The translations under genes and the position numbers were made by a program. Source: Candidatus Heimdallarchaeota archaeon (lineage in GTDB: Archaea; Asgardarchaeota; Heimdallarchaeia; Hodarchaeales; Hodarchaeaceae). From it: a DNA stretch of 51,776 bases. Of this stretch, positions 1 through 51,776 are shown piece by piece. The notes beneath the pieces are model-generated. The model was given only the letters and a program-made list of their open reading frames with translations, had not been told where the DNA came from and did not search any database. Position 1 is the stretch's first letter. Every line of letters starts with the position of its first letter. Location of the stretch: assembly GCA_019057635.1 (NCBI GenBank), contig DXJL01000199.1, positions 1-51,776 on the forward strand. Reading direction: 5' to 3'.

Positions 1-470
1 CTTAAGCTTACTAAAAATAGGAAGAGAATTGATAATTTCCATAGATTAAGTATAAGATTACTTATGTGAGGCGGTAGCCCGAATATAATCTCTTGTGAAA
101 TTTTTCGGGGAGTGATAGCAAACCAAGAAATAAATGTTAGTGCAAGTAAAATTACCATAACCTCGTTTAAAGAGAGTTGGAGAAATGCTGTTAGAGCATC
201 CTTCTGATTATAGATAAAATATGCAAGCGTCCATGTCACAAGATAACCGAAGATTCCACCTTCGTTTTCTAATTGACGTTTTTGCCTCGCTTGAATTCGT
301 GTTGATAACATAAGAAGAAAATTCATGCCTCCCAATGACACAAATAGATCTGGGTTTTCCTGAAGGATACTTACCATGAGCCAACCAAGAGCAAAAAGTA
401 CTCCAAACCCAGTTAATCGTGAGGGACGAATATTTGGGGTATCTTGCCATGAGAAACGCTTATCTGACAA
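1..470 (-). CDS. Multi-pass membrane protein, runs off the left edge (partial)
   Basis: Hand translation from TTG at 470 is open to base 1: LSDKRFSWQDTPNIRPSRLTGFGVLFALGWLMVSIL...GGIFGYLVTWTLAYFIY...VMVILLALTFISWFAI...LWKLSILFLFLVSL, with several hydrophobic helices. Absent from the ORF track because there is no stop in the window. Confidence 0.75.
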   Translation of the reverse strand, partial: MSDKRFSWQDTPNIRPSRLTGFGVLFALGWLMVSILQENPDLFVSLGGMNFLLMLSTRIQARQKRQLENEGGIFGYLVTWTLAYFIYNQKDALTAFLQLSLNEVMVILLALTFISWFAITPRKISQEIIFGLPPHISNLILNLWKLSILFLFLVSL

Positions 471-642
471 ATCAATAACCTTATTCCATTTTTTACATGC
501 AACAATTAATATGTATTCGCTTGGTAGAAATAATTAAGTTGTTAGTTTAATCCATAAAATAGAACATTCTCCCTTTATCGAAAGGATAAGAAATAGGTTC
601 GAAGAGATGTTTTTTTAAGACGTAAAAAGAATCAAATCATGA

Positions 643-1365
643 ATGAGAATGGCTGCTGGAACTAATCTTTCTGAGAATATAATGTTGAAATCTTATATAG
701 ATGGATCTTCTGGATTAGTAAATTATCAAAAATTAAAGGATGATGATTGGTTACATCAGAAAATAAAGGAATGGGAAGAAACAGACCTTTCAAGTTATAC
801 AAAGCAAGAAGAGTTCGCCTTCTGGTTAAACGCATACAACTTATTCACACTAAATGGTGTACTCCTTGAATTTGAGAAGAATCCTAATTGGAAAGGAAAT
901 ACCTCTTTTTTTTCAAAATTTAAGTTTTTTTATATGCGGAAATTTATGATAGCCCAACAAAAAATTAGTTTATGGAAATTGGAGAATAAAATCTTACGTA
1001 AACGCTTTCAAGATCCTCGTCTTCATTTTGCAATTAACTGTGCAAGCAATAGCTGCCCATATTTACCAGGTCGTCTATTTCAGGCAAAGACATTAGATGA
1101 TTATTTGGATCAGTTGTCGATAGATTTTATCAACAACCCACAAAATGTAAATTTTAATCATCAACAACAAGTGATGAACTTAAGTATGATTTTCAAATGG
1201 TTCAAAAAAGATTTTCTTCCTCTAGGAGGAGTAATTTCTTTTATTGAAAAATATCATAGATCTGTTCCTGAACAAATCTCTGAGTATAAAATTAAGTATA
1301 TTAAGTATAATTGGGAATTAAACAAGCAAGACCCAGTTAAGGCAAGTTTAATTGTTAATGTGTAA
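643..1365 (+). CDS. DUF547 domain protein
   Basis: AFWLNAYN, LENKILR, DPRLHFAINCASNSCPYL, LSMIFKWF and YNWELN motifs typical of DUF547. Confidence 0.9.
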   Translation: MRMAAGTNLSENIMLKSYIDGSSGLVNYQKLKDDDWLHQKIKEWEETDLSSYTKQEEFAFWLNAYNLFTLNGVLLEFEKNPNWKGNTSFFSKFKFFYMRKFMIAQQKISLWKLENKILRKRFQDPRLHFAINCASNSCPYLPGRLFQAKTLDDYLDQLSIDFINNPQNVNFNHQQQVMNLSMIFKWFKKDFLPLGGVISFIEKYHRSVPEQISEYKIKYIKYNWELNKQDPVKASLIVNV

Positions 1366-1416
1366 TATAATTCCAATAAATTAAGAAAAAATAGGAGTTA
1401 ATGATTGATTTCTTCA

Positions 1417-1620
1417 TTAATCCTCGGTTGAAGTTACGTCAATATCGACTGCTGGATCTAAAGCATCAACCCCCAAAAAAGTTAGTTTGAGAATACCTGT
1501 TTTATATTCAGCATCGATTTTATCGGGATTGATGGGGAAAGGTAAACGAATTTCTTCAATAATTTTTCCTACTTGAAATTGATAATTAACATTTTGAATA
1601 AGGGAAGGCCTCTCGAAAAT
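1417..1620 (-). pseudogene. C-terminal remnant of an Hsp20/alpha-crystallin small heat shock protein
   Basis: Hand translation gives ...GKIIEEIRLPFPINPDKIDAEYKTGILKLTF...DIDVTSTED*, matching the sHSP LP..V...I.A.Y.NGIL.I motif and an IxI/V-like tail. There is no start codon before the divergent MBL gene. Confidence 0.65.
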
Positions 1621-1632
1621 GAGCAGATATAA

Positions 1633-2535
1633 TTGATGGAACTTAGAAGAATTGCTGAAAATGTATGGTACATCCCCAACGTTGTCAATATCGGCGTAAT
1701 TAGAGATGAGAATAGTTCTGTTATCCTCATTGATACAGGTATTGATGCAGGGATAGGTAAAAAGATATTAGGTCTTCTAGAACAAGAAAAACTTACTCTA
1801 AAGGCTATCATCAATACCCATTCTCACGCTGATCATTGTGGAGGGAATAAATATTTACAAAAAGCGACAGATGCCCTAACATACGCACCTGAGTTCGAGG
1901 AAGCGATTATCCGCAATCCTTACTTAGAACCGTGGTATTTATTCTCTGGAGCAGCTCCAATAAGTGATCTACAGAATAAATTTTTAATGGCTAAGTCTTC
2001 CAAGGTCGATCATATAATTAAGATTGATGAACAGAGCTTAGCATTTGATCAAGTGGAGTTAAATATCATACCTCTACCAGGACATGCCTTAAATCAAATT
2101 GGGATAGAAATCAACTCCGTCTGCTTTTGTGCAGATAGTATTTTTTCAGAAGAAGTACTCGCCAAACATAAAGTACCGTTCTTCATTGATATTAAAAATA
2201 CGATTGTTACCCTTAATTACTTACTTTCTACTCAGTTTTCTTTTTATGTCCCATCACATGCAAAACCTAGTCCAAATATATCAAATGTGATAGAAGCAAA
2301 TATTAAAAGTATTAAGGAGATAGAAAAATTAATTTTTAACATTCTCACTGAACCTAAGACTACGGATCAAGTGATAAAAGACGTTTCTGATCATTTTCAA
2401 ATATCAATAACACGAGTAAATCAGTATTTTCTATTGAAGACTCCCATTTTAGCTTATCTAAGCTTTTTGAGGAACCAACAAAAGATTCATGTCAAACCTC
2501 GTTCAAATGAATTAATTTGGTATAGAGCAGAGTGA
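1633..2535 (+). CDS. MBL-fold metallo-hydrolase with C-terminal winged-helix-like cap
   Basis: LIDTG, THSHADH, LPGH, AD and PSH metal-binding motifs. Confidence 0.9.
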   Translation: MMELRRIAENVWYIPNVVNIGVIRDENSSVILIDTGIDAGIGKKILGLLEQEKLTLKAIINTHSHADHCGGNKYLQKATDALTYAPEFEEAIIRNPYLEPWYLFSGAAPISDLQNKFLMAKSSKVDHIIKIDEQSLAFDQVELNIIPLPGHALNQIGIEINSVCFCADSIFSEEVLAKHKVPFFIDIKNTIVTLNYLLSTQFSFYVPSHAKPSPNISNVIEANIKSIKEIEKLIFNILTEPKTTDQVIKDVSDHFQISITRVNQYFLLKTPILAYLSFLRNQQKIHVKPRSNELIWYRAE

Positions 2536-2576
2536 TTGCTATAAAGAGACTATAAATTGTTAGGCTGTGAGAAATA

Positions 2577-3050
2577 TTGGGTGAAAGTAATTTAGAGAAC
2601 GAAACAAAACTTCAGAAATATGTTGACACTCATAATATTAAAGCAGAGCATCTAGTGTATAAGGAATCTCTCCATACTGTCGCAGATGCTATCAGAGTTT
2701 CAGGGATTGGCATTGACCTAATTGCTAAGTCTATTGTGATGATTGGCCAAAACGGGGATACGATAATTGCTTTTGTTCCCGGGAAATCTCGGGCGAGTAC
2801 AAAACGTGTTGGGAAACTTCTAAATCAGAACGCACCAAAAATTGCTTCTGCTGAAGAAGCTCTCAGTAATACTGGTTATCCAATTGGAGGAACACCATTC
2901 ATTGGATATCCCGCAACTCGTGTTGTAGACAAGAAAATAATGGAAATTGAGGCAGTTTATTCTGGTGGAGGATCAGATAGATCCTTACTCAAACTTTGGA
3001 CAAGTGAAATATCTAAGTTTGATGTGACAATAGGACGAATAAGAAAATAA
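2577..3050 (+). CDS. YbaK/EbsC family aminoacyl-tRNA deacylase
   Basis: IAKSIV (conserved Lys), TGYPIGGTPFIG and YSGGG motifs. Confidence 0.88.
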   Translation: MGESNLENETKLQKYVDTHNIKAEHLVYKESLHTVADAIRVSGIGIDLIAKSIVMIGQNGDTIIAFVPGKSRASTKRVGKLLNQNAPKIASAEEALSNTGYPIGGTPFIGYPATRVVDKKIMEIEAVYSGGGSDRSLLKLWTSEISKFDVTIGRIRK

Positions 3051-3074
3051 TCGCATTCTAGAGCGTCAGCATTC

Positions 3075-3812
3075 ATGAAACTCCACCAATCGTCAATTAA
3101 ATTGGGTGTTCGCTTCATTTCCCCAATCATCCCATCTATAGTTTTGTTCGGACTAGTGTTTGGCTTTACTGGTGGAAACGCTGATCTACCATTTCTTTTA
3201 ATTTCTTCTACTTCATTCATTATCTTTGCTGGAACTGCACAATTTTTCATCATTCTGGCGATAATTCAACATGATCCAATTATCCCGATAATCATAACAG
3301 CGATTGTCATAAATTTACGTCATCTACTATATGGAGCAGCTTTACATGATTATGTTACTACAAGAGGTTTTAAACGATTTTTAGTTGCTTATTTACTTAC
3401 TGATGAAGTTTTCATTGTAGCTTCTCAAATTAAGAAGAAGATTAATAGCAATGAATTAAAGGAAGACATGATTCATTTCGAAGATGCTCTAATCGGAGCA
3501 GGGATTTTTGCTTGGTCGGTTTGGAATATCTGTACAATTGTTGGCTATTATTTTTCGGATTTACTTGTCACTTTATTTACTATATCGTCAGATTTCATAG
3601 TTGCGGGAACATTTCTTGGGTATCTCATTCTGCAATGGAAGAATTTCCCCTCTGATAGGTTATTCTTGTTAGAAATGATTGTTATTGGGTTAGTTTCTAG
3701 CTTTTGGTTTCAAAGTAGCATTTTATTATTTGTGATTTTAGTCTTAGGTGCTCTCATTGCTATGTTCGAACAGTATCGAGAAAATGTGAGAGTAATGAGT
3801 TTGGAGAGTTAA
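3075..3812 (+). CDS. azlC: AzlC family branched-chain amino acid export permease
   Basis: FAGTAQF, INLRHLLYG and LLTDEVF motifs; multiple transmembrane helices. Confidence 0.9.
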   Translation: MKLHQSSIKLGVRFISPIIPSIVLFGLVFGFTGGNADLPFLLISSTSFIIFAGTAQFFIILAIIQHDPIIPIIITAIVINLRHLLYGAALHDYVTTRGFKRFLVAYLLTDEVFIVASQIKKKINSNELKEDMIHFEDALIGAGIFAWSVWNICTIVGYYFSDLLVTLFTISSDFIVAGTFLGYLILQWKNFPSDRLFLLEMIVIGLVSSFWFQSSILLFVILVLGALIAMFEQYRENVRVMSLES

Positions 3813-3814
3813 TC

Positions 3815-4144
3815 TTGGAAATTACGGAAATTACTGTATTTATCCCTGTTTTCGTTTTAATTGGATTAGCTACGTTTTTCATGAGAGGTATCTTCTTATT
3901 TTTTTTACCTAGGTTTATGGATAACTCAATCTTGAAAAAAGGGTTGAATAGTGTTTCAAATTCCCTTTTGATAGCTTTAGTTATACCTTTCACTTTTTTT
4001 GTAGAGGGTGTCTTTTCCCCGTGGCGTGTTGAAGTCTTAGCATTAATTGCTGTTATACCAATTATTTGGTTTAGTAGAAAACCTGGATATAGTCTAATTT
4101 TCGGAATTTTGATTCTTATGGGGCTAAATATATTAATACCATAA
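3815..4144 (+). CDS. azlD: AzlD family small membrane partner
   Basis: 109 aa hydrophobic protein with GLATFFMR, 2 bp downstream of azlC. Confidence 0.75.
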   Translation: MEITEITVFIPVFVLIGLATFFMRGIFLFFLPRFMDNSILKKGLNSVSNSLLIALVIPFTFFVEGVFSPWRVEVLALIAVIPIIWFSRKPGYSLIFGILILMGLNILIP

Positions 4145-4196
4145 TCCACGATGAACGAGTCAGAGCTAAATGAGTTTAGGTAGTTGATTAGTCTTA

Positions 4197-5369
4197 ATGA
4201 AATATGAGGATCATAATCCCGCTATCAAATTTCTTTTTATCTCTGATACTCATTTTGGGGTTCACTATGCAATCAGACCACGTAATAAACTTAAGTACCA
4301 ATATGGTAATCGATTCTTCAATAAGGTAGATGATATTTTCCATCAAACTATACAACAAGGGGATATCGATTTCATTTTACATGGAGGAGATTTCTTTAAT
4401 CGATCCAAACCTCATCCTGAGGTAATTAAAAAATCAACCTCAATGCTCTTATGGGCAGCCAAATTTGTTCCAATCTATCTCATTCCAGGAAATCATGAAC
4501 GGAGCAAATTACCGCTCGGCCTGTTAAGATATTATGATAATATCCATGTTTTCTCTAGCCCTTGTTCTTATATATTTGAAAAGGACAATATAAGGATTAA
4601 AATTACTGGTTTTCCTTATATTAGACATAATGCTGGAAATAAGGCCAAATCAGTTATTAATACCGCGTGGAATAATGAACTCAACAAGAAAATAGATCGT
4701 ACGCACTACAATATACTGTTGATGCATCAACTTATCCAAGGGTCTAGGATTGAACATTACACGTTTAATAAAGGTCATAATGTAATTAAAATCGGTGATA
4801 TTCCTCAGAAGTTCCATTTGATTGCTACAGGGCACGTTCATCGTTATCAAATTTTGTATGCTAAGAATCACAGAACGCTTTCCACACATACTCAACAGCA
4901 AATAATCCACGATCTGACGAACCAAAAGTGGCGTTTTGCATCACCCCGAATGAATAAAAAAGACGACTATCCCACACCTGTAATTTGTTATGCTGGTTCT
5001 TGCGAGCGAATCTCAATGATGGAACGAAATGAAGATAAGGGATATGTGCTAGGAACACTAACCACAAATAATTCAGACAGAATACAACTTTCTGGAGCTC
5101 ATTTTGAATTTGTTCCTACACCCTCTACAGAAATGAAATACATCAAGTGGAATTTTTCATGCAAATCCATTGAACAATTGATCAAAGAAGTTGAGACTCT
5201 GGTTCAAGACATGAACAGAAAGGTCATTGGTTCATCACTTGCAGGTCTTATTCATATTTTAGTTCAACAACCTGTAGGTATTCCAAGTGCGCGGTTCACT
5301 CAATTGATTGAGTATGCAAGAACTAAAAATGTTCTATTGACAGTTAGATGGAAGAATTTCCCCAAATAG
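4197..5369 (+). CDS. SbcD/Mre11-like metallophosphoesterase nuclease
   Basis: SDTHFG, GGDFF, PGNHE, MHQ, TGHVH and YAGS..R....E..DKGY motifs. Confidence 0.85.
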   Translation: MKYEDHNPAIKFLFISDTHFGVHYAIRPRNKLKYQYGNRFFNKVDDIFHQTIQQGDIDFILHGGDFFNRSKPHPEVIKKSTSMLLWAAKFVPIYLIPGNHERSKLPLGLLRYYDNIHVFSSPCSYIFEKDNIRIKITGFPYIRHNAGNKAKSVINTAWNNELNKKIDRTHYNILLMHQLIQGSRIEHYTFNKGHNVIKIGDIPQKFHLIATGHVHRYQILYAKNHRTLSTHTQQQIIHDLTNQKWRFASPRMNKKDDYPTPVICYAGSCERISMMERNEDKGYVLGTLTTNNSDRIQLSGAHFEFVPTPSTEMKYIKWNFSCKSIEQLIKEVETLVQDMNRKVIGSSLAGLIHILVQQPVGIPSARFTQLIEYARTKNVLLTVRWKNFPK

Positions 5370-5403
5370 TTGATCTTCTTTAAAAAAGAGAAAAAAAGGA
5401 TGT

Positions 5404-6543
5404 TTACAAAAGGTCTGAGGGATCTACCTGACGAGCCATAGCTTTTTGAGTCATCCATTCACGGAAATCAGTAGGAGGTTCAGTTTTCTCCTTGGCTGGT
5501 CTTTCAATCAATGTCAATGCATCTTCAGGGCAGACAATTGCACAAACTCCGCAACCAACACACCTTTGGGAATCAATAACCAATAGATCATCTGGTACAT
5601 CAAGAGCGTCAAATTGACAGCGATCTACACAGGTTTCACATCCTGTACATAGTTCCTCGTTTACTGACATGATAAAATTCGCATTAACAAATGCCAATGG
5701 TTGGTTACGCTCGGTTAAACCTCTTAAAACTCCGCAACAACAAGAACAGCAGTTACAGATGTAGTAATGACCGGTTTGGATATTCATTGTACAATGTATC
5801 AATCCATCTTCTTCTGCAGTTCGTAAATGTTCAAGTGCTTGTTCTTTTGTTATTGGATCAGTGAATTTACTGTTATCAAAAGCGTTCTCTTTTTCTGAAA
5901 AGGGGAGGCAGACAGTTTTATTTGTAGTTACTTTACATGGATCATGTACGAGGTCTTTTTTTATTTTTTTTATACAATATCTCACTCACCAGCTTTTAGG
6001 ATTCTTTATCATATCTTGTGCGGTCTCGAATGGATAAATTTCCAACTCTGGTTTGATCACACGGTTGATGGGAACCACTCTAAAAATGGGGGGTTCTGTA
6101 TCAAATAACTGGTTCGTTCCAGCTTTCCTGAAATATTCTTCCACTAGGAGGGCAAAATCCTCGTCCATTCGTTTCCATTGTTCCTCATAAATTCCAACAG
6201 CAAAAGGCATTAATCCATACTTTCTTCCAGTGCGTGTGTCATATACTGTAATTTGCCCCTTATCATGCATAAGTTCCAATTTTTCTTTTAATCCTTCAAT
6301 TGGAATTTCTAATCGTTCAGCTAGCTCTTCAACCAATTCTCCCCGTAATTTCATTTTACTAGCTAGTTGTGCTTCCCCTTCGGAGAAGATCCATTGAAGT
6401 ACACGTAAATATGTATCATCGCTTGTCTTTGCATAGCCGTTAGGAATTTTCTCTAACGTTTCTGCTAGTTCCTCAAAAGCAATGGGTATTGATGCATTAG
6501 CTTTGGACATGTTTTCCTCAATCCTATATGCTAATTCCTCCAA
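5404..6543 (-). pseudogene. 4Fe-4S dicluster protein with N-terminal HTH-like region, interrupted by one in-frame TGA at 5986-5988
   Basis: ORFs 5986..6543 and 5404..5985 are contiguous and in frame (KSW-TGA-VRYC); ICNCCSCCC motif and two CxxCxxCxxxC ferredoxin motifs. Confidence 0.8.
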
Positions 6544-6695
6544 TAATTTGCATTTTTATATATTCTCGATATTAAAATATTGTTAACTTTTATCCACTTC
6601 TCTCATTCTAAGTTTAGTAACTTTTCCTTCAAGAATGAGAAACAAAAATATAACACTTGGAGAAGGACTAATTTTTAAGTGTATTTTTGCCTCAA

Positions 6696-7049
6696 TTATT
6701 CCGATAGATTAAGTTCTGTTTCAATGCTGTAGTTATCAGGTAACAAATAAACTTCTCGGAAGATTTTTTCTAGTATAAGACTTCCCTGTTCAGGAGTAGC
6801 CTGCCCCTGATAGGCCTCTTCCATCTCCTCAAATAGGACAAATATTCTCTCTAAATTTTTTCTTTCGTTTTTATCCAATGACGTCTTAGGCATATCAATG
6901 ATTACTAGTCGATCTCCATTGGCTCCAGCGGCCTGTACAAATCTTTCAGATGATATTTCACTAAAAATTACAAAATTTTCACTTCCACCTTCGTAAATCA
7001 GTGACTCTAAATACATTTTGAAGATTTTCTTTCTCTTATTCTTTCTCAT
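6696..7049 (-). CDS. Hypothetical protein (117 aa)
   Basis: ATG-started ORF filling an intergenic gap, globular composition, no recognised motif. Confidence 0.65.
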   Translation of the reverse strand: MRKNKRKKIFKMYLESLIYEGGSENFVIFSEISSERFVQAAGANGDRLVIIDMPKTSLDKNERKNLERIFVLFEEMEEAYQGQATPEQGSLILEKIFREVYLLPDNYSIETELNLSE

Positions 7050-7156
7050 AAGAAATTCTACACCTTAAGACAATCACCCATACAAATACTTTCAGGGTTT
7101 CAGAAAATTAAAAGTATTCTTAAATCATAATTTGGAAATTTCTTACCAACTGTAAT

Positions 7157-8041
7157 TTGGAGTTCTCACCAATGAATGTTGATCTGTCTTCGCATAACTA
7201 TATTTCTACACCCGAAATTGATATTACAATCAAACTCGCCCTAAACCTTAATCGGCCAATTTTAATTGAAGGACCCGCGGGTACGGGTAAAACCAGCATT
7301 GCTATCTCGCTTGCTAATGCACTACAGTGGTCATTATATCGTATTCAATGTTATGAAGGGATAACCGTGGAGAGCGTCATAGGGGAGTTTGATTATCGGC
7401 GACAATTGTTACATATTGAATTAGAACGCCAGAAACCCCATAACCCTATGAATGTTGAGATGGACTTAGAAAATATCTTTTCCAGGGACTTTTTTATTGA
7501 ACGCCCTCTTTTCCTCTCATTTATCTCAGATCAACCAAATGTCTTGCTTATTGATGAAATCGATAAATCGGATGAGGAATTTGAGGCATTTTTATTAGAG
7601 GCGTTAGGTGAGCGACAAATATCTATTCCTGAACTTGGAACATTTAAGGCTGACAATCAGGACCAAATTGTCATTCTCACAAGTAATTCCAGTCGGGATC
7701 TTAGCGAGCCTCTTCGTCGAAGATGTTTATATCTTTACGTGGATTTTCCAACACTAGAACGTGAAAAGGACATCTTATCTGTTCATACAGGTCTACCCTT
7801 AGATTCCCCTTTACTCATCAGTATAACTAAAATTGTACAACATTTAAGATCCCTAGATTTACGAAAAGTGCCCTCAATAGCGGAAACTATTGATTGGGCT
7901 AATTCTCTGATTCATCTCAGTAAGACCCAGGTAGATGAACAGGTTTTGAAAGACACACTCCCAGTTTTACTTAAGTATCAGGAAGATCTTCTGTTACTAA
8001 AAAATAAGCACAGTGAGCTTATTAGATTAAGTAAATTGTGA
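7157..8041 (+). CDS. MoxR family AAA+ ATPase (CoxD-like)
   Basis: Walker A GPAGTGKT, RIQCYEG, Walker B LLIDEIDK, SIPELG and LRRRCLY. Confidence 0.92.
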   Translation: MEFSPMNVDLSSHNYISTPEIDITIKLALNLNRPILIEGPAGTGKTSIAISLANALQWSLYRIQCYEGITVESVIGEFDYRRQLLHIELERQKPHNPMNVEMDLENIFSRDFFIERPLFLSFISDQPNVLLIDEIDKSDEEFEAFLLEALGERQISIPELGTFKADNQDQIVILTSNSSRDLSEPLRRRCLYLYVDFPTLEREKDILSVHTGLPLDSPLLISITKIVQHLRSLDLRKVPSIAETIDWANSLIHLSKTQVDEQVLKDTLPVLLKYQEDLLLLKNKHSELIRLSKL

Positions 8042-8048
8042 TTTTCAT

Positions 8049-9464
8049 ATGTCAGTTATCTTAAATTTCGTAGAATCATTACGATTTTTTGGTTTACCAA
8101 TTTCTCCTTCCGAAACCATTACAGCTCAACAAGTGTATGAATATTTAGGAGCTGTAAACAAGCAAAAATTACACATTGGGTTGAGGGCAGCAATTCTGAA
8201 ACGTCACGAGGATTTCACAATATTTGACATGTGTTTTAACCAATTTTTTTCAGCTACGAATTTGACTGAAAAGCAGAAACAACCTACTCCTGAATCTGAA
8301 CAATTTCTAAAAACAATGAATCGATCAACTAATAGCAATGATACCATTATAGCAGAGCTTTTAGTTAATAATCAGATTAGTGAAGCAGTTCAGACAGCAA
8401 TGATGGTAACTCCTTCTGGAGGAGGGACGACTGGAGGTTTATCAACAGATCAAGAACTTCGTGACTTACAACAGCGCCTTACACGAGCGTTATACCGAAC
8501 GTTCAATTTAGAAGTTCCTATACGCGGGTTAACACCGGTTCAACGTATGGAAATTAATGTTGAGATCATAAGAATTGGGTTCAATTTACAACAGCTTTTT
8601 ACTAGTATCAATTCAAGAATTGATGATAAATATCGGAAAAACACTACAGAAGAAAAAAAAGTAATCGAAAAGCCTGAAGATCTTTATCAGCTTGATCAGT
8701 TTTTGATTCAGGATTTAGCTACAGTTTCTGCAACAATGGCTAACATAAAAGAGCATCTCTTGGAGATTGGAAAGAAATTAGCCTCCCGAGAGCGACGTAG
8801 AAGAAGGCGAGCAAAACATGGGAAATTAGATTTTAGGAGAACGATTAGGAAAAACCTCAAAAATAATGGTATTATGTTAGAGCTCGTTCAAAAGCATAAA
8901 AGGATTGAGGATCCAGAAATAATCATTCTCAATGATGTCTCTGGATCAACAAGATGGATTGCGGATTGGTTCTTTGTAATTTGCTATACAGCTCAACAGG
9001 TATATAAAAAGATTCGAGTCTTTGAATTTGACAATACAATGGTAGAAGTTTCGGCAGCATTAGATCGGAAGACAATTGATCGGGCAATGAAGGAAAGAAC
9101 TAAATGCTGGGAACGTCCATTAAGGAAACGAAGAATTCATTCGGATTATCAAGATAGTTTGGACGATTTTTTTACCCTAATTAAGCATCGTCCTCTGAAT
9201 AAAAGGACAACAATTCTTATCTTGGGAGATTGTCGTGATTTTGAAGGGATGTGGAAGCATGATCACCCTATCAGCAGTGAATTCGTTCAAAAAATGGTAA
9301 ACAATTCGAAAGGAGTTATTATTTTAAATCCCGAGAGCAAACCTCTTTGGGATGCGGGTGATTCTGTAGTTAAATATTACCAACAGGTTGGAGCACAAGT
9401 TTATCATGTGGCAACCTTACAGGATTTATTGAATTTCGTATTTCAGTTGAATGTTCCAAAATAG
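8049..9464 (+). CDS. CoxE-like VWA domain protein
   Basis: LDFRRTIR, MIDAS DVSGS, ILGDCR, LNPE and W..GDS motifs; 7 bp downstream of the MoxR gene. Confidence 0.88.
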   Translation: MSVILNFVESLRFFGLPISPSETITAQQVYEYLGAVNKQKLHIGLRAAILKRHEDFTIFDMCFNQFFSATNLTEKQKQPTPESEQFLKTMNRSTNSNDTIIAELLVNNQISEAVQTAMMVTPSGGGTTGGLSTDQELRDLQQRLTRALYRTFNLEVPIRGLTPVQRMEINVEIIRIGFNLQQLFTSINSRIDDKYRKNTTEEKKVIEKPEDLYQLDQFLIQDLATVSATMANIKEHLLEIGKKLASRERRRRRRAKHGKLDFRRTIRKNLKNNGIMLELVQKHKRIEDPEIIILNDVSGSTRWIADWFFVICYTAQQVYKKIRVFEFDNTMVEVSAALDRKTIDRAMKERTKCWERPLRKRRIHSDYQDSLDDFFTLIKHRPLNKRTTILILGDCRDFEGMWKHDHPISSEFVQKMVNNSKGVIILNPESKPLWDAGDSVVKYYQQVGAQVYHVATLQDLLNFVFQLNVPK

Positions 9465-9469
9465 GCTGT

Positions 9470-10012
9470 TTATAAGTTGCGTACAACTGGTTTGATAATC
9501 TTATTGATAAAAGAAGTTTTCCCGTCCGTATATTTGTTACGATCTGTGGGAAATTTCACTGCTAGTTCCATCTTTAGTTTCTGATACCGAAATCGCTTAC
9601 CTTTATCTTGAAGGAGTATATCTCGAAAAAGTATATGATTTCTCCATTCTTTTGATTCGAATTCAACAAAATGTAAATGAAAGAGCCTTGGTGAACCTTT
9701 CCTAAAGAAAAGTTGCTTTTTATCCCCCGCCTCTGCAGTGTAAGTGTATCCTAACACTTCTAAGACATTTATTTGAGTAAAAACCTCTTTAAAATCCTTA
9801 ATTCCTATTAGAATGTCAACAATTGGTTTTGCAATAATTCCTGGGATAGCAGTACTCCCTATATGTTCAATCCCAGAAATCATCTCACCAAGGGCTAGAA
9901 GAAGCATAGCACTTTCGAATTGAAAGCGATAATCCCAAGATTTTTGATATTCGACTAATTGAATAATTTCCTCATTGAAACCTAGTAAACTCATGTTAGT
10001 AAAAACATCCAA
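9470..10012 (-). CDS. GrpB family (UPF0157) nucleotidyltransferase-fold protein
   Basis: IEHIGSTAIPG..AKPIVDI, HLH, FRD.L and YTDGKT motifs. Confidence 0.9.
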   Translation of the reverse strand: MDVFTNMSLLGFNEEIIQLVEYQKSWDYRFQFESAMLLLALGEMISGIEHIGSTAIPGIIAKPIVDILIGIKDFKEVFTQINVLEVLGYTYTAEAGDKKQLFFRKGSPRLFHLHFVEFESKEWRNHILFRDILLQDKGKRFRYQKLKMELAVKFPTDRNKYTDGKTSFINKIIKPVVRNL

Positions 10013-10173
10013 ATATCAAAAGTGAATAGTTTTAAGGCTCACTACTTGTGAGAGTGCGATTCAATATGAGTAGTATTTATTTGTTACTTGCATTCTGATG
10101 GAAAAAAACTGACTTGAGCTTTGGGATGAAATAGTCCCTCTCCCAAAGATTAAAAAAATAAATCGAAAATCCT

Positions 10174-10851
10174 ATGTCTAATCTAGAGGTGAAAAAAATT
10201 CCAGGCGATTACTTTTCAAAAATTCTAGGTGAAAAAGATATTCACAAAAAAGGGACAGAGTTATTCTTAAAACTTGTCGAATCAATTGAGGTAGCATATA
10301 AAACATATGTTAAAGCAATCTTCGCATGGCGAGAGAAAGATTACGAAAAAGGATATGAATTAAGGGACGAAATTATAGAGCTCGAGAGAGATGCAGACAG
10401 AGTGAAAGATGTATTCTTTGAGAGTATTTTTCGGAAAAAAGCGTATCTTCCGCAGATTACAGAGGAACGTCATAAATTAATGCTTAATGCGGATGTATTA
10501 CTAGACTGTATCGAGAGGGGAGTTCGAGTACTTTGTTTAAAAAAGATCGATGATAGCTATTTTCCCCCAGAATTTGATAAAATCCTTGAAAAAACAGAAG
10601 ATGTGATTGAACTTTATATTGAAGCTCATGAAGCATTCTTTAAAGATTACGAAAAAGCTGTGAAGAAAGCCCGAAAATTAGAAGAGACTCGTGATGAAGT
10701 TCGCGATCTATACTACAAAGTTTTAGAGAAAGTGCTCAATGATGAATTTCCCAGAGGAACAAGAAGATTGCTCAATGATACCACTCGAATTAGCATAAGA
10801 GCTGAAGAGGGTATTGACTATCTCAAAGTTCTCATTGCTAGGCATAGTTAG
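10174..10851 (+). CDS. DUF47/PhoU-like phosphate transport regulator
   Basis: Helical protein with LERDAD and LEETRD repeats, directly upstream of a PiT gene. Confidence 0.8.
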   Translation: MSNLEVKKIPGDYFSKILGEKDIHKKGTELFLKLVESIEVAYKTYVKAIFAWREKDYEKGYELRDEIIELERDADRVKDVFFESIFRKKAYLPQITEERHKLMLNADVLLDCIERGVRVLCLKKIDDSYFPPEFDKILEKTEDVIELYIEAHEAFFKDYEKAVKKARKLEETRDEVRDLYYKVLEKVLNDEFPRGTRRLLNDTTRISIRAEEGIDYLKVLIARHS

Positions 10852-11845
10852 GTGGATATTTCTGACCGATCCCGCTATCCTTACTTTAGCAATAGGTATT
10901 GGCCTATTTGTTGCCTTTACTATTGGTGCAAATGATGAAACAATGACTCCTGCAGTGGGAGCTGGATTACTCGGTTTAAGTGCAGCAGTGATTATTGGTG
11001 GAGTGTGTAATCTCATTGGTGTATTTTTTCTAGGCGAAAATGTCGCTAAAACAGTTGGTAACAATTTTACTTATCCTGCTTATCCATTGACACTCCCGAT
11101 GGTTTTTATCATCTTGATATCTATGGCTGCTTGGCTATTAATTGTATCTATGAAAGGTATTCCTATTAGTACAACGCAATCAATAGTAGGAAGCGTATTA
11201 GGGATTGCTATCCTTGAATATGGTATAGATGCCATTCGTTATGATACAGTACTCATAGTAGTTCTTAGTTGGGTTGTAAGCCCAATATTGGGGCTTTTAG
11301 GAGGGTATTTATTTTACAGATTAATCCTACTAATTCAAAGATCACTCAAACGAACTGGGTATGATGATTATCAACGACAGGAAAAATATGCAGCTTATGC
11401 ACTCGCTCTTTTCTTACTATTTACCGTTTTCTCTCGAAGTGGGAATGATGTAGCAAAGGCAATAGGCCCTCTTATGGCGTTACCAGAGATAGCTAAGGAT
11501 CCATTTTTTGCGCTACTAGCTGGTGGAGTGGGCATGTGTCTTGGAGTCATCATTCTTGGTCGTCGAGTCGTTAAAAAGTTAGCTAAAGATATAGTCGCCT
11601 TATCTCCTACATCGGCGTTAGCTGCTAGCGTTTCTGTTTCTATTATTATGTTCGTTGGTACTTTAATGGCTATGCCCCTGAGTGGTAGCCATATCCTAGT
11701 GGCAGCATTCATTGGTGTCGGTTTTGTCAATCAAGAAAAAGTCGATATGGACTCCCTAAAAGAAATTGGTTGGAGTTGGATTATAACCACTCCAGCCTCA
11801 GCGGTTTTTTCAGGTACCTTATTACTTATAACCAAGTTGTTCTAG
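10814..11845 (+). CDS. PiT (PHO4) family inorganic phosphate transporter; true start probably near 10862
   Basis: GAND, G.NVAKTVG, GIPISTTQSIVG, GNDVA, PLSGSH and W..TTP motifs. The annotated start overlaps the upstream gene; AGGTGG precedes a CTG at 10862. Confidence 0.88.
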   Translation: MTISKFSLLGIVRWIFLTDPAILTLAIGIGLFVAFTIGANDETMTPAVGAGLLGLSAAVIIGGVCNLIGVFFLGENVAKTVGNNFTYPAYPLTLPMVFIILISMAAWLLIVSMKGIPISTTQSIVGSVLGIAILEYGIDAIRYDTVLIVVLSWVVSPILGLLGGYLFYRLILLIQRSLKRTGYDDYQRQEKYAAYALALFLLFTVFSRSGNDVAKAIGPLMALPEIAKDPFFALLAGGVGMCLGVIILGRRVVKKLAKDIVALSPTSALAASVSVSIIMFVGTLMAMPLSGSHILVAAFIGVGFVNQEKVDMDSLKEIGWSWIITTPASAVFSGTLLLITKLF

Positions 11846-11884
11846 TATAGAAGAAAAATTGAGAAATGCCAATTACAAAGGTAG

Positions 11885-12415
11885 CTACACCAAGTCTTCA
11901 TCAGTAAGGTAAGTTCGGTAGCGACCGACTAGAATCACTGCTCCAATGATAAAACAGACTATACAAAGGAAATAAACAACTTCCCAACTTAAAAGGTTCA
12001 ATAAGGGATTTTCTATAGGGAAAATGTAGCATAATTGTAGATCGTCATAGAGAAATGCATCAAGAAGGACATGTGAGAAGGTTCCAATAAAGGCACTTAT
12101 TAAGCATATTTTCAAAGAATACGGTGGTAGAGTAAAGGGTGTGGGGTTATCAAATTTGAAATCTATCCGATGAATAAGTTTATGAGTTAAAAAAGAACTA
12201 TTTCCCACGATAATTCCTAAAATAAATGCACCGATTAATGAATGCATAACACCATGAAGGGGAACTCCCGAATCAGGAAATAATAGGGAATATATGCCTT
12301 CAAGATCAAGAATGACACTCCCAACAAATAGTCCTATAGGATCTAAGAATATGGCTATCGCTTGAATTAATAGCGTTAATCCCCAGTGAAATGGTGTAAA
12401 AGGAATTGGACCCAC
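11885..12415 (-). CDS. Membrane-bound metal-dependent hydrolase (YdjM-like)
   Basis: PFTPFH, LDLE, HG..HS and SHVLLD motifs with transmembrane helices. Confidence 0.8.
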   Translation of the reverse strand: MGPIPFTPFHWGLTLLIQAIAIFLDPIGLFVGSVILDLEGIYSLLFPDSGVPLHGVMHSLIGAFILGIIVGNSSFLTHKLIHRIDFKFDNPTPFTLPPYSLKICLISAFIGTFSHVLLDAFLYDDLQLCYIFPIENPLLNLLSWEVVYFLCIVCFIIGAVILVGRYRTYLTDEDLV

Positions 12416-12575
12416 CTACTCGAAAAGGAACTCCGTTTTTTGAAAAATCATCTAATAATTGCACATGGGTATTTAAAAAACCTCTTAAACAAGTATACTT
12501 AAACGCCATTGTATTCATAATAGAAGCTCAAAGATATCATGAAAAATAAGTCCATCTACACTAGAGGGTCGACAA

Positions 12576-13331
12576 TTGTATACGTTAGCAGTCATTTCAG
12601 ATATCCATGCGAACTTAGTGGCTTATGAAGCTGTTATGGAGCATATTAGGATTAACTTTCCTGAAATCACTGAAATCTTATGTCCTGGAGATTTAGTAGG
12701 GTATGGACCTAAGCCTCGTGAAGTCATTGAAGCTATTTTAGGGAATCAACAAATACTCGCGATTACAAAAGGAAATCATGATCATGCTGTTGGAGGAGGA
12801 GGACGTGATCTCAAGAATATTGAAACTTATACAACCAAATTCAATCCTCTAGCACAGATTGCAATACGGTGGCAAGCCTCTAGTCTCTCAGAAGAGTTAA
12901 AGACATTCCTTTATCAGTTGCCGCACACACGGACATGTCTTCATCATTCGGAAGCTAACGCTCAAATTGGGATTATTCATGGCTCTCCGAACTTCCCTCT
13001 CGACGAATACATTCTTCCCAATACTCCTGCCCAAATGGCTTTATTTCCGTTTATGGAGCTAATAGAGATAAACGTGTTACTTCTTGGCCATACTCACATC
13101 CCCTTTATTGATAAAGTAACTGCAAATGAGAAAGAATTATTAATGATTAATCCTGGAAGTGTTGGACAACCGCGAGATAAAGATCCCCGTGCCTCTTATG
13201 CCGTCATAGATCTTAAAAATATGACTGCAGAAATCATTCGCGTTGATTACGATACAGATAAGGTCAATAAGCAAATAACAAAAACTGGGTTACCTGAATT
13301 TTTGGGAGAAAGATTACAGCTCGGTATATAG
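12576..13331 (+). CDS. Calcineurin-like metallophosphoesterase (YfcE/MJ0936-like)
   Basis: SDIHAN, GDLVGYGP, GNHD, HGSP, GHTH and NPGSVGQPRD motifs. Confidence 0.92.
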   Translation: MYTLAVISDIHANLVAYEAVMEHIRINFPEITEILCPGDLVGYGPKPREVIEAILGNQQILAITKGNHDHAVGGGGRDLKNIETYTTKFNPLAQIAIRWQASSLSEELKTFLYQLPHTRTCLHHSEANAQIGIIHGSPNFPLDEYILPNTPAQMALFPFMELIEINVLLLGHTHIPFIDKVTANEKELLMINPGSVGQPRDKDPRASYAVIDLKNMTAEIIRVDYDTDKVNKQITKTGLPEFLGERLQLGI

Positions 13332-13403
13332 AAATTATAACCTTTTTTTCTAATTGTACCAATCATCGAATTTTAATAGTTAGAAGTAATAAAATGATAT
13401 ACT

Positions 13404-13607
13404 ATGACTGAAAAAAAGATTAAGGATCCCGATAGTTCCACTGATAAACGAAGTTTTGCTATACCTCAAGGTTACAGTTGGTACGGTATTTCAAGTGGCC
13501 ACTCTCTTTCTGCTAAGAATCTACGAAAAGGAAGTATAGTTAAGGACCTGTTCTTCGGATTTATAACCATATTAGGGGTAATACTAATCTTACTAATCCT
13601 CTTTTAG
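13404..13607 (+). CDS. Small tail-anchored membrane protein (67 aa)
   Basis: Charged N-terminus and a single C-terminal hydrophobic helix. Confidence 0.55.
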   Translation: MTEKKIKDPDSSTDKRSFAIPQGYSWYGISSGHSLSAKNLRKGSIVKDLFFGFITILGVILILLILF

Positions 13608-13857
13608 AAAACAGATTAGTAGACACAGAATACCTAACAAGCTAATTCTTGTTTTTCGTCGCTACCCCTTCAAACCATATCTCTAAGGCATTAACTACTG
13701 TAAAAGGGGTGACCTTATTATTTGAAGATAAAATATCTAGAATTCCTTTAAATAATTAGTTCCATGGGGTATCAACTTTATCGGAAATAACTTTAACAAT
13801 AATTAATTAAATTTCCACTATTATATTCTACTCAATTGATACACGGATCACTTGTAA

Positions 13858-14376
13858 ATGGCTGAAGATTCGCTCAAATATAAGGTAGTCCTTGCAGGAG
13901 AAGGCGCTGTGGGGAAAACTACGCTTATTAATCGATTTATAACGGGAAGTTTTTCTGCTGATTACAAAGCTACAATAGGTGTACAAATTTTTTCCAAAGA
14001 AGTTACTTTAGACAATGGTAAAGAGGTCAGTCTTCAGATATGGGATATAGCAGGGCAAACCTTGTTTCGTAATCTCCGTACCAAGTTTTTTCAAAACGCG
14101 AGTGGTGCATTACTCGTTTTTGATTTAACCATTCCAGCAACTTTAGAAAATCTCCACACTTGGATCTCTGATATTAAAAATATAACTAATAGTATCCCTT
14201 TTGTTCTAATTGGTAACAAAGTTGATCTTAATGAACTGAAATCAATTACTCAGGATGATGTTAACGCCTTTATGATGGATCACTTTGAGGATATCCGAGT
14301 TCATTACGATACCAGTGCCTTGACGGGTGAAAATGTCGAACAGGCGTTTGAGGATCTTATTAAAAGTATGTTATAG
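13858..14376 (+). CDS. Rab-like small GTPase (Ras superfamily)
   Basis: G1 GEGAVGKT, G2 YKATIG, G3 WDIAGQ, G4 NKVD, G5 TSA; no prenylation tail. Confidence 0.95.
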   Translation: MAEDSLKYKVVLAGEGAVGKTTLINRFITGSFSADYKATIGVQIFSKEVTLDNGKEVSLQIWDIAGQTLFRNLRTKFFQNASGALLVFDLTIPATLENLHTWISDIKNITNSIPFVLIGNKVDLNELKSITQDDVNAFMMDHFEDIRVHYDTSALTGENVEQAFEDLIKSML

Positions 14377-14477
14377 CTTGTTCGAGTGAATTATTTCTTT
14401 CTTTAAGAAGAGTTTATATTATTAGAAGATCATTATCATTTTATCTACAGAAGAATATGAAACACAGTTGAAAAAGT

Positions 14478-15989
14478 ATGGTTTCTCGTCGAGAAAACTT
14501 GAAACGCTACATTAAACTAGTAATAAGTCAACTTCCTAAATATTTTAGTACATATTCCGAAGAAGATCAGAAGTTTCTAGAAAAATTTGTTACTCCATTG
14601 CGATTTAGTGAAGAAGCAGACTATAACAGAAAGGAACTCGCACAGCGATTTCGTGACGCACGAAATTACTTTATTGATAATGAATTATATCTTAAATACC
14701 CGTTCTTCTGGTTTGTAGATAGCTACTTTGAAAATGCTGAAGTTTCTCTTAAAACTTCCACATTTCATGCTGATTCGTTCTACGATTACCTGTTACCAAT
14801 ATTGAGAGGCACAGCGGGTCAGGATGATGGAGTATTTCAGCTTTTAAGGAAATCTGTTCCACTTTCAGATTTCAAATGGGAGGAAATACAATATAGAAGT
14901 GCCAAATTACATATTCCTCTCCAACCATATGAATTAGAAATAATCAAAACAGTATACAATCAACTTAGAGCACAACCATTACAATTACTTAAACCACGCC
15001 GAATTCGTTCAATACTTCTAAGTCAGCATGATATTCCTAGACTATCCAGTAAATTATCAAGATTATTCTCAATGCTTAATACGAAATGGACGGTTTGGCC
15101 CCATTATTCGGCTTTTGGTATTCAATCAATTTTTTTTCATCTTCAATTAAATCCCCAGAATGTTTTAAGAGATATTATTGATTTTCAAGACAAAATAAAT
15201 GGAATAATGACGACATCAAACATATATACGATTCGTGGGGTAAAGCACGAGTACATGGGGATCATGCATATTCCTGAAAATACTCATAAGCAGTTAACCC
15301 ATTTTTTGGAAAAGAAAATGTTAAAGGGACAAGTGCTTAAGTTTACATTGACACCCATTATCGAAAATCGATGGACTTATTCGCTAGCTCAATACCAAAC
15401 AGATTCAGGCTGGCAAGAATTAAACAAATCTTCTTGGATGGGAAGAGTTCGCTTGATGAACTTAAAAACACTCCCTCGGAGACGAAAAAAGATAGAGCTT
15501 GAATACATCACTCCTGTGAAGGCCCAGAATTGGACTTATCAAAATCTTACCGATCCAGTTGAAGCAATTAAACTGATCTGCAAACGAAATATCTTCGACT
15601 ACTCTGATCTCATAACAGAAATTTATACCTCTGATGAGCAAAAACTTTTAAAACTGTTAATAAAGGAGCATACACTTTTTGTTGGCTATTTTCCATATCG
15701 ATTAGGAGCAGAATATTCCTTAGATGCATATTTGGTAGAGGCACCAAATATCTCATTTTACCAGTTAAAAAGATTATTAGAACTCCTTCCATCAGCAAGA
15801 ATTGCTAGATCAGCAAATAGTAACTATATTTACACTTACTTGACATCCTCAATGGCAACGCAAATTCGCAACGACTTAGAGTGGCCACTGTATCCTTTGT
15901 TACCTACTCATACTGCCGCCAAACGTAATCGAGAAATGTTTAATACAGAATCACTCACATGGTATCAACCGAATATATTGGCAGATTAG
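14478..15989 (+). CDS. Hypothetical protein, possibly a divergent tandem Lrp/AsnC-like regulator
   Basis: 503 aa ORF. A helical HTH-like stretch is followed by an Lrp-like linker (PHYSAFGIQSIFF) and a ferredoxin-like beta/alpha pattern that appears to recur near the C-terminus. Confidence 0.5.
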   Translation: MVSRRENLKRYIKLVISQLPKYFSTYSEEDQKFLEKFVTPLRFSEEADYNRKELAQRFRDARNYFIDNELYLKYPFFWFVDSYFENAEVSLKTSTFHADSFYDYLLPILRGTAGQDDGVFQLLRKSVPLSDFKWEEIQYRSAKLHIPLQPYELEIIKTVYNQLRAQPLQLLKPRRIRSILLSQHDIPRLSSKLSRLFSMLNTKWTVWPHYSAFGIQSIFFHLQLNPQNVLRDIIDFQDKINGIMTTSNIYTIRGVKHEYMGIMHIPENTHKQLTHFLEKKMLKGQVLKFTLTPIIENRWTYSLAQYQTDSGWQELNKSSWMGRVRLMNLKTLPRRRKKIELEYITPVKAQNWTYQNLTDPVEAIKLICKRNIFDYSDLITEIYTSDEQKLLKLLIKEHTLFVGYFPYRLGAEYSLDAYLVEAPNISFYQLKRLLELLPSARIARSANSNYIYTYLTSSMATQIRNDLEWPLYPLLPTHTAAKRNREMFNTESLTWYQPNILAD

Positions 15990-16099
15990 ATTAGAGAAGA
16001 AAAAGTTCAAATAGTTGCTTCTAACGATCCTTCCGATAAGCTCTAAATTACTTATACTTGATTATATTTTTAGTTGAATAGTTTAGGTGAAGAATTCAA

Positions 16100-17848
16100 A
16101 TGGTTAACCCTCAAAATAGTCCCAAATATCCATTGAACTTACCGAAAACATTAGAGTATCCAGATAAGCCATTGTACGATCTTCTTGAGAAAGCAGTGGC
16201 TTCCTATCCTGACGCTCCTGCGTTAACTATAGAAACTGGAAGCTTTGATAAAATTGGTACCATGACTTACACAGAATTTAGCGATGCCACTGATAAATTT
16301 GCTGCTTATCTAGCTAACAAAGGGATAGTTCCTGGTGATCGTGTCGCTGTCTTCTTACCGAATATGATCGAATTTGTAGTTGCATATTACGGAATTATGA
16401 AAGCTGGAGCAATTGTAGTGAGCTTGAACTTTCAATACCCGGCACGCGAATTAGAATTCCAACTTAAAGAGACAGGTACAAAAGGTATTGTCTGTGCTGA
16501 TATGATAACTGCAGCTGCGCAACCCTATGAGGTTGTAAAAACAGTTAGAGATGCAGGAAATAGCCCTCTAGAATTTATTGTAGTGGCGACAATTAGCCAG
16601 TATCTTTCCAAGATCAAAGGATTCCTTGCAGGAGTTGTTGGAAAGAAGTCTAAAAAGGACAATCGCGATATCTTTATGCATGAAATATATGGAAAATTCA
16701 AGGCTAGTGATCGTCCGCGTATAGACCCACCAAAACCAGATGACGTTGCAGTGTTAATGTTTACTGGAGGAACTACTGGTGCACCAAAAGCAGCAATGCT
16801 AACACACCGAAATTTATACGCTAATGTTCTACAAGGAGCCACCTGGTTAGACCCTCCTCCAGAAACTGGAAAGACTGTCGTTATGGGAAGTTTACCCTTT
16901 TATCATTCATTTGGTGCCACTACAGCCATGAATATCAGTGTCCTTTTTTGTGGAAATACAATTTTAATGATGGATCCAAGAGAAAATAAGTTCACCCAGT
17001 TATTACACTTGATTCAAAAGTATAAAGTCGAGATTTTCTGTTCCATACCTTCCTTATATGCTGCATTAATAAATCATCCCGACTTAGAGAAGTATGATCT
17101 TTCGAGTCTCATGGTATCTGTATCTGGCGCTGCTCCAATGCCCGTCGCTACTCTTCAAGAATATGAATCAGTTACAGGTGCTAATCTCGCCGAAGGATAC
17201 GGTTTAACAGAAACATCTCCAATAGCTTGTGCAAATCCAATGATTCCTTGGGAAGAAGGAGGTAAACCTCTTAAAAAGGCTGGTTCAGTTGGAGTTCCAT
17301 TTCCAGATACAGAAGCACTGATTCTCGACCTTGATACTGGAACCACCACACTAGCTACAGAGGAAGAAGGCGAAATTGCCTTAGGTGGCCCTCAGATATT
17401 CAAAGGCTATTTCAAAAAAGAGAAGGCTACAGAAGAAGTCATGCGTACCATCAATGGTAAGCGATATTTCCTTACAGGAGATATTGGAAAAATCGATGAA
17501 GACGGTTATTTATGGATTACTGACAGGAAGAAAGACATGATTGATGTTTCAGGGTTTAAAGCCTATCCACGCGAAATTGAAGAAGTGATAATTGCTCATC
17601 CTGCAGTTTCTATTGCTGCTGTCATAGGAGTTCCCCATCCGAAAGTCGGTGAGACTGTAAAGGCATTTGTAGTGCTCAAACCTGGTAAGGAAGCAACCAA
17701 AGAAGAGATTATTGCTTATTGCAAGGATAACCTTGTCAAGTATAAAGTTCCTCACTATCTCGAATTTCGTGATGAGTTACCCATGACTAATGTCGGTAAA
17801 GTGCTCAGACGGACCTTACGAGATGAAGAGAAACAAAAAGGTAATTAA
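16100..17848 (+). CDS. Long-chain fatty acid-CoA ligase (ANL superfamily)
   Basis: FTGGTTGAPK, EGYGLTE, TGDIG, DRKKDMI, YPREIEE and GKVLRR motifs. Confidence 0.93.
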   Translation: MVNPQNSPKYPLNLPKTLEYPDKPLYDLLEKAVASYPDAPALTIETGSFDKIGTMTYTEFSDATDKFAAYLANKGIVPGDRVAVFLPNMIEFVVAYYGIMKAGAIVVSLNFQYPARELEFQLKETGTKGIVCADMITAAAQPYEVVKTVRDAGNSPLEFIVVATISQYLSKIKGFLAGVVGKKSKKDNRDIFMHEIYGKFKASDRPRIDPPKPDDVAVLMFTGGTTGAPKAAMLTHRNLYANVLQGATWLDPPPETGKTVVMGSLPFYHSFGATTAMNISVLFCGNTILMMDPRENKFTQLLHLIQKYKVEIFCSIPSLYAALINHPDLEKYDLSSLMVSVSGAAPMPVATLQEYESVTGANLAEGYGLTETSPIACANPMIPWEEGGKPLKKAGSVGVPFPDTEALILDLDTGTTTLATEEEGEIALGGPQIFKGYFKKEKATEEVMRTINGKRYFLTGDIGKIDEDGYLWITDRKKDMIDVSGFKAYPREIEEVIIAHPAVSIAAVIGVPHPKVGETVKAFVVLKPGKEATKEEIIAYCKDNLVKYKVPHYLEFRDELPMTNVGKVLRRTLRDEEKQKGN

Positions 17849-17892
17849 TAATTAATCACCAATCCTCTTCTCATTTTTTATGTTAAAACTTC

Positions 17893-17917
17893 CCTCCTGA
17901 AGCAATAAATCAGGAGG
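17893..17917. terminator. Inverted repeat between convergent genes, possible bidirectional terminator or 3'-protecting hairpin
   Basis: CCTCCTGA (17893-17900) pairs with TCAGGAGG (17910-17917); T-rich tract downstream on +. Confidence 0.4.
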
Positions 17918-17940
17918 AAATCAATTTTTCTGGGTTCTCT

Positions 17941-18189
17941 TCAAATATCAAGCTCTGATTGATCAACTTTATCAGAGAGTCCCCAAATGATAGCTTTTTT
18001 CTCTTTGGATAATTTTTTGGTTAACATCCCTTGTGCATTGAGATCGGCAATCGCTCCAGGCACACGATCTCGACATTCGGCAATCCCTAAGGTTTCTGCT
18101 TCAGTAATTAATTCTTTGGTCGAAGATGGCCCCATATCATTAAGTAGTAAGAGTATCAGTCGTTTAGTCTTCTCCATGCTTTTACCCAT
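17941..18189 (-). CDS. Small winged-helix protein (82 aa)
   Basis: LILLLL..GP.STKEL...RV..AI.DL...G.L followed by a beta-wing ending IIW.L; 28 bp downstream of the desulfurase. Confidence 0.7.
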   Translation of the reverse strand: MGKSMEKTKRLILLLLNDMGPSSTKELITEAETLGIAECRDRVPGAIADLNAQGMLTKKLSKEKKAIIWGLSDKVDQSELDI

Positions 18190-18217
18190 TCGATCTCACG
18201 TCCAAAGATGAAGCGAT

Positions 18218-19465
18218 TTAGCTCAAAGTGTCCATGATCTCCCGGAGAGCATCAATAAAGGTTCTTACTTCATCTTCAGTATTATATAAGTACCAAGAAG
18301 GGCGTAGAGTACCTTGATCCAAGTCTAAAGAATGATGGAAAGCATGGGTGCAATGGTAACCTGACCGTAGGAAAATATTGAACATATCATCGAGTAATAT
18401 CGCAACTTCGTGTGGATTTATGTCTTTTAAGTTAATTGCAGCCAGAGCTGCCCGATCTTCTGCTTTAGCTGGACCCAGATAAGAAAGATTATCTCCAAAT
18501 TCTTTTAATCCCTCTAACATCACTCGACTAAGTGATACTTCATGTTGATGGATATTATCCATACCAATTGAATCAAGATAATCGATAGCTGCCCCAGCGG
18601 CAATTACACCAGCATAGTTCTGTAGTCCTGCCTCAAACTTTGCTGGTGGGGGTAACATTTTAATCGTATTAGGAATTTTTACATCACTCACGGTTTCTCC
18701 GCCTAAAATCAAAGGATGGAGCTTTTCTAAGATATGATATCTTCCCCACAGGAATCCTATTCCAGTAGGTCCGCATGCTTTATGCATTGAAACGCCCATG
18801 AGATCTACATCTAATTTTTGAACATCAATTGCCAAATGTGGGAAGGATTGAGCCGCATCTAGTTGAAAAACTCCCTCTCGTTCATGAATGATTTTAGAAA
18901 TGGTTTGAACATCAATTATCCCTGCTGTAACATTGCTAACTTGTGCTAGACTGACGAGAAATTTTCCAGGTTGGCATTCGTTCACAGCCTCAGTAATGCT
19001 ATCCAATGAGCAAATTCCGGTTTCACCAGCATCAAGCACCTTGAGTTTTATTTTTCCAGCATTTTCAAGAAACATCCATTTCACAATATTGGAATTATGT
19101 GATTCTGACGTAGTAATAATTGTTTCCGATCCATCAAGTTTAAGGATCATGCTTCCAAGATTAAGCGCTTCAGTTGTATTCTTTGTCCAGACAACTTCAG
19201 AAGAATTTTTTGCATTGATGAACTTGGCCGTCTTTTCTCGGGCCGCTTCATATCGTTTTGTTGTCTCACGGGAAAACATATGAGGCGATCGTCCAGCACA
19301 GGCAGTGAATTTGGTATAATAGTCCATTAAAGCCTGAATCACTGGTTTCGGCTTCAGTGACATGCACGCACTGTCAGCATAAATAATAGGACTCCCATCC
19401 TTTAATTCAAATAAAGCAGGGAAATCTTCCCTGATGTTGTTTACATCAATCATTCTTATCACCAT
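18218..19465 (-). CDS. sufS: SufS-type (class II) cysteine desulfurase, PLP-dependent
   Basis: IREDFP, NTTEALN, DAAQS, SMHKACGPTGIG (PLP Lys), FEAG and RSGYHC (catalytic Cys). Confidence 0.88.
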   Translation of the reverse strand: MVIRMIDVNNIREDFPALFELKDGSPIIYADSACMSLKPKPVIQALMDYYTKFTACAGRSPHMFSRETTKRYEAAREKTAKFINAKNSSEVVWTKNTTEALNLGSMILKLDGSETIITTSESHNSNIVKWMFLENAGKIKLKVLDAGETGICSLDSITEAVNECQPGKFLVSLAQVSNVTAGIIDVQTISKIIHEREGVFQLDAAQSFPHLAIDVQKLDVDLMGVSMHKACGPTGIGFLWGRYHILEKLHPLILGGETVSDVKIPNTIKMLPPPAKFEAGLQNYAGVIAAGAAIDYLDSIGMDNIHQHEVSLSRVMLEGLKEFGDNLSYLGPAKAEDRAALAAINLKDINPHEVAILLDDMFNIFLRSGYHCTHAFHHSLDLDQGTLRPSWYLYNTEDEVRTFIDALREIMDTLS

Positions 19466-19581
19466 TTACATTGAATTTTGCTTAACTACAGTGAGGAATC
19501 ATAATCTCAACTTCATTTAAAGGTTCAATATCGTGTTAGAAGATCTTATATCTCCCCTTGTAAATTTTATCCCTAATAATT

Positions 19582-20772
19582 CTAGATTTTCCCTCGTATT
19601 ACATCATCCAGAAAATCATCTAAGGCTTCGATATCTTCTTTGGATTGGGTAGCACTATGAACAATTTCGGCTGTTTCAGCAGTTTTCTGAGATAAGCTAG
19701 TCAACATATCACCTATTGCAATGCTATGGATCGTTAATTTCCTTTGCAACTCTTGAGCAGTGCTGATACGCTCCCCCAATTTTAAGGCCGATCCGAGATC
19801 TTCTATAAATGCGGTTTGGATACTTAAAAGACCAGATTCAATGTTTTGTTTGATTTTTGGTGGTAAATCCAGTTCAATCCCGTGTCGTTTAATTTTTTCC
19901 ACCAACCAAGTATTAATTAGTAATATTTCTGGTATTCCTGAAAGGTTGGGAAGCTGTCGGTCTTCAGGAAAGTACCATTCGTGTTGAATTTGATTGATGA
20001 GGTTTAATGTCTCTTTACGAATCATAGTAGACAGCTGATATTCGACCGTTGAGATAATTAGTCGATCCATTTTCTTTACTACAGCTTTGAAGACATCACG
20101 CAATTGTCCCCACTTATTTTCCTCTTCTGGAAGTGTTAACTCAAGTATTCTTTTTGGTAGGAATTCCGTAATTTTTTGGATTAACCGAAACTCTGAGTCT
20201 ATTCTACCTAATTTTCCTGTTCTAAATACTTCCAGTTGCTTCCAATGTGCTGGTTGTTCAATCATATCGCGAATAAGTTCGAACAAATATTGGTTAGGGT
20301 TACTTACGCGTAATAAATTAACTCCTGAACGAAAGTTTAGCCTATGCCCTCGTTCGCGAACTAAGTCCTTGTATTCTAATCGGGAATGGCTCTCCAGACC
20401 CAATGATCCGACGATCATAATTCCAAAGTTAAATTCTTCAATAGTCGTTGCATAATCTTTATGAAAAACTGTTTCTACAGGAATTTTTCTGTCCCAATCC
20501 ATATTATCTTTTCCACGAATGGAGATATGTTGACCTTTAGTTTTAAATGTAAGAGTTTTTCCACGGAAATCTTGCTGAAATATTATTCCATCTGAGGCTA
20601 CAGGAATAAATTTGATATAATTATCCTTGAATTGTTCAATAAACAGAGCAAATAACTCAGATTTTCCAAAACCTCTAGGACCGAGTATTAACAGCGGTAA
20701 CTGCATCTGACCATCAAATAAATTGAAGTACCCTAGTTCACCGTGAAGGCTGAAGAGTTTTTGAACTTTCAC
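19582..20772 (-). CDS. Divergent P-loop NTPase, possibly GTPase-derived
   Basis: Walker A LILGPRGFGKS near the N-terminus, G2-like ATT and G4-like PEILLINTW; no clear DxxG. Confidence 0.55.
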   Translation of the reverse strand: MKVQKLFSLHGELGYFNLFDGQMQLPLLILGPRGFGKSELFALFIEQFKDNYIKFIPVASDGIIFQQDFRGKTLTFKTKGQHISIRGKDNMDWDRKIPVETVFHKDYATTIEEFNFGIMIVGSLGLESHSRLEYKDLVRERGHRLNFRSGVNLLRVSNPNQYLFELIRDMIEQPAHWKQLEVFRTGKLGRIDSEFRLIQKITEFLPKRILELTLPEEENKWGQLRDVFKAVVKKMDRLIISTVEYQLSTMIRKETLNLINQIQHEWYFPEDRQLPNLSGIPEILLINTWLVEKIKRHGIELDLPPKIKQNIESGLLSIQTAFIEDLGSALKLGERISTAQELQRKLTIHSIAIGDMLTSLSQKTAETAEIVHSATQSKEDIEALDDFLDDVIRGKI

Positions 20773-20923
20773 AGAATTTCATCAATCTTTCAGTTCTTGA
20801 TATAGTTCTCGGTGTCACTTCGATTACTTATATGATTTTTCAGGTCTTCAGAAATACTCTCCTAAATCTTTATTATTCCTCTCCCAAGAAAGGCTAATAC
20901 CAAGATACACCCTATGTGATTCG

Positions 20924-21814
20924 ATGAAAATCAAATTTCAAGCTCTTGCTTCTGGAAGTAACGGAAATTGTGGAATATTAACAACTCCCGAAGGAGCTTT
21001 ATTGATCGAAGCAGGAATCACTCGAAAAAAATTACTTTATCTGTTGAGGAAAGCAAAAATTTCACCAACGGATTTGCAGGGGATCTTGATTAGTCATTCT
21101 CACAGTGACCATTGTCGGGGTCTACCCGTCATCACTGAATCGTTAAATGTCCCTATAATTAGTTCTAAGGGTACTCGAGAAGGATTTAGGGGATTCCAAT
21201 CCCTAGATTCAAGGTGGAAACATATTACTAAGAAATCAGTCACAATTAACTCAAGTACTGCGCTTTCTTTCGGTGCTTTTCAGATACATTCCTTACCTAC
21301 TGTACATGATGCATTAGGAGCAAATGGATTTTTCATAGAATATAATGACATAGGAATCAGCATTGTCACAGACACAGGACGATTGTTACCCCATCATTTG
21401 GATGCTATTAACAAGTCTAATATTGTGTTACTAGAAATGAATCACGATATAGCTGCATTATATCGTTCACATCGAACAATATGGTTGAAAAAGCGTATAA
21501 GGGGCACTCATTTAGATAATGGACAAACAATTGATGCTTTAAGCCAGATAGACACAGAAAGTAAAGTATTGATGTTTGGACATTTAAGCGGAGAGTGTAA
21601 CTCACCAAAGTTAGTAAAAAATGAATTAGCAAAATGGGGGAAGGATATTGAGGATTTTCCATGGGACTGTTATATTTGCCGTCGTAACTCACCAGGGCCG
21701 TTGATTACTTTATCTGGGGGAGATAAGTTGAGCTCCTCTGAAAACTCACTCAATTTAAACTCGTTAAAGGAAACTTACAAGCCACCTAAAGATCTGTTAT
21801 CATATTTTTCTTAG
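20924..21814 (+). CDS. MBL-fold hydrolase, YycJ/WalJ-like
   Basis: LASGSNGN, SHSHSDH, HDA, TDTG, LEMNHD and GHLS motifs. Confidence 0.88.
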   Translation: MKIKFQALASGSNGNCGILTTPEGALLIEAGITRKKLLYLLRKAKISPTDLQGILISHSHSDHCRGLPVITESLNVPIISSKGTREGFRGFQSLDSRWKHITKKSVTINSSTALSFGAFQIHSLPTVHDALGANGFFIEYNDIGISIVTDTGRLLPHHLDAINKSNIVLLEMNHDIAALYRSHRTIWLKKRIRGTHLDNGQTIDALSQIDTESKVLMFGHLSGECNSPKLVKNELAKWGKDIEDFPWDCYICRRNSPGPLITLSGGDKLSSSENSLNLNSLKETYKPPKDLLSYFS

Positions 21815-21837
21815 GGATGGGTTCTTCTCCTGAATAA

Positions 21838-22278
21838 TTATCCAACGAGCAGTGGTTCGATTTCGAATATTTTTTCTTTGATACTTGCTGGGAGGGGAGA
21901 TTTTGCAGATGTTTGGTAATCGAGGACAACAATAACAGCTTCTCCAACCGCTGCGGTACCAGATTGTTCACTAATGACAAGATAATCCATAATAAATCTG
22001 GTGGACTCAAGTTTTGTTACACGAGTTCCTACTTGTATAGTATCTGGATAGAATAATGATTTAATGAACTTGGCTGATGTGCTTGCAAGAATAGGGCCTA
22101 TTTTTGAGTCTCTCATAACTTGGATAAACCCGATGTTTTCAAAATATTTAATCCGAGCTGTTTCAAAGTAACGGAAGAATTTTATATTATTTACGTGCCC
22201 AAATGAGTCCATATCACCCCAAACAACTGGGATTTTTACTACAACTGAATAATCTTCTAATGTGTCCATATTCACCAA
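21838..22278 (-). CDS. Acyl-CoA thioesterase, 4HBT/hotdog family
   Basis: WGDMDSFGHVNN..FFRYFETAR motif. Confidence 0.92.
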   Translation of the reverse strand: MVNMDTLEDYSVVVKIPVVWGDMDSFGHVNNIKFFRYFETARIKYFENIGFIQVMRDSKIGPILASTSAKFIKSLFYPDTIQVGTRVTKLESTRFIMDYLVISEQSGTAAVGEAVIVVLDYQTSAKSPLPASIKEKIFEIEPLLVG

Positions 22279-22381
22279 TCCTATAACACGGATGGCTTTG
22301 AATAAACTGTAAATTAGAACTTTGTTGTACGGTTCAAGTGTATAAAATCACAAGGAATACCTATTCAGCTTTATATTATTT

Positions 22382-22626
22382 TTAACGGATTATTTCGTCA
22401 AGATAGGTACATATGAGCGCCTCTTTTCTTTGACAAGCTTGAAAATCCTCAAGAATTGAACTAATGAGCACCATAGAACTTTCAGGACGAATTAACTGTT
22501 CTTCTAACCAACTCAGCATTTCTTTGTGGTTATTAATGACATTTTCTATTAATTCCTTACCTTCTACTGGAATTTGGCCATTTTTCGTGCCACTTTAGTC
22601 TTCCTCGAACTATATTTCTTCCCCAT
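22382..22626 (-). pseudogene. Possible frameshifted small helical protein gene
   Basis: ATG at 22626 gives MGKKYSSRKTKVARKMAKFQ*. An overlapping frame lacking its own early start gives ...PVEGKELIENVINNHKEMLSWLEEQL...TYLDEIIR* ending at 22382. Confidence 0.3.
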
Positions 22627-22818
22627 TCTTATAAATTCGAAAGTGTAAAAAACACTTATTTCGTTGTTAAAAGGATAATATGTTACAGAACGTAGTTATA
22701 TTGGTTAATTGTCCTTTATTTATTAAATTAAATTCAATAATTGATTATTACAATGAATATTGTAGCAGTTTCTCTTTTTTCTCAATTTAATCTAATTTAA
22801 TCATAAAAAGTTAGTTGT

Positions 22819-22856
22819 TATATAAAGGCTTTATATATCAAAGAAAACCTTATAAA
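22819..22856 (+). promoter_or_regulatory. Perfect palindrome next to a BRE/TATA-like promoter
   Basis: TATATAAAG-G-CTTTATATA (22819-22837) followed by AGAAAA-CCTTATAAA, about 55 bp upstream of the 22909 ORF. Confidence 0.5.
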
Positions 22857-22908
22857 GCAAGAAATTCTAGGGTGATTATAACAGTGATTAGAAATCTTAC
22901 GAAATTGC

Positions 22909-23739
22909 TTGGAAGAGTTGGTTTTGGGGTATCCACACAAAAATCAAGGTGAAAATTCTTTTGAAATGTTTGAAGAGAAACAAGATGAATCTCGCGAAAA
23001 TAGTTGGTTTCTAGGTACACTGATTCAATTGGATAGAAGGGTTCCCTCACATTTCTATAGACTCAAAAATACACATAATAGCATTACTCATGAGGAAACT
23101 GGTTGTGACAATCGGTTTCAAATCAATAATGATATTGCATCCCGTCTTGCAGAATTTTTTCCTTTGAAATGGTTAGACATGATTACAAATTCATTCAAAA
23201 ATATAAAACCAAAAGAATTGGGTTTGAGATTACAAGAGGATCGTTTGTATGCGTATTTAGCTTACATTGATCTAGTGTTAACTTTTCGGGGTCTATCCTT
23301 ATTAGATTCTACCCTACAAGAGATTAGTAATGCTTTAGGTGTTGATTTAAACAAACAGAAATTGAGAACATGGCGATTAAGACTTTTAAAGATCTATCCA
23401 AAAATGCGAAATAAATGGAGAAAAATTCGGTCTGAAACTCCAGCCAGAGTTCTTCTTTCAACCCTGATAAGAATTATGAATACTGAAATTAATTATGAAG
23501 GCTATTCAGATGAGGAAATTTTCGATATAAAACACCGAGCGTTAAAATATGGCCAATTATTTGCTGCAATGGATCGAGTAGCACGAATAAAACGTTTGGA
23601 AACATGGGTAAGAGCCATATGCATAAAATCCATCCGTGATAATCATATTAGCTATACTTGTCAAATTTTTCCCAGCATTACCTCTAAAGAGTTCGATGTC
23701 CTTGAAAATAAAAGATGGCAATTAGATAAAATGTTATAG
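22909..23739 (+). CDS. Divergent TFB/TFIIB-like cyclin-fold protein
   Basis: LAYIDLVLTFRGL...TLQEISNALGVD...KLRTWRLRL resembles the end of TFB repeat 1; IKHRALKY...ARIKRLETWVRAICIKS resembles repeat 2; no Zn ribbon. Confidence 0.5.
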   Translation: MEELVLGYPHKNQGENSFEMFEEKQDESRENSWFLGTLIQLDRRVPSHFYRLKNTHNSITHEETGCDNRFQINNDIASRLAEFFPLKWLDMITNSFKNIKPKELGLRLQEDRLYAYLAYIDLVLTFRGLSLLDSTLQEISNALGVDLNKQKLRTWRLRLLKIYPKMRNKWRKIRSETPARVLLSTLIRIMNTEINYEGYSDEEIFDIKHRALKYGQLFAAMDRVARIKRLETWVRAICIKSIRDNHISYTCQIFPSITSKEFDVLENKRWQLDKML

Positions 23740-23740
23740 A

Positions 23741-25753
23741 CTATATCTCCTTGATAAGCTGTTTAAATCGGTTTTTCAATGCCTTTTTCTGAGAAATAAT
23801 CTCTCTAAATTCTGATGATCTTTTATTTTTCACGGCCGAATCAGAGGGTAATACAAGAACTATTTCCTTTAATCTGTCCCCTAATGTAGATATCGTAGCT
23901 TGGATGAAGGTTTTCGCTTTAATCTGCTCCTGAACAATATCTGTATTCAGACTCCAAAGTAATAGGTATTCATCTAAAAATGGATTTTCACAGGTAATAC
24001 GAAGTTTATTTAAGTGACTTTGAATAATAATTTGTTCATCATGTTTAGTAATCATTGCATTTCTGCCAATGAGAAACGTTCCATCATTAACAATTAAAAT
24101 ATCTCCTGCTCTAATATCTTGCTTGTCTTTATACTTATTATATGTGTCTTTACTGACTTGTTTTAGAGGATCCACATTAATTTCTAAATTTATAATGTCA
24201 CTTGTTCTAACAAATGGTACCGTGCCCGTTCCATACGCCTTTGCACCAATTTCATGTCCTCTCGCAATAGAAAGATAGTTTCTCGAGACTAAATCTCCTA
24301 GAGAAACTAGTGTGTAACCTGGTCTATTTTTATAAACTTCTAAGCGATTATTTATACTGGGGTTGTAATATGCAGGAATAAGGATGTTATTAACGATGTT
24401 TTCTCGATCGAGGATAAATCCTAATGATGAATAACCGATTCTTTTCCCTGTTTTAAAAATACGAAAATTCTCTGTAATAGCAGGTAAATCATCAGCAATG
24501 ATCTTATTACCGTTTTTATCTAATGTAGGTCCACCGAAGTCATCTAATCGGTATATTTCCTTCCCATTTTTGTCATGTCCCACTTTCTTCGCTATCGCAA
24601 AAAAAATCGGGTAGTTACCCTGTTGTTTTGTTTTTTCGATAAACAATAAAGAAGTTTTGATGTGTGTGTGGGGCGCAAATGCAAGGTGGCTGCAGCTAAT
24701 AACCGCCAAGATGGTATAATTCTGGAGTAAGAAATCGATAATATAGCGGTCTGAACTATTCCCAAATATTCCTTCAGGTAATACAATAGCCATTCTTCCC
24801 CCAGGTTTTAGCAATTGTAGACATCTTTCGATGAATAATATTTGTGGTGGTTGTCGTTCTCGTATTTTTGATATTTTCTTCCAAGTTTTACCTTTATCCT
24901 GCCACTTATGTCCCAACTCATACTTTTCTAAGATCCTTGGATCTGTGATAGGAATTTTCGCACCAAAAGGGGGATTACATAAAACAACATCAAACATACT
25001 CAGTGTGATATTAGATTGAGTGGTGTTTGTCCACTTCTCAGGTGTTTCTAATGAGTTTTCACAGAAAATACTTGGGTTTCGATAATTCAGAATTGCTAGA
25101 TGTAATCTAGATATTTTGACGAAAAACTCGTCTTTATCGATTCCAAACAATTTACAGTTATTAATATCTTTATGAAGCGACAATGTACTTGTTAGAAAAC
25201 CTCCTGCCCCACAAGCAGGATCAATGACTAATTCATCAACTTTTGGATCTAAGATTTGCGCCATTGTTAACGAGATGTTTTTAGGAGTAAAAAATTGACC
25301 TTGTGATCCCCGTAATGCTGGTAATAAAATCTGTTCTATTGCATCTCCAATTGCATCTCGAGGAGCTTCGCTAATTGCAAAAGTTTGTAACTCTGCCACA
25401 ATCACTCGAAGGTTTGCCTCATCAATAATCAATTGGTCATTTGTGGCATCAATAATTTCATTGAATTGGGATTTAAGTTCATTAAACAATTTATTAATCC
25501 GTGCTACAAGTGTTTGCTTATCAGGATGGTCAATTTGGAAGAGAACTGGTTCAGTAGAAGGAGTTTCAAGCTCATCCTGAATTTTACAAAATAAAAGGAA
25601 TAATACTTGCTCTACCAGAGTATTATCTTGTGTAATACCCTTGAAATTACCAGCTAGATGATTACGAATGTCAGAAAAAACTTTCTTGAGATCATTTGGA
25701 ATATTTAGGTCATTGCGGTATATTACCATCGTTAAACTTGGGATTATTTTCAA
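23741..25753 (-). CDS. N6-adenine DNA methyltransferase, HsdM-like domain fused to one HsdS-like target recognition domain
   Basis: GQFFTP, motif I DPACGAGGF, motif IV NPPFG, LKPGGRMAIVLPEG; the C-terminal PFVRTSDI..GDILI..DG..IGR..LKEIVL pattern is S-subunit-like. Confidence 0.9.
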   Translation of the reverse strand: MKIIPSLTMVIYRNDLNIPNDLKKVFSDIRNHLAGNFKGITQDNTLVEQVLFLLFCKIQDELETPSTEPVLFQIDHPDKQTLVARINKLFNELKSQFNEIIDATNDQLIIDEANLRVIVAELQTFAISEAPRDAIGDAIEQILLPALRGSQGQFFTPKNISLTMAQILDPKVDELVIDPACGAGGFLTSTLSLHKDINNCKLFGIDKDEFFVKISRLHLAILNYRNPSIFCENSLETPEKWTNTTQSNITLSMFDVVLCNPPFGAKIPITDPRILEKYELGHKWQDKGKTWKKISKIRERQPPQILFIERCLQLLKPGGRMAIVLPEGIFGNSSDRYIIDFLLQNYTILAVISCSHLAFAPHTHIKTSLLFIEKTKQQGNYPIFFAIAKKVGHDKNGKEIYRLDDFGGPTLDKNGNKIIADDLPAITENFRIFKTGKRIGYSSLGFILDRENIVNNILIPAYYNPSINNRLEVYKNRPGYTLVSLGDLVSRNYLSIARGHEIGAKAYGTGTVPFVRTSDIINLEINVDPLKQVSKDTYNKYKDKQDIRAGDILIVNDGTFLIGRNAMITKHDEQIIIQSHLNKLRITCENPFLDEYLLLWSLNTDIVQEQIKAKTFIQATISTLGDRLKEIVLVLPSDSAVKNKRSSEFREIISQKKALKNRFKQLIKEI

Positions 25754-25850
25754 TTATGAATAGTTTTTCCTCTTAGAGTTGTAGAGGTAATTTTCAAAAA
25801 AAAATTGAATAAAAAATCTTAAGATTTAGGAGATAAATATAGTCATAACG

Positions 25851-26705
25851 ATGAAGGCCTCCTTATTTAATTTTCCCGTCGAAATCAGGGAAGTTGAATG
25901 GCCATGGACTAATAAAGCCACTCTGGAAAAGGTTTTTTCCCTATTAGAAACGTATTTTTCTCATATGCACGAAGATAGAGTAAGAAATAAGTCTCAGTAT
26001 TTATTTCATGAAGTTACTCGACCAGATTTCGGACTTGTCCATCCAGTGATTACAGTTTCTCCTTTATTCCAAACAAACGGGGGGAAACGCTCGGATTACT
26101 TTACAATCAGAATTTATCAAAAACCCTCAACTGATCTGCATATGGCATTTAATCTAGCAGACCACCATAAAACACGAATTGAACAGCTGATTGATGCTTT
26201 AGGCCCTGATCACTATCCGGAAACGTATTTTCTTGAGTCTAATGATATTTTAATTGTCCTTCAACCTTTTCTATTTCATCCAGTTTGTGATTATTCAAAG
26301 GAGAAAGATATCTACAATTTGATCGAATTACTTTTTTTGGCATCTAAAGCGCTGATATTATTAGATTACAATCATAACCACTTTTTAAGAGCGGAAGAAG
26401 GGCCATTGTTTTATGTAGACACCGATTACATGGGTGTTCTATGTTCCAGTGAGTTTAATGCATTACATTCGAATTTGAATCAATCAATGATTTTTATCAA
26501 TGAAGAGAATGCACAATTTATCCCAAAAGAGCTAATGACATTTTCTACCCTTAACGAAGAGACCTTAGCTTTTTCTCGGTTACTTCTCACGCTGTTAAAG
26601 GAATATGTCTCCCTTTGTCACACCGATGAAGTTAATATATCATCTAAACTTATGAAAAAGATTAACGCCATAGCAGAAATATTACCTCTGATCAAAATAC
26701 ATTGA
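25851..26705 (+). CDS. Hypothetical protein with a degenerate protein-kinase-like fold
   Basis: Order and spacing of FTIRIY, YPETY, IVLQPFL, LLDYNHNHFL and LFYVDTD fit kinase subdomains II, IV, V, VIb and VII. Confidence 0.45.
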   Translation: MKASLFNFPVEIREVEWPWTNKATLEKVFSLLETYFSHMHEDRVRNKSQYLFHEVTRPDFGLVHPVITVSPLFQTNGGKRSDYFTIRIYQKPSTDLHMAFNLADHHKTRIEQLIDALGPDHYPETYFLESNDILIVLQPFLFHPVCDYSKEKDIYNLIELLFLASKALILLDYNHNHFLRAEEGPLFYVDTDYMGVLCSSEFNALHSNLNQSMIFINEENAQFIPKELMTFSTLNEETLAFSRLLLTLLKEYVSLCHTDEVNISSKLMKKINAIAEILPLIKIH

Positions 26706-26724
26706 TCAAAGTGTATTGTACGGA

Positions 26725-27162
26725 TTAGGACTTATTCATTATTAAATGATGTTTTATTCGTTTCACTAAGTCTATATTACTCCAAGGCTTTAAAATATAA
26801 TCTTTGGCCCCTGCTGCGAATCCACGTTCAATGTCGCTTTCAAAACACATAGCTGACACCAAGATGACAGGAATATGCTGATAACGAGGGTTTTTTTGCA
26901 ATTCTTTACAAAAATTTACCCCGTCCGTTCCAGGTAATTTCACATCAAGAATGATTATATCAGGTAACGTGTCTGCGGTATCAAGAAGTGATCTTGCATC
27001 GTCAGCTTTATACGATTTGTCAGTTGTAAATCCGTTTTTCGTTAGAATTAGGGATAATAATTCGACTGCATCTCTTTCATCATCAATTATCAGGACATGT
27101 GGTTTTTTGGCAGTGATATCTCCTGATTTTCCTAGACTATTCGATTGATTCATTCTAATCAC
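26725..27162 (-). CDS. Single-domain response regulator (receiver)
   Basis: IIDDE, PDIIILDV (phospho-Asp), DG, LVSA and YILKP motifs. Confidence 0.93.
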   Translation of the reverse strand: MIRMNQSNSLGKSGDITAKKPHVLIIDDERDAVELLSLILTKNGFTTDKSYKADDARSLLDTADTLPDIIILDVKLPGTDGVNFCKELQKNPRYQHIPVILVSAMCFESDIERGFAAGAKDYILKPWSNIDLVKRIKHHLIMNKS

Positions 27163-27326
27163 TTGAGTAGGATAAATGTGCGGATTACCTTAATAGATGA
27201 TGTCTCCCTAAAAGTCAAAGACGAATTTGAATAAGTGGATACACCAATTCTTTTTATATGTTAGTGAACTAACTCCAAGAAGGTAAACTATAGACAGACT
27301 CAAAATTAAAATTCGAAATTTTTTTT

Positions 27327-27947
27327 CTAAAGGTAGATGATCCCTGTCTTAGTCATACCAAAGTTCTGGATAAACGAATACGAGACTTTATTTTTATAGT
27401 AGACCTCACAAATGAGCTCATCAACCGATTGGTCCGAAAAAAATTCAGCTGCACGAGCGGCAAGAAGAAAAGCAATTTTTCGTCTCCGGTACCGGGGTTC
27501 AACCCCTAACCCAGCTATTACTCCTTGTTTCCCAACTTCTAGCGAGTTTTTAATCAGAGGTTCAACGGTGAGAAAAATGAATCCAACAATCTGGCCATAG
27601 AGAATTGCTACAAACGTAGATTCAGGATCAAAGTGCTTGAAATCATGGTGAGTTAAGCTTCGGTAAGGATCCGGTGCTGAAATAAAGCTTCGATTGTAGA
27701 CACGTAGGAATTTTTCGACGTCGGTTTCTGGATTCAAGTTTCTGATGGTTACTTTTCTTAAATCATCACTGGCATCGATAATTTCTTGAATTTCATCGAC
27801 CTTGGACCATGCTTGATCCCAAGTCATCTTCAAAACATAAAATTTGTGCTTTTTCTCCTCCGATGGTGTTTCGTCTTCTCTAGAATCCTTTCGAAATAAA
27901 ATTCGTCTTAATTTAACAGACGGACGATCAGATGAAGTTGTTACCAT
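27327..27947 (-). CDS. GNAT family N-acetyltransferase
   Basis: LGVEPRYRRRKIA motif A and N..S..F...FG. Confidence 0.85.
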   Translation of the reverse strand: MVTTSSDRPSVKLRRILFRKDSREDETPSEEKKHKFYVLKMTWDQAWSKVDEIQEIIDASDDLRKVTIRNLNPETDVEKFLRVYNRSFISAPDPYRSLTHHDFKHFDPESTFVAILYGQIVGFIFLTVEPLIKNSLEVGKQGVIAGLGVEPRYRRRKIAFLLAARAAEFFSDQSVDELICEVYYKNKVSYSFIQNFGMTKTGIIYL

Positions 27948-28053
27948 ACAGAATCGAATCCAAAAATCCTTTTCTTATAGAAAAATAAATCCTTTCCCAT
28001 TAAAAGAAAAGAACTAATAATGAAGGTTAAATTTCCGGTTATCTGATCCGTCT

Positions 28054-28989
28054 ATGAATAAACCGCTTGATTCCTCCCTTTCTTCAGTTTTTGACGTCCA
28101 TGTACATCCCATCAGATCAGTGATATCCGCAAAATCTTTAATAGATGAAATGGACAGATCTGGAGTAAGTAAAGCAGTTATTCTTGCACTTGATTTAGAA
28201 CCTAATATTTTAACCACAGATTTAAAGCTTAGAGAAGAAATAATTGATGACTTGTGGGCTTATTCATATTTTATTAATCCTGAGCAACTTTTGGATTCAA
28301 TGACTAGGATCCTACAGACAGGGGTAACATCTAATGATCAGGTTGCAGAAATGCGTAACTCCTATCCGGATCGCTTTATTGGATTTGGATCAGTTAATCC
28401 CTCTAAGTCAAAAAGCTATGTATCTTCAATATTAGACGAAATCTTATTGTTAGGTCTACATGGAATAAAATTAATTCCCACTCTTCAATTCTTTCATCCT
28501 CAAAAGAATAAGAATGTTAAGCGTATCTTCAAATTTGCTGCTAAACAGAATTGGCCAATTTTAATTCATACAGGAAAAGATCCAGGCCCTTTTGAAATCC
28601 CTACCCTAAGATACGTTCAATACTCACACCCACGTTTTTGGGAAAAATTAGTTAAGAAAACCACAGTTAAAGTCATATTCGCACATCTGGGAGGATTTGG
28701 TGCAACCGATGATGAATCATGGATAAATTCTGCCTTAGATATTGCTAGAAATAACTCAAATATCTTCTTAGATACAAGTGCAGTAACTTATGCTCTTGAA
28801 GATCCTAATACTGTCGCTAAACTTCGTGATATTGGATTTGATCATGTTCTATTTGGATCAGATCATCCCGTGGTTCACGGTACATCAATAGAACACTCAA
28901 AGAACATTATTCTGAAAAGCCCAATTCTCACAGAAGAGGAAAAAAGAATGATTCTATTTGAAAATGCTCAAAAGCTTTTCTCAAGTTAA
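28054..28989 (+). CDS. Amidohydrolase_2 family TIM-barrel metallohydrolase
   Basis: DVHVH, YPDRFIGF, GIKL.P, IHTG, AHLGG, DTS and FGSDHP motifs. Confidence 0.9.
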   Translation: MNKPLDSSLSSVFDVHVHPIRSVISAKSLIDEMDRSGVSKAVILALDLEPNILTTDLKLREEIIDDLWAYSYFINPEQLLDSMTRILQTGVTSNDQVAEMRNSYPDRFIGFGSVNPSKSKSYVSSILDEILLLGLHGIKLIPTLQFFHPQKNKNVKRIFKFAAKQNWPILIHTGKDPGPFEIPTLRYVQYSHPRFWEKLVKKTTVKVIFAHLGGFGATDDESWINSALDIARNNSNIFLDTSAVTYALEDPNTVAKLRDIGFDHVLFGSDHPVVHGTSIEHSKNIILKSPILTEEEKRMILFENAQKLFSS

Positions 28990-29018
28990 CTCATCATCCA
29001 TAGTAGAGGAGATACTCA

Positions 29019-29801
29019 GTGCGATTTAAATTATGCGTACTTGCGGGATCAAGCAAAGGCAATTCGATTTTTCTTAAAATAGATGATGAACGATTCTTAA
29101 TTGATGCAGGAATATCCAATCGCAAAATTGAGAAGGCATTAAAGGATATCAATGAACCCAATCCATCTCACCTTACTGGGATTATAATAACACATGAACA
29201 TTCAGATCACATCAAAGGTTTGAAAACTCTTGCTAAGAAATACCAAATCAAAAGCTGGTTAACGTATGATACATATAAGAAAATTCGTCCCAAAACAGGG
29301 CCTATTGATACAGAATTTATTGAGGTAGCCGAATCATTTTCTATTGGCAGTGTTAATTTTATACCTTACGAAATACCCCATGATGCAGTAGATCCTGTTG
29401 CTTATGTAATCACAAAAGAGAAGTTAAGAATTGGCATCTTATTAGACTGCGGGAAGACTTCTACCTATTTATTCGATGGATTTCGCAATTTAGATGTGCT
29501 GATTATTGAAGCGAATCACTCGTTTGATCAATTACTCAGTAGTACTTATTCGGATGTTCTAAAAACACGAATTTTGAGTTCTGAGGGGCATTTATCTAAT
29601 TGGCATGCTGCTGAGTTCATTATTAATGCAACGCCGAAAGTAGTAGTTATCACACATATTTCAGAAAATAATAATAGCGCTGAGCTTGCGTTATCTGAAA
29701 TTGAAAGTATTTTAGCTCTTAATACAGAAAATTATATGCCATTTATTGTTATTGTTCCCTCTAACGAAAGAGGAGCAATTATTTCACTTGAAGAAGAATA
29801 A
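29019..29801 (+). CDS. MBL-fold hydrolase, YycJ/WalJ-like (second paralog)
   Basis: GSSKGN, IDAG, THEHSDH, PHDA, EANH, GHLSN and HISE.NN motifs. Confidence 0.9.
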   Translation: MRFKLCVLAGSSKGNSIFLKIDDERFLIDAGISNRKIEKALKDINEPNPSHLTGIIITHEHSDHIKGLKTLAKKYQIKSWLTYDTYKKIRPKTGPIDTEFIEVAESFSIGSVNFIPYEIPHDAVDPVAYVITKEKLRIGILLDCGKTSTYLFDGFRNLDVLIIEANHSFDQLLSSTYSDVLKTRILSSEGHLSNWHAAEFIINATPKVVVITHISENNNSAELALSEIESILALNTENYMPFIVIVPSNERGAIISLEEE

Positions 29802-29834
29802 AAATTAGTCCTCTTTAAAGAAGGGGTTTTTCTT

Positions 29835-30313
29835 CTAATTAGGGGATCTGATAAAGACACCCTTAACTTTGTTGCCCCAATCAATGAAAGTAGATCGCAT
29901 TAGGTATGAACATGGAAATAATCCCCAGCATATTAGGAACATGATTCCAACGGGAACAGCACGAACATCAATGGCATTTCCACCAGTAAAGACATCAACC
30001 TGTAATGGAATTAAAATTGTTAAGGCAAAGAAGCCAGTAAGTAACAACAAGGAGCTAAATAAGGCAAGAAATACATTTGTTGGTAATCAGTCAATTTGAG
30101 TAGGTCCTAAACCTTCAGAAAATAATCCAAGACTTGGACTGCCGAGAAAGGTACCTGTCAGTAGATCTTCCATATCGAGTTCAAAAGACATTTTGTAGAT
30201 GACGAGGATTCCTGAATCAATGAAGAAAAGAATCTCTGCAATAACATAATTGAAAAGTAGTCTTACGAGTGTAGAGTCACGTTTAAATTCTAAGAAAGAG
30301 TCTCCTGTAAAAT
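29835..30313 (-). pseudogene. Degraded membrane protein gene
   Basis: The hydrophobic ORF 29835..30050 extends upstream through an in-frame TGA at 30087-30089; a second hydrophobic frame lies further upstream with no clean start. Confidence 0.35.
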
Positions 30314-30454
30314 TTTATTATGAAATTGAACCTATTTCAAAGCTTTAAAATATTTTCCCCAATACAATTTCTGTACGGATTACCTCCCAATTTTATCGCA
30401 AATAATGAGTTGTTAATAATTCTTGCAGGATTTGCTTTAAAAAAAGAAAAGAGA

Positions 30455-30853
30455 TTACGGATCAAATACAGTCGTAGAGAATTGCTGTCGGTACATACTT
30501 TGGATGCTAACAAGTTCTCCTTTAGTAAGAGTAAGAATCCCCAATTTTTCTGCCAATTCACGTGCAGTGCTTGAGAATTGGTTGGCCACAACCATTACTC
30601 GATTTAAACTAGGAGTATTTGTTTGTAATCGTTCTGCTTCCAAAATGCAATTATAACCACAACTTCTTGACCAATCTTTAACAACAACCCCAATATTTCC
30701 TCCCAGGCTCACGTGTGGGTCGGTACTTCCATGAACAAGATATGAAAACGATACATCCTTGTCATTTTTTCCTCTTATACAAACATTTTCATGAAATTGA
30801 AATTTCCGAAATCCCAAAAAAGCCTGAACAAGCCCATCTAATTCTTGAACCAT
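30455..30853 (-). CDS. Mrr_cat/restriction-endonuclease-fold protein with a degenerate active site
   Basis: IRGK....SFSYLV...GVVVKDW.R..G..........VMVVANQFSSTARELAEKLGI.TL pattern; Ser and Val occupy the expected catalytic D and E/Q positions. Confidence 0.65.
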   Translation of the reverse strand: MVQELDGLVQAFLGFRKFQFHENVCIRGKNDKDVSFSYLVHGSTDPHVSLGGNIGVVVKDWSRSCGYNCILEAERLQTNTPSLNRVMVVANQFSSTARELAEKLGILTLTKGELVSIQSMYRQQFSTTVFDP

Positions 30854-31088
30854 AATTTTCTCAAACCCATCAACAATCCGTTGTAAATTTAAAGAGAAAA
30901 TTAGCCTTTAAAAGCCTTTATCTTCGTACTACTTAGGGTATTACGACCCTCGTCGTCAAACACAGGCAAACTATTCTATTTAGTTTTTAAGTCGGCTTAA
31001 GTGTTAAAAATGGTTAGAAATTTCTGATTATGTTGTAATTTATTTTAAAATCTTGTTAAAGATGACAGATAAAAGATGCCAACATTTA

Positions 31089-31331
31089 CTAGGCCTTAGA
31101 GTTTAATGGAGATCCACACATGAAACAAACAGTATGAATTGTCGATTCTGGGTATTTTTCACCACGAACAGGGCAAATCTTGAGCGGTATGTCGGTCGGA
31201 CTATTAATAGTTCCTGCAGAACCTATATGTTGATGAGGTTTAACGGTTGGTGGATTAGCAGAGTATATTTCCCAATTACGTTCCATGATTCTGTAAATAA
31301 ATCCTCCTATCCCTGTAAATCCAAGAAACAA
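31089..31331 (-). pseudogene. Fragment of a membrane protein with a C-terminal zinc ribbon
   Basis: Starts mid hydrophobic segment with a stop shortly upstream; KICPVRG...VCFMCG has one Cys position replaced by Arg. Confidence 0.4.
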
Positions 31332-31499
31332 GAATAAGTGTCCGCTTATCTCAATCGAAGAAATCGTTCAAACGGAGTTTTTACTTCATATACTGTTAGG
31401 ATTGAAGGTTCAATTATTTTTAGATACGAAACAAAAAAGTATTTGTCCTTCCAAACTTTTAAAATTCTACTTTGTACCAATTCTAAATCGTGAGTATTT

Positions 31500-32090
31500 A
31501 TGAAAAAAACGTATTATAATTTACTACAAGGATTTGTTGGCGAGAGCCAGGCACGAAATAGGTATACTTTCTATGCAAAAATTGCTAAAAAAGAAGGGTT
31601 CCCTCAAATACAAAGAATATTCCTTGAAACAGCTGAACAAGAGAGACAGCATGCATCGTGGTTCTTTAAAATGGCTCAAATGTTGAAAAAGAAAATTGAT
31701 GATAAATCTCTTGATGAATCAAAACTTGATGAAGTAGTGGTTCCAACTGTGTTTGGTGATACTATAGAAAATTTAAAAGCAGCAGCTGCAGGTGAACACT
31801 ATGAGACCACCACAATGTACCCTGGTTTTGCTGATATTGCGGAAGAGGAAGGATTACCCGATATTGCCAAACGTATTAGGGCAATAGCTATTGCTGAAGC
31901 ACATCATGAAGAGAGATATGTAAAATTGCTTGACCAGCTCAAAGGTAAAACACTTTATAAAAAAGAAAAGAAGATTTACTGGTACTGTGCCGAATGTGGA
32001 TATATGCATGAGGGAACCGAACCACCAGAGATCTGTCCAGCTTGCAGTCATCCCAGAAAATATTTCTATCGTGCGTGTGAAGAATACTAA
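31500..32090 (+). CDS. rbr: Rubrerythrin
   Basis: [11 protein letters not shown] di-iron motifs, GEHYE, MYP and a C-terminal rubredoxin domain CAECG...CPAC.HP. Confidence 0.95.
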
Positions 32091-32119
32091 CACACACAAC
32101 CCCTTTTTTTCTTTAAGGA

Positions 32120-33538
32120 CTAGATAGATTCAAATAAAGATTCGATACCAGGTTCAATACCCTGCAATAAACTAAAACCGAATCGTGTTTCACGATTAGT
32201 AATTTCTCCAACGAAATTTGTCTGCATTAGAGTCTTTACCTCTTCAAGACTTGACGGAGGGAATCCAGTATGTCCCAAAACATAAGCCAATTTAGGGTAG
32301 GCTGCTTCAGGCAGCATATTTCCTCCTTCAATAACACCCCGAGCTAACATTTCTCTTCCTGTTTCATACACACGTAAATGAGCAAATCCATAGAGAGGTT
32401 GAACGACCATTACGATCGGGATACATTCTTCTTGCGCTCGTTCTAAAGCTGGATAGAAGTCAGAACTCACATGGCCAAGACCAGTTCCTATCATAACTAC
32501 TCCATGATATCCTAAATCTATTACTGAATGGAGCATGTCGGGATTCATACCTGGGTAAAAGTATAAGATAGCCACTTTTTCATCGATTTGCGCATCTAAA
32601 CGGAAATCCTCATGCTTCGCACGACATTTGACAGGGGAAAAGTATGAAATTTCTTGGGTTTGCCAATCGATTTTTCCAACCGGAGGAACTGATAAACTGC
32701 GAAATGTATCTCGTCTACTACTATGCATCTTTCTAACTCGAGTCGGACGATGTAAATAATCCGCTTTATGGCTAGTTGAACCCATCATAGAAATTAGTAC
32801 TTCACCTATGTCTGCATAACCGGCAACCGTTGCTGCGTTTAACAAATTGATTGCAGCGTCACTAGACGGACGATCTGAGGATCGTTGAGAACCCAGTATT
32901 ATCACTGGAATCGGTAGATTATGCAAAAAGTACGATAGTGCAGACCCAGTATAGGCCATAGTATCTGTCCCATGTCCAATTATGATTCCATCAGCCCTGC
33001 TGTCCACTTCCTTTGCTATTTCTTCAGCAGTCTTAACCCAAAATTCAGGCTTGAAATTTTCAGAGAGAATTTCAAAAAGAGTTCTTGGAGTTAAATTAAC
33101 ACGAGATTGAATTTCAGGAACTGCAGCAAATAATTCTTCAGGAGTAAAAGCTGGGAGTACAGCCCCGGTTCGATAATCTAGTCTACTGGCTACCGTACCA
33201 CCAGTACCTAGTAGAACTACATCGGGAAGAGATTCCTTACGTTTCACATTTATGGCAGGTAATCGGTAATTACCTTTTGAATAGCCAAGATGTTGAAAAA
33301 TTGTTTTTTCGGTTATTTCTATTCCAATGTTATATCCAGTATCCAACACTCTCAAAGTGATAAAATTTGGAGCGGTAAAAGCTGATCTAGGTAATAATAT
33401 TCCCTGAAAATGGGCTCCATTTTCTTTTGTAACAACAATTTCGGACCATACTTTTATTTTCTCTCTTAACAAGATCTCATGTATTTTACCTTTATATCCA
33501 GGTAAAGTATCATCATCTTCGTCCATATTACTAATCAC
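32120..33538 (-). CDS. gatD: Glu-tRNA(Gln) amidotransferase subunit D
   Basis: GYNIG, GTGGTVASRLDYRTGAV, HGTDT, GSQRSSDRPSSD, RKMHSSRRD and GTGLGH motifs. Confidence 0.96.
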   Translation of the reverse strand: MISNMDEDDDTLPGYKGKIHEILLREKIKVWSEIVVTKENGAHFQGILLPRSAFTAPNFITLRVLDTGYNIGIEITEKTIFQHLGYSKGNYRLPAINVKRKESLPDVVLLGTGGTVASRLDYRTGAVLPAFTPEELFAAVPEIQSRVNLTPRTLFEILSENFKPEFWVKTAEEIAKEVDSRADGIIIGHGTDTMAYTGSALSYFLHNLPIPVIILGSQRSSDRPSSDAAINLLNAATVAGYADIGEVLISMMGSTSHKADYLHRPTRVRKMHSSRRDTFRSLSVPPVGKIDWQTQEISYFSPVKCRAKHEDFRLDAQIDEKVAILYFYPGMNPDMLHSVIDLGYHGVVMIGTGLGHVSSDFYPALERAQEECIPIVMVVQPLYGFAHLRVYETGREMLARGVIEGGNMLPEAAYPKLAYVLGHTGFPPSSLEEVKTLMQTNFVGEITNRETRFGFSLLQGIEPGIESLFESI

Positions 33539-35474
33539 CGATTTTTCCTTCTTTGAGAAGGGTGGAAAGAATTTGCTCGCTAGTCAACATAGGAAAATGC
33601 GCTTTTAGAATTCCAAACAGCTTATCTAGGGTAATATTATTAGGTTGCTTTTCTGAATCTGCAATTACGACTTTTATTCGTCGGTACATATCATCGTCTA
33701 TATTTGTTCTCTCTAGTAGTCGTGTCTCTCTACTATATACACCTGAACTATCAATTTCAATTAGAATTGCTTCTAGAAAATCTTTAGATATTTGGTTTGT
33801 TATCAAATCTGTCAATAATTGTTTGTAGATCTGACTATTCGTTTCTTTGTTAAGCTGATGCTTTTTTATATAGTGAGAAGCCTGTTGTATTAATCCTAAC
33901 AACTTTCTACAGGACTCTGGGTATTTTAGAATGATAAATGAAAACTCAGGATAGAAATTTACTTTTTCAATAAAAATTAATTCCCTTACTGAAATAGGAA
34001 ATTTCGAGGATATATCCCAAGGAGGAATAATGTCAGGGGGAAGCAGTTCGGAGTAATCTAAAGAAATAGAAACAGGAGGAGTATCAGTATCGGAATACAT
34101 TCTATCTTTTCCATGGATAACTCGTAAAAATTCACTATTGTGGGTGTTAGGGTTAATTCGTCTTGTTTCTTCTGGTATACCGTTCAGAGCCTTATTCATA
34201 CGTTCAATTGTTCTTGATAATGCATGAATTACGCTTTTTTGAGATCCACAGATCACGACATAACTGTCATTATTTTTTAGATTAAGAATCTCTCGGACAC
34301 GGTTGCTGTTCAACCACTGTTGAGGAGTGTCAGATTGGCTCATTTTGTCCATTGACAATCCTGTGATCAATTCTATCCGATCAAAAAGTTCTTCTGAAAA
34401 TAGCTTTCCTGGTTGCACGTCTATCAAGAATATACCTTTACATTTAGGTAATCTAACAGCTAAACCTACTTCATTCTCACCGAGATTAGTAATCGCAGAA
34501 GAGACATCAATATAATTTGCTTGGAAATCAGATTTTTTGATTCCTCTATCTCTTAATTCTCTCATAAGATCAAGTAGCGCCAATTGGCGAGTAATCTCAT
34601 GATCACAGTATTGAGGTAGATCATTTATGTCCTGAATTCCTTTTAATTCAACTCGTGCTCCACCAGTTATTGAAATGTTAACATCTTGACGAACAGACCC
34701 AATCCCTCTTCGTGCAATCCCCAATACTCTAAGTCCCAGACCAAGCAGTAATCCTATATTCTGTAAAGCAAAAGGATCTTGACAATCTAAATGATTCGTA
34801 ATAATTTCTGTTAAAGGAATTCCTAACCGATCAAGATTATAATAAACAGTACGAGACGCTCTATCATGGAAGTTTACTCTTCGTGCAGCATCCTCTTCTA
34901 TTAATACATTATTAATTCTTATTTTTTTGTCTTGGAAATTTATGAATCCATCACGAGCAATAATTGTGGTACGTTGAAAACCTGTTGTAATAGAACCATC
35001 TAAATATTGTTTACGATTAAAAATGACCTCGTTAACAGGGGATTCACAATTCAAAAATCTAGCAAGCATAAATCCTTTGGTTATGGTTTCATTGCAGGGA
35101 GAAAATGGCGGGGTCTCATCCATCTCGTAGGTGCAAATATTATTGCCATAAGTTTCATAGATTACACGGTAGTGCTTCTCAAACTCGACAAGCATCCCTG
35201 CATCGAAATCTCCGAGTTCCCCAAGCACAGGTCTAAAGTAACGTTCAAAATGATAATCACTGTAGGCTGTCGAAGGTACTAATTCGGGAGGACAATGGCA
35301 AAATAATTTTCGTTCGGACTGTAATTGTGCATGTATTTCTAAACCTGCACAAAAACCTAGTTCTTCATAATTATAATTGAAAGACTTTACTAACGGGGCT
35401 TGCACTATCTGTCCTACCCAATTTTTGTACATTTTTAATATCGGATTGCTACTGATTACCTGTAGCAAAATCAA
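33531..35474 (-). CDS. gatE: Glu-tRNA(Gln) amidotransferase subunit E (true start probably near 35405)
   Basis: GLEIHAQL, KLFCHC, DETPP, DGSITTGFQRT, EEDAAR, LDRLGIPL.EI, RGIGSVRQDVNISI, PEETR and RMY.DTD.P; overlaps gatD. Confidence 0.95.
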   Translation of the reverse strand: MILLQVISSNPILKMYKNWVGQIVQAPLVKSFNYNYEELGFCAGLEIHAQLQSERKLFCHCPPELVPSTAYSDYHFERYFRPVLGELGDFDAGMLVEFEKHYRVIYETYGNNICTYEMDETPPFSPCNETITKGFMLARFLNCESPVNEVIFNRKQYLDGSITTGFQRTTIIARDGFINFQDKKIRINNVLIEEDAARRVNFHDRASRTVYYNLDRLGIPLTEIITNHLDCQDPFALQNIGLLLGLGLRVLGIARRGIGSVRQDVNISITGGARVELKGIQDINDLPQYCDHEITRQLALLDLMRELRDRGIKKSDFQANYIDVSSAITNLGENEVGLAVRLPKCKGIFLIDVQPGKLFSEELFDRIELITGLSMDKMSQSDTPQQWLNSNRVREILNLKNNDSYVVICGSQKSVIHALSRTIERMNKALNGIPEETRRINPNTHNSEFLRVIHGKDRMYSDTDTPPVSISLDYSELLPPDIIPPWDISSKFPISVRELIFIEKVNFYPEFSFIILKYPESCRKLLGLIQQASHYIKKHQLNKETNSQIYKQLLTDLITNQISKDFLEAILIEIDSSGVYSRETRLLERTNIDDDMYRRIKVVIADSEKQPNNITLDKLFGILKAHFPMLTSEQILSTLLKEGKIGD

Positions 35475-35625
35475 ACTTGGTTTTTCTGAATAAAAGCATA
35501 TAAAATTAAGCTTTTAAATCCATGAATATATCCTTCAATCAGATACTTACATCTTTCAATATTCTCAATCTTTTTACTTAAGATTTACAGCATAATATGT
35601 TCTGTCTCGGGAGATACACTTAATA

Positions 35626-36726
35626 ATGCCCAAAAGGAAACAACAGTCTATTCATTTAGCTTTTACAACTGCGGAGTGTAGACGAATAATTAAAAAAACG
35701 GGGATAAAACGTGTATCACAGAATGCCGCTGTAGCCTTAAATAAACTACTCACATACAAAGCTAGAGAAATAGCTGCTGGAGCAGTTGCCAGAAGTAGTG
35801 AAAGAAATACTCAAACTGTTTCAGCTGATGACATTACTTATGCAGTTCGTATGGGATCTCCCGTAACAGGATATGAAGTTGATAGTACAGCTCCTGTGGT
35901 GCATTATGTTTGGTTTATATCGTCTGCTGGTACCTGCTTGCTTTCTCGCTCATATTCTGGATTAAAATTTCCTGATACTATTTTTGCTGGTCTGGTAACT
36001 GGTATAGTTGATTTGCTGGCTGAGGTTACTGGAAGATTGCTTGATAAAATTACTACCGACGAATTAGTAATTCATATCCGTAGAATAGGAGAAATGACTG
36101 TAGCAGTTATTTGTGATAGTGAACAAACCGAACCCATTGATGAATTAACGGATTTACTTGCTCGTCGATTTTCAGACGTTTTTAATGAAGAAATTAACCA
36201 AGAAGTAATAGATGTGGGAATATTTGAAGATTTTACACCAGTTTTAGACGCTTTAGTTTCTGGTGCAGGATTGAACATCCCCAAAGGAAGACTGAAAGTA
36301 ATAGGTGAGCAGCAACTACGTCTTACAGATAAACAACTTGAAGAAACTGTCGATGCTGCTGCTTTAAGGCAAGAACTACGTCGTGCGCACGAATCCATCC
36401 AAGATTTCGGATTATTCAGGAAAGAAGTGAACGAAGAAGATTTAACGACGACTGATGTTGATTTGGATTTTGATGAGTCACCAGATGTGTCTGAAATAAA
36501 AGCTGTATTACGTCAAGCGTCGAAAGATATTCGACAAGAGATACAATCCAATGACACTCCAGAAGATCACGAACTACCAAGTACAGAACAGATAACATCG
36601 AAAGACATTAGAGAAGAAGTGGCGAAGGATTTATCTGAAATTATTCACCTGGAAAGCGAAGAACAGGTGATCAAAAAACCAACAAAGAAGAAGAAGAGAA
36701 AAAAGTCACGAAAAAGACGTAAATAG
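35626..36726 (+). CDS. Histone-fold / longin-like domain fusion protein with an acidic region and a polybasic tail
   Basis: aa ~11-75 RRIIKKTGIKRVS...REIA..AV...TVSADDITYAVR (histone fold); aa ~91-211 VHYVWFISSAGTCLLSRSY...IFAGLVTGI...VAVICD...RRFSDVF...FEDF..LDALV (longin pattern); ends KKPTKKKKRKKSRKRRK. Confidence 0.82.
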   Translation: MPKRKQQSIHLAFTTAECRRIIKKTGIKRVSQNAAVALNKLLTYKAREIAAGAVARSSERNTQTVSADDITYAVRMGSPVTGYEVDSTAPVVHYVWFISSAGTCLLSRSYSGLKFPDTIFAGLVTGIVDLLAEVTGRLLDKITTDELVIHIRRIGEMTVAVICDSEQTEPIDELTDLLARRFSDVFNEEINQEVIDVGIFEDFTPVLDALVSGAGLNIPKGRLKVIGEQQLRLTDKQLEETVDAAALRQELRRAHESIQDFGLFRKEVNEEDLTTTDVDLDFDESPDVSEIKAVLRQASKDIRQEIQSNDTPEDHELPSTEQITSKDIREEVAKDLSEIIHLESEEQVIKKPTKKKKRKKSRKRRK

Positions 36727-36738
36727 AATTCAGTACGT

Positions 36739-39366
36739 TTATAGTAATTTTTCCCACTGTTTTTTAGTAATACCATAAATTTTGAAGACAATTTCATCCA
36801 TAATTCTTTGATTATGGTTAAGGAAAGCTTGGTACTTTTCAAGTTCTTTTAGGAGGAATGATAGGTTCATTCTAGTAGTTTTAGAAAGAACTGAGAACTT
36901 TTCTGGATTTTTACAGAAATGGAACAATCTTTTTTGCGAACTAAAAGGGAATACTTCAGAATTGGATTTGACTAACTTCCATATTTTCTCATAAATATTA
37001 GAAACTTTGCTCCCAATTTGTATATTTTCTTGCGTTTTAACTTCTAATTGCTTAATTCTTTGAACTTGAACATTTGTACTATTTTTTAGGCTAATTATTG
37101 GAAAATGATTCATATCCCTAATTCGAATTTGTGGATATCGATTTCCTTCAGTTCCCGATGTACGAATTATATTTAACTCTTCTCCCAACCAATTCCCTAG
37201 AGCTGATGTAAGTATACCAACTATCAAATATGGAGAATAAGGTGTTTGGATATTATAGATTGTATGGAGATTCCTCAATCCGAAAAACCCCTTTTCATCA
37301 TAATTTACAATAAATTTTGAAGCAGTTTGACGGACTAATATTTTTGGTTCAGTAAATCTTTCTTTCTCTCCTGAAATTAAAAGGACTTCTTTGTTTCCAA
37401 CTTTTGAACGATTCAAATTATTCTCTCGAAGATAATCTTCATAATCCTTTGAGAATCTAACGAAGGAATTTTTCATCCCTGAAACCCAAAAAGTTACAAA
37501 AGACTGTGGTAATCCATTAGCTCCATCTATCACTCGATACATATCACTAGATAGCGTATTGGATAGAAAATGAGATTTAAGCATACTTCCATATTCCAAA
37601 CCACAGGAAACCTTTGAGATGTCTCCCAATTTAATGACTACGCTATTGATTTGATTCAGTATTTCACGGGTAGCCATTTTTCGGTAAATCTTAAAGATGA
37701 AATTTGGGTGATCACTAAAATGACTTGTGGGTTCAATCTTAGGCTCATAATTCAAGTTCTTTTGGCCTAAAAATGATATAGAGTCCTTTTCATGATCCTT
37801 AGAGTTTCCTAATATTAGAATAGATAAGTCTACTACTGCTTGTTTATATTTGTAATTTTCAAGCAAGTAGATCAAGGTATACTTCTCCAATAACGTTTTA
37901 CGTATTTCACTGTACGAAGATAGATCAAGAAAGGAATGGTCAATAACAAAACTCACGACTCCGTCATTCAAACGTGAAGAATAGCTTAATGCTAAACCAA
38001 GGAACATAATGTAAAGATTATCACGCTTTCCCATGAATTTGGGAATCATTTGTTTGAGGATTTTCCTAATATCAGGGGGAATAACCTTTTGTGAGAATCG
38101 TCCTGATAAAGGAATATAGGGGGGATTTGAAAGAATTAAATCATATCTAGGATGAGGAATGTTATTCTTATAATTATTGGACATGTGGTGCAAGAAATTC
38201 TTTTTCTGCAGATTATTCGAATTTTCAGGTAAATCACTGGATAGACTTAGGAACAAATTAATAATATTCCCAGAAAAATTTATGATTTTTTCATCAATGT
38301 CGAATCCAAAAAAGGAAGATAAAAATAACTCTTTTCTGAGTTGTAAAAGTGAACTGAAGGGAAGACGATCTTCGTGTTGGAGAACTTGATTAACCAGCCA
38401 TTCTAATGCTACAATAAGAATCAATCCAGTACCAGAAGCTGGATCTAGAATCTTTAATTTCTTGATGTTGTTGATTGAGGATATTTTGCTGGTTTTTATC
38501 TTATTAAAGGAGTGAGAGACCAATGGAAACGTAAGTTCTAAAGGAGTAAAATATTGACCTCTTAATTTGTCAATATTTAGCGGTAAGGGAGGATATTCAA
38601 GTAGGTGGATTAATGTGAGATCAAGAAGATCGACATAAGATAATTCAACGACTTGTTCGATAAGAATGTTCTTTTGTAGTAAGTCTAAAAAACGTGTAAT
38701 GTCGATATTAGTTGGATGTGTATCATTCTGAAGTTTAATCATTTCAAAATCGTTTAGAGTTTGTGAGTAATTCATAAAAAATTCATTTGGAGAAGTAAAT
38801 CCTCGTAAGCGATCCAATTTAGGAGTATCACCGTTTTTATGTGAATCACTTTTTCGCACAAACTCAATAATCTTCAAAAATACGCTAAAGCCATTTTGAT
38901 ATGATTGTAAACGAATTTTGTCATTATAAACTTCAAGAATCCCTGGGTTAACGAAAATTGAGGCAAGAAGCAGTGATGCGAGGTTTTTAGGAATAATTGA
39001 CCAGCAAATAATGAAATTGTGTGACATCGAAAAGATTAGAGTCTCATTAGTTGAAATGACAATGATCCAATCAGGAATTCCCTGGGTGATCAATTTCTTT
39101 CTAAGAAACTGAATAATTCTCAGATTTTTAAAATTAAATAATTCTTGAGCTAAAATATTCGAAATGAGAATCCCCACGCGTGATTTAATCCAAAAATTAC
39201 CAATATTCTCTAGATTTTCAGATGGGGACCCGAGTAAATTGTTGAAGTTCTTAGCTTCAATATTTTGAAAGGTGGCATGAAATACTGAATTTTGTTCAGA
39301 ATCTGGATTCTCTTTTTCTAATATTAACTGATCCTCAATGAGTTTAATCTGTGCCTTAAGAGGCAT
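36739..39366 (-). CDS. Eco57I/TaqI-like (gamma class) N6-adenine methyltransferase with C-terminal TRD; N-terminal nuclease domain apparently degenerate
   Basis: GQYFTP, LDPASGTG, FGFDID, LSNPPY, NLYIMF, Y.EIRK.LL, PKILVRQT and YPQI.I motifs. Confidence 0.88.
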   Translation of the reverse strand: MPLKAQIKLIEDQLILEKENPDSEQNSVFHATFQNIEAKNFNNLLGSPSENLENIGNFWIKSRVGILISNILAQELFNFKNLRIIQFLRKKLITQGIPDWIIVISTNETLIFSMSHNFIICWSIIPKNLASLLLASIFVNPGILEVYNDKIRLQSYQNGFSVFLKIIEFVRKSDSHKNGDTPKLDRLRGFTSPNEFFMNYSQTLNDFEMIKLQNDTHPTNIDITRFLDLLQKNILIEQVVELSYVDLLDLTLIHLLEYPPLPLNIDKLRGQYFTPLELTFPLVSHSFNKIKTSKISSINNIKKLKILDPASGTGLILIVALEWLVNQVLQHEDRLPFSSLLQLRKELFLSSFFGFDIDEKIINFSGNIINLFLSLSSDLPENSNNLQKKNFLHHMSNNYKNNIPHPRYDLILSNPPYIPLSGRFSQKVIPPDIRKILKQMIPKFMGKRDNLYIMFLGLALSYSSRLNDGVVSFVIDHSFLDLSSYSEIRKTLLEKYTLIYLLENYKYKQAVVDLSILILGNSKDHEKDSISFLGQKNLNYEPKIEPTSHFSDHPNFIFKIYRKMATREILNQINSVVIKLGDISKVSCGLEYGSMLKSHFLSNTLSSDMYRVIDGANGLPQSFVTFWVSGMKNSFVRFSKDYEDYLRENNLNRSKVGNKEVLLISGEKERFTEPKILVRQTASKFIVNYDEKGFFGLRNLHTIYNIQTPYSPYLIVGILTSALGNWLGEELNIIRTSGTEGNRYPQIRIRDMNHFPIISLKNSTNVQVQRIKQLEVKTQENIQIGSKVSNIYEKIWKLVKSNSEVFPFSSQKRLFHFCKNPEKFSVLSKTTRMNLSFLLKELEKYQAFLNHNQRIMDEIVFKIYGITKKQWEKLL

Positions 39367-39416
39367 TACAGGTAGAAGAGGTAGTGCAATAAAAGATTTG
39401 ACAGTTAGAACCTCCT

Positions 39417-41162
39417 CTAATTATAAGATACTTCTTTTTCTGTCTCAGTTTTAATTTTAGAATAGAAATTACTAGCCAGGTTTCTTATTGTCCTATCTGG
39501 ATCGTGAAGAATAATATGCTCTAATCCAGTAAGAATTTCTACCTGTTTCTCTTCCTCTTCTAAACCTATTTTCCCTAGCTGCTGAATTGCATCCATTCTT
39601 GTTATATAGTTCTGTGAGGTACTCGCTTGCTTAAGTAAATCAATTAAACTGGACTCATTTTCATTTGTACTCAATTTTTCCTCAGGGGGTATCATTAAAG
39701 GTAAATCTATCGTTACTTGACATCCTTGGTTGAATCCTTCAGATTCTATTTCGAACGAACCACCATGATCAGCTATTACTTGTTTTGCCAAGAATACTCC
39801 TAAACCCAGTTGACTGGCGGATGAGTGGAATGTCATGAAGGGTTCCCCTATATATTGTAGGTTCTCCTGATTAATTCCAACACCTGTATCCTTACAGGTT
39901 AATCTAATTATTTTATCATTTTCTATATTTAATGCAATTTCCACCGTACCATGACCTGTAAATCTAATCGCATTTTCAAAAATATTCCTTAAAGCTTGTA
40001 ACATGCGAATGCGATCGACATTGATAATGAAAGGCGTTGTCGGGTATTCAATAACCAAGTGAACTCGGTATCGTTTCAAAAGAAATTCAAGGCCGTCAAT
40101 TGCTTGTTGAAGAATTGGCACAAAATCTTCTAACATAAGTGTACATTTGAATTTACCGATTCTGACTGCAGCAATATCATTTAAATCGTTAACGATGGTT
40201 TCTAATTGGGAAAGATTTCGTCCAAACGCAGTTAACATATTATTTTCCAATATTCCTTTTTCGTCATCTGTAATACCATTTACTAATCGTGAATTGTAAA
40301 AATCCAGATGTCCACGAAGATTGCTTATCGGTGTTCGAAGTGTATGCTGGGAAAGTGTAAGAAAGTCGAATTTCATATCTGTTAACTGTTTGACAGGAGT
40401 TAAGTCTACCATAATTCCTTGTACTATTGCCGTATTCCCAATATAGAGTTTTTTAACGCTAGCCATGACAGGTATCCGAGTACCATCTTTACACAGTAAT
40501 TCTAGTTCTGTTGTTTCATCAGGAGAAACAAACTGTGTAGCAATCGTATCATCATCGACTTTTCCCGTAAATAAATCTCTTTTTGTTTCCAACAAATAAG
40601 CAGCAATTTTAGCTCTGTGTTCGGGACAAACGAAAAATGTAGGTAGGGACTTCCTCTCTTCAATCTCCTCTTCAGTATATCCCAATTTTTCAATGAATGC
40701 TTGACTATACCAATCTATTATCCCATTCTTGAAGATAAAGAGAAAGTTAGGTGATTTACTAAATAAATCTTGAAATTGTTTTTGCTGTGAATCGAGATCA
40801 GCTCTTATTTGCATAAACTTCCCAATATGCCGTATAAGGATAAGGTCATATCTTTCACCAATAGACGAAACTCTTACTTGAATCCAAGTCGTATTACCGT
40901 CTGGTAATAGTGCTTGCCATTCGGATTCCCTGGGAAGGGGAATATCTTTATTTGAAACTGTTCGTGCGAATTTCTCTCTATCTGAATGAGCAAGGAATTG
41001 AACAAACTGTTCAATAGAAAGGTTTTTGTGAGATGTAGGAATCTTGAGATCTATCCGTGCTTTTGTATTTGCGTAGTAAATTTGTCTATCCTTCAATACA
41101 ACGATTCCAGCAGGCAATTTATCAAGAAAATCTGCATCAAAAGGTGGATCTAGGGAAGTCAC
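39417..41162 (-). CDS. Cytoplasmic double-PAS histidine kinase with C-terminal HEAT-like repeats
   Basis: Two PAS/PAC units (DGNTTWI, KDGTRIPV), H-box QHTLRTP, N-box NIFENAIRFT, G1 DTGVG, F-box PF.T, G2 LGLG; tail TRMDAIQQLGKI...DPDRTIRNLA. Confidence 0.9.
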   Translation of the reverse strand: MTSLDPPFDADFLDKLPAGIVVLKDRQIYYANTKARIDLKIPTSHKNLSIEQFVQFLAHSDREKFARTVSNKDIPLPRESEWQALLPDGNTTWIQVRVSSIGERYDLILIRHIGKFMQIRADLDSQQKQFQDLFSKSPNFLFIFKNGIIDWYSQAFIEKLGYTEEEIEERKSLPTFFVCPEHRAKIAAYLLETKRDLFTGKVDDDTIATQFVSPDETTELELLCKDGTRIPVMASVKKLYIGNTAIVQGIMVDLTPVKQLTDMKFDFLTLSQHTLRTPISNLRGHLDFYNSRLVNGITDDEKGILENNMLTAFGRNLSQLETIVNDLNDIAAVRIGKFKCTLMLEDFVPILQQAIDGLEFLLKRYRVHLVIEYPTTPFIINVDRIRMLQALRNIFENAIRFTGHGTVEIALNIENDKIIRLTCKDTGVGINQENLQYIGEPFMTFHSSASQLGLGVFLAKQVIADHGGSFEIESEGFNQGCQVTIDLPLMIPPEEKLSTNENESSLIDLLKQASTSQNYITRMDAIQQLGKIGLEEEEKQVEILTGLEHIILHDPDRTIRNLASNFYSKIKTETEKEVSYN

Positions 41163-41314
41163 GATTTTTACATTCCTCTTGGAGAATTTCTAGACAAGAG
41201 ATAGATTGTATATAGTACTTTCTTCGCAATTAACATACTTTTTAAAACATACTTCGACTTGTATGAACTAAACTTCCTTTCAATTTTATTATGCTAATCA
41301 GGAAATGATCAATA

Positions 41315-41953
41315 ATGAGTCTCGATGAACAATTGAAATCTTTAGAACTTCAAAAGAATTACAGTGAGATGATTAACGAACTTCGGATAAATGAAAGCGC
41401 TATGACTCTATGGTACGCTAAGCTAAGCTCACTTATGGCCGAAGAACGTCCACAAATAGCTGGAATGTTACAATCGTTAGAAGAAATCTCACAGACAATA
41501 ACAACTCTTCTTAGAAAATGTACAATGTTCATGGATGAACATTTCTCACCAGTTCCAGTTGAGATTGAAGCATCAACTACCATTAGTGCCCCTACCCCTG
41601 ATTTATCAAATCGAGAACGCGATGATGTTTTTTCACTTGGCTCATTACGTACCCTAGCTCAGACTTTGCCTCAGAAGGAAATAGATAGGGAAAAAGTACA
41701 ATCAGTTAAATTTTGGTATATTACTGGTGGTGGGAAAAGCGAAGCATTAGACCTTACATTTTCAGGAAAAGATTATTTTACTAATGTTTTAATATCAGTT
41801 CTCACTCAAATCGAGGGAATAACAGACAATGAAGAGTTTTCTGTGTCTCCATTAGGTTTCAATCCTTTACTTCTTCCTCAGTTTGAAAGCTCATTAGATC
41901 AAATTCTTACTTCATATGCGAATGAATTTACACTCATTAAATTTTATCCTTAA
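41315..41953 (+). CDS. Hypothetical protein: N-terminal coiled coil plus possible C-terminal ubiquitin-like (beta-grasp) domain
   Basis: Heptad-rich aa 1-75, Pro/Ser/Thr linker, then about 80 aa with a beta-beta-alpha-beta-(helix)-beta pattern (VKFWYI / LDLTF / FTNVLISVLTQI / FSVSP / SLDQIL / EFTLI). Confidence 0.5.
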   Translation: MSLDEQLKSLELQKNYSEMINELRINESAMTLWYAKLSSLMAEERPQIAGMLQSLEEISQTITTLLRKCTMFMDEHFSPVPVEIEASTTISAPTPDLSNRERDDVFSLGSLRTLAQTLPQKEIDREKVQSVKFWYITGGGKSEALDLTFSGKDYFTNVLISVLTQIEGITDNEEFSVSPLGFNPLLLPQFESSLDQILTSYANEFTLIKFYP

Positions 41954-42102
41954 AGGAATTCCAAAAGTCCAATATTTAGCTGGAAATGATTCTAATTCTA
42001 GTATAAAGTATAGAACACGGTAATCACTCGTTTTAATAAGAAAGTTCACATTCGATTAACTTTTTATTTCAGTAGAGAACGCATTCTGTTGAGAGTCTGT
42101 TA

Positions 42103-42903
42103 ATGGATCTAACCCCAGTTGTCAATGGTTTGATACTAGCAACTTTAGCCGGATTATCAACAACAATAGGTGCTCTTGGGATCTATTTCATAAAACAGGA
42201 AAGTAGATTCATAAGTATAGCCATGGGATTCTCTGCTGGAGTAATGATAGGGATATCTATGCTAGAATTATTACCATCAGCTCTTTTTGAAATTGGATTA
42301 TTCAAAGCAGGTAGCTCATTTATTCTAGGTCTGTTTGCTGTATCGATCCTTGACATTTTGGTTCCGCATGACTATATGCACGAACATTCCTGTAATAGTG
42401 AAGAGTCTCCTAGGCTTAATGGAACAAAAAATAACTTAGGACGAACAGGACGACTTGTGGCTATAGGTATTGCAATTCATAACTTACCAGAAGGATTCAT
42501 TACCCTTTCTGGAGCTTTGCATTCAACAGAGCTAGGAATATTATTAGCAGTCGCGATTACAATGCATAATATACCAGAGGGGTTATCTGTAGCCGTACCT
42601 ATCTATGCATCAACAAATGACAAACGAGAAGCTTTCAAAATATCTTTTTTATCTGGTTTAGCAGAACCTTTAGGTGCAATTATAGCTACTGTTGTATTAT
42701 TAACTTTCGGATTGACAACAGATGAGTTTATTCAAATTGCATTAGCCTTTGTCTCAGGAATTATGTTATTTATATCTTTAGACGAACTACTTCCATCCGC
42801 TAGGGAAACTTGTAAGGAAAATGGAGGTGATTCGCATATAGTTACGCTTGGGATTATTGCAGGGGTTACGGTTATATTCTTGACTTTGGTAGCATTGACT
42901 TAA
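42103..42903 (+). CDS. zupT: ZIP family zinc transporter ZupT/GufA
   Basis: AGLSTTIG, GFSAGVM, His-rich loop, HNLPEG, HNIPEG, SGLAEP and SLDELLP motifs. Confidence 0.93.
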   Translation: MDLTPVVNGLILATLAGLSTTIGALGIYFIKQESRFISIAMGFSAGVMIGISMLELLPSALFEIGLFKAGSSFILGLFAVSILDILVPHDYMHEHSCNSEESPRLNGTKNNLGRTGRLVAIGIAIHNLPEGFITLSGALHSTELGILLAVAITMHNIPEGLSVAVPIYASTNDKREAFKISFLSGLAEPLGAIIATVVLLTFGLTTDEFIQIALAFVSGIMLFISLDELLPSARETCKENGGDSHIVTLGIIAGVTVIFLTLVALT

Positions 42904-43009
42904 TGCGTACCTTACTTTTCATTTAGCTTCATACTAAGCCACAATAAATAATAAATAGACAAAATTAGATAGAGGTTAAATAGCAAAATTATCTGTGAGT
43001 CATTAACCA

Positions 43010-43516
43010 GTGAAAGATCTTCAGACAATCTTGAGAGAAATCATGAGAGAGGGGAAAAAAAGCCCTGGAGAATGGAAAAGTATAGCTGCTCCTACACGTG
43101 GTAATACAGGTTCAGATTTGCTTTTGTTCCATCCAATATCGGGACCAATTTATCAGATTCGTGCATATGAAAAGAATCCTTACCAAATGCAAGGAATAGG
43201 TACACGAATCTCACGTTCAATTGATGAAGATTTTTTAAGACTCATTGATAAACGAAAACAATCAGGAGATCTAGGGATTCTAGATTTAAACTTTAAATTA
43301 CTTCAAAGGTCGATGAAAGAAGGGGGGAACATTGATAAAATCCTATTTAATGCCCTAACTGGCCAAAAAAATCAAGGGATTGATTATCTTAATCTCGGGA
43401 ACTCTTTTACTCGCCCTCAGAACCCCCTTCCACTTTTAACCGATGAGCAAAAACGATTAGACAAAGAATTTAAGCGTCTAGTAAAAAGAGATGGAAAAGA
43501 TTCGATGTTTGGTTAA
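43010..43516 (+). CDS. Conserved archaeal hypothetical protein
   Basis: 168 aa ORF. W......G.D.L..HP..G....I.AY.KNPY...G.G.RI.R.ID resembles a family I recall from euryarchaea; function unknown. Confidence 0.65.
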   Translation: MKDLQTILREIMREGKKSPGEWKSIAAPTRGNTGSDLLLFHPISGPIYQIRAYEKNPYQMQGIGTRISRSIDEDFLRLIDKRKQSGDLGILDLNFKLLQRSMKEGGNIDKILFNALTGQKNQGIDYLNLGNSFTRPQNPLPLLTDEQKRLDKEFKRLVKRDGKDSMFG

Positions 43517-43578
43517 AACTTTTTTCCAAAAGACTTTCAAATAAAATGAGGGCAATGACCCAATCAGTGATTTAAGAC

Positions 43579-44376
43579 ATGTCGGACTCTGAATATTTCA
43601 ATCTTCTTTCTGATTTTACAACTGCGGTCGAATCTGAACTATTAGCCTATGTACGTGGGTTGATTTTATATGGATCGTTTCAAAAAGAGCAAGATAAAGG
43701 ACCAGGATGGATTATTCCCGGAACTTCCGACTTAGATTTAATTTTGATCATCGACGTCGATGATATCAATCCTAAGAAACCCCCTAGGCGTTTTGCAAAA
43801 ATTGCTGAAACATTGTCAGTTTTTTTTGTCCACCCAGTATATGCACCAGTATTAGATTTAAGAATTCTTGAATATCATGATCTACCTGCCAAGCTTGGAA
43901 TGGCTTTTTCTCCAGTTCATGCAGAATCCGCTTCCCGTTATGGAGAAGTTCTTCTTGGGAATAATGTTCTCGAAAATTTCACTTTCTCAGAAAAACAGTT
44001 GAGTCGTTGTACTAAAATTGCTATAAATCAAGCTTATGAGTCGATAAAAAGTGACTACTTACAACGAGTAGTGATTGGTGAGCAACCTTTAACTTATGAA
44101 TTTGCTGATCTTATACTCGATATAGCACATTCTACATTAGCATTCAAAGGAAATTTGAATTTTGTACGTTCCGAAGTTCCAGAAGAATTTGACAAGTTGC
44201 TCGGAGACGATTTGGGAGCCACTAGTGTTGATATAGTTTATGAAGCGAAGAAATATCGGATGGGTTCTCAGAAGATGCGCCGCTCAGATTTTATTCGAGG
44301 GTGTATGGAAGTCTCTCAAAAAGTAATGAAATATATTCGAGACCCATTTACATTTGAAGAAAGTAAAAAAGCTTAA
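43579..44376 (+). CDS. Pol-beta superfamily nucleotidyltransferase with a C-terminal helical domain
   Basis: LILYGSF...PGTSDLDLILII, third Asp in VLDLR, G.VLLG. Confidence 0.8.
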   Translation: MSDSEYFNLLSDFTTAVESELLAYVRGLILYGSFQKEQDKGPGWIIPGTSDLDLILIIDVDDINPKKPPRRFAKIAETLSVFFVHPVYAPVLDLRILEYHDLPAKLGMAFSPVHAESASRYGEVLLGNNVLENFTFSEKQLSRCTKIAINQAYESIKSDYLQRVVIGEQPLTYEFADLILDIAHSTLAFKGNLNFVRSEVPEEFDKLLGDDLGATSVDIVYEAKKYRMGSQKMRRSDFIRGCMEVSQKVMKYIRDPFTFEESKKA

Positions 44377-44472
44377 ATAAACAAAATAGTCTGTAAGTTC
44401 TGAAACCTCTTTGAAAATTAAATCTAAGGATTTTTCTATTATTTTTTTTATATACCAGTATTATCCTGAGAA

Positions 44473-44631
44473 ATGCCAATGAACCTCAAATTAATGACAT
44501 TTGCTTCAATTTTTTCTGGTTTATTAGTACTAACAGCATTGATTGTCGTATTCTTTATTCTACAAGCGAGTTCATCTTATCATGATTTTCCTTTTAACGC
44601 TTCAGGAGGAACTTTAATTGAAATTAAATGA
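44473..44631 (+). CDS. Small single-pass membrane protein (52 aa), below the ORF-track cutoff
   Basis: Hand translation MPMNLKLMTFASIFSGLLVLTALIVVFFILQASSSYHDFPFNASGGTLIEIK*; overlaps the start of the ECF S gene. Confidence 0.4.
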   Translation: MPMNLKLMTFASIFSGLLVLTALIVVFFILQASSSYHDFPFNASGGTLIEIK

Positions 44632-45757
44632 TGATACAAATAGGCCCGATACCATTCCCGATCGAAATGGTGAGTCACCTGCTCATATTCCGTGGATTAG
44701 ACCTGAATTGGTAAAACGACGGAGAAAGAATCCTTATTTTCAAACAAGTGATTTAGTAATTATTGCATTATTTAGTAGCTTAGGTGGAATTTTTAGTACT
44801 TTTATTGGATATTTAGCTAATTTATTAAACAGTATATTGGGAATCCCATTCGGAGGAGGTCAAGTTTTAGCTGGTCTTCATATCTTCTGGCTTGTATTCA
44901 TTTTTCTCCTCACAGATAAGAAGGTGGGTGTAGCATTTTCTGCTGGAGTCTTAAAAGGCTTTGTAGAATTTTTTACAGGTAATGCACACGGATTACTAGT
45001 TATTCTCCTCTCTTCAAGTCAAGGTTTAATCTTTGAATTGATTTTAATCTTATTTCTAGGGACGAAAAGAAGGAGTATCATTGCAATAGCTGCTGGATTT
45101 GCTGGGTTATCGAATGTTCTTTTACAACAATTGTTATTTTTCAATTCTCAGATACCAATTACTTTCATTGCCTTGATAGGACTAATAAGCTTCGTTTCAG
45201 GAATTACATTAGGAGGATTATTCCCTCTTTCAGTGTTTTATATTTTTAATAGATCACCGATTTTACAGTGGAGAAAACCGCTATCCTCATCTACCAGATA
45301 TCTAAGGAAAATTCAAGCTATTCGAATCAGCATAATTGTGATATTACTTTTTGCAGAAGTCTCTGTCATTGTTTTCTTGATGTCCCAGAATAAGTATTCT
45401 ATAGAAATTACGGGGGAAGTATATAATCCTTATACATTCTACGTGGGTGACTTTCCTAAAATCACTATTGAAGCTGAGTTAATTGGTGATGTAACTTATG
45501 TGCCTCCAAAGAACTACACTGGTGTACCACTGTACCTTGCAATCGAAAAAGCACAGCCAAGACTTCAAATCTATTATATACAGCTGAGAGCTACTGATGG
45601 CTATTCTGTAAGGTTTAATTCAACTGAAGTAGATAAAAATGATAATATTATTATTGCCTCAGAGGATGGCAGATTAAGAATCGTTGCTGGTCACTATCAC
45701 GGGAGTTACTGGATAAAAAATATTGCCTCTATTGAATTAACTGCTTTAGTTTCATAA
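44618..45757 (+). CDS. ECF transporter S component fused to a molybdopterin-oxidoreductase-like domain
   Basis: FQTSDLVIIALF...K.G......G.VE..G...QGL..E S-component pattern; extra TM; then ITGEV, YTGVPL, ATDGY, LRIV and W.KN...IE, typical of the sulfite-oxidase/MsrP fold. Confidence 0.8.
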   Translation: MKLNDDTNRPDTIPDRNGESPAHIPWIRPELVKRRRKNPYFQTSDLVIIALFSSLGGIFSTFIGYLANLLNSILGIPFGGGQVLAGLHIFWLVFIFLLTDKKVGVAFSAGVLKGFVEFFTGNAHGLLVILLSSSQGLIFELILILFLGTKRRSIIAIAAGFAGLSNVLLQQLLFFNSQIPITFIALIGLISFVSGITLGGLFPLSVFYIFNRSPILQWRKPLSSSTRYLRKIQAIRISIIVILLFAEVSVIVFLMSQNKYSIEITGEVYNPYTFYVGDFPKITIEAELIGDVTYVPPKNYTGVPLYLAIEKAQPRLQIYYIQLRATDGYSVRFNSTEVDKNDNIIIASEDGRLRIVAGHYHGSYWIKNIASIELTALVS

Positions 45758-45835
45758 TCAACCATAAAATCCTTATAGTTCTGAAATAGGAAAAGAAATT
45801 TGATTAAACGTTGGTATGAATAATTTCGACTAACA

Positions 45836-47332
45836 GTGGATTCTAATCAGATAATCATCCAATTGAAAGATGTAAACTTTCAATATTCTGATTCTCAACC
45901 CAGTGTTATTTCAAATTTTTGTTTAAAGATTCAAAAGGGAGAATTTATCGTAATTACTGGAAAGAGTGGTAGTGGAAAATCAACACTGGCATTAATATTA
46001 AGTGGATTTATTCCGCATCTAGTTGGGGGAAAATTCGAAGGTGAAGTTTCCTATCAAGGTATAGAAACCCAGACATTAACTTTAGGTGAAATTAGTCAAC
46101 TAGTTGGATTAGTACATCAAGATCCAGAAAACCAAATTGTAACCTCAAACGTTTTGGAAGAACTTGCTTTCGGGCCAGAAAACTTAAACCTCTCCAAGAA
46201 AGAAATTACTAAACGAATAAAGTTTTGCTTATCAGCAACGAATTTACATGAATTCATTTCCAGGTCAACCGATGAACTTTCGGGAGGAGAAAAGCAAAGA
46301 GTGGCCCTTGCCTCTTTACTTGCAATGGGAGGATCTGTGTTAATTCTAGATGAACCAACATCCTATCTAGATTTGGTAAATAGGACACAAGTACTGAAAA
46401 CACTTCAGAGCTTAAACTTGTTACAAGAAATGACAATAATTGTTATAGATCATCAACCAGAAATTTATAAGGATCTATTAACAAGACTAATCGAACTTGA
46501 TGAAGGTAGGATTAGTGGAGATTATATTGAGGATGAGATCGATTTTTTTCCATACCAAGTTCCATTAGAATCTCTAGAAAGTATCCGAGACCTTTCCGCT
46601 ATCAATCCAATGACGAGTGTTATTAAAACAAAGAACTATAGTGTTTTTATTAAAAAAAAAAGGATTTTATCCAATATATCTTTGAACCTCTATTCTGGTC
46701 TAATTTATGGGATAATTGGTCGGAATGGATCAGGAAAAACTACATTTGCTAACTCTCTTTTGAATTTACTTATAACAAAAGGAGATGTATCAATTTTAGG
46801 CGAAAATTCAACAAAAATCCCGACATATAAGTTAGCAAAGGATTGTGGATTGATCTTTCAAAATCCCAATCATCAAATTTTTGAACAAACTGTAGAGAAA
46901 GAATTACTTTTCGCACCTCTAAACCTGAATTTAGATTCTCAAATTACTGCTGCAAAAGTAAATCAACTTCTATGTGATTCATCATTACAACAATACACAA
47001 ATTATCCTCCATTCGGTTTATCATTTGGTGAAAAACGAAGATTGACGGTTATTTCCGTAGATGTTTATACACCATCAATATTGATTTTGGATGAACCCTT
47101 TATCGGTCAGGATCGCTATAATTTTGAATTTATATTGAAAATCTTAGAGAAGAGAAAAAAGAATGGATTAATATCAATTATTATCTCTCATCGAAAAGAA
47201 TTATTTAATTTGGTTGATAAGTTCATAGTTTTCGATGAGGGGCGTCTAATAGCAGAAGGAAGTCCAGAGGATCTTGTACCATTACTCAAGAACAAGCTAT
47301 TATATCCAATATCACCTGAGGTTTTGTGTTGA
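45836..47332 (+). CDS. ECF transporter ATPase, fused A-A' double ABC domain
   Basis: GKSGSGKS, QDPENQ, LSGGEKQR, LDEPT; second domain GRNGSGKT, QNPNHQ, LSFGEKRR, LDEPF. Confidence 0.93.
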   Translation: MDSNQIIIQLKDVNFQYSDSQPSVISNFCLKIQKGEFIVITGKSGSGKSTLALILSGFIPHLVGGKFEGEVSYQGIETQTLTLGEISQLVGLVHQDPENQIVTSNVLEELAFGPENLNLSKKEITKRIKFCLSATNLHEFISRSTDELSGGEKQRVALASLLAMGGSVLILDEPTSYLDLVNRTQVLKTLQSLNLLQEMTIIVIDHQPEIYKDLLTRLIELDEGRISGDYIEDEIDFFPYQVPLESLESIRDLSAINPMTSVIKTKNYSVFIKKKRILSNISLNLYSGLIYGIIGRNGSGKTTFANSLLNLLITKGDVSILGENSTKIPTYKLAKDCGLIFQNPNHQIFEQTVEKELLFAPLNLNLDSQITAAKVNQLLCDSSLQQYTNYPPFGLSFGEKRRLTVISVDVYTPSILILDEPFIGQDRYNFEFILKILEKRKKNGLISIIISHRKELFNLVDKFIVFDEGRLIAEGSPEDLVPLLKNKLLYPISPEVLC

Positions 47333-48126
47333 AAGATAATTACATCTCTGAAAATTTGGATTGGCCCTCTTTTACAACCCCAACTAGAACTATGAATCCA
47401 GTAATAAAATTTCTAGCAATTATATTAATAGCAATTTACTATTTTATAATTACTGATTTAATTAGAATGTATTCTCTGATTTTTATTGTTCTAATTTACT
47501 ATAATTTCAAATCATTCCCATTTCAAGTGTCAAAACCTAAATATAGGTTTTTGATAATATTTTCCCTTTTGATCTTCTTAGTTCAGGCATTTGCAAACAA
47601 CCAGGGTAAATTAGTATTTTATCTAATTCCAAGGATAATTGAGGTAGGACCTTTCATTCCTATCCATGAAAACGGGTTATTTCTTGGTTTGTTACTTGTG
47701 GGGCGGTTTTGGGGGGTAATAACAATATCATGGGTATTTATTGACTCGACTAATCCATTTGACTTTGCACAGTCACTAACTCAATTAAAAGTCCCATATC
47801 GGCTCGCTTACTCTCTTAGCCTTGCTCTACGTTTTACACCAGTGTTAAACAATGAAATAATGACTATTCGAAATGCTCAACAAACTCGTGGATTAAATAC
47901 CAACCCAAATTCGCTAAAAGGTACGTTCAACCTGTTAAAATTTACTTTATTTCCTATAATAAGTTCAACATTAAGTAGGATCAAAGATATCACATTAAGT
48001 ATGGAAGGAAGAGCATTCGGGTTATATATTGATCGGACCCCTCTAAAAGAGATACCTTTTCGAATTTCTGACATGATGAAATACCTACTGTTGATTATGG
48101 TACTTTGGTTACTTATGATTGTCTAG
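47326..48126 (+). CDS. ECF transporter transmembrane T component (CbiQ/EcfT)
   Basis: NP..K, ALRFTP and the two conserved Arg motifs AQQTRG and MEGRAF. Confidence 0.92.
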   Translation: MLKDNYISENLDWPSFTTPTRTMNPVIKFLAIILIAIYYFIITDLIRMYSLIFIVLIYYNFKSFPFQVSKPKYRFLIIFSLLIFLVQAFANNQGKLVFYLIPRIIEVGPFIPIHENGLFLGLLLVGRFWGVITISWVFIDSTNPFDFAQSLTQLKVPYRLAYSLSLALRFTPVLNNEIMTIRNAQQTRGLNTNPNSLKGTFNLLKFTLFPIISSTLSRIKDITLSMEGRAFGLYIDRTPLKEIPFRISDMMKYLLLIMVLWLLMIV

Positions 48127-48209
48127 GTAGCATACAGAAATAAATTACTTAAATTAATCAGTTTTGTAGTATTAAATAATCAATTTCTTCTATTTTATGC
48201 AAAGAATAG

Positions 48210-48938
48210 GTGAGAGCAATTCAATCACATGGAAAAGACCACCCATCTTCTGATAAACCTTTGATAAAGTGTAGAATAGTTTTGATAGATATTGATAAGC
48301 TCCATGGACATGAACAAGTAGTTGAATCTCAAGTAAATTATTTAAAGACAAATTTACAGCAGTTAGGATATTTTTTTCGACCAATATTAGTTGTGAAAAA
48401 ACATAATGTAGTGTTAGACGGCCATCACCGAATTCAGGCCCTTTTAGAATTAGGAGGAGTAAGAATTCCTTGCATAGAAATTCCTTATCTGAAAAATGAG
48501 GATATAACACTAGCAACATGGTTCCCTATATATACTGGACAATCAGGTAAATTTCCTGGAGAATTGAATAAGCTAAAAATTGAATTTAAACCAGTTACAT
48601 CATTAGATTCTCAATTCTTTTCAAATCCAGATCATGGATTCACTTTATTTGCGAAAAATGGGCAATGGCTATTGAAGGGGAGTCAAAAATCGCTCTATAA
48701 TTTATTTCTTGAATATTATAACACAGAAAAATTCGAGTATGTCAAAACGACCAGTTATGCTATTAATTCAGTGAATAATGGCTATTCTTCCTTTACCTTA
48801 TTACGCAAAACATTAACTAAGCAAGATGTATTAAAGACTGCAGTCTCAGGAAAGGTTTTTGCACCAAAAACTACAAGGCATATACTTTCTTTTCGTTATC
48901 AAGATATTAAAGTACCCCTTGAGAATTTGTTTAATTAA
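48210..48938 (+). CDS. serK: SerK-like L-serine kinase (ParB/Srx fold)
   Basis: HEQVV (catalytic Glu), DGHHR, TWFP, RK..TKQDV, VFAPKTTRH and V.LE.LF match Thermococcales SerK as I recall it, at similar length. Confidence 0.78.
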   Translation: MRAIQSHGKDHPSSDKPLIKCRIVLIDIDKLHGHEQVVESQVNYLKTNLQQLGYFFRPILVVKKHNVVLDGHHRIQALLELGGVRIPCIEIPYLKNEDITLATWFPIYTGQSGKFPGELNKLKIEFKPVTSLDSQFFSNPDHGFTLFAKNGQWLLKGSQKSLYNLFLEYYNTEKFEYVKTTSYAINSVNNGYSSFTLLRKTLTKQDVLKTAVSGKVFAPKTTRHILSFRYQDIKVPLENLFN

Positions 48939-48957
48939 GAACTGATGGTGTGAGCAA

Positions 48958-49548
48958 TTGGATTTAGAACTTATACAAGTTACGGGAACGAAGGGAATAA
49001 TCGAGGGAATGAAAACCTCTCGTCGTAAGAGTGAAATCGAAAATATTTCTCAAAAAGTGTTTAGCTGGGGACATTGGTCTGTACTCGAACATAGTTCGAT
49101 CACGGTAAAAATTTCGGATATTAGTAGAGCATGCACACATCAGCTTGTGAGACACAGGGTTGGAAACTCGTATACTCAAGAATCACAAAGATATTTTGAT
49201 CCTCTCACCGATCCTGATTGGTATGTTATTCCTCCAAGAATTAAAGAGAACAACGTTCTGTTAGAAAAGTATAGGAAAGCTAGAAAGGAGGAGGCTAATG
49301 AGTACAGGTTGTATCGAGAGAATGGAATACCCAAGGAGGATGCGCGTTTCTGTTTACCCAATGCCTGTAAAACAGTCGTTACATGGACTTTCAATATGAG
49401 TAGCTTAATCTGGTTTCTGGAAATGCGAAAAACTAAGGCCGCTCAATGGGAAATCAGGATACTTGCAGAAAAAATTTACAATCTTGTAATGAGCTTACCA
49501 GAATGGGCTGAGTTCCTACAAAATTGGAAACCTGGGCAAAGAAGATAA
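48958..49548 (+). CDS. thyX: FAD-dependent thymidylate synthase
   Basis: GHWSVLEH, ISRACTHQLVRHR...SYTQESQRY, EDARF.LP and AQWEIR motifs. Confidence 0.95.
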   Translation: MDLELIQVTGTKGIIEGMKTSRRKSEIENISQKVFSWGHWSVLEHSSITVKISDISRACTHQLVRHRVGNSYTQESQRYFDPLTDPDWYVIPPRIKENNVLLEKYRKARKEEANEYRLYRENGIPKEDARFCLPNACKTVVTWTFNMSSLIWFLEMRKTKAAQWEIRILAEKIYNLVMSLPEWAEFLQNWKPGQRR

Positions 49549-49721
49549 TCCTATAGGGTTTTTTTAGAAAATTCGACCTTTTTCGTCGTGAATACGAATC
49601 ACAAATGAATCATGAAAATAGAATCCTAAAATCGGGAATATGTAAATTAAGCTACAATTAAAAGCAACAAAATTCTCAATTTGATTGCATTCCTACTTCT
49701 AAAAAAAAGAGGATTGGTGCT

Positions 49722-51287
49722 ATGAATTCTTGCGATAAAGGAACTTTAGAAACAGATTCCAATCTTAAATTGCAAGATTACGGTGAAATTGCCCTCCACA
49801 GTAAAAATCAGTTTGAATTGCGACTTGATTATTCAGTTGATCCACAAGATGATGAAACAAAATTTGAACTTGAATCATATTTTTTTATTCCTCAAAGTTT
49901 CAGGGTAAATCAACAGAACTATTCAAAAGAACGATTTTACGAGGATATGCAGGTTTATATTAGGTTTAATCCTGTTTTAATGACTTTACAGGAAATAATT
50001 AATCCCAAAAATATAATATCTCCTCTAAATCGAGCAGTGAAATTACTGAAAGGTATTTTTGGCGGAGATACGTCTGTAGACACATTAACACAAATTATTC
50101 ACGAATTAAAGATGCTAGCAGTGATTGTTACTGCTAGTATTGAAAAACACACTGAATCAATATGTACACTCCTCCAGATTGAAAATTTAACGAATCAAAA
50201 TCTTCTTGATGCAAAAAAACAAGCAAATTCCTTATTAGAGCAGATTCAGGCATTTAATTTTGCATTTCAGAAGAAAAGAAATGAATTTTTAACCCCATTT
50301 ACTCCTATCGAAGTGAAAGAGACTTTCGATTTTGTTTTAGAATATATTAGTATTTTTATTCAATCTGAATTAACAAAAACTCTCAATTTTCTTACTCAAG
50401 AAATACCATTAAGTGGTGGCTTTACCGATTCAATTGAACTAATTAAAATACTTTTGAAAAAAGAGAGAAATTTTCGATCTGCTTGCGGATTTACTTCAGT
50501 ACTTAACAAAAATGAAGAAAATGAAGAATTTCCTTATCGGTATTCGATTCTTAAGAAATTTGTATCCAATGTATTATATTTGAAGGCTCGACCAGAGCCA
50601 ATCCCGAGAGTGATTAAAGAAATAACCTATGCAACCGCTGCAGGTATAGCAATGTTAATAGCAGTGCTTCTTACTTATTTTGTACAATTATTTTTTGAGG
50701 ATTATACCTTACCTTTTATCACTGCTCTAGTTGTATCTTATATGATTAAAGACCGTTTGAAAGATTGGTTGAAAATTATCTTTGGTCAAGAAGGGAGATA
50801 TAGAAAATCATACGATTATAAATCCACACTTAAAGATAATGAAGGGAATATTATCGGATATTCAAAGGAAGATTTTTGTTTTGTTAAAAAAATTCCTCAA
50901 GATATTATGAATCAAAGAAGTAGCTCTTATTTGACGAAGATCGAAGGAGAGGGTAGACCTGAAAATATAATTAGGTATGTTAAATCAATAAAATTATTCC
51001 CAAAAACGATTTCCAAATATCATACTCGGGTATTAAATACAAGCGATATAATTCGATTTGATGTGACTAATTTCCTTTCCAAAATTGAAGATCCTTATAA
51101 TCTTTATCAATGGTACAATATTGAAAATCAACAGGTTGAACTTATCAATGCCGCAAGAGTCTACCATTTGAATTTTGTTGTGAAATTTACCCATCATAGT
51201 CTGAATGGGAAAATAACTGATATTGATCGTGTAAGATTCATATTAGATAAAAAAGGAATAAAACGGATTGAAACCGAGTTTCTATAA
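49722..51287 (+). CDS. Hypothetical protein with a central two-TM hairpin (521 aa)
   Basis: Long ORF with a soluble helical N-part, TM pair (AAGIAMLIAV.. / ALVVSYMIKDRLK) and beta-rich C-part. Confidence 0.75.
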   Translation: MNSCDKGTLETDSNLKLQDYGEIALHSKNQFELRLDYSVDPQDDETKFELESYFFIPQSFRVNQQNYSKERFYEDMQVYIRFNPVLMTLQEIINPKNIISPLNRAVKLLKGIFGGDTSVDTLTQIIHELKMLAVIVTASIEKHTESICTLLQIENLTNQNLLDAKKQANSLLEQIQAFNFAFQKKRNEFLTPFTPIEVKETFDFVLEYISIFIQSELTKTLNFLTQEIPLSGGFTDSIELIKILLKKERNFRSACGFTSVLNKNEENEEFPYRYSILKKFVSNVLYLKARPEPIPRVIKEITYATAAGIAMLIAVLLTYFVQLFFEDYTLPFITALVVSYMIKDRLKDWLKIIFGQEGRYRKSYDYKSTLKDNEGNIIGYSKEDFCFVKKIPQDIMNQRSSSYLTKIEGEGRPENIIRYVKSIKLFPKTISKYHTRVLNTSDIIRFDVTNFLSKIEDPYNLYQWYNIENQQVELINAARVYHLNFVVKFTHHSLNGKITDIDRVRFILDKKGIKRIETEFL

Positions 51288-51306
51288 ACGTTTTCATGGT
51301 ATTATA

Positions 51307-51498
51307 TCATAATTTATAACCAACAGTCGCATTAACTCGAAGCTGTTCCTCTTCATAAATTGTTTCTGTACCAACCCAACCACCCGATGACGCAATTAAC
51401 ATCATTTTTCCAGTACTAGATTTCTTAGGGTTTATGGGTAATCTAACAATAATTTCACCGTTTTCATTATCTATCTCTATACTAACCATTTTCATCAA
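51307..51498 (-). CDS. Small beta-rich conserved hypothetical protein
   Basis: 63 aa with an S-S-T-G-K-x-x-x-I-A-S-S-G-G motif that I recall from a widespread small-protein family. Confidence 0.65.
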   Translation of the reverse strand: MMKMVSIEIDNENGEIIVRLPINPKKSSTGKMMLIASSGGWVGTETIYEEEQLRVNATVGYKL

Positions 51499-51776
51499 CT
51501 TAATACAATTTTAGCAATCGTGTTACTAATAAAAAAACAGACTTACTTAAATTTATTCATTTTCCATATAGGTTTAGACAATCTAACTTAAAATTATAGC
51601 AAGGACAGAATTTGAACTTGAATGGAGTGCCCATAATTTATCTTATAACAGTGTCTTCATCATTTCTGTTTTGGATTATAACAGAGTTTTACTCAATGTT
51701 ACATTATGATTAAATAAATTTTAAACGTCGTCAAAGTTGGATTTTAAGACGTTTGACAAAATGTCGCATAACCAAC

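Follow-up and report, generated by a model that had tools for sequence, protein, structure and literature searches.

A histone fold joined to a longin domain in a conserved, single-copy protein of Hodarchaeales-type Asgard archaea

Histones and the longin- and roadblock-type regulators of small GTPases are both common to Asgard archaea and eukaryotes, and they have been studied apart. A gene in a 51,776-nucleotide stretch of DNA from Candidatus Heimdallarchaeota archaeon (contig DXJL01000199.1, the whole of which is called here the window) seems to carry both in one polypeptide, which raises the questions of whether this union is real, of what its two halves are, and of what such a protein could do in the Hodarchaeales, an Asgard order often placed nearest to eukaryotes. 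The gene lies at 35626..36726 of the window, on the + strand, as do all the protein features given below. The ORF map confirmed the uninterrupted frame that had been claimed for it in a first-pass annotation: a single ORF with an ATG start, the stop codon being included in these coordinates, that encodes a 366-aa histone-fold/longin fusion protein.

We considered the possibility that two genes had been joined in error, either in assembly or in gene calling. Full-length homologues, with identities of 49-82%, were found 62 times and come from many assemblies, and 19 loci with the fusion are in named MAGs. The same architecture recurs in other Asgard genomes: it is present in 21 of the 400 genomes of the phylum, every one within the window's own order, namely the window's own genome, 18 of the 21 genomes of one family (f1) and both genomes of another (f2). 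Each has a single copy in one continuous frame, the only split case sitting at two contig ends. The first-pass annotation had also pointed to 35850-35900 as the place where a chimera would lie, and there contigs of two runs from two studies (X1 and X3) span the junction with neither indels nor joints. A chimeric junction was ruled out, as the homologues, the continuous frames and the bridging contigs all contradict it, and an artefact of assembly or gene calling has next to no probability. The observation of the fusion is confirmed, and the protein is conserved and single-copy across the order (Hodarchaeales-type Asgard archaea).

The protein starts with a short, mildly basic tail (aa 1-12, 35626..35661), with a net charge of +3 in the query and a family median of +2 (range -3 to +5); in the full-length model, aa 1-8 have a pLDDT below 50. 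A diverged archaeal histone fold follows at aa 13-77 (35662..35856), where the earlier reading had placed one at aa ~11-75. The Pfam family CBFD_NFYB_HMF (PF00808) matched aa 16-74 with 33.2 bits (E 6.2e-8; curated cut-off 21.4), the NCBIfam model archaea_histone (NF043032) matched barely above its cut-off (50.1 bits vs 50), and HMfB matched the fusion protein with an E-value of 6.2e-6. The full-length model exhibits helices at aa 15-24, 32-59 and 67-77, on which HPhA (1ku5_B) superposes with a Z of 9.5 and an rmsd of 1.1 Å over 66 aa, at 35% identity. The claimed histone fold is supported by these matches. Its net charge has a family median of +5, compared to +5/+6 in the genome's 67-aa histones.

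The divergence was followed at individual positions of HMfB, in which we take His49 to be the residue of the dimer-dimer contact (four-helix bundle), and R19, R52, K53, T54 and D59 to be the DNA-contact residues of L1/L2 and of the Arg-Asp clamp. At the His49 position, 50 of the 62 orthologues have Glu, the remaining residues listed being D (5), N (2), Q (2) and I (1), while His is found in 8 of the 9 other histone folds of the genome (a doublet counting as two) and Asn in the N-tailed one. An acidic residue (Asp/Glu) stands at the Lys53 position in 44 of 62, and the T54 position is divided equally between T and E (29 each); the DNA-contact positions of L2 are degraded in the fused histone fold. 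The L1 Arg (R19) and Gly16 are each retained in 61/62, and the Arg-Asp clamp is largely retained (Arg52 in 54/62, Asp59 in 62/62). The query itself reads T-Q-T where R-K-T is expected, and is the sole orthologue (1/62) with Thr at the Arg52 position. The GRKT/GKKT signature is present in the genome's nine other histone-fold genes; R-K-T is missing from the fused one. Judged by its aligned residues, the fused histone fold is without the nucleosomal His/RKT signature. The absence of the His and of R-K-T makes ordinary co-polymerisation with normal histones doubtful, and with His49 exchanged for Glu, Lys53 for Asp/Glu and R-K-T missing from the query, the protein probably builds no hypernucleosomes. 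All histone folds must pair, and a handshake dimer is assumed for the fused one.

A flexible linker (aa 78-90, 35857..35895), with low pLDDT (below 50 at aa 80-83) and bridged by contigs of runs X1 and X3, leads to the second domain. The first-pass annotation was right about the presence of a linker and not about its length, which is 13 aa instead of 15. The second domain extends over aa 91-213 (35896..36264), close to the aa ~91-211 that had been proposed, and was identified from secondary structure, VIA-align and Foldseek. In the full-length model it presents strands at aa 91-99, 104-109, 141-143, 148-154 and 157-163, and helices at aa 117-135, 169-190 and 197-213; the model of the isolated domain has strands at 4-12, 17-22, 54-56, 61-67 and 70-76 and helices at 30-48, 82-103 and 110-126, with a core pLDDT of 83-94. 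Both models have the same beta-beta-alpha-beta-beta-beta-alpha-alpha order, as had been proposed, and in both an N-terminal helix is absent. Among 48,161 chains compared by VIA-align, ranks 1-13 were occupied by proteins that we class as longins from entry titles and general knowledge (Z 11.7-14.4, rmsd 2.2-3.1 Å over 108-126 aa), and with the full-length model as query longins took ranks 1-27. The top Foldseek matches had E-values of 5.9e-6 to 1e-4. The longin-like domain is supported, and both the histone fold and the longin domain are confirmed at the level of structure. No other part of the protein is as well conserved as the longin domain (mean conservation 0.85 vs 0.70 for the histone fold), which in terms of residue conservation is the more strongly constrained of the two.

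Sequence profiles give a fainter picture of this domain. None of the Pfam families Longin (PF13774), Fuz_longin_1 (PF19036), Clat_adaptor_s (PF01217) and Sybindin (PF04099) matched the query at E-values up to 10. In two sets of relatives, sub-threshold matches to longin-type families were obtained for 9/20 and 4/19, the best being Fuz_longin_1 in P0084 (25.6 vs 26.1). Against PDB sequences, profile A2 matched TRAPPC1 (E 0.0043), SR-alpha (0.0075) and AP-4 sigma (0.018), with unrelated matches similarly strong. ESM Atlas gave no usable match for the fusion protein.

The family has probably been noticed before under another name. A single sentence of Hocher & Warnecke (2024, Genome Biol Evol, PMC10919886), in the accessible part of that paper, mentions histone folds of Hodarchaeales that are joined to a "Roadblock/LC7 domain", function unknown; this is the same clade and probably the same family. 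Were the fused domain a Roadblock/LC7 domain, the protein would combine a histone with an NTPase regulator of the MglB kind. The two domain types do share a core fold, and MglB (3t1r_A) aligns with a Z of up to 11.7 and an rmsd of 2.3 Å over 103 aa. However, the first roadblock is met at rank 14, without the last helix, and the roadblock alignments end at model residue 93-105, whereas longins score higher, up to Z 14.4, and their VIA-align alignments reach residue 123-138. The first element of the domain is a strand and its last two are helices, whereas the roadblock order, alpha-beta-beta-alpha-beta-beta-beta, needs an N-terminal helix. The Pfam family Robl_LC7 (PF03259) matched neither the query (E up to 10) nor any of the relatives (0/20 and 0/19), all the weak sequence matches being to longin-type families. 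The genome has 10 histone-fold matches, of which only that of the fusion gene lies in a long frame, and none of them overlaps any of its 10 Robl_LC7 matches. A roadblock identity is, thus, very improbable: the fused domain is a longin, not a roadblock, which is new relative to what is in print. Our literature search found no paper that couples "histone fold" with "longin domain", although the supplements of PMC10919886 and PMC11390915 may list the family. The earlier statement that no histone-longin fusion had been described calls for a qualification, since PMC10919886 has the fusion in print as Roadblock/LC7. Compared with the accessible text of that paper, what is new is the longin type of the domain, its predicted dimer, the loss of the nucleosomal signature, the taxonomic range, and the description of the additional helices and of the polybasic tail.

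The longin-like module is phylum-wide, profile A2 having matched in 394 of the 400 genomes. Of 19 paralogues sampled from other genomes, 4 have it joined to Arf/Ras GTPases, as does P0096, and the window's own genome has one such GTPase-fused copy (C67:19739-20692). In a quick tree of 141 columns, with many unresolved forks, the histone-bearing longin domains all fell (18/18) into one clade of 23 rows with an SH-aLRT of 96. In the same tree, the fused longins sit outside the GTPase-fused clade, beside winged-helix, V4R, TackOD1 and stand-alone forms; the nearest neighbours of their clade include longins with HTH_5/TrmB (P0083, which is L060, P0084 and P0090), with V4R (L080) and with TackOD1 (L068). 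The Pfam matches to winged-helix families were under the curated cut-offs (21.7 vs 22, 22.3 vs 25.6 and 20.4 vs 27.1). The fused longin is, then, part of a phylum-wide module that is elsewhere joined to Arf/Ras GTPases and winged-helix domains, and this membership is new relative to what is in print.

A complex prediction on a 175-aa construct gave a longin homodimer with a score of 0.70, compared to 0.01 for the best of 3 controls. Of 30 proteins solved as same-chain pairs, 20 reached the mark of this test, as did 1 of 23 solved as single chains. The contacts agreed at 100% between runs, and the partner pLDDT was at least 71. The predicted interface (aa 113-147, 35962..36066) is made of the loop between beta2 and alpha1, together with one side of helix alpha1 and the edge strand beta3, and comprises residues 26-29, 32-33, 36-37, 39-40, 43-44, 47-48 and 50-60 of the construct (+87 in protein numbering). 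Invariant residues are mildly enriched in it (12/25 vs 26/98 elsewhere in the domain, one-sided Fisher p = 0.036), while positions with at least 90% conservation show no enrichment (15/25 vs 62/98 outside the interface). According to this prediction, the longin part pairs by alpha1 and beta3 into a canonical two-longin platform. Since longin and roadblock dimers have already been solved, this pass may stem from likeness to known structures and not from the behaviour of the protein itself.

The region behind the longin domain is helical and acidic, with a net charge of -17 over aa 214-347, and ends in a basic tail with +14 over aa 348-366, in agreement with the earlier description. Helix A (aa 233-262, 36322..36411) has a conservation of 0.82, with a helix at aa 242-260 in the model, and is kept in divergent relatives too (aligned in the A3 consensus); its position on the longin core is not confident (pLDDT 53-63). 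Helix B (aa 284-308, 36475..36549), within the acidic region, has a conservation of 0.77 and a modelled helix at aa 286-308. It is followed by a variable acidic stretch (36550..36666; conservation 0.26-0.52) that includes a helix C in the model (aa 325-347), and then by the polybasic C-terminal tail (aa 348-366, 36667..36723), defined by its K+R content. The last 20 residues have 9-16 K+R (median 14) in 62/62 orthologues, and the median net charge of the tail is +15. Cys, Trp and Phe are found in none of the 62 C-terminal tails, so nothing in the tail points to lipidation or membrane insertion. In ten divergent relatives, the basic tail is present in one and the histone-fold net charge ranges from -4 to +6; with weakly charged folds and mostly missing tails in these relatives, DNA binding is perhaps not the core function of the family. 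The longin rows of two of them, P0069 and P0071, are identical to ORFs of genomes of the same order (G078 and G079).

The gene is flanked by gatE, divergent, and by an N6-adenine DNA methylase gene, convergent. Together with GatD/GatE and the methylase, the neighbours include a PAS histidine kinase and rubrerythrin, and the fusion gene is oriented divergently or convergently to them. The neighbourhood is a block whose synteny is kept throughout the order, so its members provide no specific functional signal. In the synteny comparison, the conserved neighbours of the fusion gene include neither a GTPase gene nor one for a roadblock or longin protein, and synteny points to no candidate GTPase partner for a longin platform. 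The Ras GTPase gene at 13858 is genuine (Pfam Ras, 2.1e-45) and lies 22 kb away. The AT-rich intergenic region between the divergent gatE and fusion genes (35475..35625, from ORF map and sequence) presumably holds two promoters; a bacterial-type scan, whose patterns are uninformative for an archaeon, gave 4 promoter-like sites vs 5.8 expected and 0 terminators.

Among known systems, the best structural matches of the longin part are TRAPP, Mon1-Ccz1, Fuzzy-Inturned and BLOC-3, and the alpha1/beta3 pairing predicted for it is of the same kind. Fuzzy of the Fuzzy-Inturned (CPLANE) complex (7q3d_C) matches with a Z of 14.4 and an rmsd of 2.4 Å over 123 aa, and Mon1 (9rs7_A) and TRAPP (3cue_A) each with a Z of 12.9. 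The identity to these eukaryotic platforms is only 7-18%, our protein has no Pfam membership above cut-off in this domain and, unlike it, they carry no histone fold. A Lokiarchaeal longin dimer (8yqg) has the same fold (8yqg_B, Z 10.3, rmsd 3.4 Å, 127 aa). The longins of the R-SNAREs VAMP7, Sec22 and Ykt6 match with a Z of 12.2-14.1, and the layout is alike, with a longin, then helices, then a C-terminal anchor-like element. However, no Synaptobrevin/SNARE motif was matched in Pfam, there is neither a transmembrane or hydrophobic stretch nor a Cys, and the helices are short (19-23 aa) and spaced by low-confidence acidic linkers. A SNARE reading was rejected, both the SNARE motif and the membrane anchor being absent; the words longin and histone are both missing from the Heimdall SNARE preprint. 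On the histone side, the family has largely kept in common with the canonical archaeal histones (HMfB, HPhA and the Hodarchaeal HHoB, 9qv5) the L1 Arg, Gly16 and the Arg52-Asp59 clamp; the fusion protein is about 290 aa longer than they are.

Two-longin platforms dock small GTPases in eukaryotic TRAPP, Mon1-Ccz1 and Fuzzy-Inturned, as does bacterial MglB, and histone folds serve as dimerisation handles in TAFs and in the histone domain of SOS. Roadblock/longin dimers are described as platforms for small GTPases, and Asgard GTPases fused to longin or roadblock domains are reported, by Tran et al. (2024, Commun Biol, PMC10933270); its longin proteins and GTPase-longin fusions are, in the accessible text, without a histone fold, and the word "histone" occurs 0 times in the paper. 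Histone folds have been linked with small GTPases before: in the accessible part of PMC11390915 (Schwab et al. 2024), Lokiarchaeal "Rab GTPase histones" carry the GTPase domain N-terminal to an alpha3-type histone fold and SOS carries a double histone fold beside its Ras GEF. Our protein differs from both in that its histone fold is N-terminal and its partner is a longin; no GTPase or Cdc25/REM domain was found in it by Pfam.

The first-pass interpretation is partly supported: its two domain assignments stand, and its functional proposals (heterodimers with normal histones that would tether chromatin to a GTPase system, or a histone fold that would dimerise within a GEF-like complex) are possibilities. 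We tentatively read the fusion protein as a DNA-anchored dimeric longin platform, a possible account that we would not put at even chances. Its histone fold would pair with a second copy or with a small histone, and histone fold and K/R tail would bind DNA as a non-polymerising dimer, the stacking residues of the genome's canonical, hypernucleosome-forming histones having presumably been lost. Two longin domains may pair by helix alpha1 and strand beta3 and, by analogy, the resulting platform could dock a small GTPase or another helical partner, whereby the protein would set the platform, and whatever it recruits or regulates, onto the chromosome. The points for DNA binding are the basic histone fold, the kept L1 Arg and Gly16, the Arg52-Asp59 pair and the K/R tail. 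A longin-GTPase link is suggested by the paralogue fusions, and by these only. The analysis shows the architecture with its conservation and taxonomic range, the lost signature and a predicted longin homodimer, whereas binding to DNA, a particular partner and activity as a GEF or GAP are inferred. Several features speak against the platform model: no linked GTPase, the tree position, the degraded L2, the uneven tail, the interface without enrichment at the 90% level, the likeness to dimers already solved and the unconfident helix A.

The same features can be arranged differently. The protein may be a DNA-binding regulator that has nothing to do with GTPases, in which the longin would be a dimerising, sensing or partner-binding module, on the pattern of the paralogues with a winged helix, and the histone fold and tail would bind DNA. 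This we hold to be unlikely, if worth keeping in view: it agrees with the basic fold and polybasic tail, with a neighbourhood free of a linked GTPase and with quick-tree neighbours that include longins with winged-helix, V4R and TackOD1 partners, but those winged-helix matches all fall under their cut-offs, long branches meet in an unresolved polytomy at the relevant place in the tree, and the solved structures among the top matches are all trafficking or GTPase-regulator longins. Rather unlikely, too, is a membrane-side scaffold away from chromatin, with the histone fold as dimerisation handle, the tail on anionic lipids and the longin pair regulating an Arf/Rab-like GTPase. The retained charge (median +5), L1 Arg (61/62) and Arg-Asp clamp (54/62 and 62/62) in the close family argue against it, as do a tail without Cys, Trp or Phe and the absence of that tail in 9 of 10 divergent relatives, which makes it no universal anchor. 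It would, nevertheless, account for the degraded L2 contacts and the loss of the tetramerisation His, for the weakly charged histone folds of divergent relatives and for the GTPase-fused paralogues, and it has parallels in the lipid-binding histone domain of SOS and the Lokiarchaeal "Rab GTPase histones" (PMC11390915, accessible part). A more specific form of the DNA-anchored platform, in which an Arf/Rab-like GTPase would find its exchange factor or docking platform in the chromatin-bound, histone-anchored longin dimer and have its nucleotide state set by chromosome proximity, is improbable.

Should the fusion protein contact DNA and also serve as a docking site for a GTPase, small-GTPase regulation anchored on chromatin would for the first time be known outside eukaryotes. 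Should it have no DNA binding, it would be a case, like SOS, of machinery of the trafficking type having taken up a histone fold as its dimerisation handle. Either outcome matters for the question of how the control of chromatin and that of endomembranes were connected before eukaryogenesis. Were the chromatin-bound exchange factor true, GTPase signalling coupled to chromatin, like that of eukaryotic RCC1-Ran, would have had a prokaryotic forerunner, and the nucleoid would have been physically linked to membrane-remodelling machinery before any nucleus. A Hodarchaeales strain in culture is reported in the accessible part of a preprint (10.64898/2026.07.02.735847) and, as the protein is small and soluble-looking, the question is directly testable.

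The histone-longin fusion is encoded by a single uninterrupted ORF of 366 aa with an ATG start (35626..36726, forward strand, in the ORF map of the window), and the G+C content of the window stays at 33-39% throughout, without a local break. Two opposite-strand ORFs of 108 and 60 aa that the map places inside it are shadows of the conserved coding frame. The domain boundary across 35850-35900, singled out in the first-pass annotation as a possible chimeric junction, is spanned without indel or joint by two contigs, one from sequencing run X1 (35705-36900, 0 differences) and one from X3, a run of a different study (35757-36036, 12 differences); X1 may be the sample of origin. Of the 66 proteins returned by a word-indexed search, 62 are full-length, at 349-499 aa, and 49-82% identical to the target where they align. 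These homologues are mostly labelled Hodarchaeales or Heimdallarchaeota by their submitters, with 'histone' or 'histone-like' as the usual annotation, and 19 loci in named MAGs encode the fusion. Among 400 genomes sampled from the phylum, a full-length profile including divergent members (A3, E <=1e-25) found the fusion in 21, namely the window's own genome, 18 of the 21 others of its family and both genomes of a second family within its order; the 376 other genomes gave none. It is always present in one copy per genome, the sole split case lying at two contig ends, and the three genomes of the window's family without it are 87%, 71% and 93% complete. Further fusions with 27-38% identity (P0067-P0078) came from searching 1.84 billion representatives exhaustively with HMMER; in the longin-domain tree, two of them have rows identical to those of ORFs of the order's second family. 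The architecture, noticed at first in one gene, recurs in other Asgard genomes and is, almost beyond doubt, secure.

The histone fold proposed from the sequence was borne out by both profiles and structure. Pfam CBFD_NFYB_HMF matches aa 16-74 (E 6.2e-8, 33.2 bits, curated cut-off 21.4), NCBIfam archaea_histone gives 50.1 bits for a cut-off of 50, and the best PDB sequence hits are HMfB, HMfA, HPhA and the Hodarchaeal histone 9qv5 (E 6.2e-6 to 4.7e-3). The AlphaFold2 model of the full-length protein, built from 62 homologues, exhibits histone-fold helices at residues 15-24, 32-59 and 67-77, and its histone part superposes on HPhA with a Z of 9.5 and an rmsd of 1.1 Å over 66 residues at 35% identity. 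In HMfB numbering (HMfB residue n is query residue n+10), Gly16 and Arg19 are each kept in 61 of the 62 orthologues, Lys13 in 56, Arg52 in 54 and Asp59 in all 62, while the position of His49 is Glu in 50/62 and that of Lys53 is Asp or Glu in 44/62; the target itself presents T-Q-T in place of R-K-T. These positions are presumably those of the DNA contacts, the Arg-Asp clamp and the dimer-dimer His described for HMfB. Besides the target, the genome encodes six histone-fold proteins of 67 aa, another of 72 aa, an N-tailed one of 91 aa and a 142-aa doublet; all of these retain GRKT, GKKT or KRKT, and all have His49 except the N-tailed one, which has Asn. The net charge of the fused histone fold is histone-like (median +5). 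Judged from its sequence, the histone part of the fusion would not be an ordinary histone, and we infer a DNA-binding dimer without polymerisation, acting as a solo or capping unit. The doublet, with two folds per chain and a net charge of +13 (G000:C131:2307-2714, reverse strand), and the histone with a lysine/alanine-rich N-terminal tail (G000:C116:3415-3591, reverse strand) match kinds of Hodarchaeales histone variants named in PMC10919886.

The histone fold is followed by a linker, as the first-pass annotation had described, but of 13 residues instead of 15 aa and with low model confidence, and then by a domain with strands at 91-99, 104-109, 141-143, 148-154 and 157-163 and helices at 117-135, 169-190 and 197-213 in the full-length model. 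A model of aa 88-262 from the longin-domain alignment A2 reproduced the same elements (core pLDDT 83-94, pTM 0.70). Foldseek against the PDB gave 96 matches at E <=0.001, headed by COPI zeta, AP sigma subunits, TRAPP, Mon1-Ccz1, Fuzzy and VAMP7. In an exhaustive VIA-align comparison of the domain model with 48,161 chains, ranks 1-13 were longin proteins, including Fuzzy (7q3d_C, Z 14.4, rmsd 2.4 Å, 123 aa), VAMP7 (4afi_B, Z 14.1), Sec22 (3egd_C, Z 13.1), Mon1 (9rs7_A, Z 12.9) and TRAPP (3cue_A, Z 12.9), entries that we take to be longins from their titles and from what is known of these proteins; the full-length model agreed, with longins at ranks 1-27. The first roadblock match, MglB (3t1r_A, Z 11.7, 103 aa), came at rank 14, and the roadblock alignments end at model residue 93-105, short of the last helix. 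As the domain has no N-terminal helix and two C-terminal helices, its topology decides for a longin over a roadblock, and the order of strands and helices together with the VIA-align ranks upholds the longin-like domain proposed at first pass. The fold descriptions in Tran et al. 2024 (PMC10933270) agree with this assignment. At the sequence level the longin assignment is weak: up to E 10, Pfam matches the target with neither a longin family nor Robl_LC7, two samples of relatives give sub-threshold hits to longin-type families in 9/20 and 4/19, and the PDB sequences hit by the domain profile include TRAPPC1 (E 0.0043), SR-alpha (0.0075) and AP-4 sigma (0.018) beside unrelated hits of similar strength. 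None of those 20 and 19 relatives hits Robl_LC7; together with the topology and the alignments that stop before the last helix, this makes a Roadblock/LC7 domain very unlikely.

One sentence of PMC10919886 mentions Hodarchaeales histone folds fused to a Roadblock/LC7 domain. The genome of the window has 10 histone-fold and 10 Robl_LC7 matches, none of them overlapping, and among the former only the target sits in a long frame, so that the histone group of that paper is most probably the target family under a neighbouring label. The statement that no histone-longin fusion had been described holds in so far as our literature search found no paper containing both 'histone fold' and 'longin domain', and fails in that this one mention exists under another domain name. 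The fusion is not described in the accessible portions of Schwab 2024, 'Histone diversity in the archaeal domain of life', a 2026 Asgard chromatin preprint, Tran 2024 (PMC10933270) or a structural-clustering preprint. The fusion is real and interesting, a variant on the known histone-fold fusions and Asgard longin proteins, but less unheard-of than first thought.

The longin module itself is widespread. At E <=1e-5, the A2 profile finds it in 394 of the phylum's 400 sampled genomes, usually with at least 8 matches in each. Among 19 sampled paralogues from other genomes, four carry Arf/Ras GTPase domains, two give weak winged-helix hits, TackOD1, V4R and a prenyltransferase toroid occur once each, and ten show nothing recognisable. 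P0096, from another set of relatives, is a longin plus an Arf-like GTPase. The window's genome holds 18 ORFs with the module, the target scoring 234 bits and the next best 61; they include two TPR proteins, a HerA-like protein, an MFS protein and a 317-aa protein (L093, G000:C67:19739-20692, forward strand) in which an Arf-family GTPase (aa 6-170, E 6.3e-33) precedes the module (aa 182-270). In the 428-aa protein of locus L075 (genome G309, 989-2272, reverse strand), an N-terminal module is joined to a prenyltransferase alpha-alpha toroid (E 5.4e-30), which is notable because longin and GTPase proteins are partners of the machinery that prenylates Rabs in eukaryotes. Two proteins of about 700 aa (L073, 1923-4091, and L074, 1968-4046, both forward strand) have an N-terminal module and no Pfam family in the rest, and similar frames of 682-736 aa recur in families f12 and f14 of the phylum. 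The TackOD1 fusion is encoded in L068 (genome G001, 1501-2631, forward strand, E 2.1e-31) and the V4R fusion in L080 (genome G161, 2001-2789, forward strand, E 7e-10); these being output or small-molecule-binding domains, the module also serves outside GTPase contexts. In a quick IQ-TREE of 75 longin domains, all 18 histone-bearing rows fall in one clade of 23 (SH-aLRT 96), whose other five rows have a degenerate N-terminal region (three) or none (two), which is consistent with a single origin of the fusion. The GTPase-fused copies form a separate clade, and the neighbours of the histone-bearing one are a polytomy including the winged-helix, V4R and TackOD1 fusions, a placement that is tentative given 141 columns, long branches and a quick search.

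Two copies of aa 88-262 were predicted to pair with a score of 0.70 (best of three controls 0.01), passing a mark reached by 20 of 30 proteins solved as one-chain pairs and 1 of 23 solved as single chains, although this may reflect likeness to known structures, since roadblock and longin dimers have already been solved. The three runs share 100% of contacts, with a partner pLDDT of at least 71. The predicted interface is built from aa 113-116, a face of helix alpha1 (aa 119-135) and the stretch aa 137-147, which contains strand beta3; residue 142 lies opposite its counterpart, and the modelled pairing would be the helix-plus-edge-strand mode by which roadblock and longin dimers are formed. Tran et al. 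(PMC10933270) hold the central helix responsible for roadblock dimerisation. Invariant residues are mildly enriched in the interface (12/25 vs 26/98, one-sided Fisher p = 0.036), with no enrichment at >=90% conservation (15/25 vs 62/98); the whole longin surface is highly constrained, which hints at more than one binding surface. Mean conservation is 0.85 for the longin domain vs 0.70 for the histone fold, the former being the more constrained part. The helical, acidic region and the basic tail reported at first pass were both found: helices A (aa 233-262, conservation 0.82) and B (aa 284-308, 0.77) sit in a stretch with a net charge of -17 over aa 214-347, and the last 19 residues carry +14. 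Each of the 62 orthologues has 9-16 K/R (median 14) among its last 20 residues, and their C-terminal tails contain no Cys, Trp or Phe.

We tentatively read the protein as a dimeric longin platform anchored to DNA, which would recruit or regulate either a small GTPase or some other partner. Its two self-pairing domains on a flexible linker could also chain up or bridge DNA segments. The same domains would also suit a DNA-binding regulator in which the longin domain serves for dimerisation or sensing and no GTPase takes part; the TackOD1 and V4R fusions are in keeping with this and the Arf/Ras fusions of the module with a GTPase partner. We find such a regulator somewhat less likely. It is unlikely that the protein is a scaffold on the membrane side, with a lipid-binding tail and a histone fold that does no more than mediate dimerisation. 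In comparison with these two, the DNA-anchored platform remains the reading we prefer.

The target is monocistronic by orientation, being divergent from gatE-gatD and convergent with the gene of an 875-aa N6-adenine DNA methylase (36739-39366, reverse strand; N6_Mtase, Eco57I and TaqI_C specificity domain), the stop codons lying 12 bases apart. A methylase homologue is found at most two genes downstream in 16 of the 18 related loci having downstream sequence. Synteny extends over the whole block throughout the order, including a histidine kinase, a 212-aa ORF and a ZIP transporter to one side and, upstream, a 132-aa ORF, so this proximity reflects collinearity and carries no functional signal. 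In 13 of 19 related loci the 132-aa ORF (30455-30853, reverse strand, no Pfam hit) is conserved, with 55-95% identity, as the next gene upstream of either the target or the gatDE insertion. The gatD and gatE genes (32120-35474, reverse strand) separate the target from this conserved upstream block in the window, in loci L021-L023 and in L029, L024 having gatE only, at a contig end; they are absent from this position in most other related loci. A second large N6-adenine DNA methylase gene (N6_Mtase and Eco57I) lies at 23741-25753 on the reverse strand. The 172-aa GTPase that the first-pass annotation had named as a candidate partner (13858-14376, forward strand) is truly of the Ras family (Pfam Ras 2.1e-45, Roc 7.7e-34) but lies 22 kb from the target; it is a typical Asgard Rab/Ras-like gene, unlinked to the fusion.
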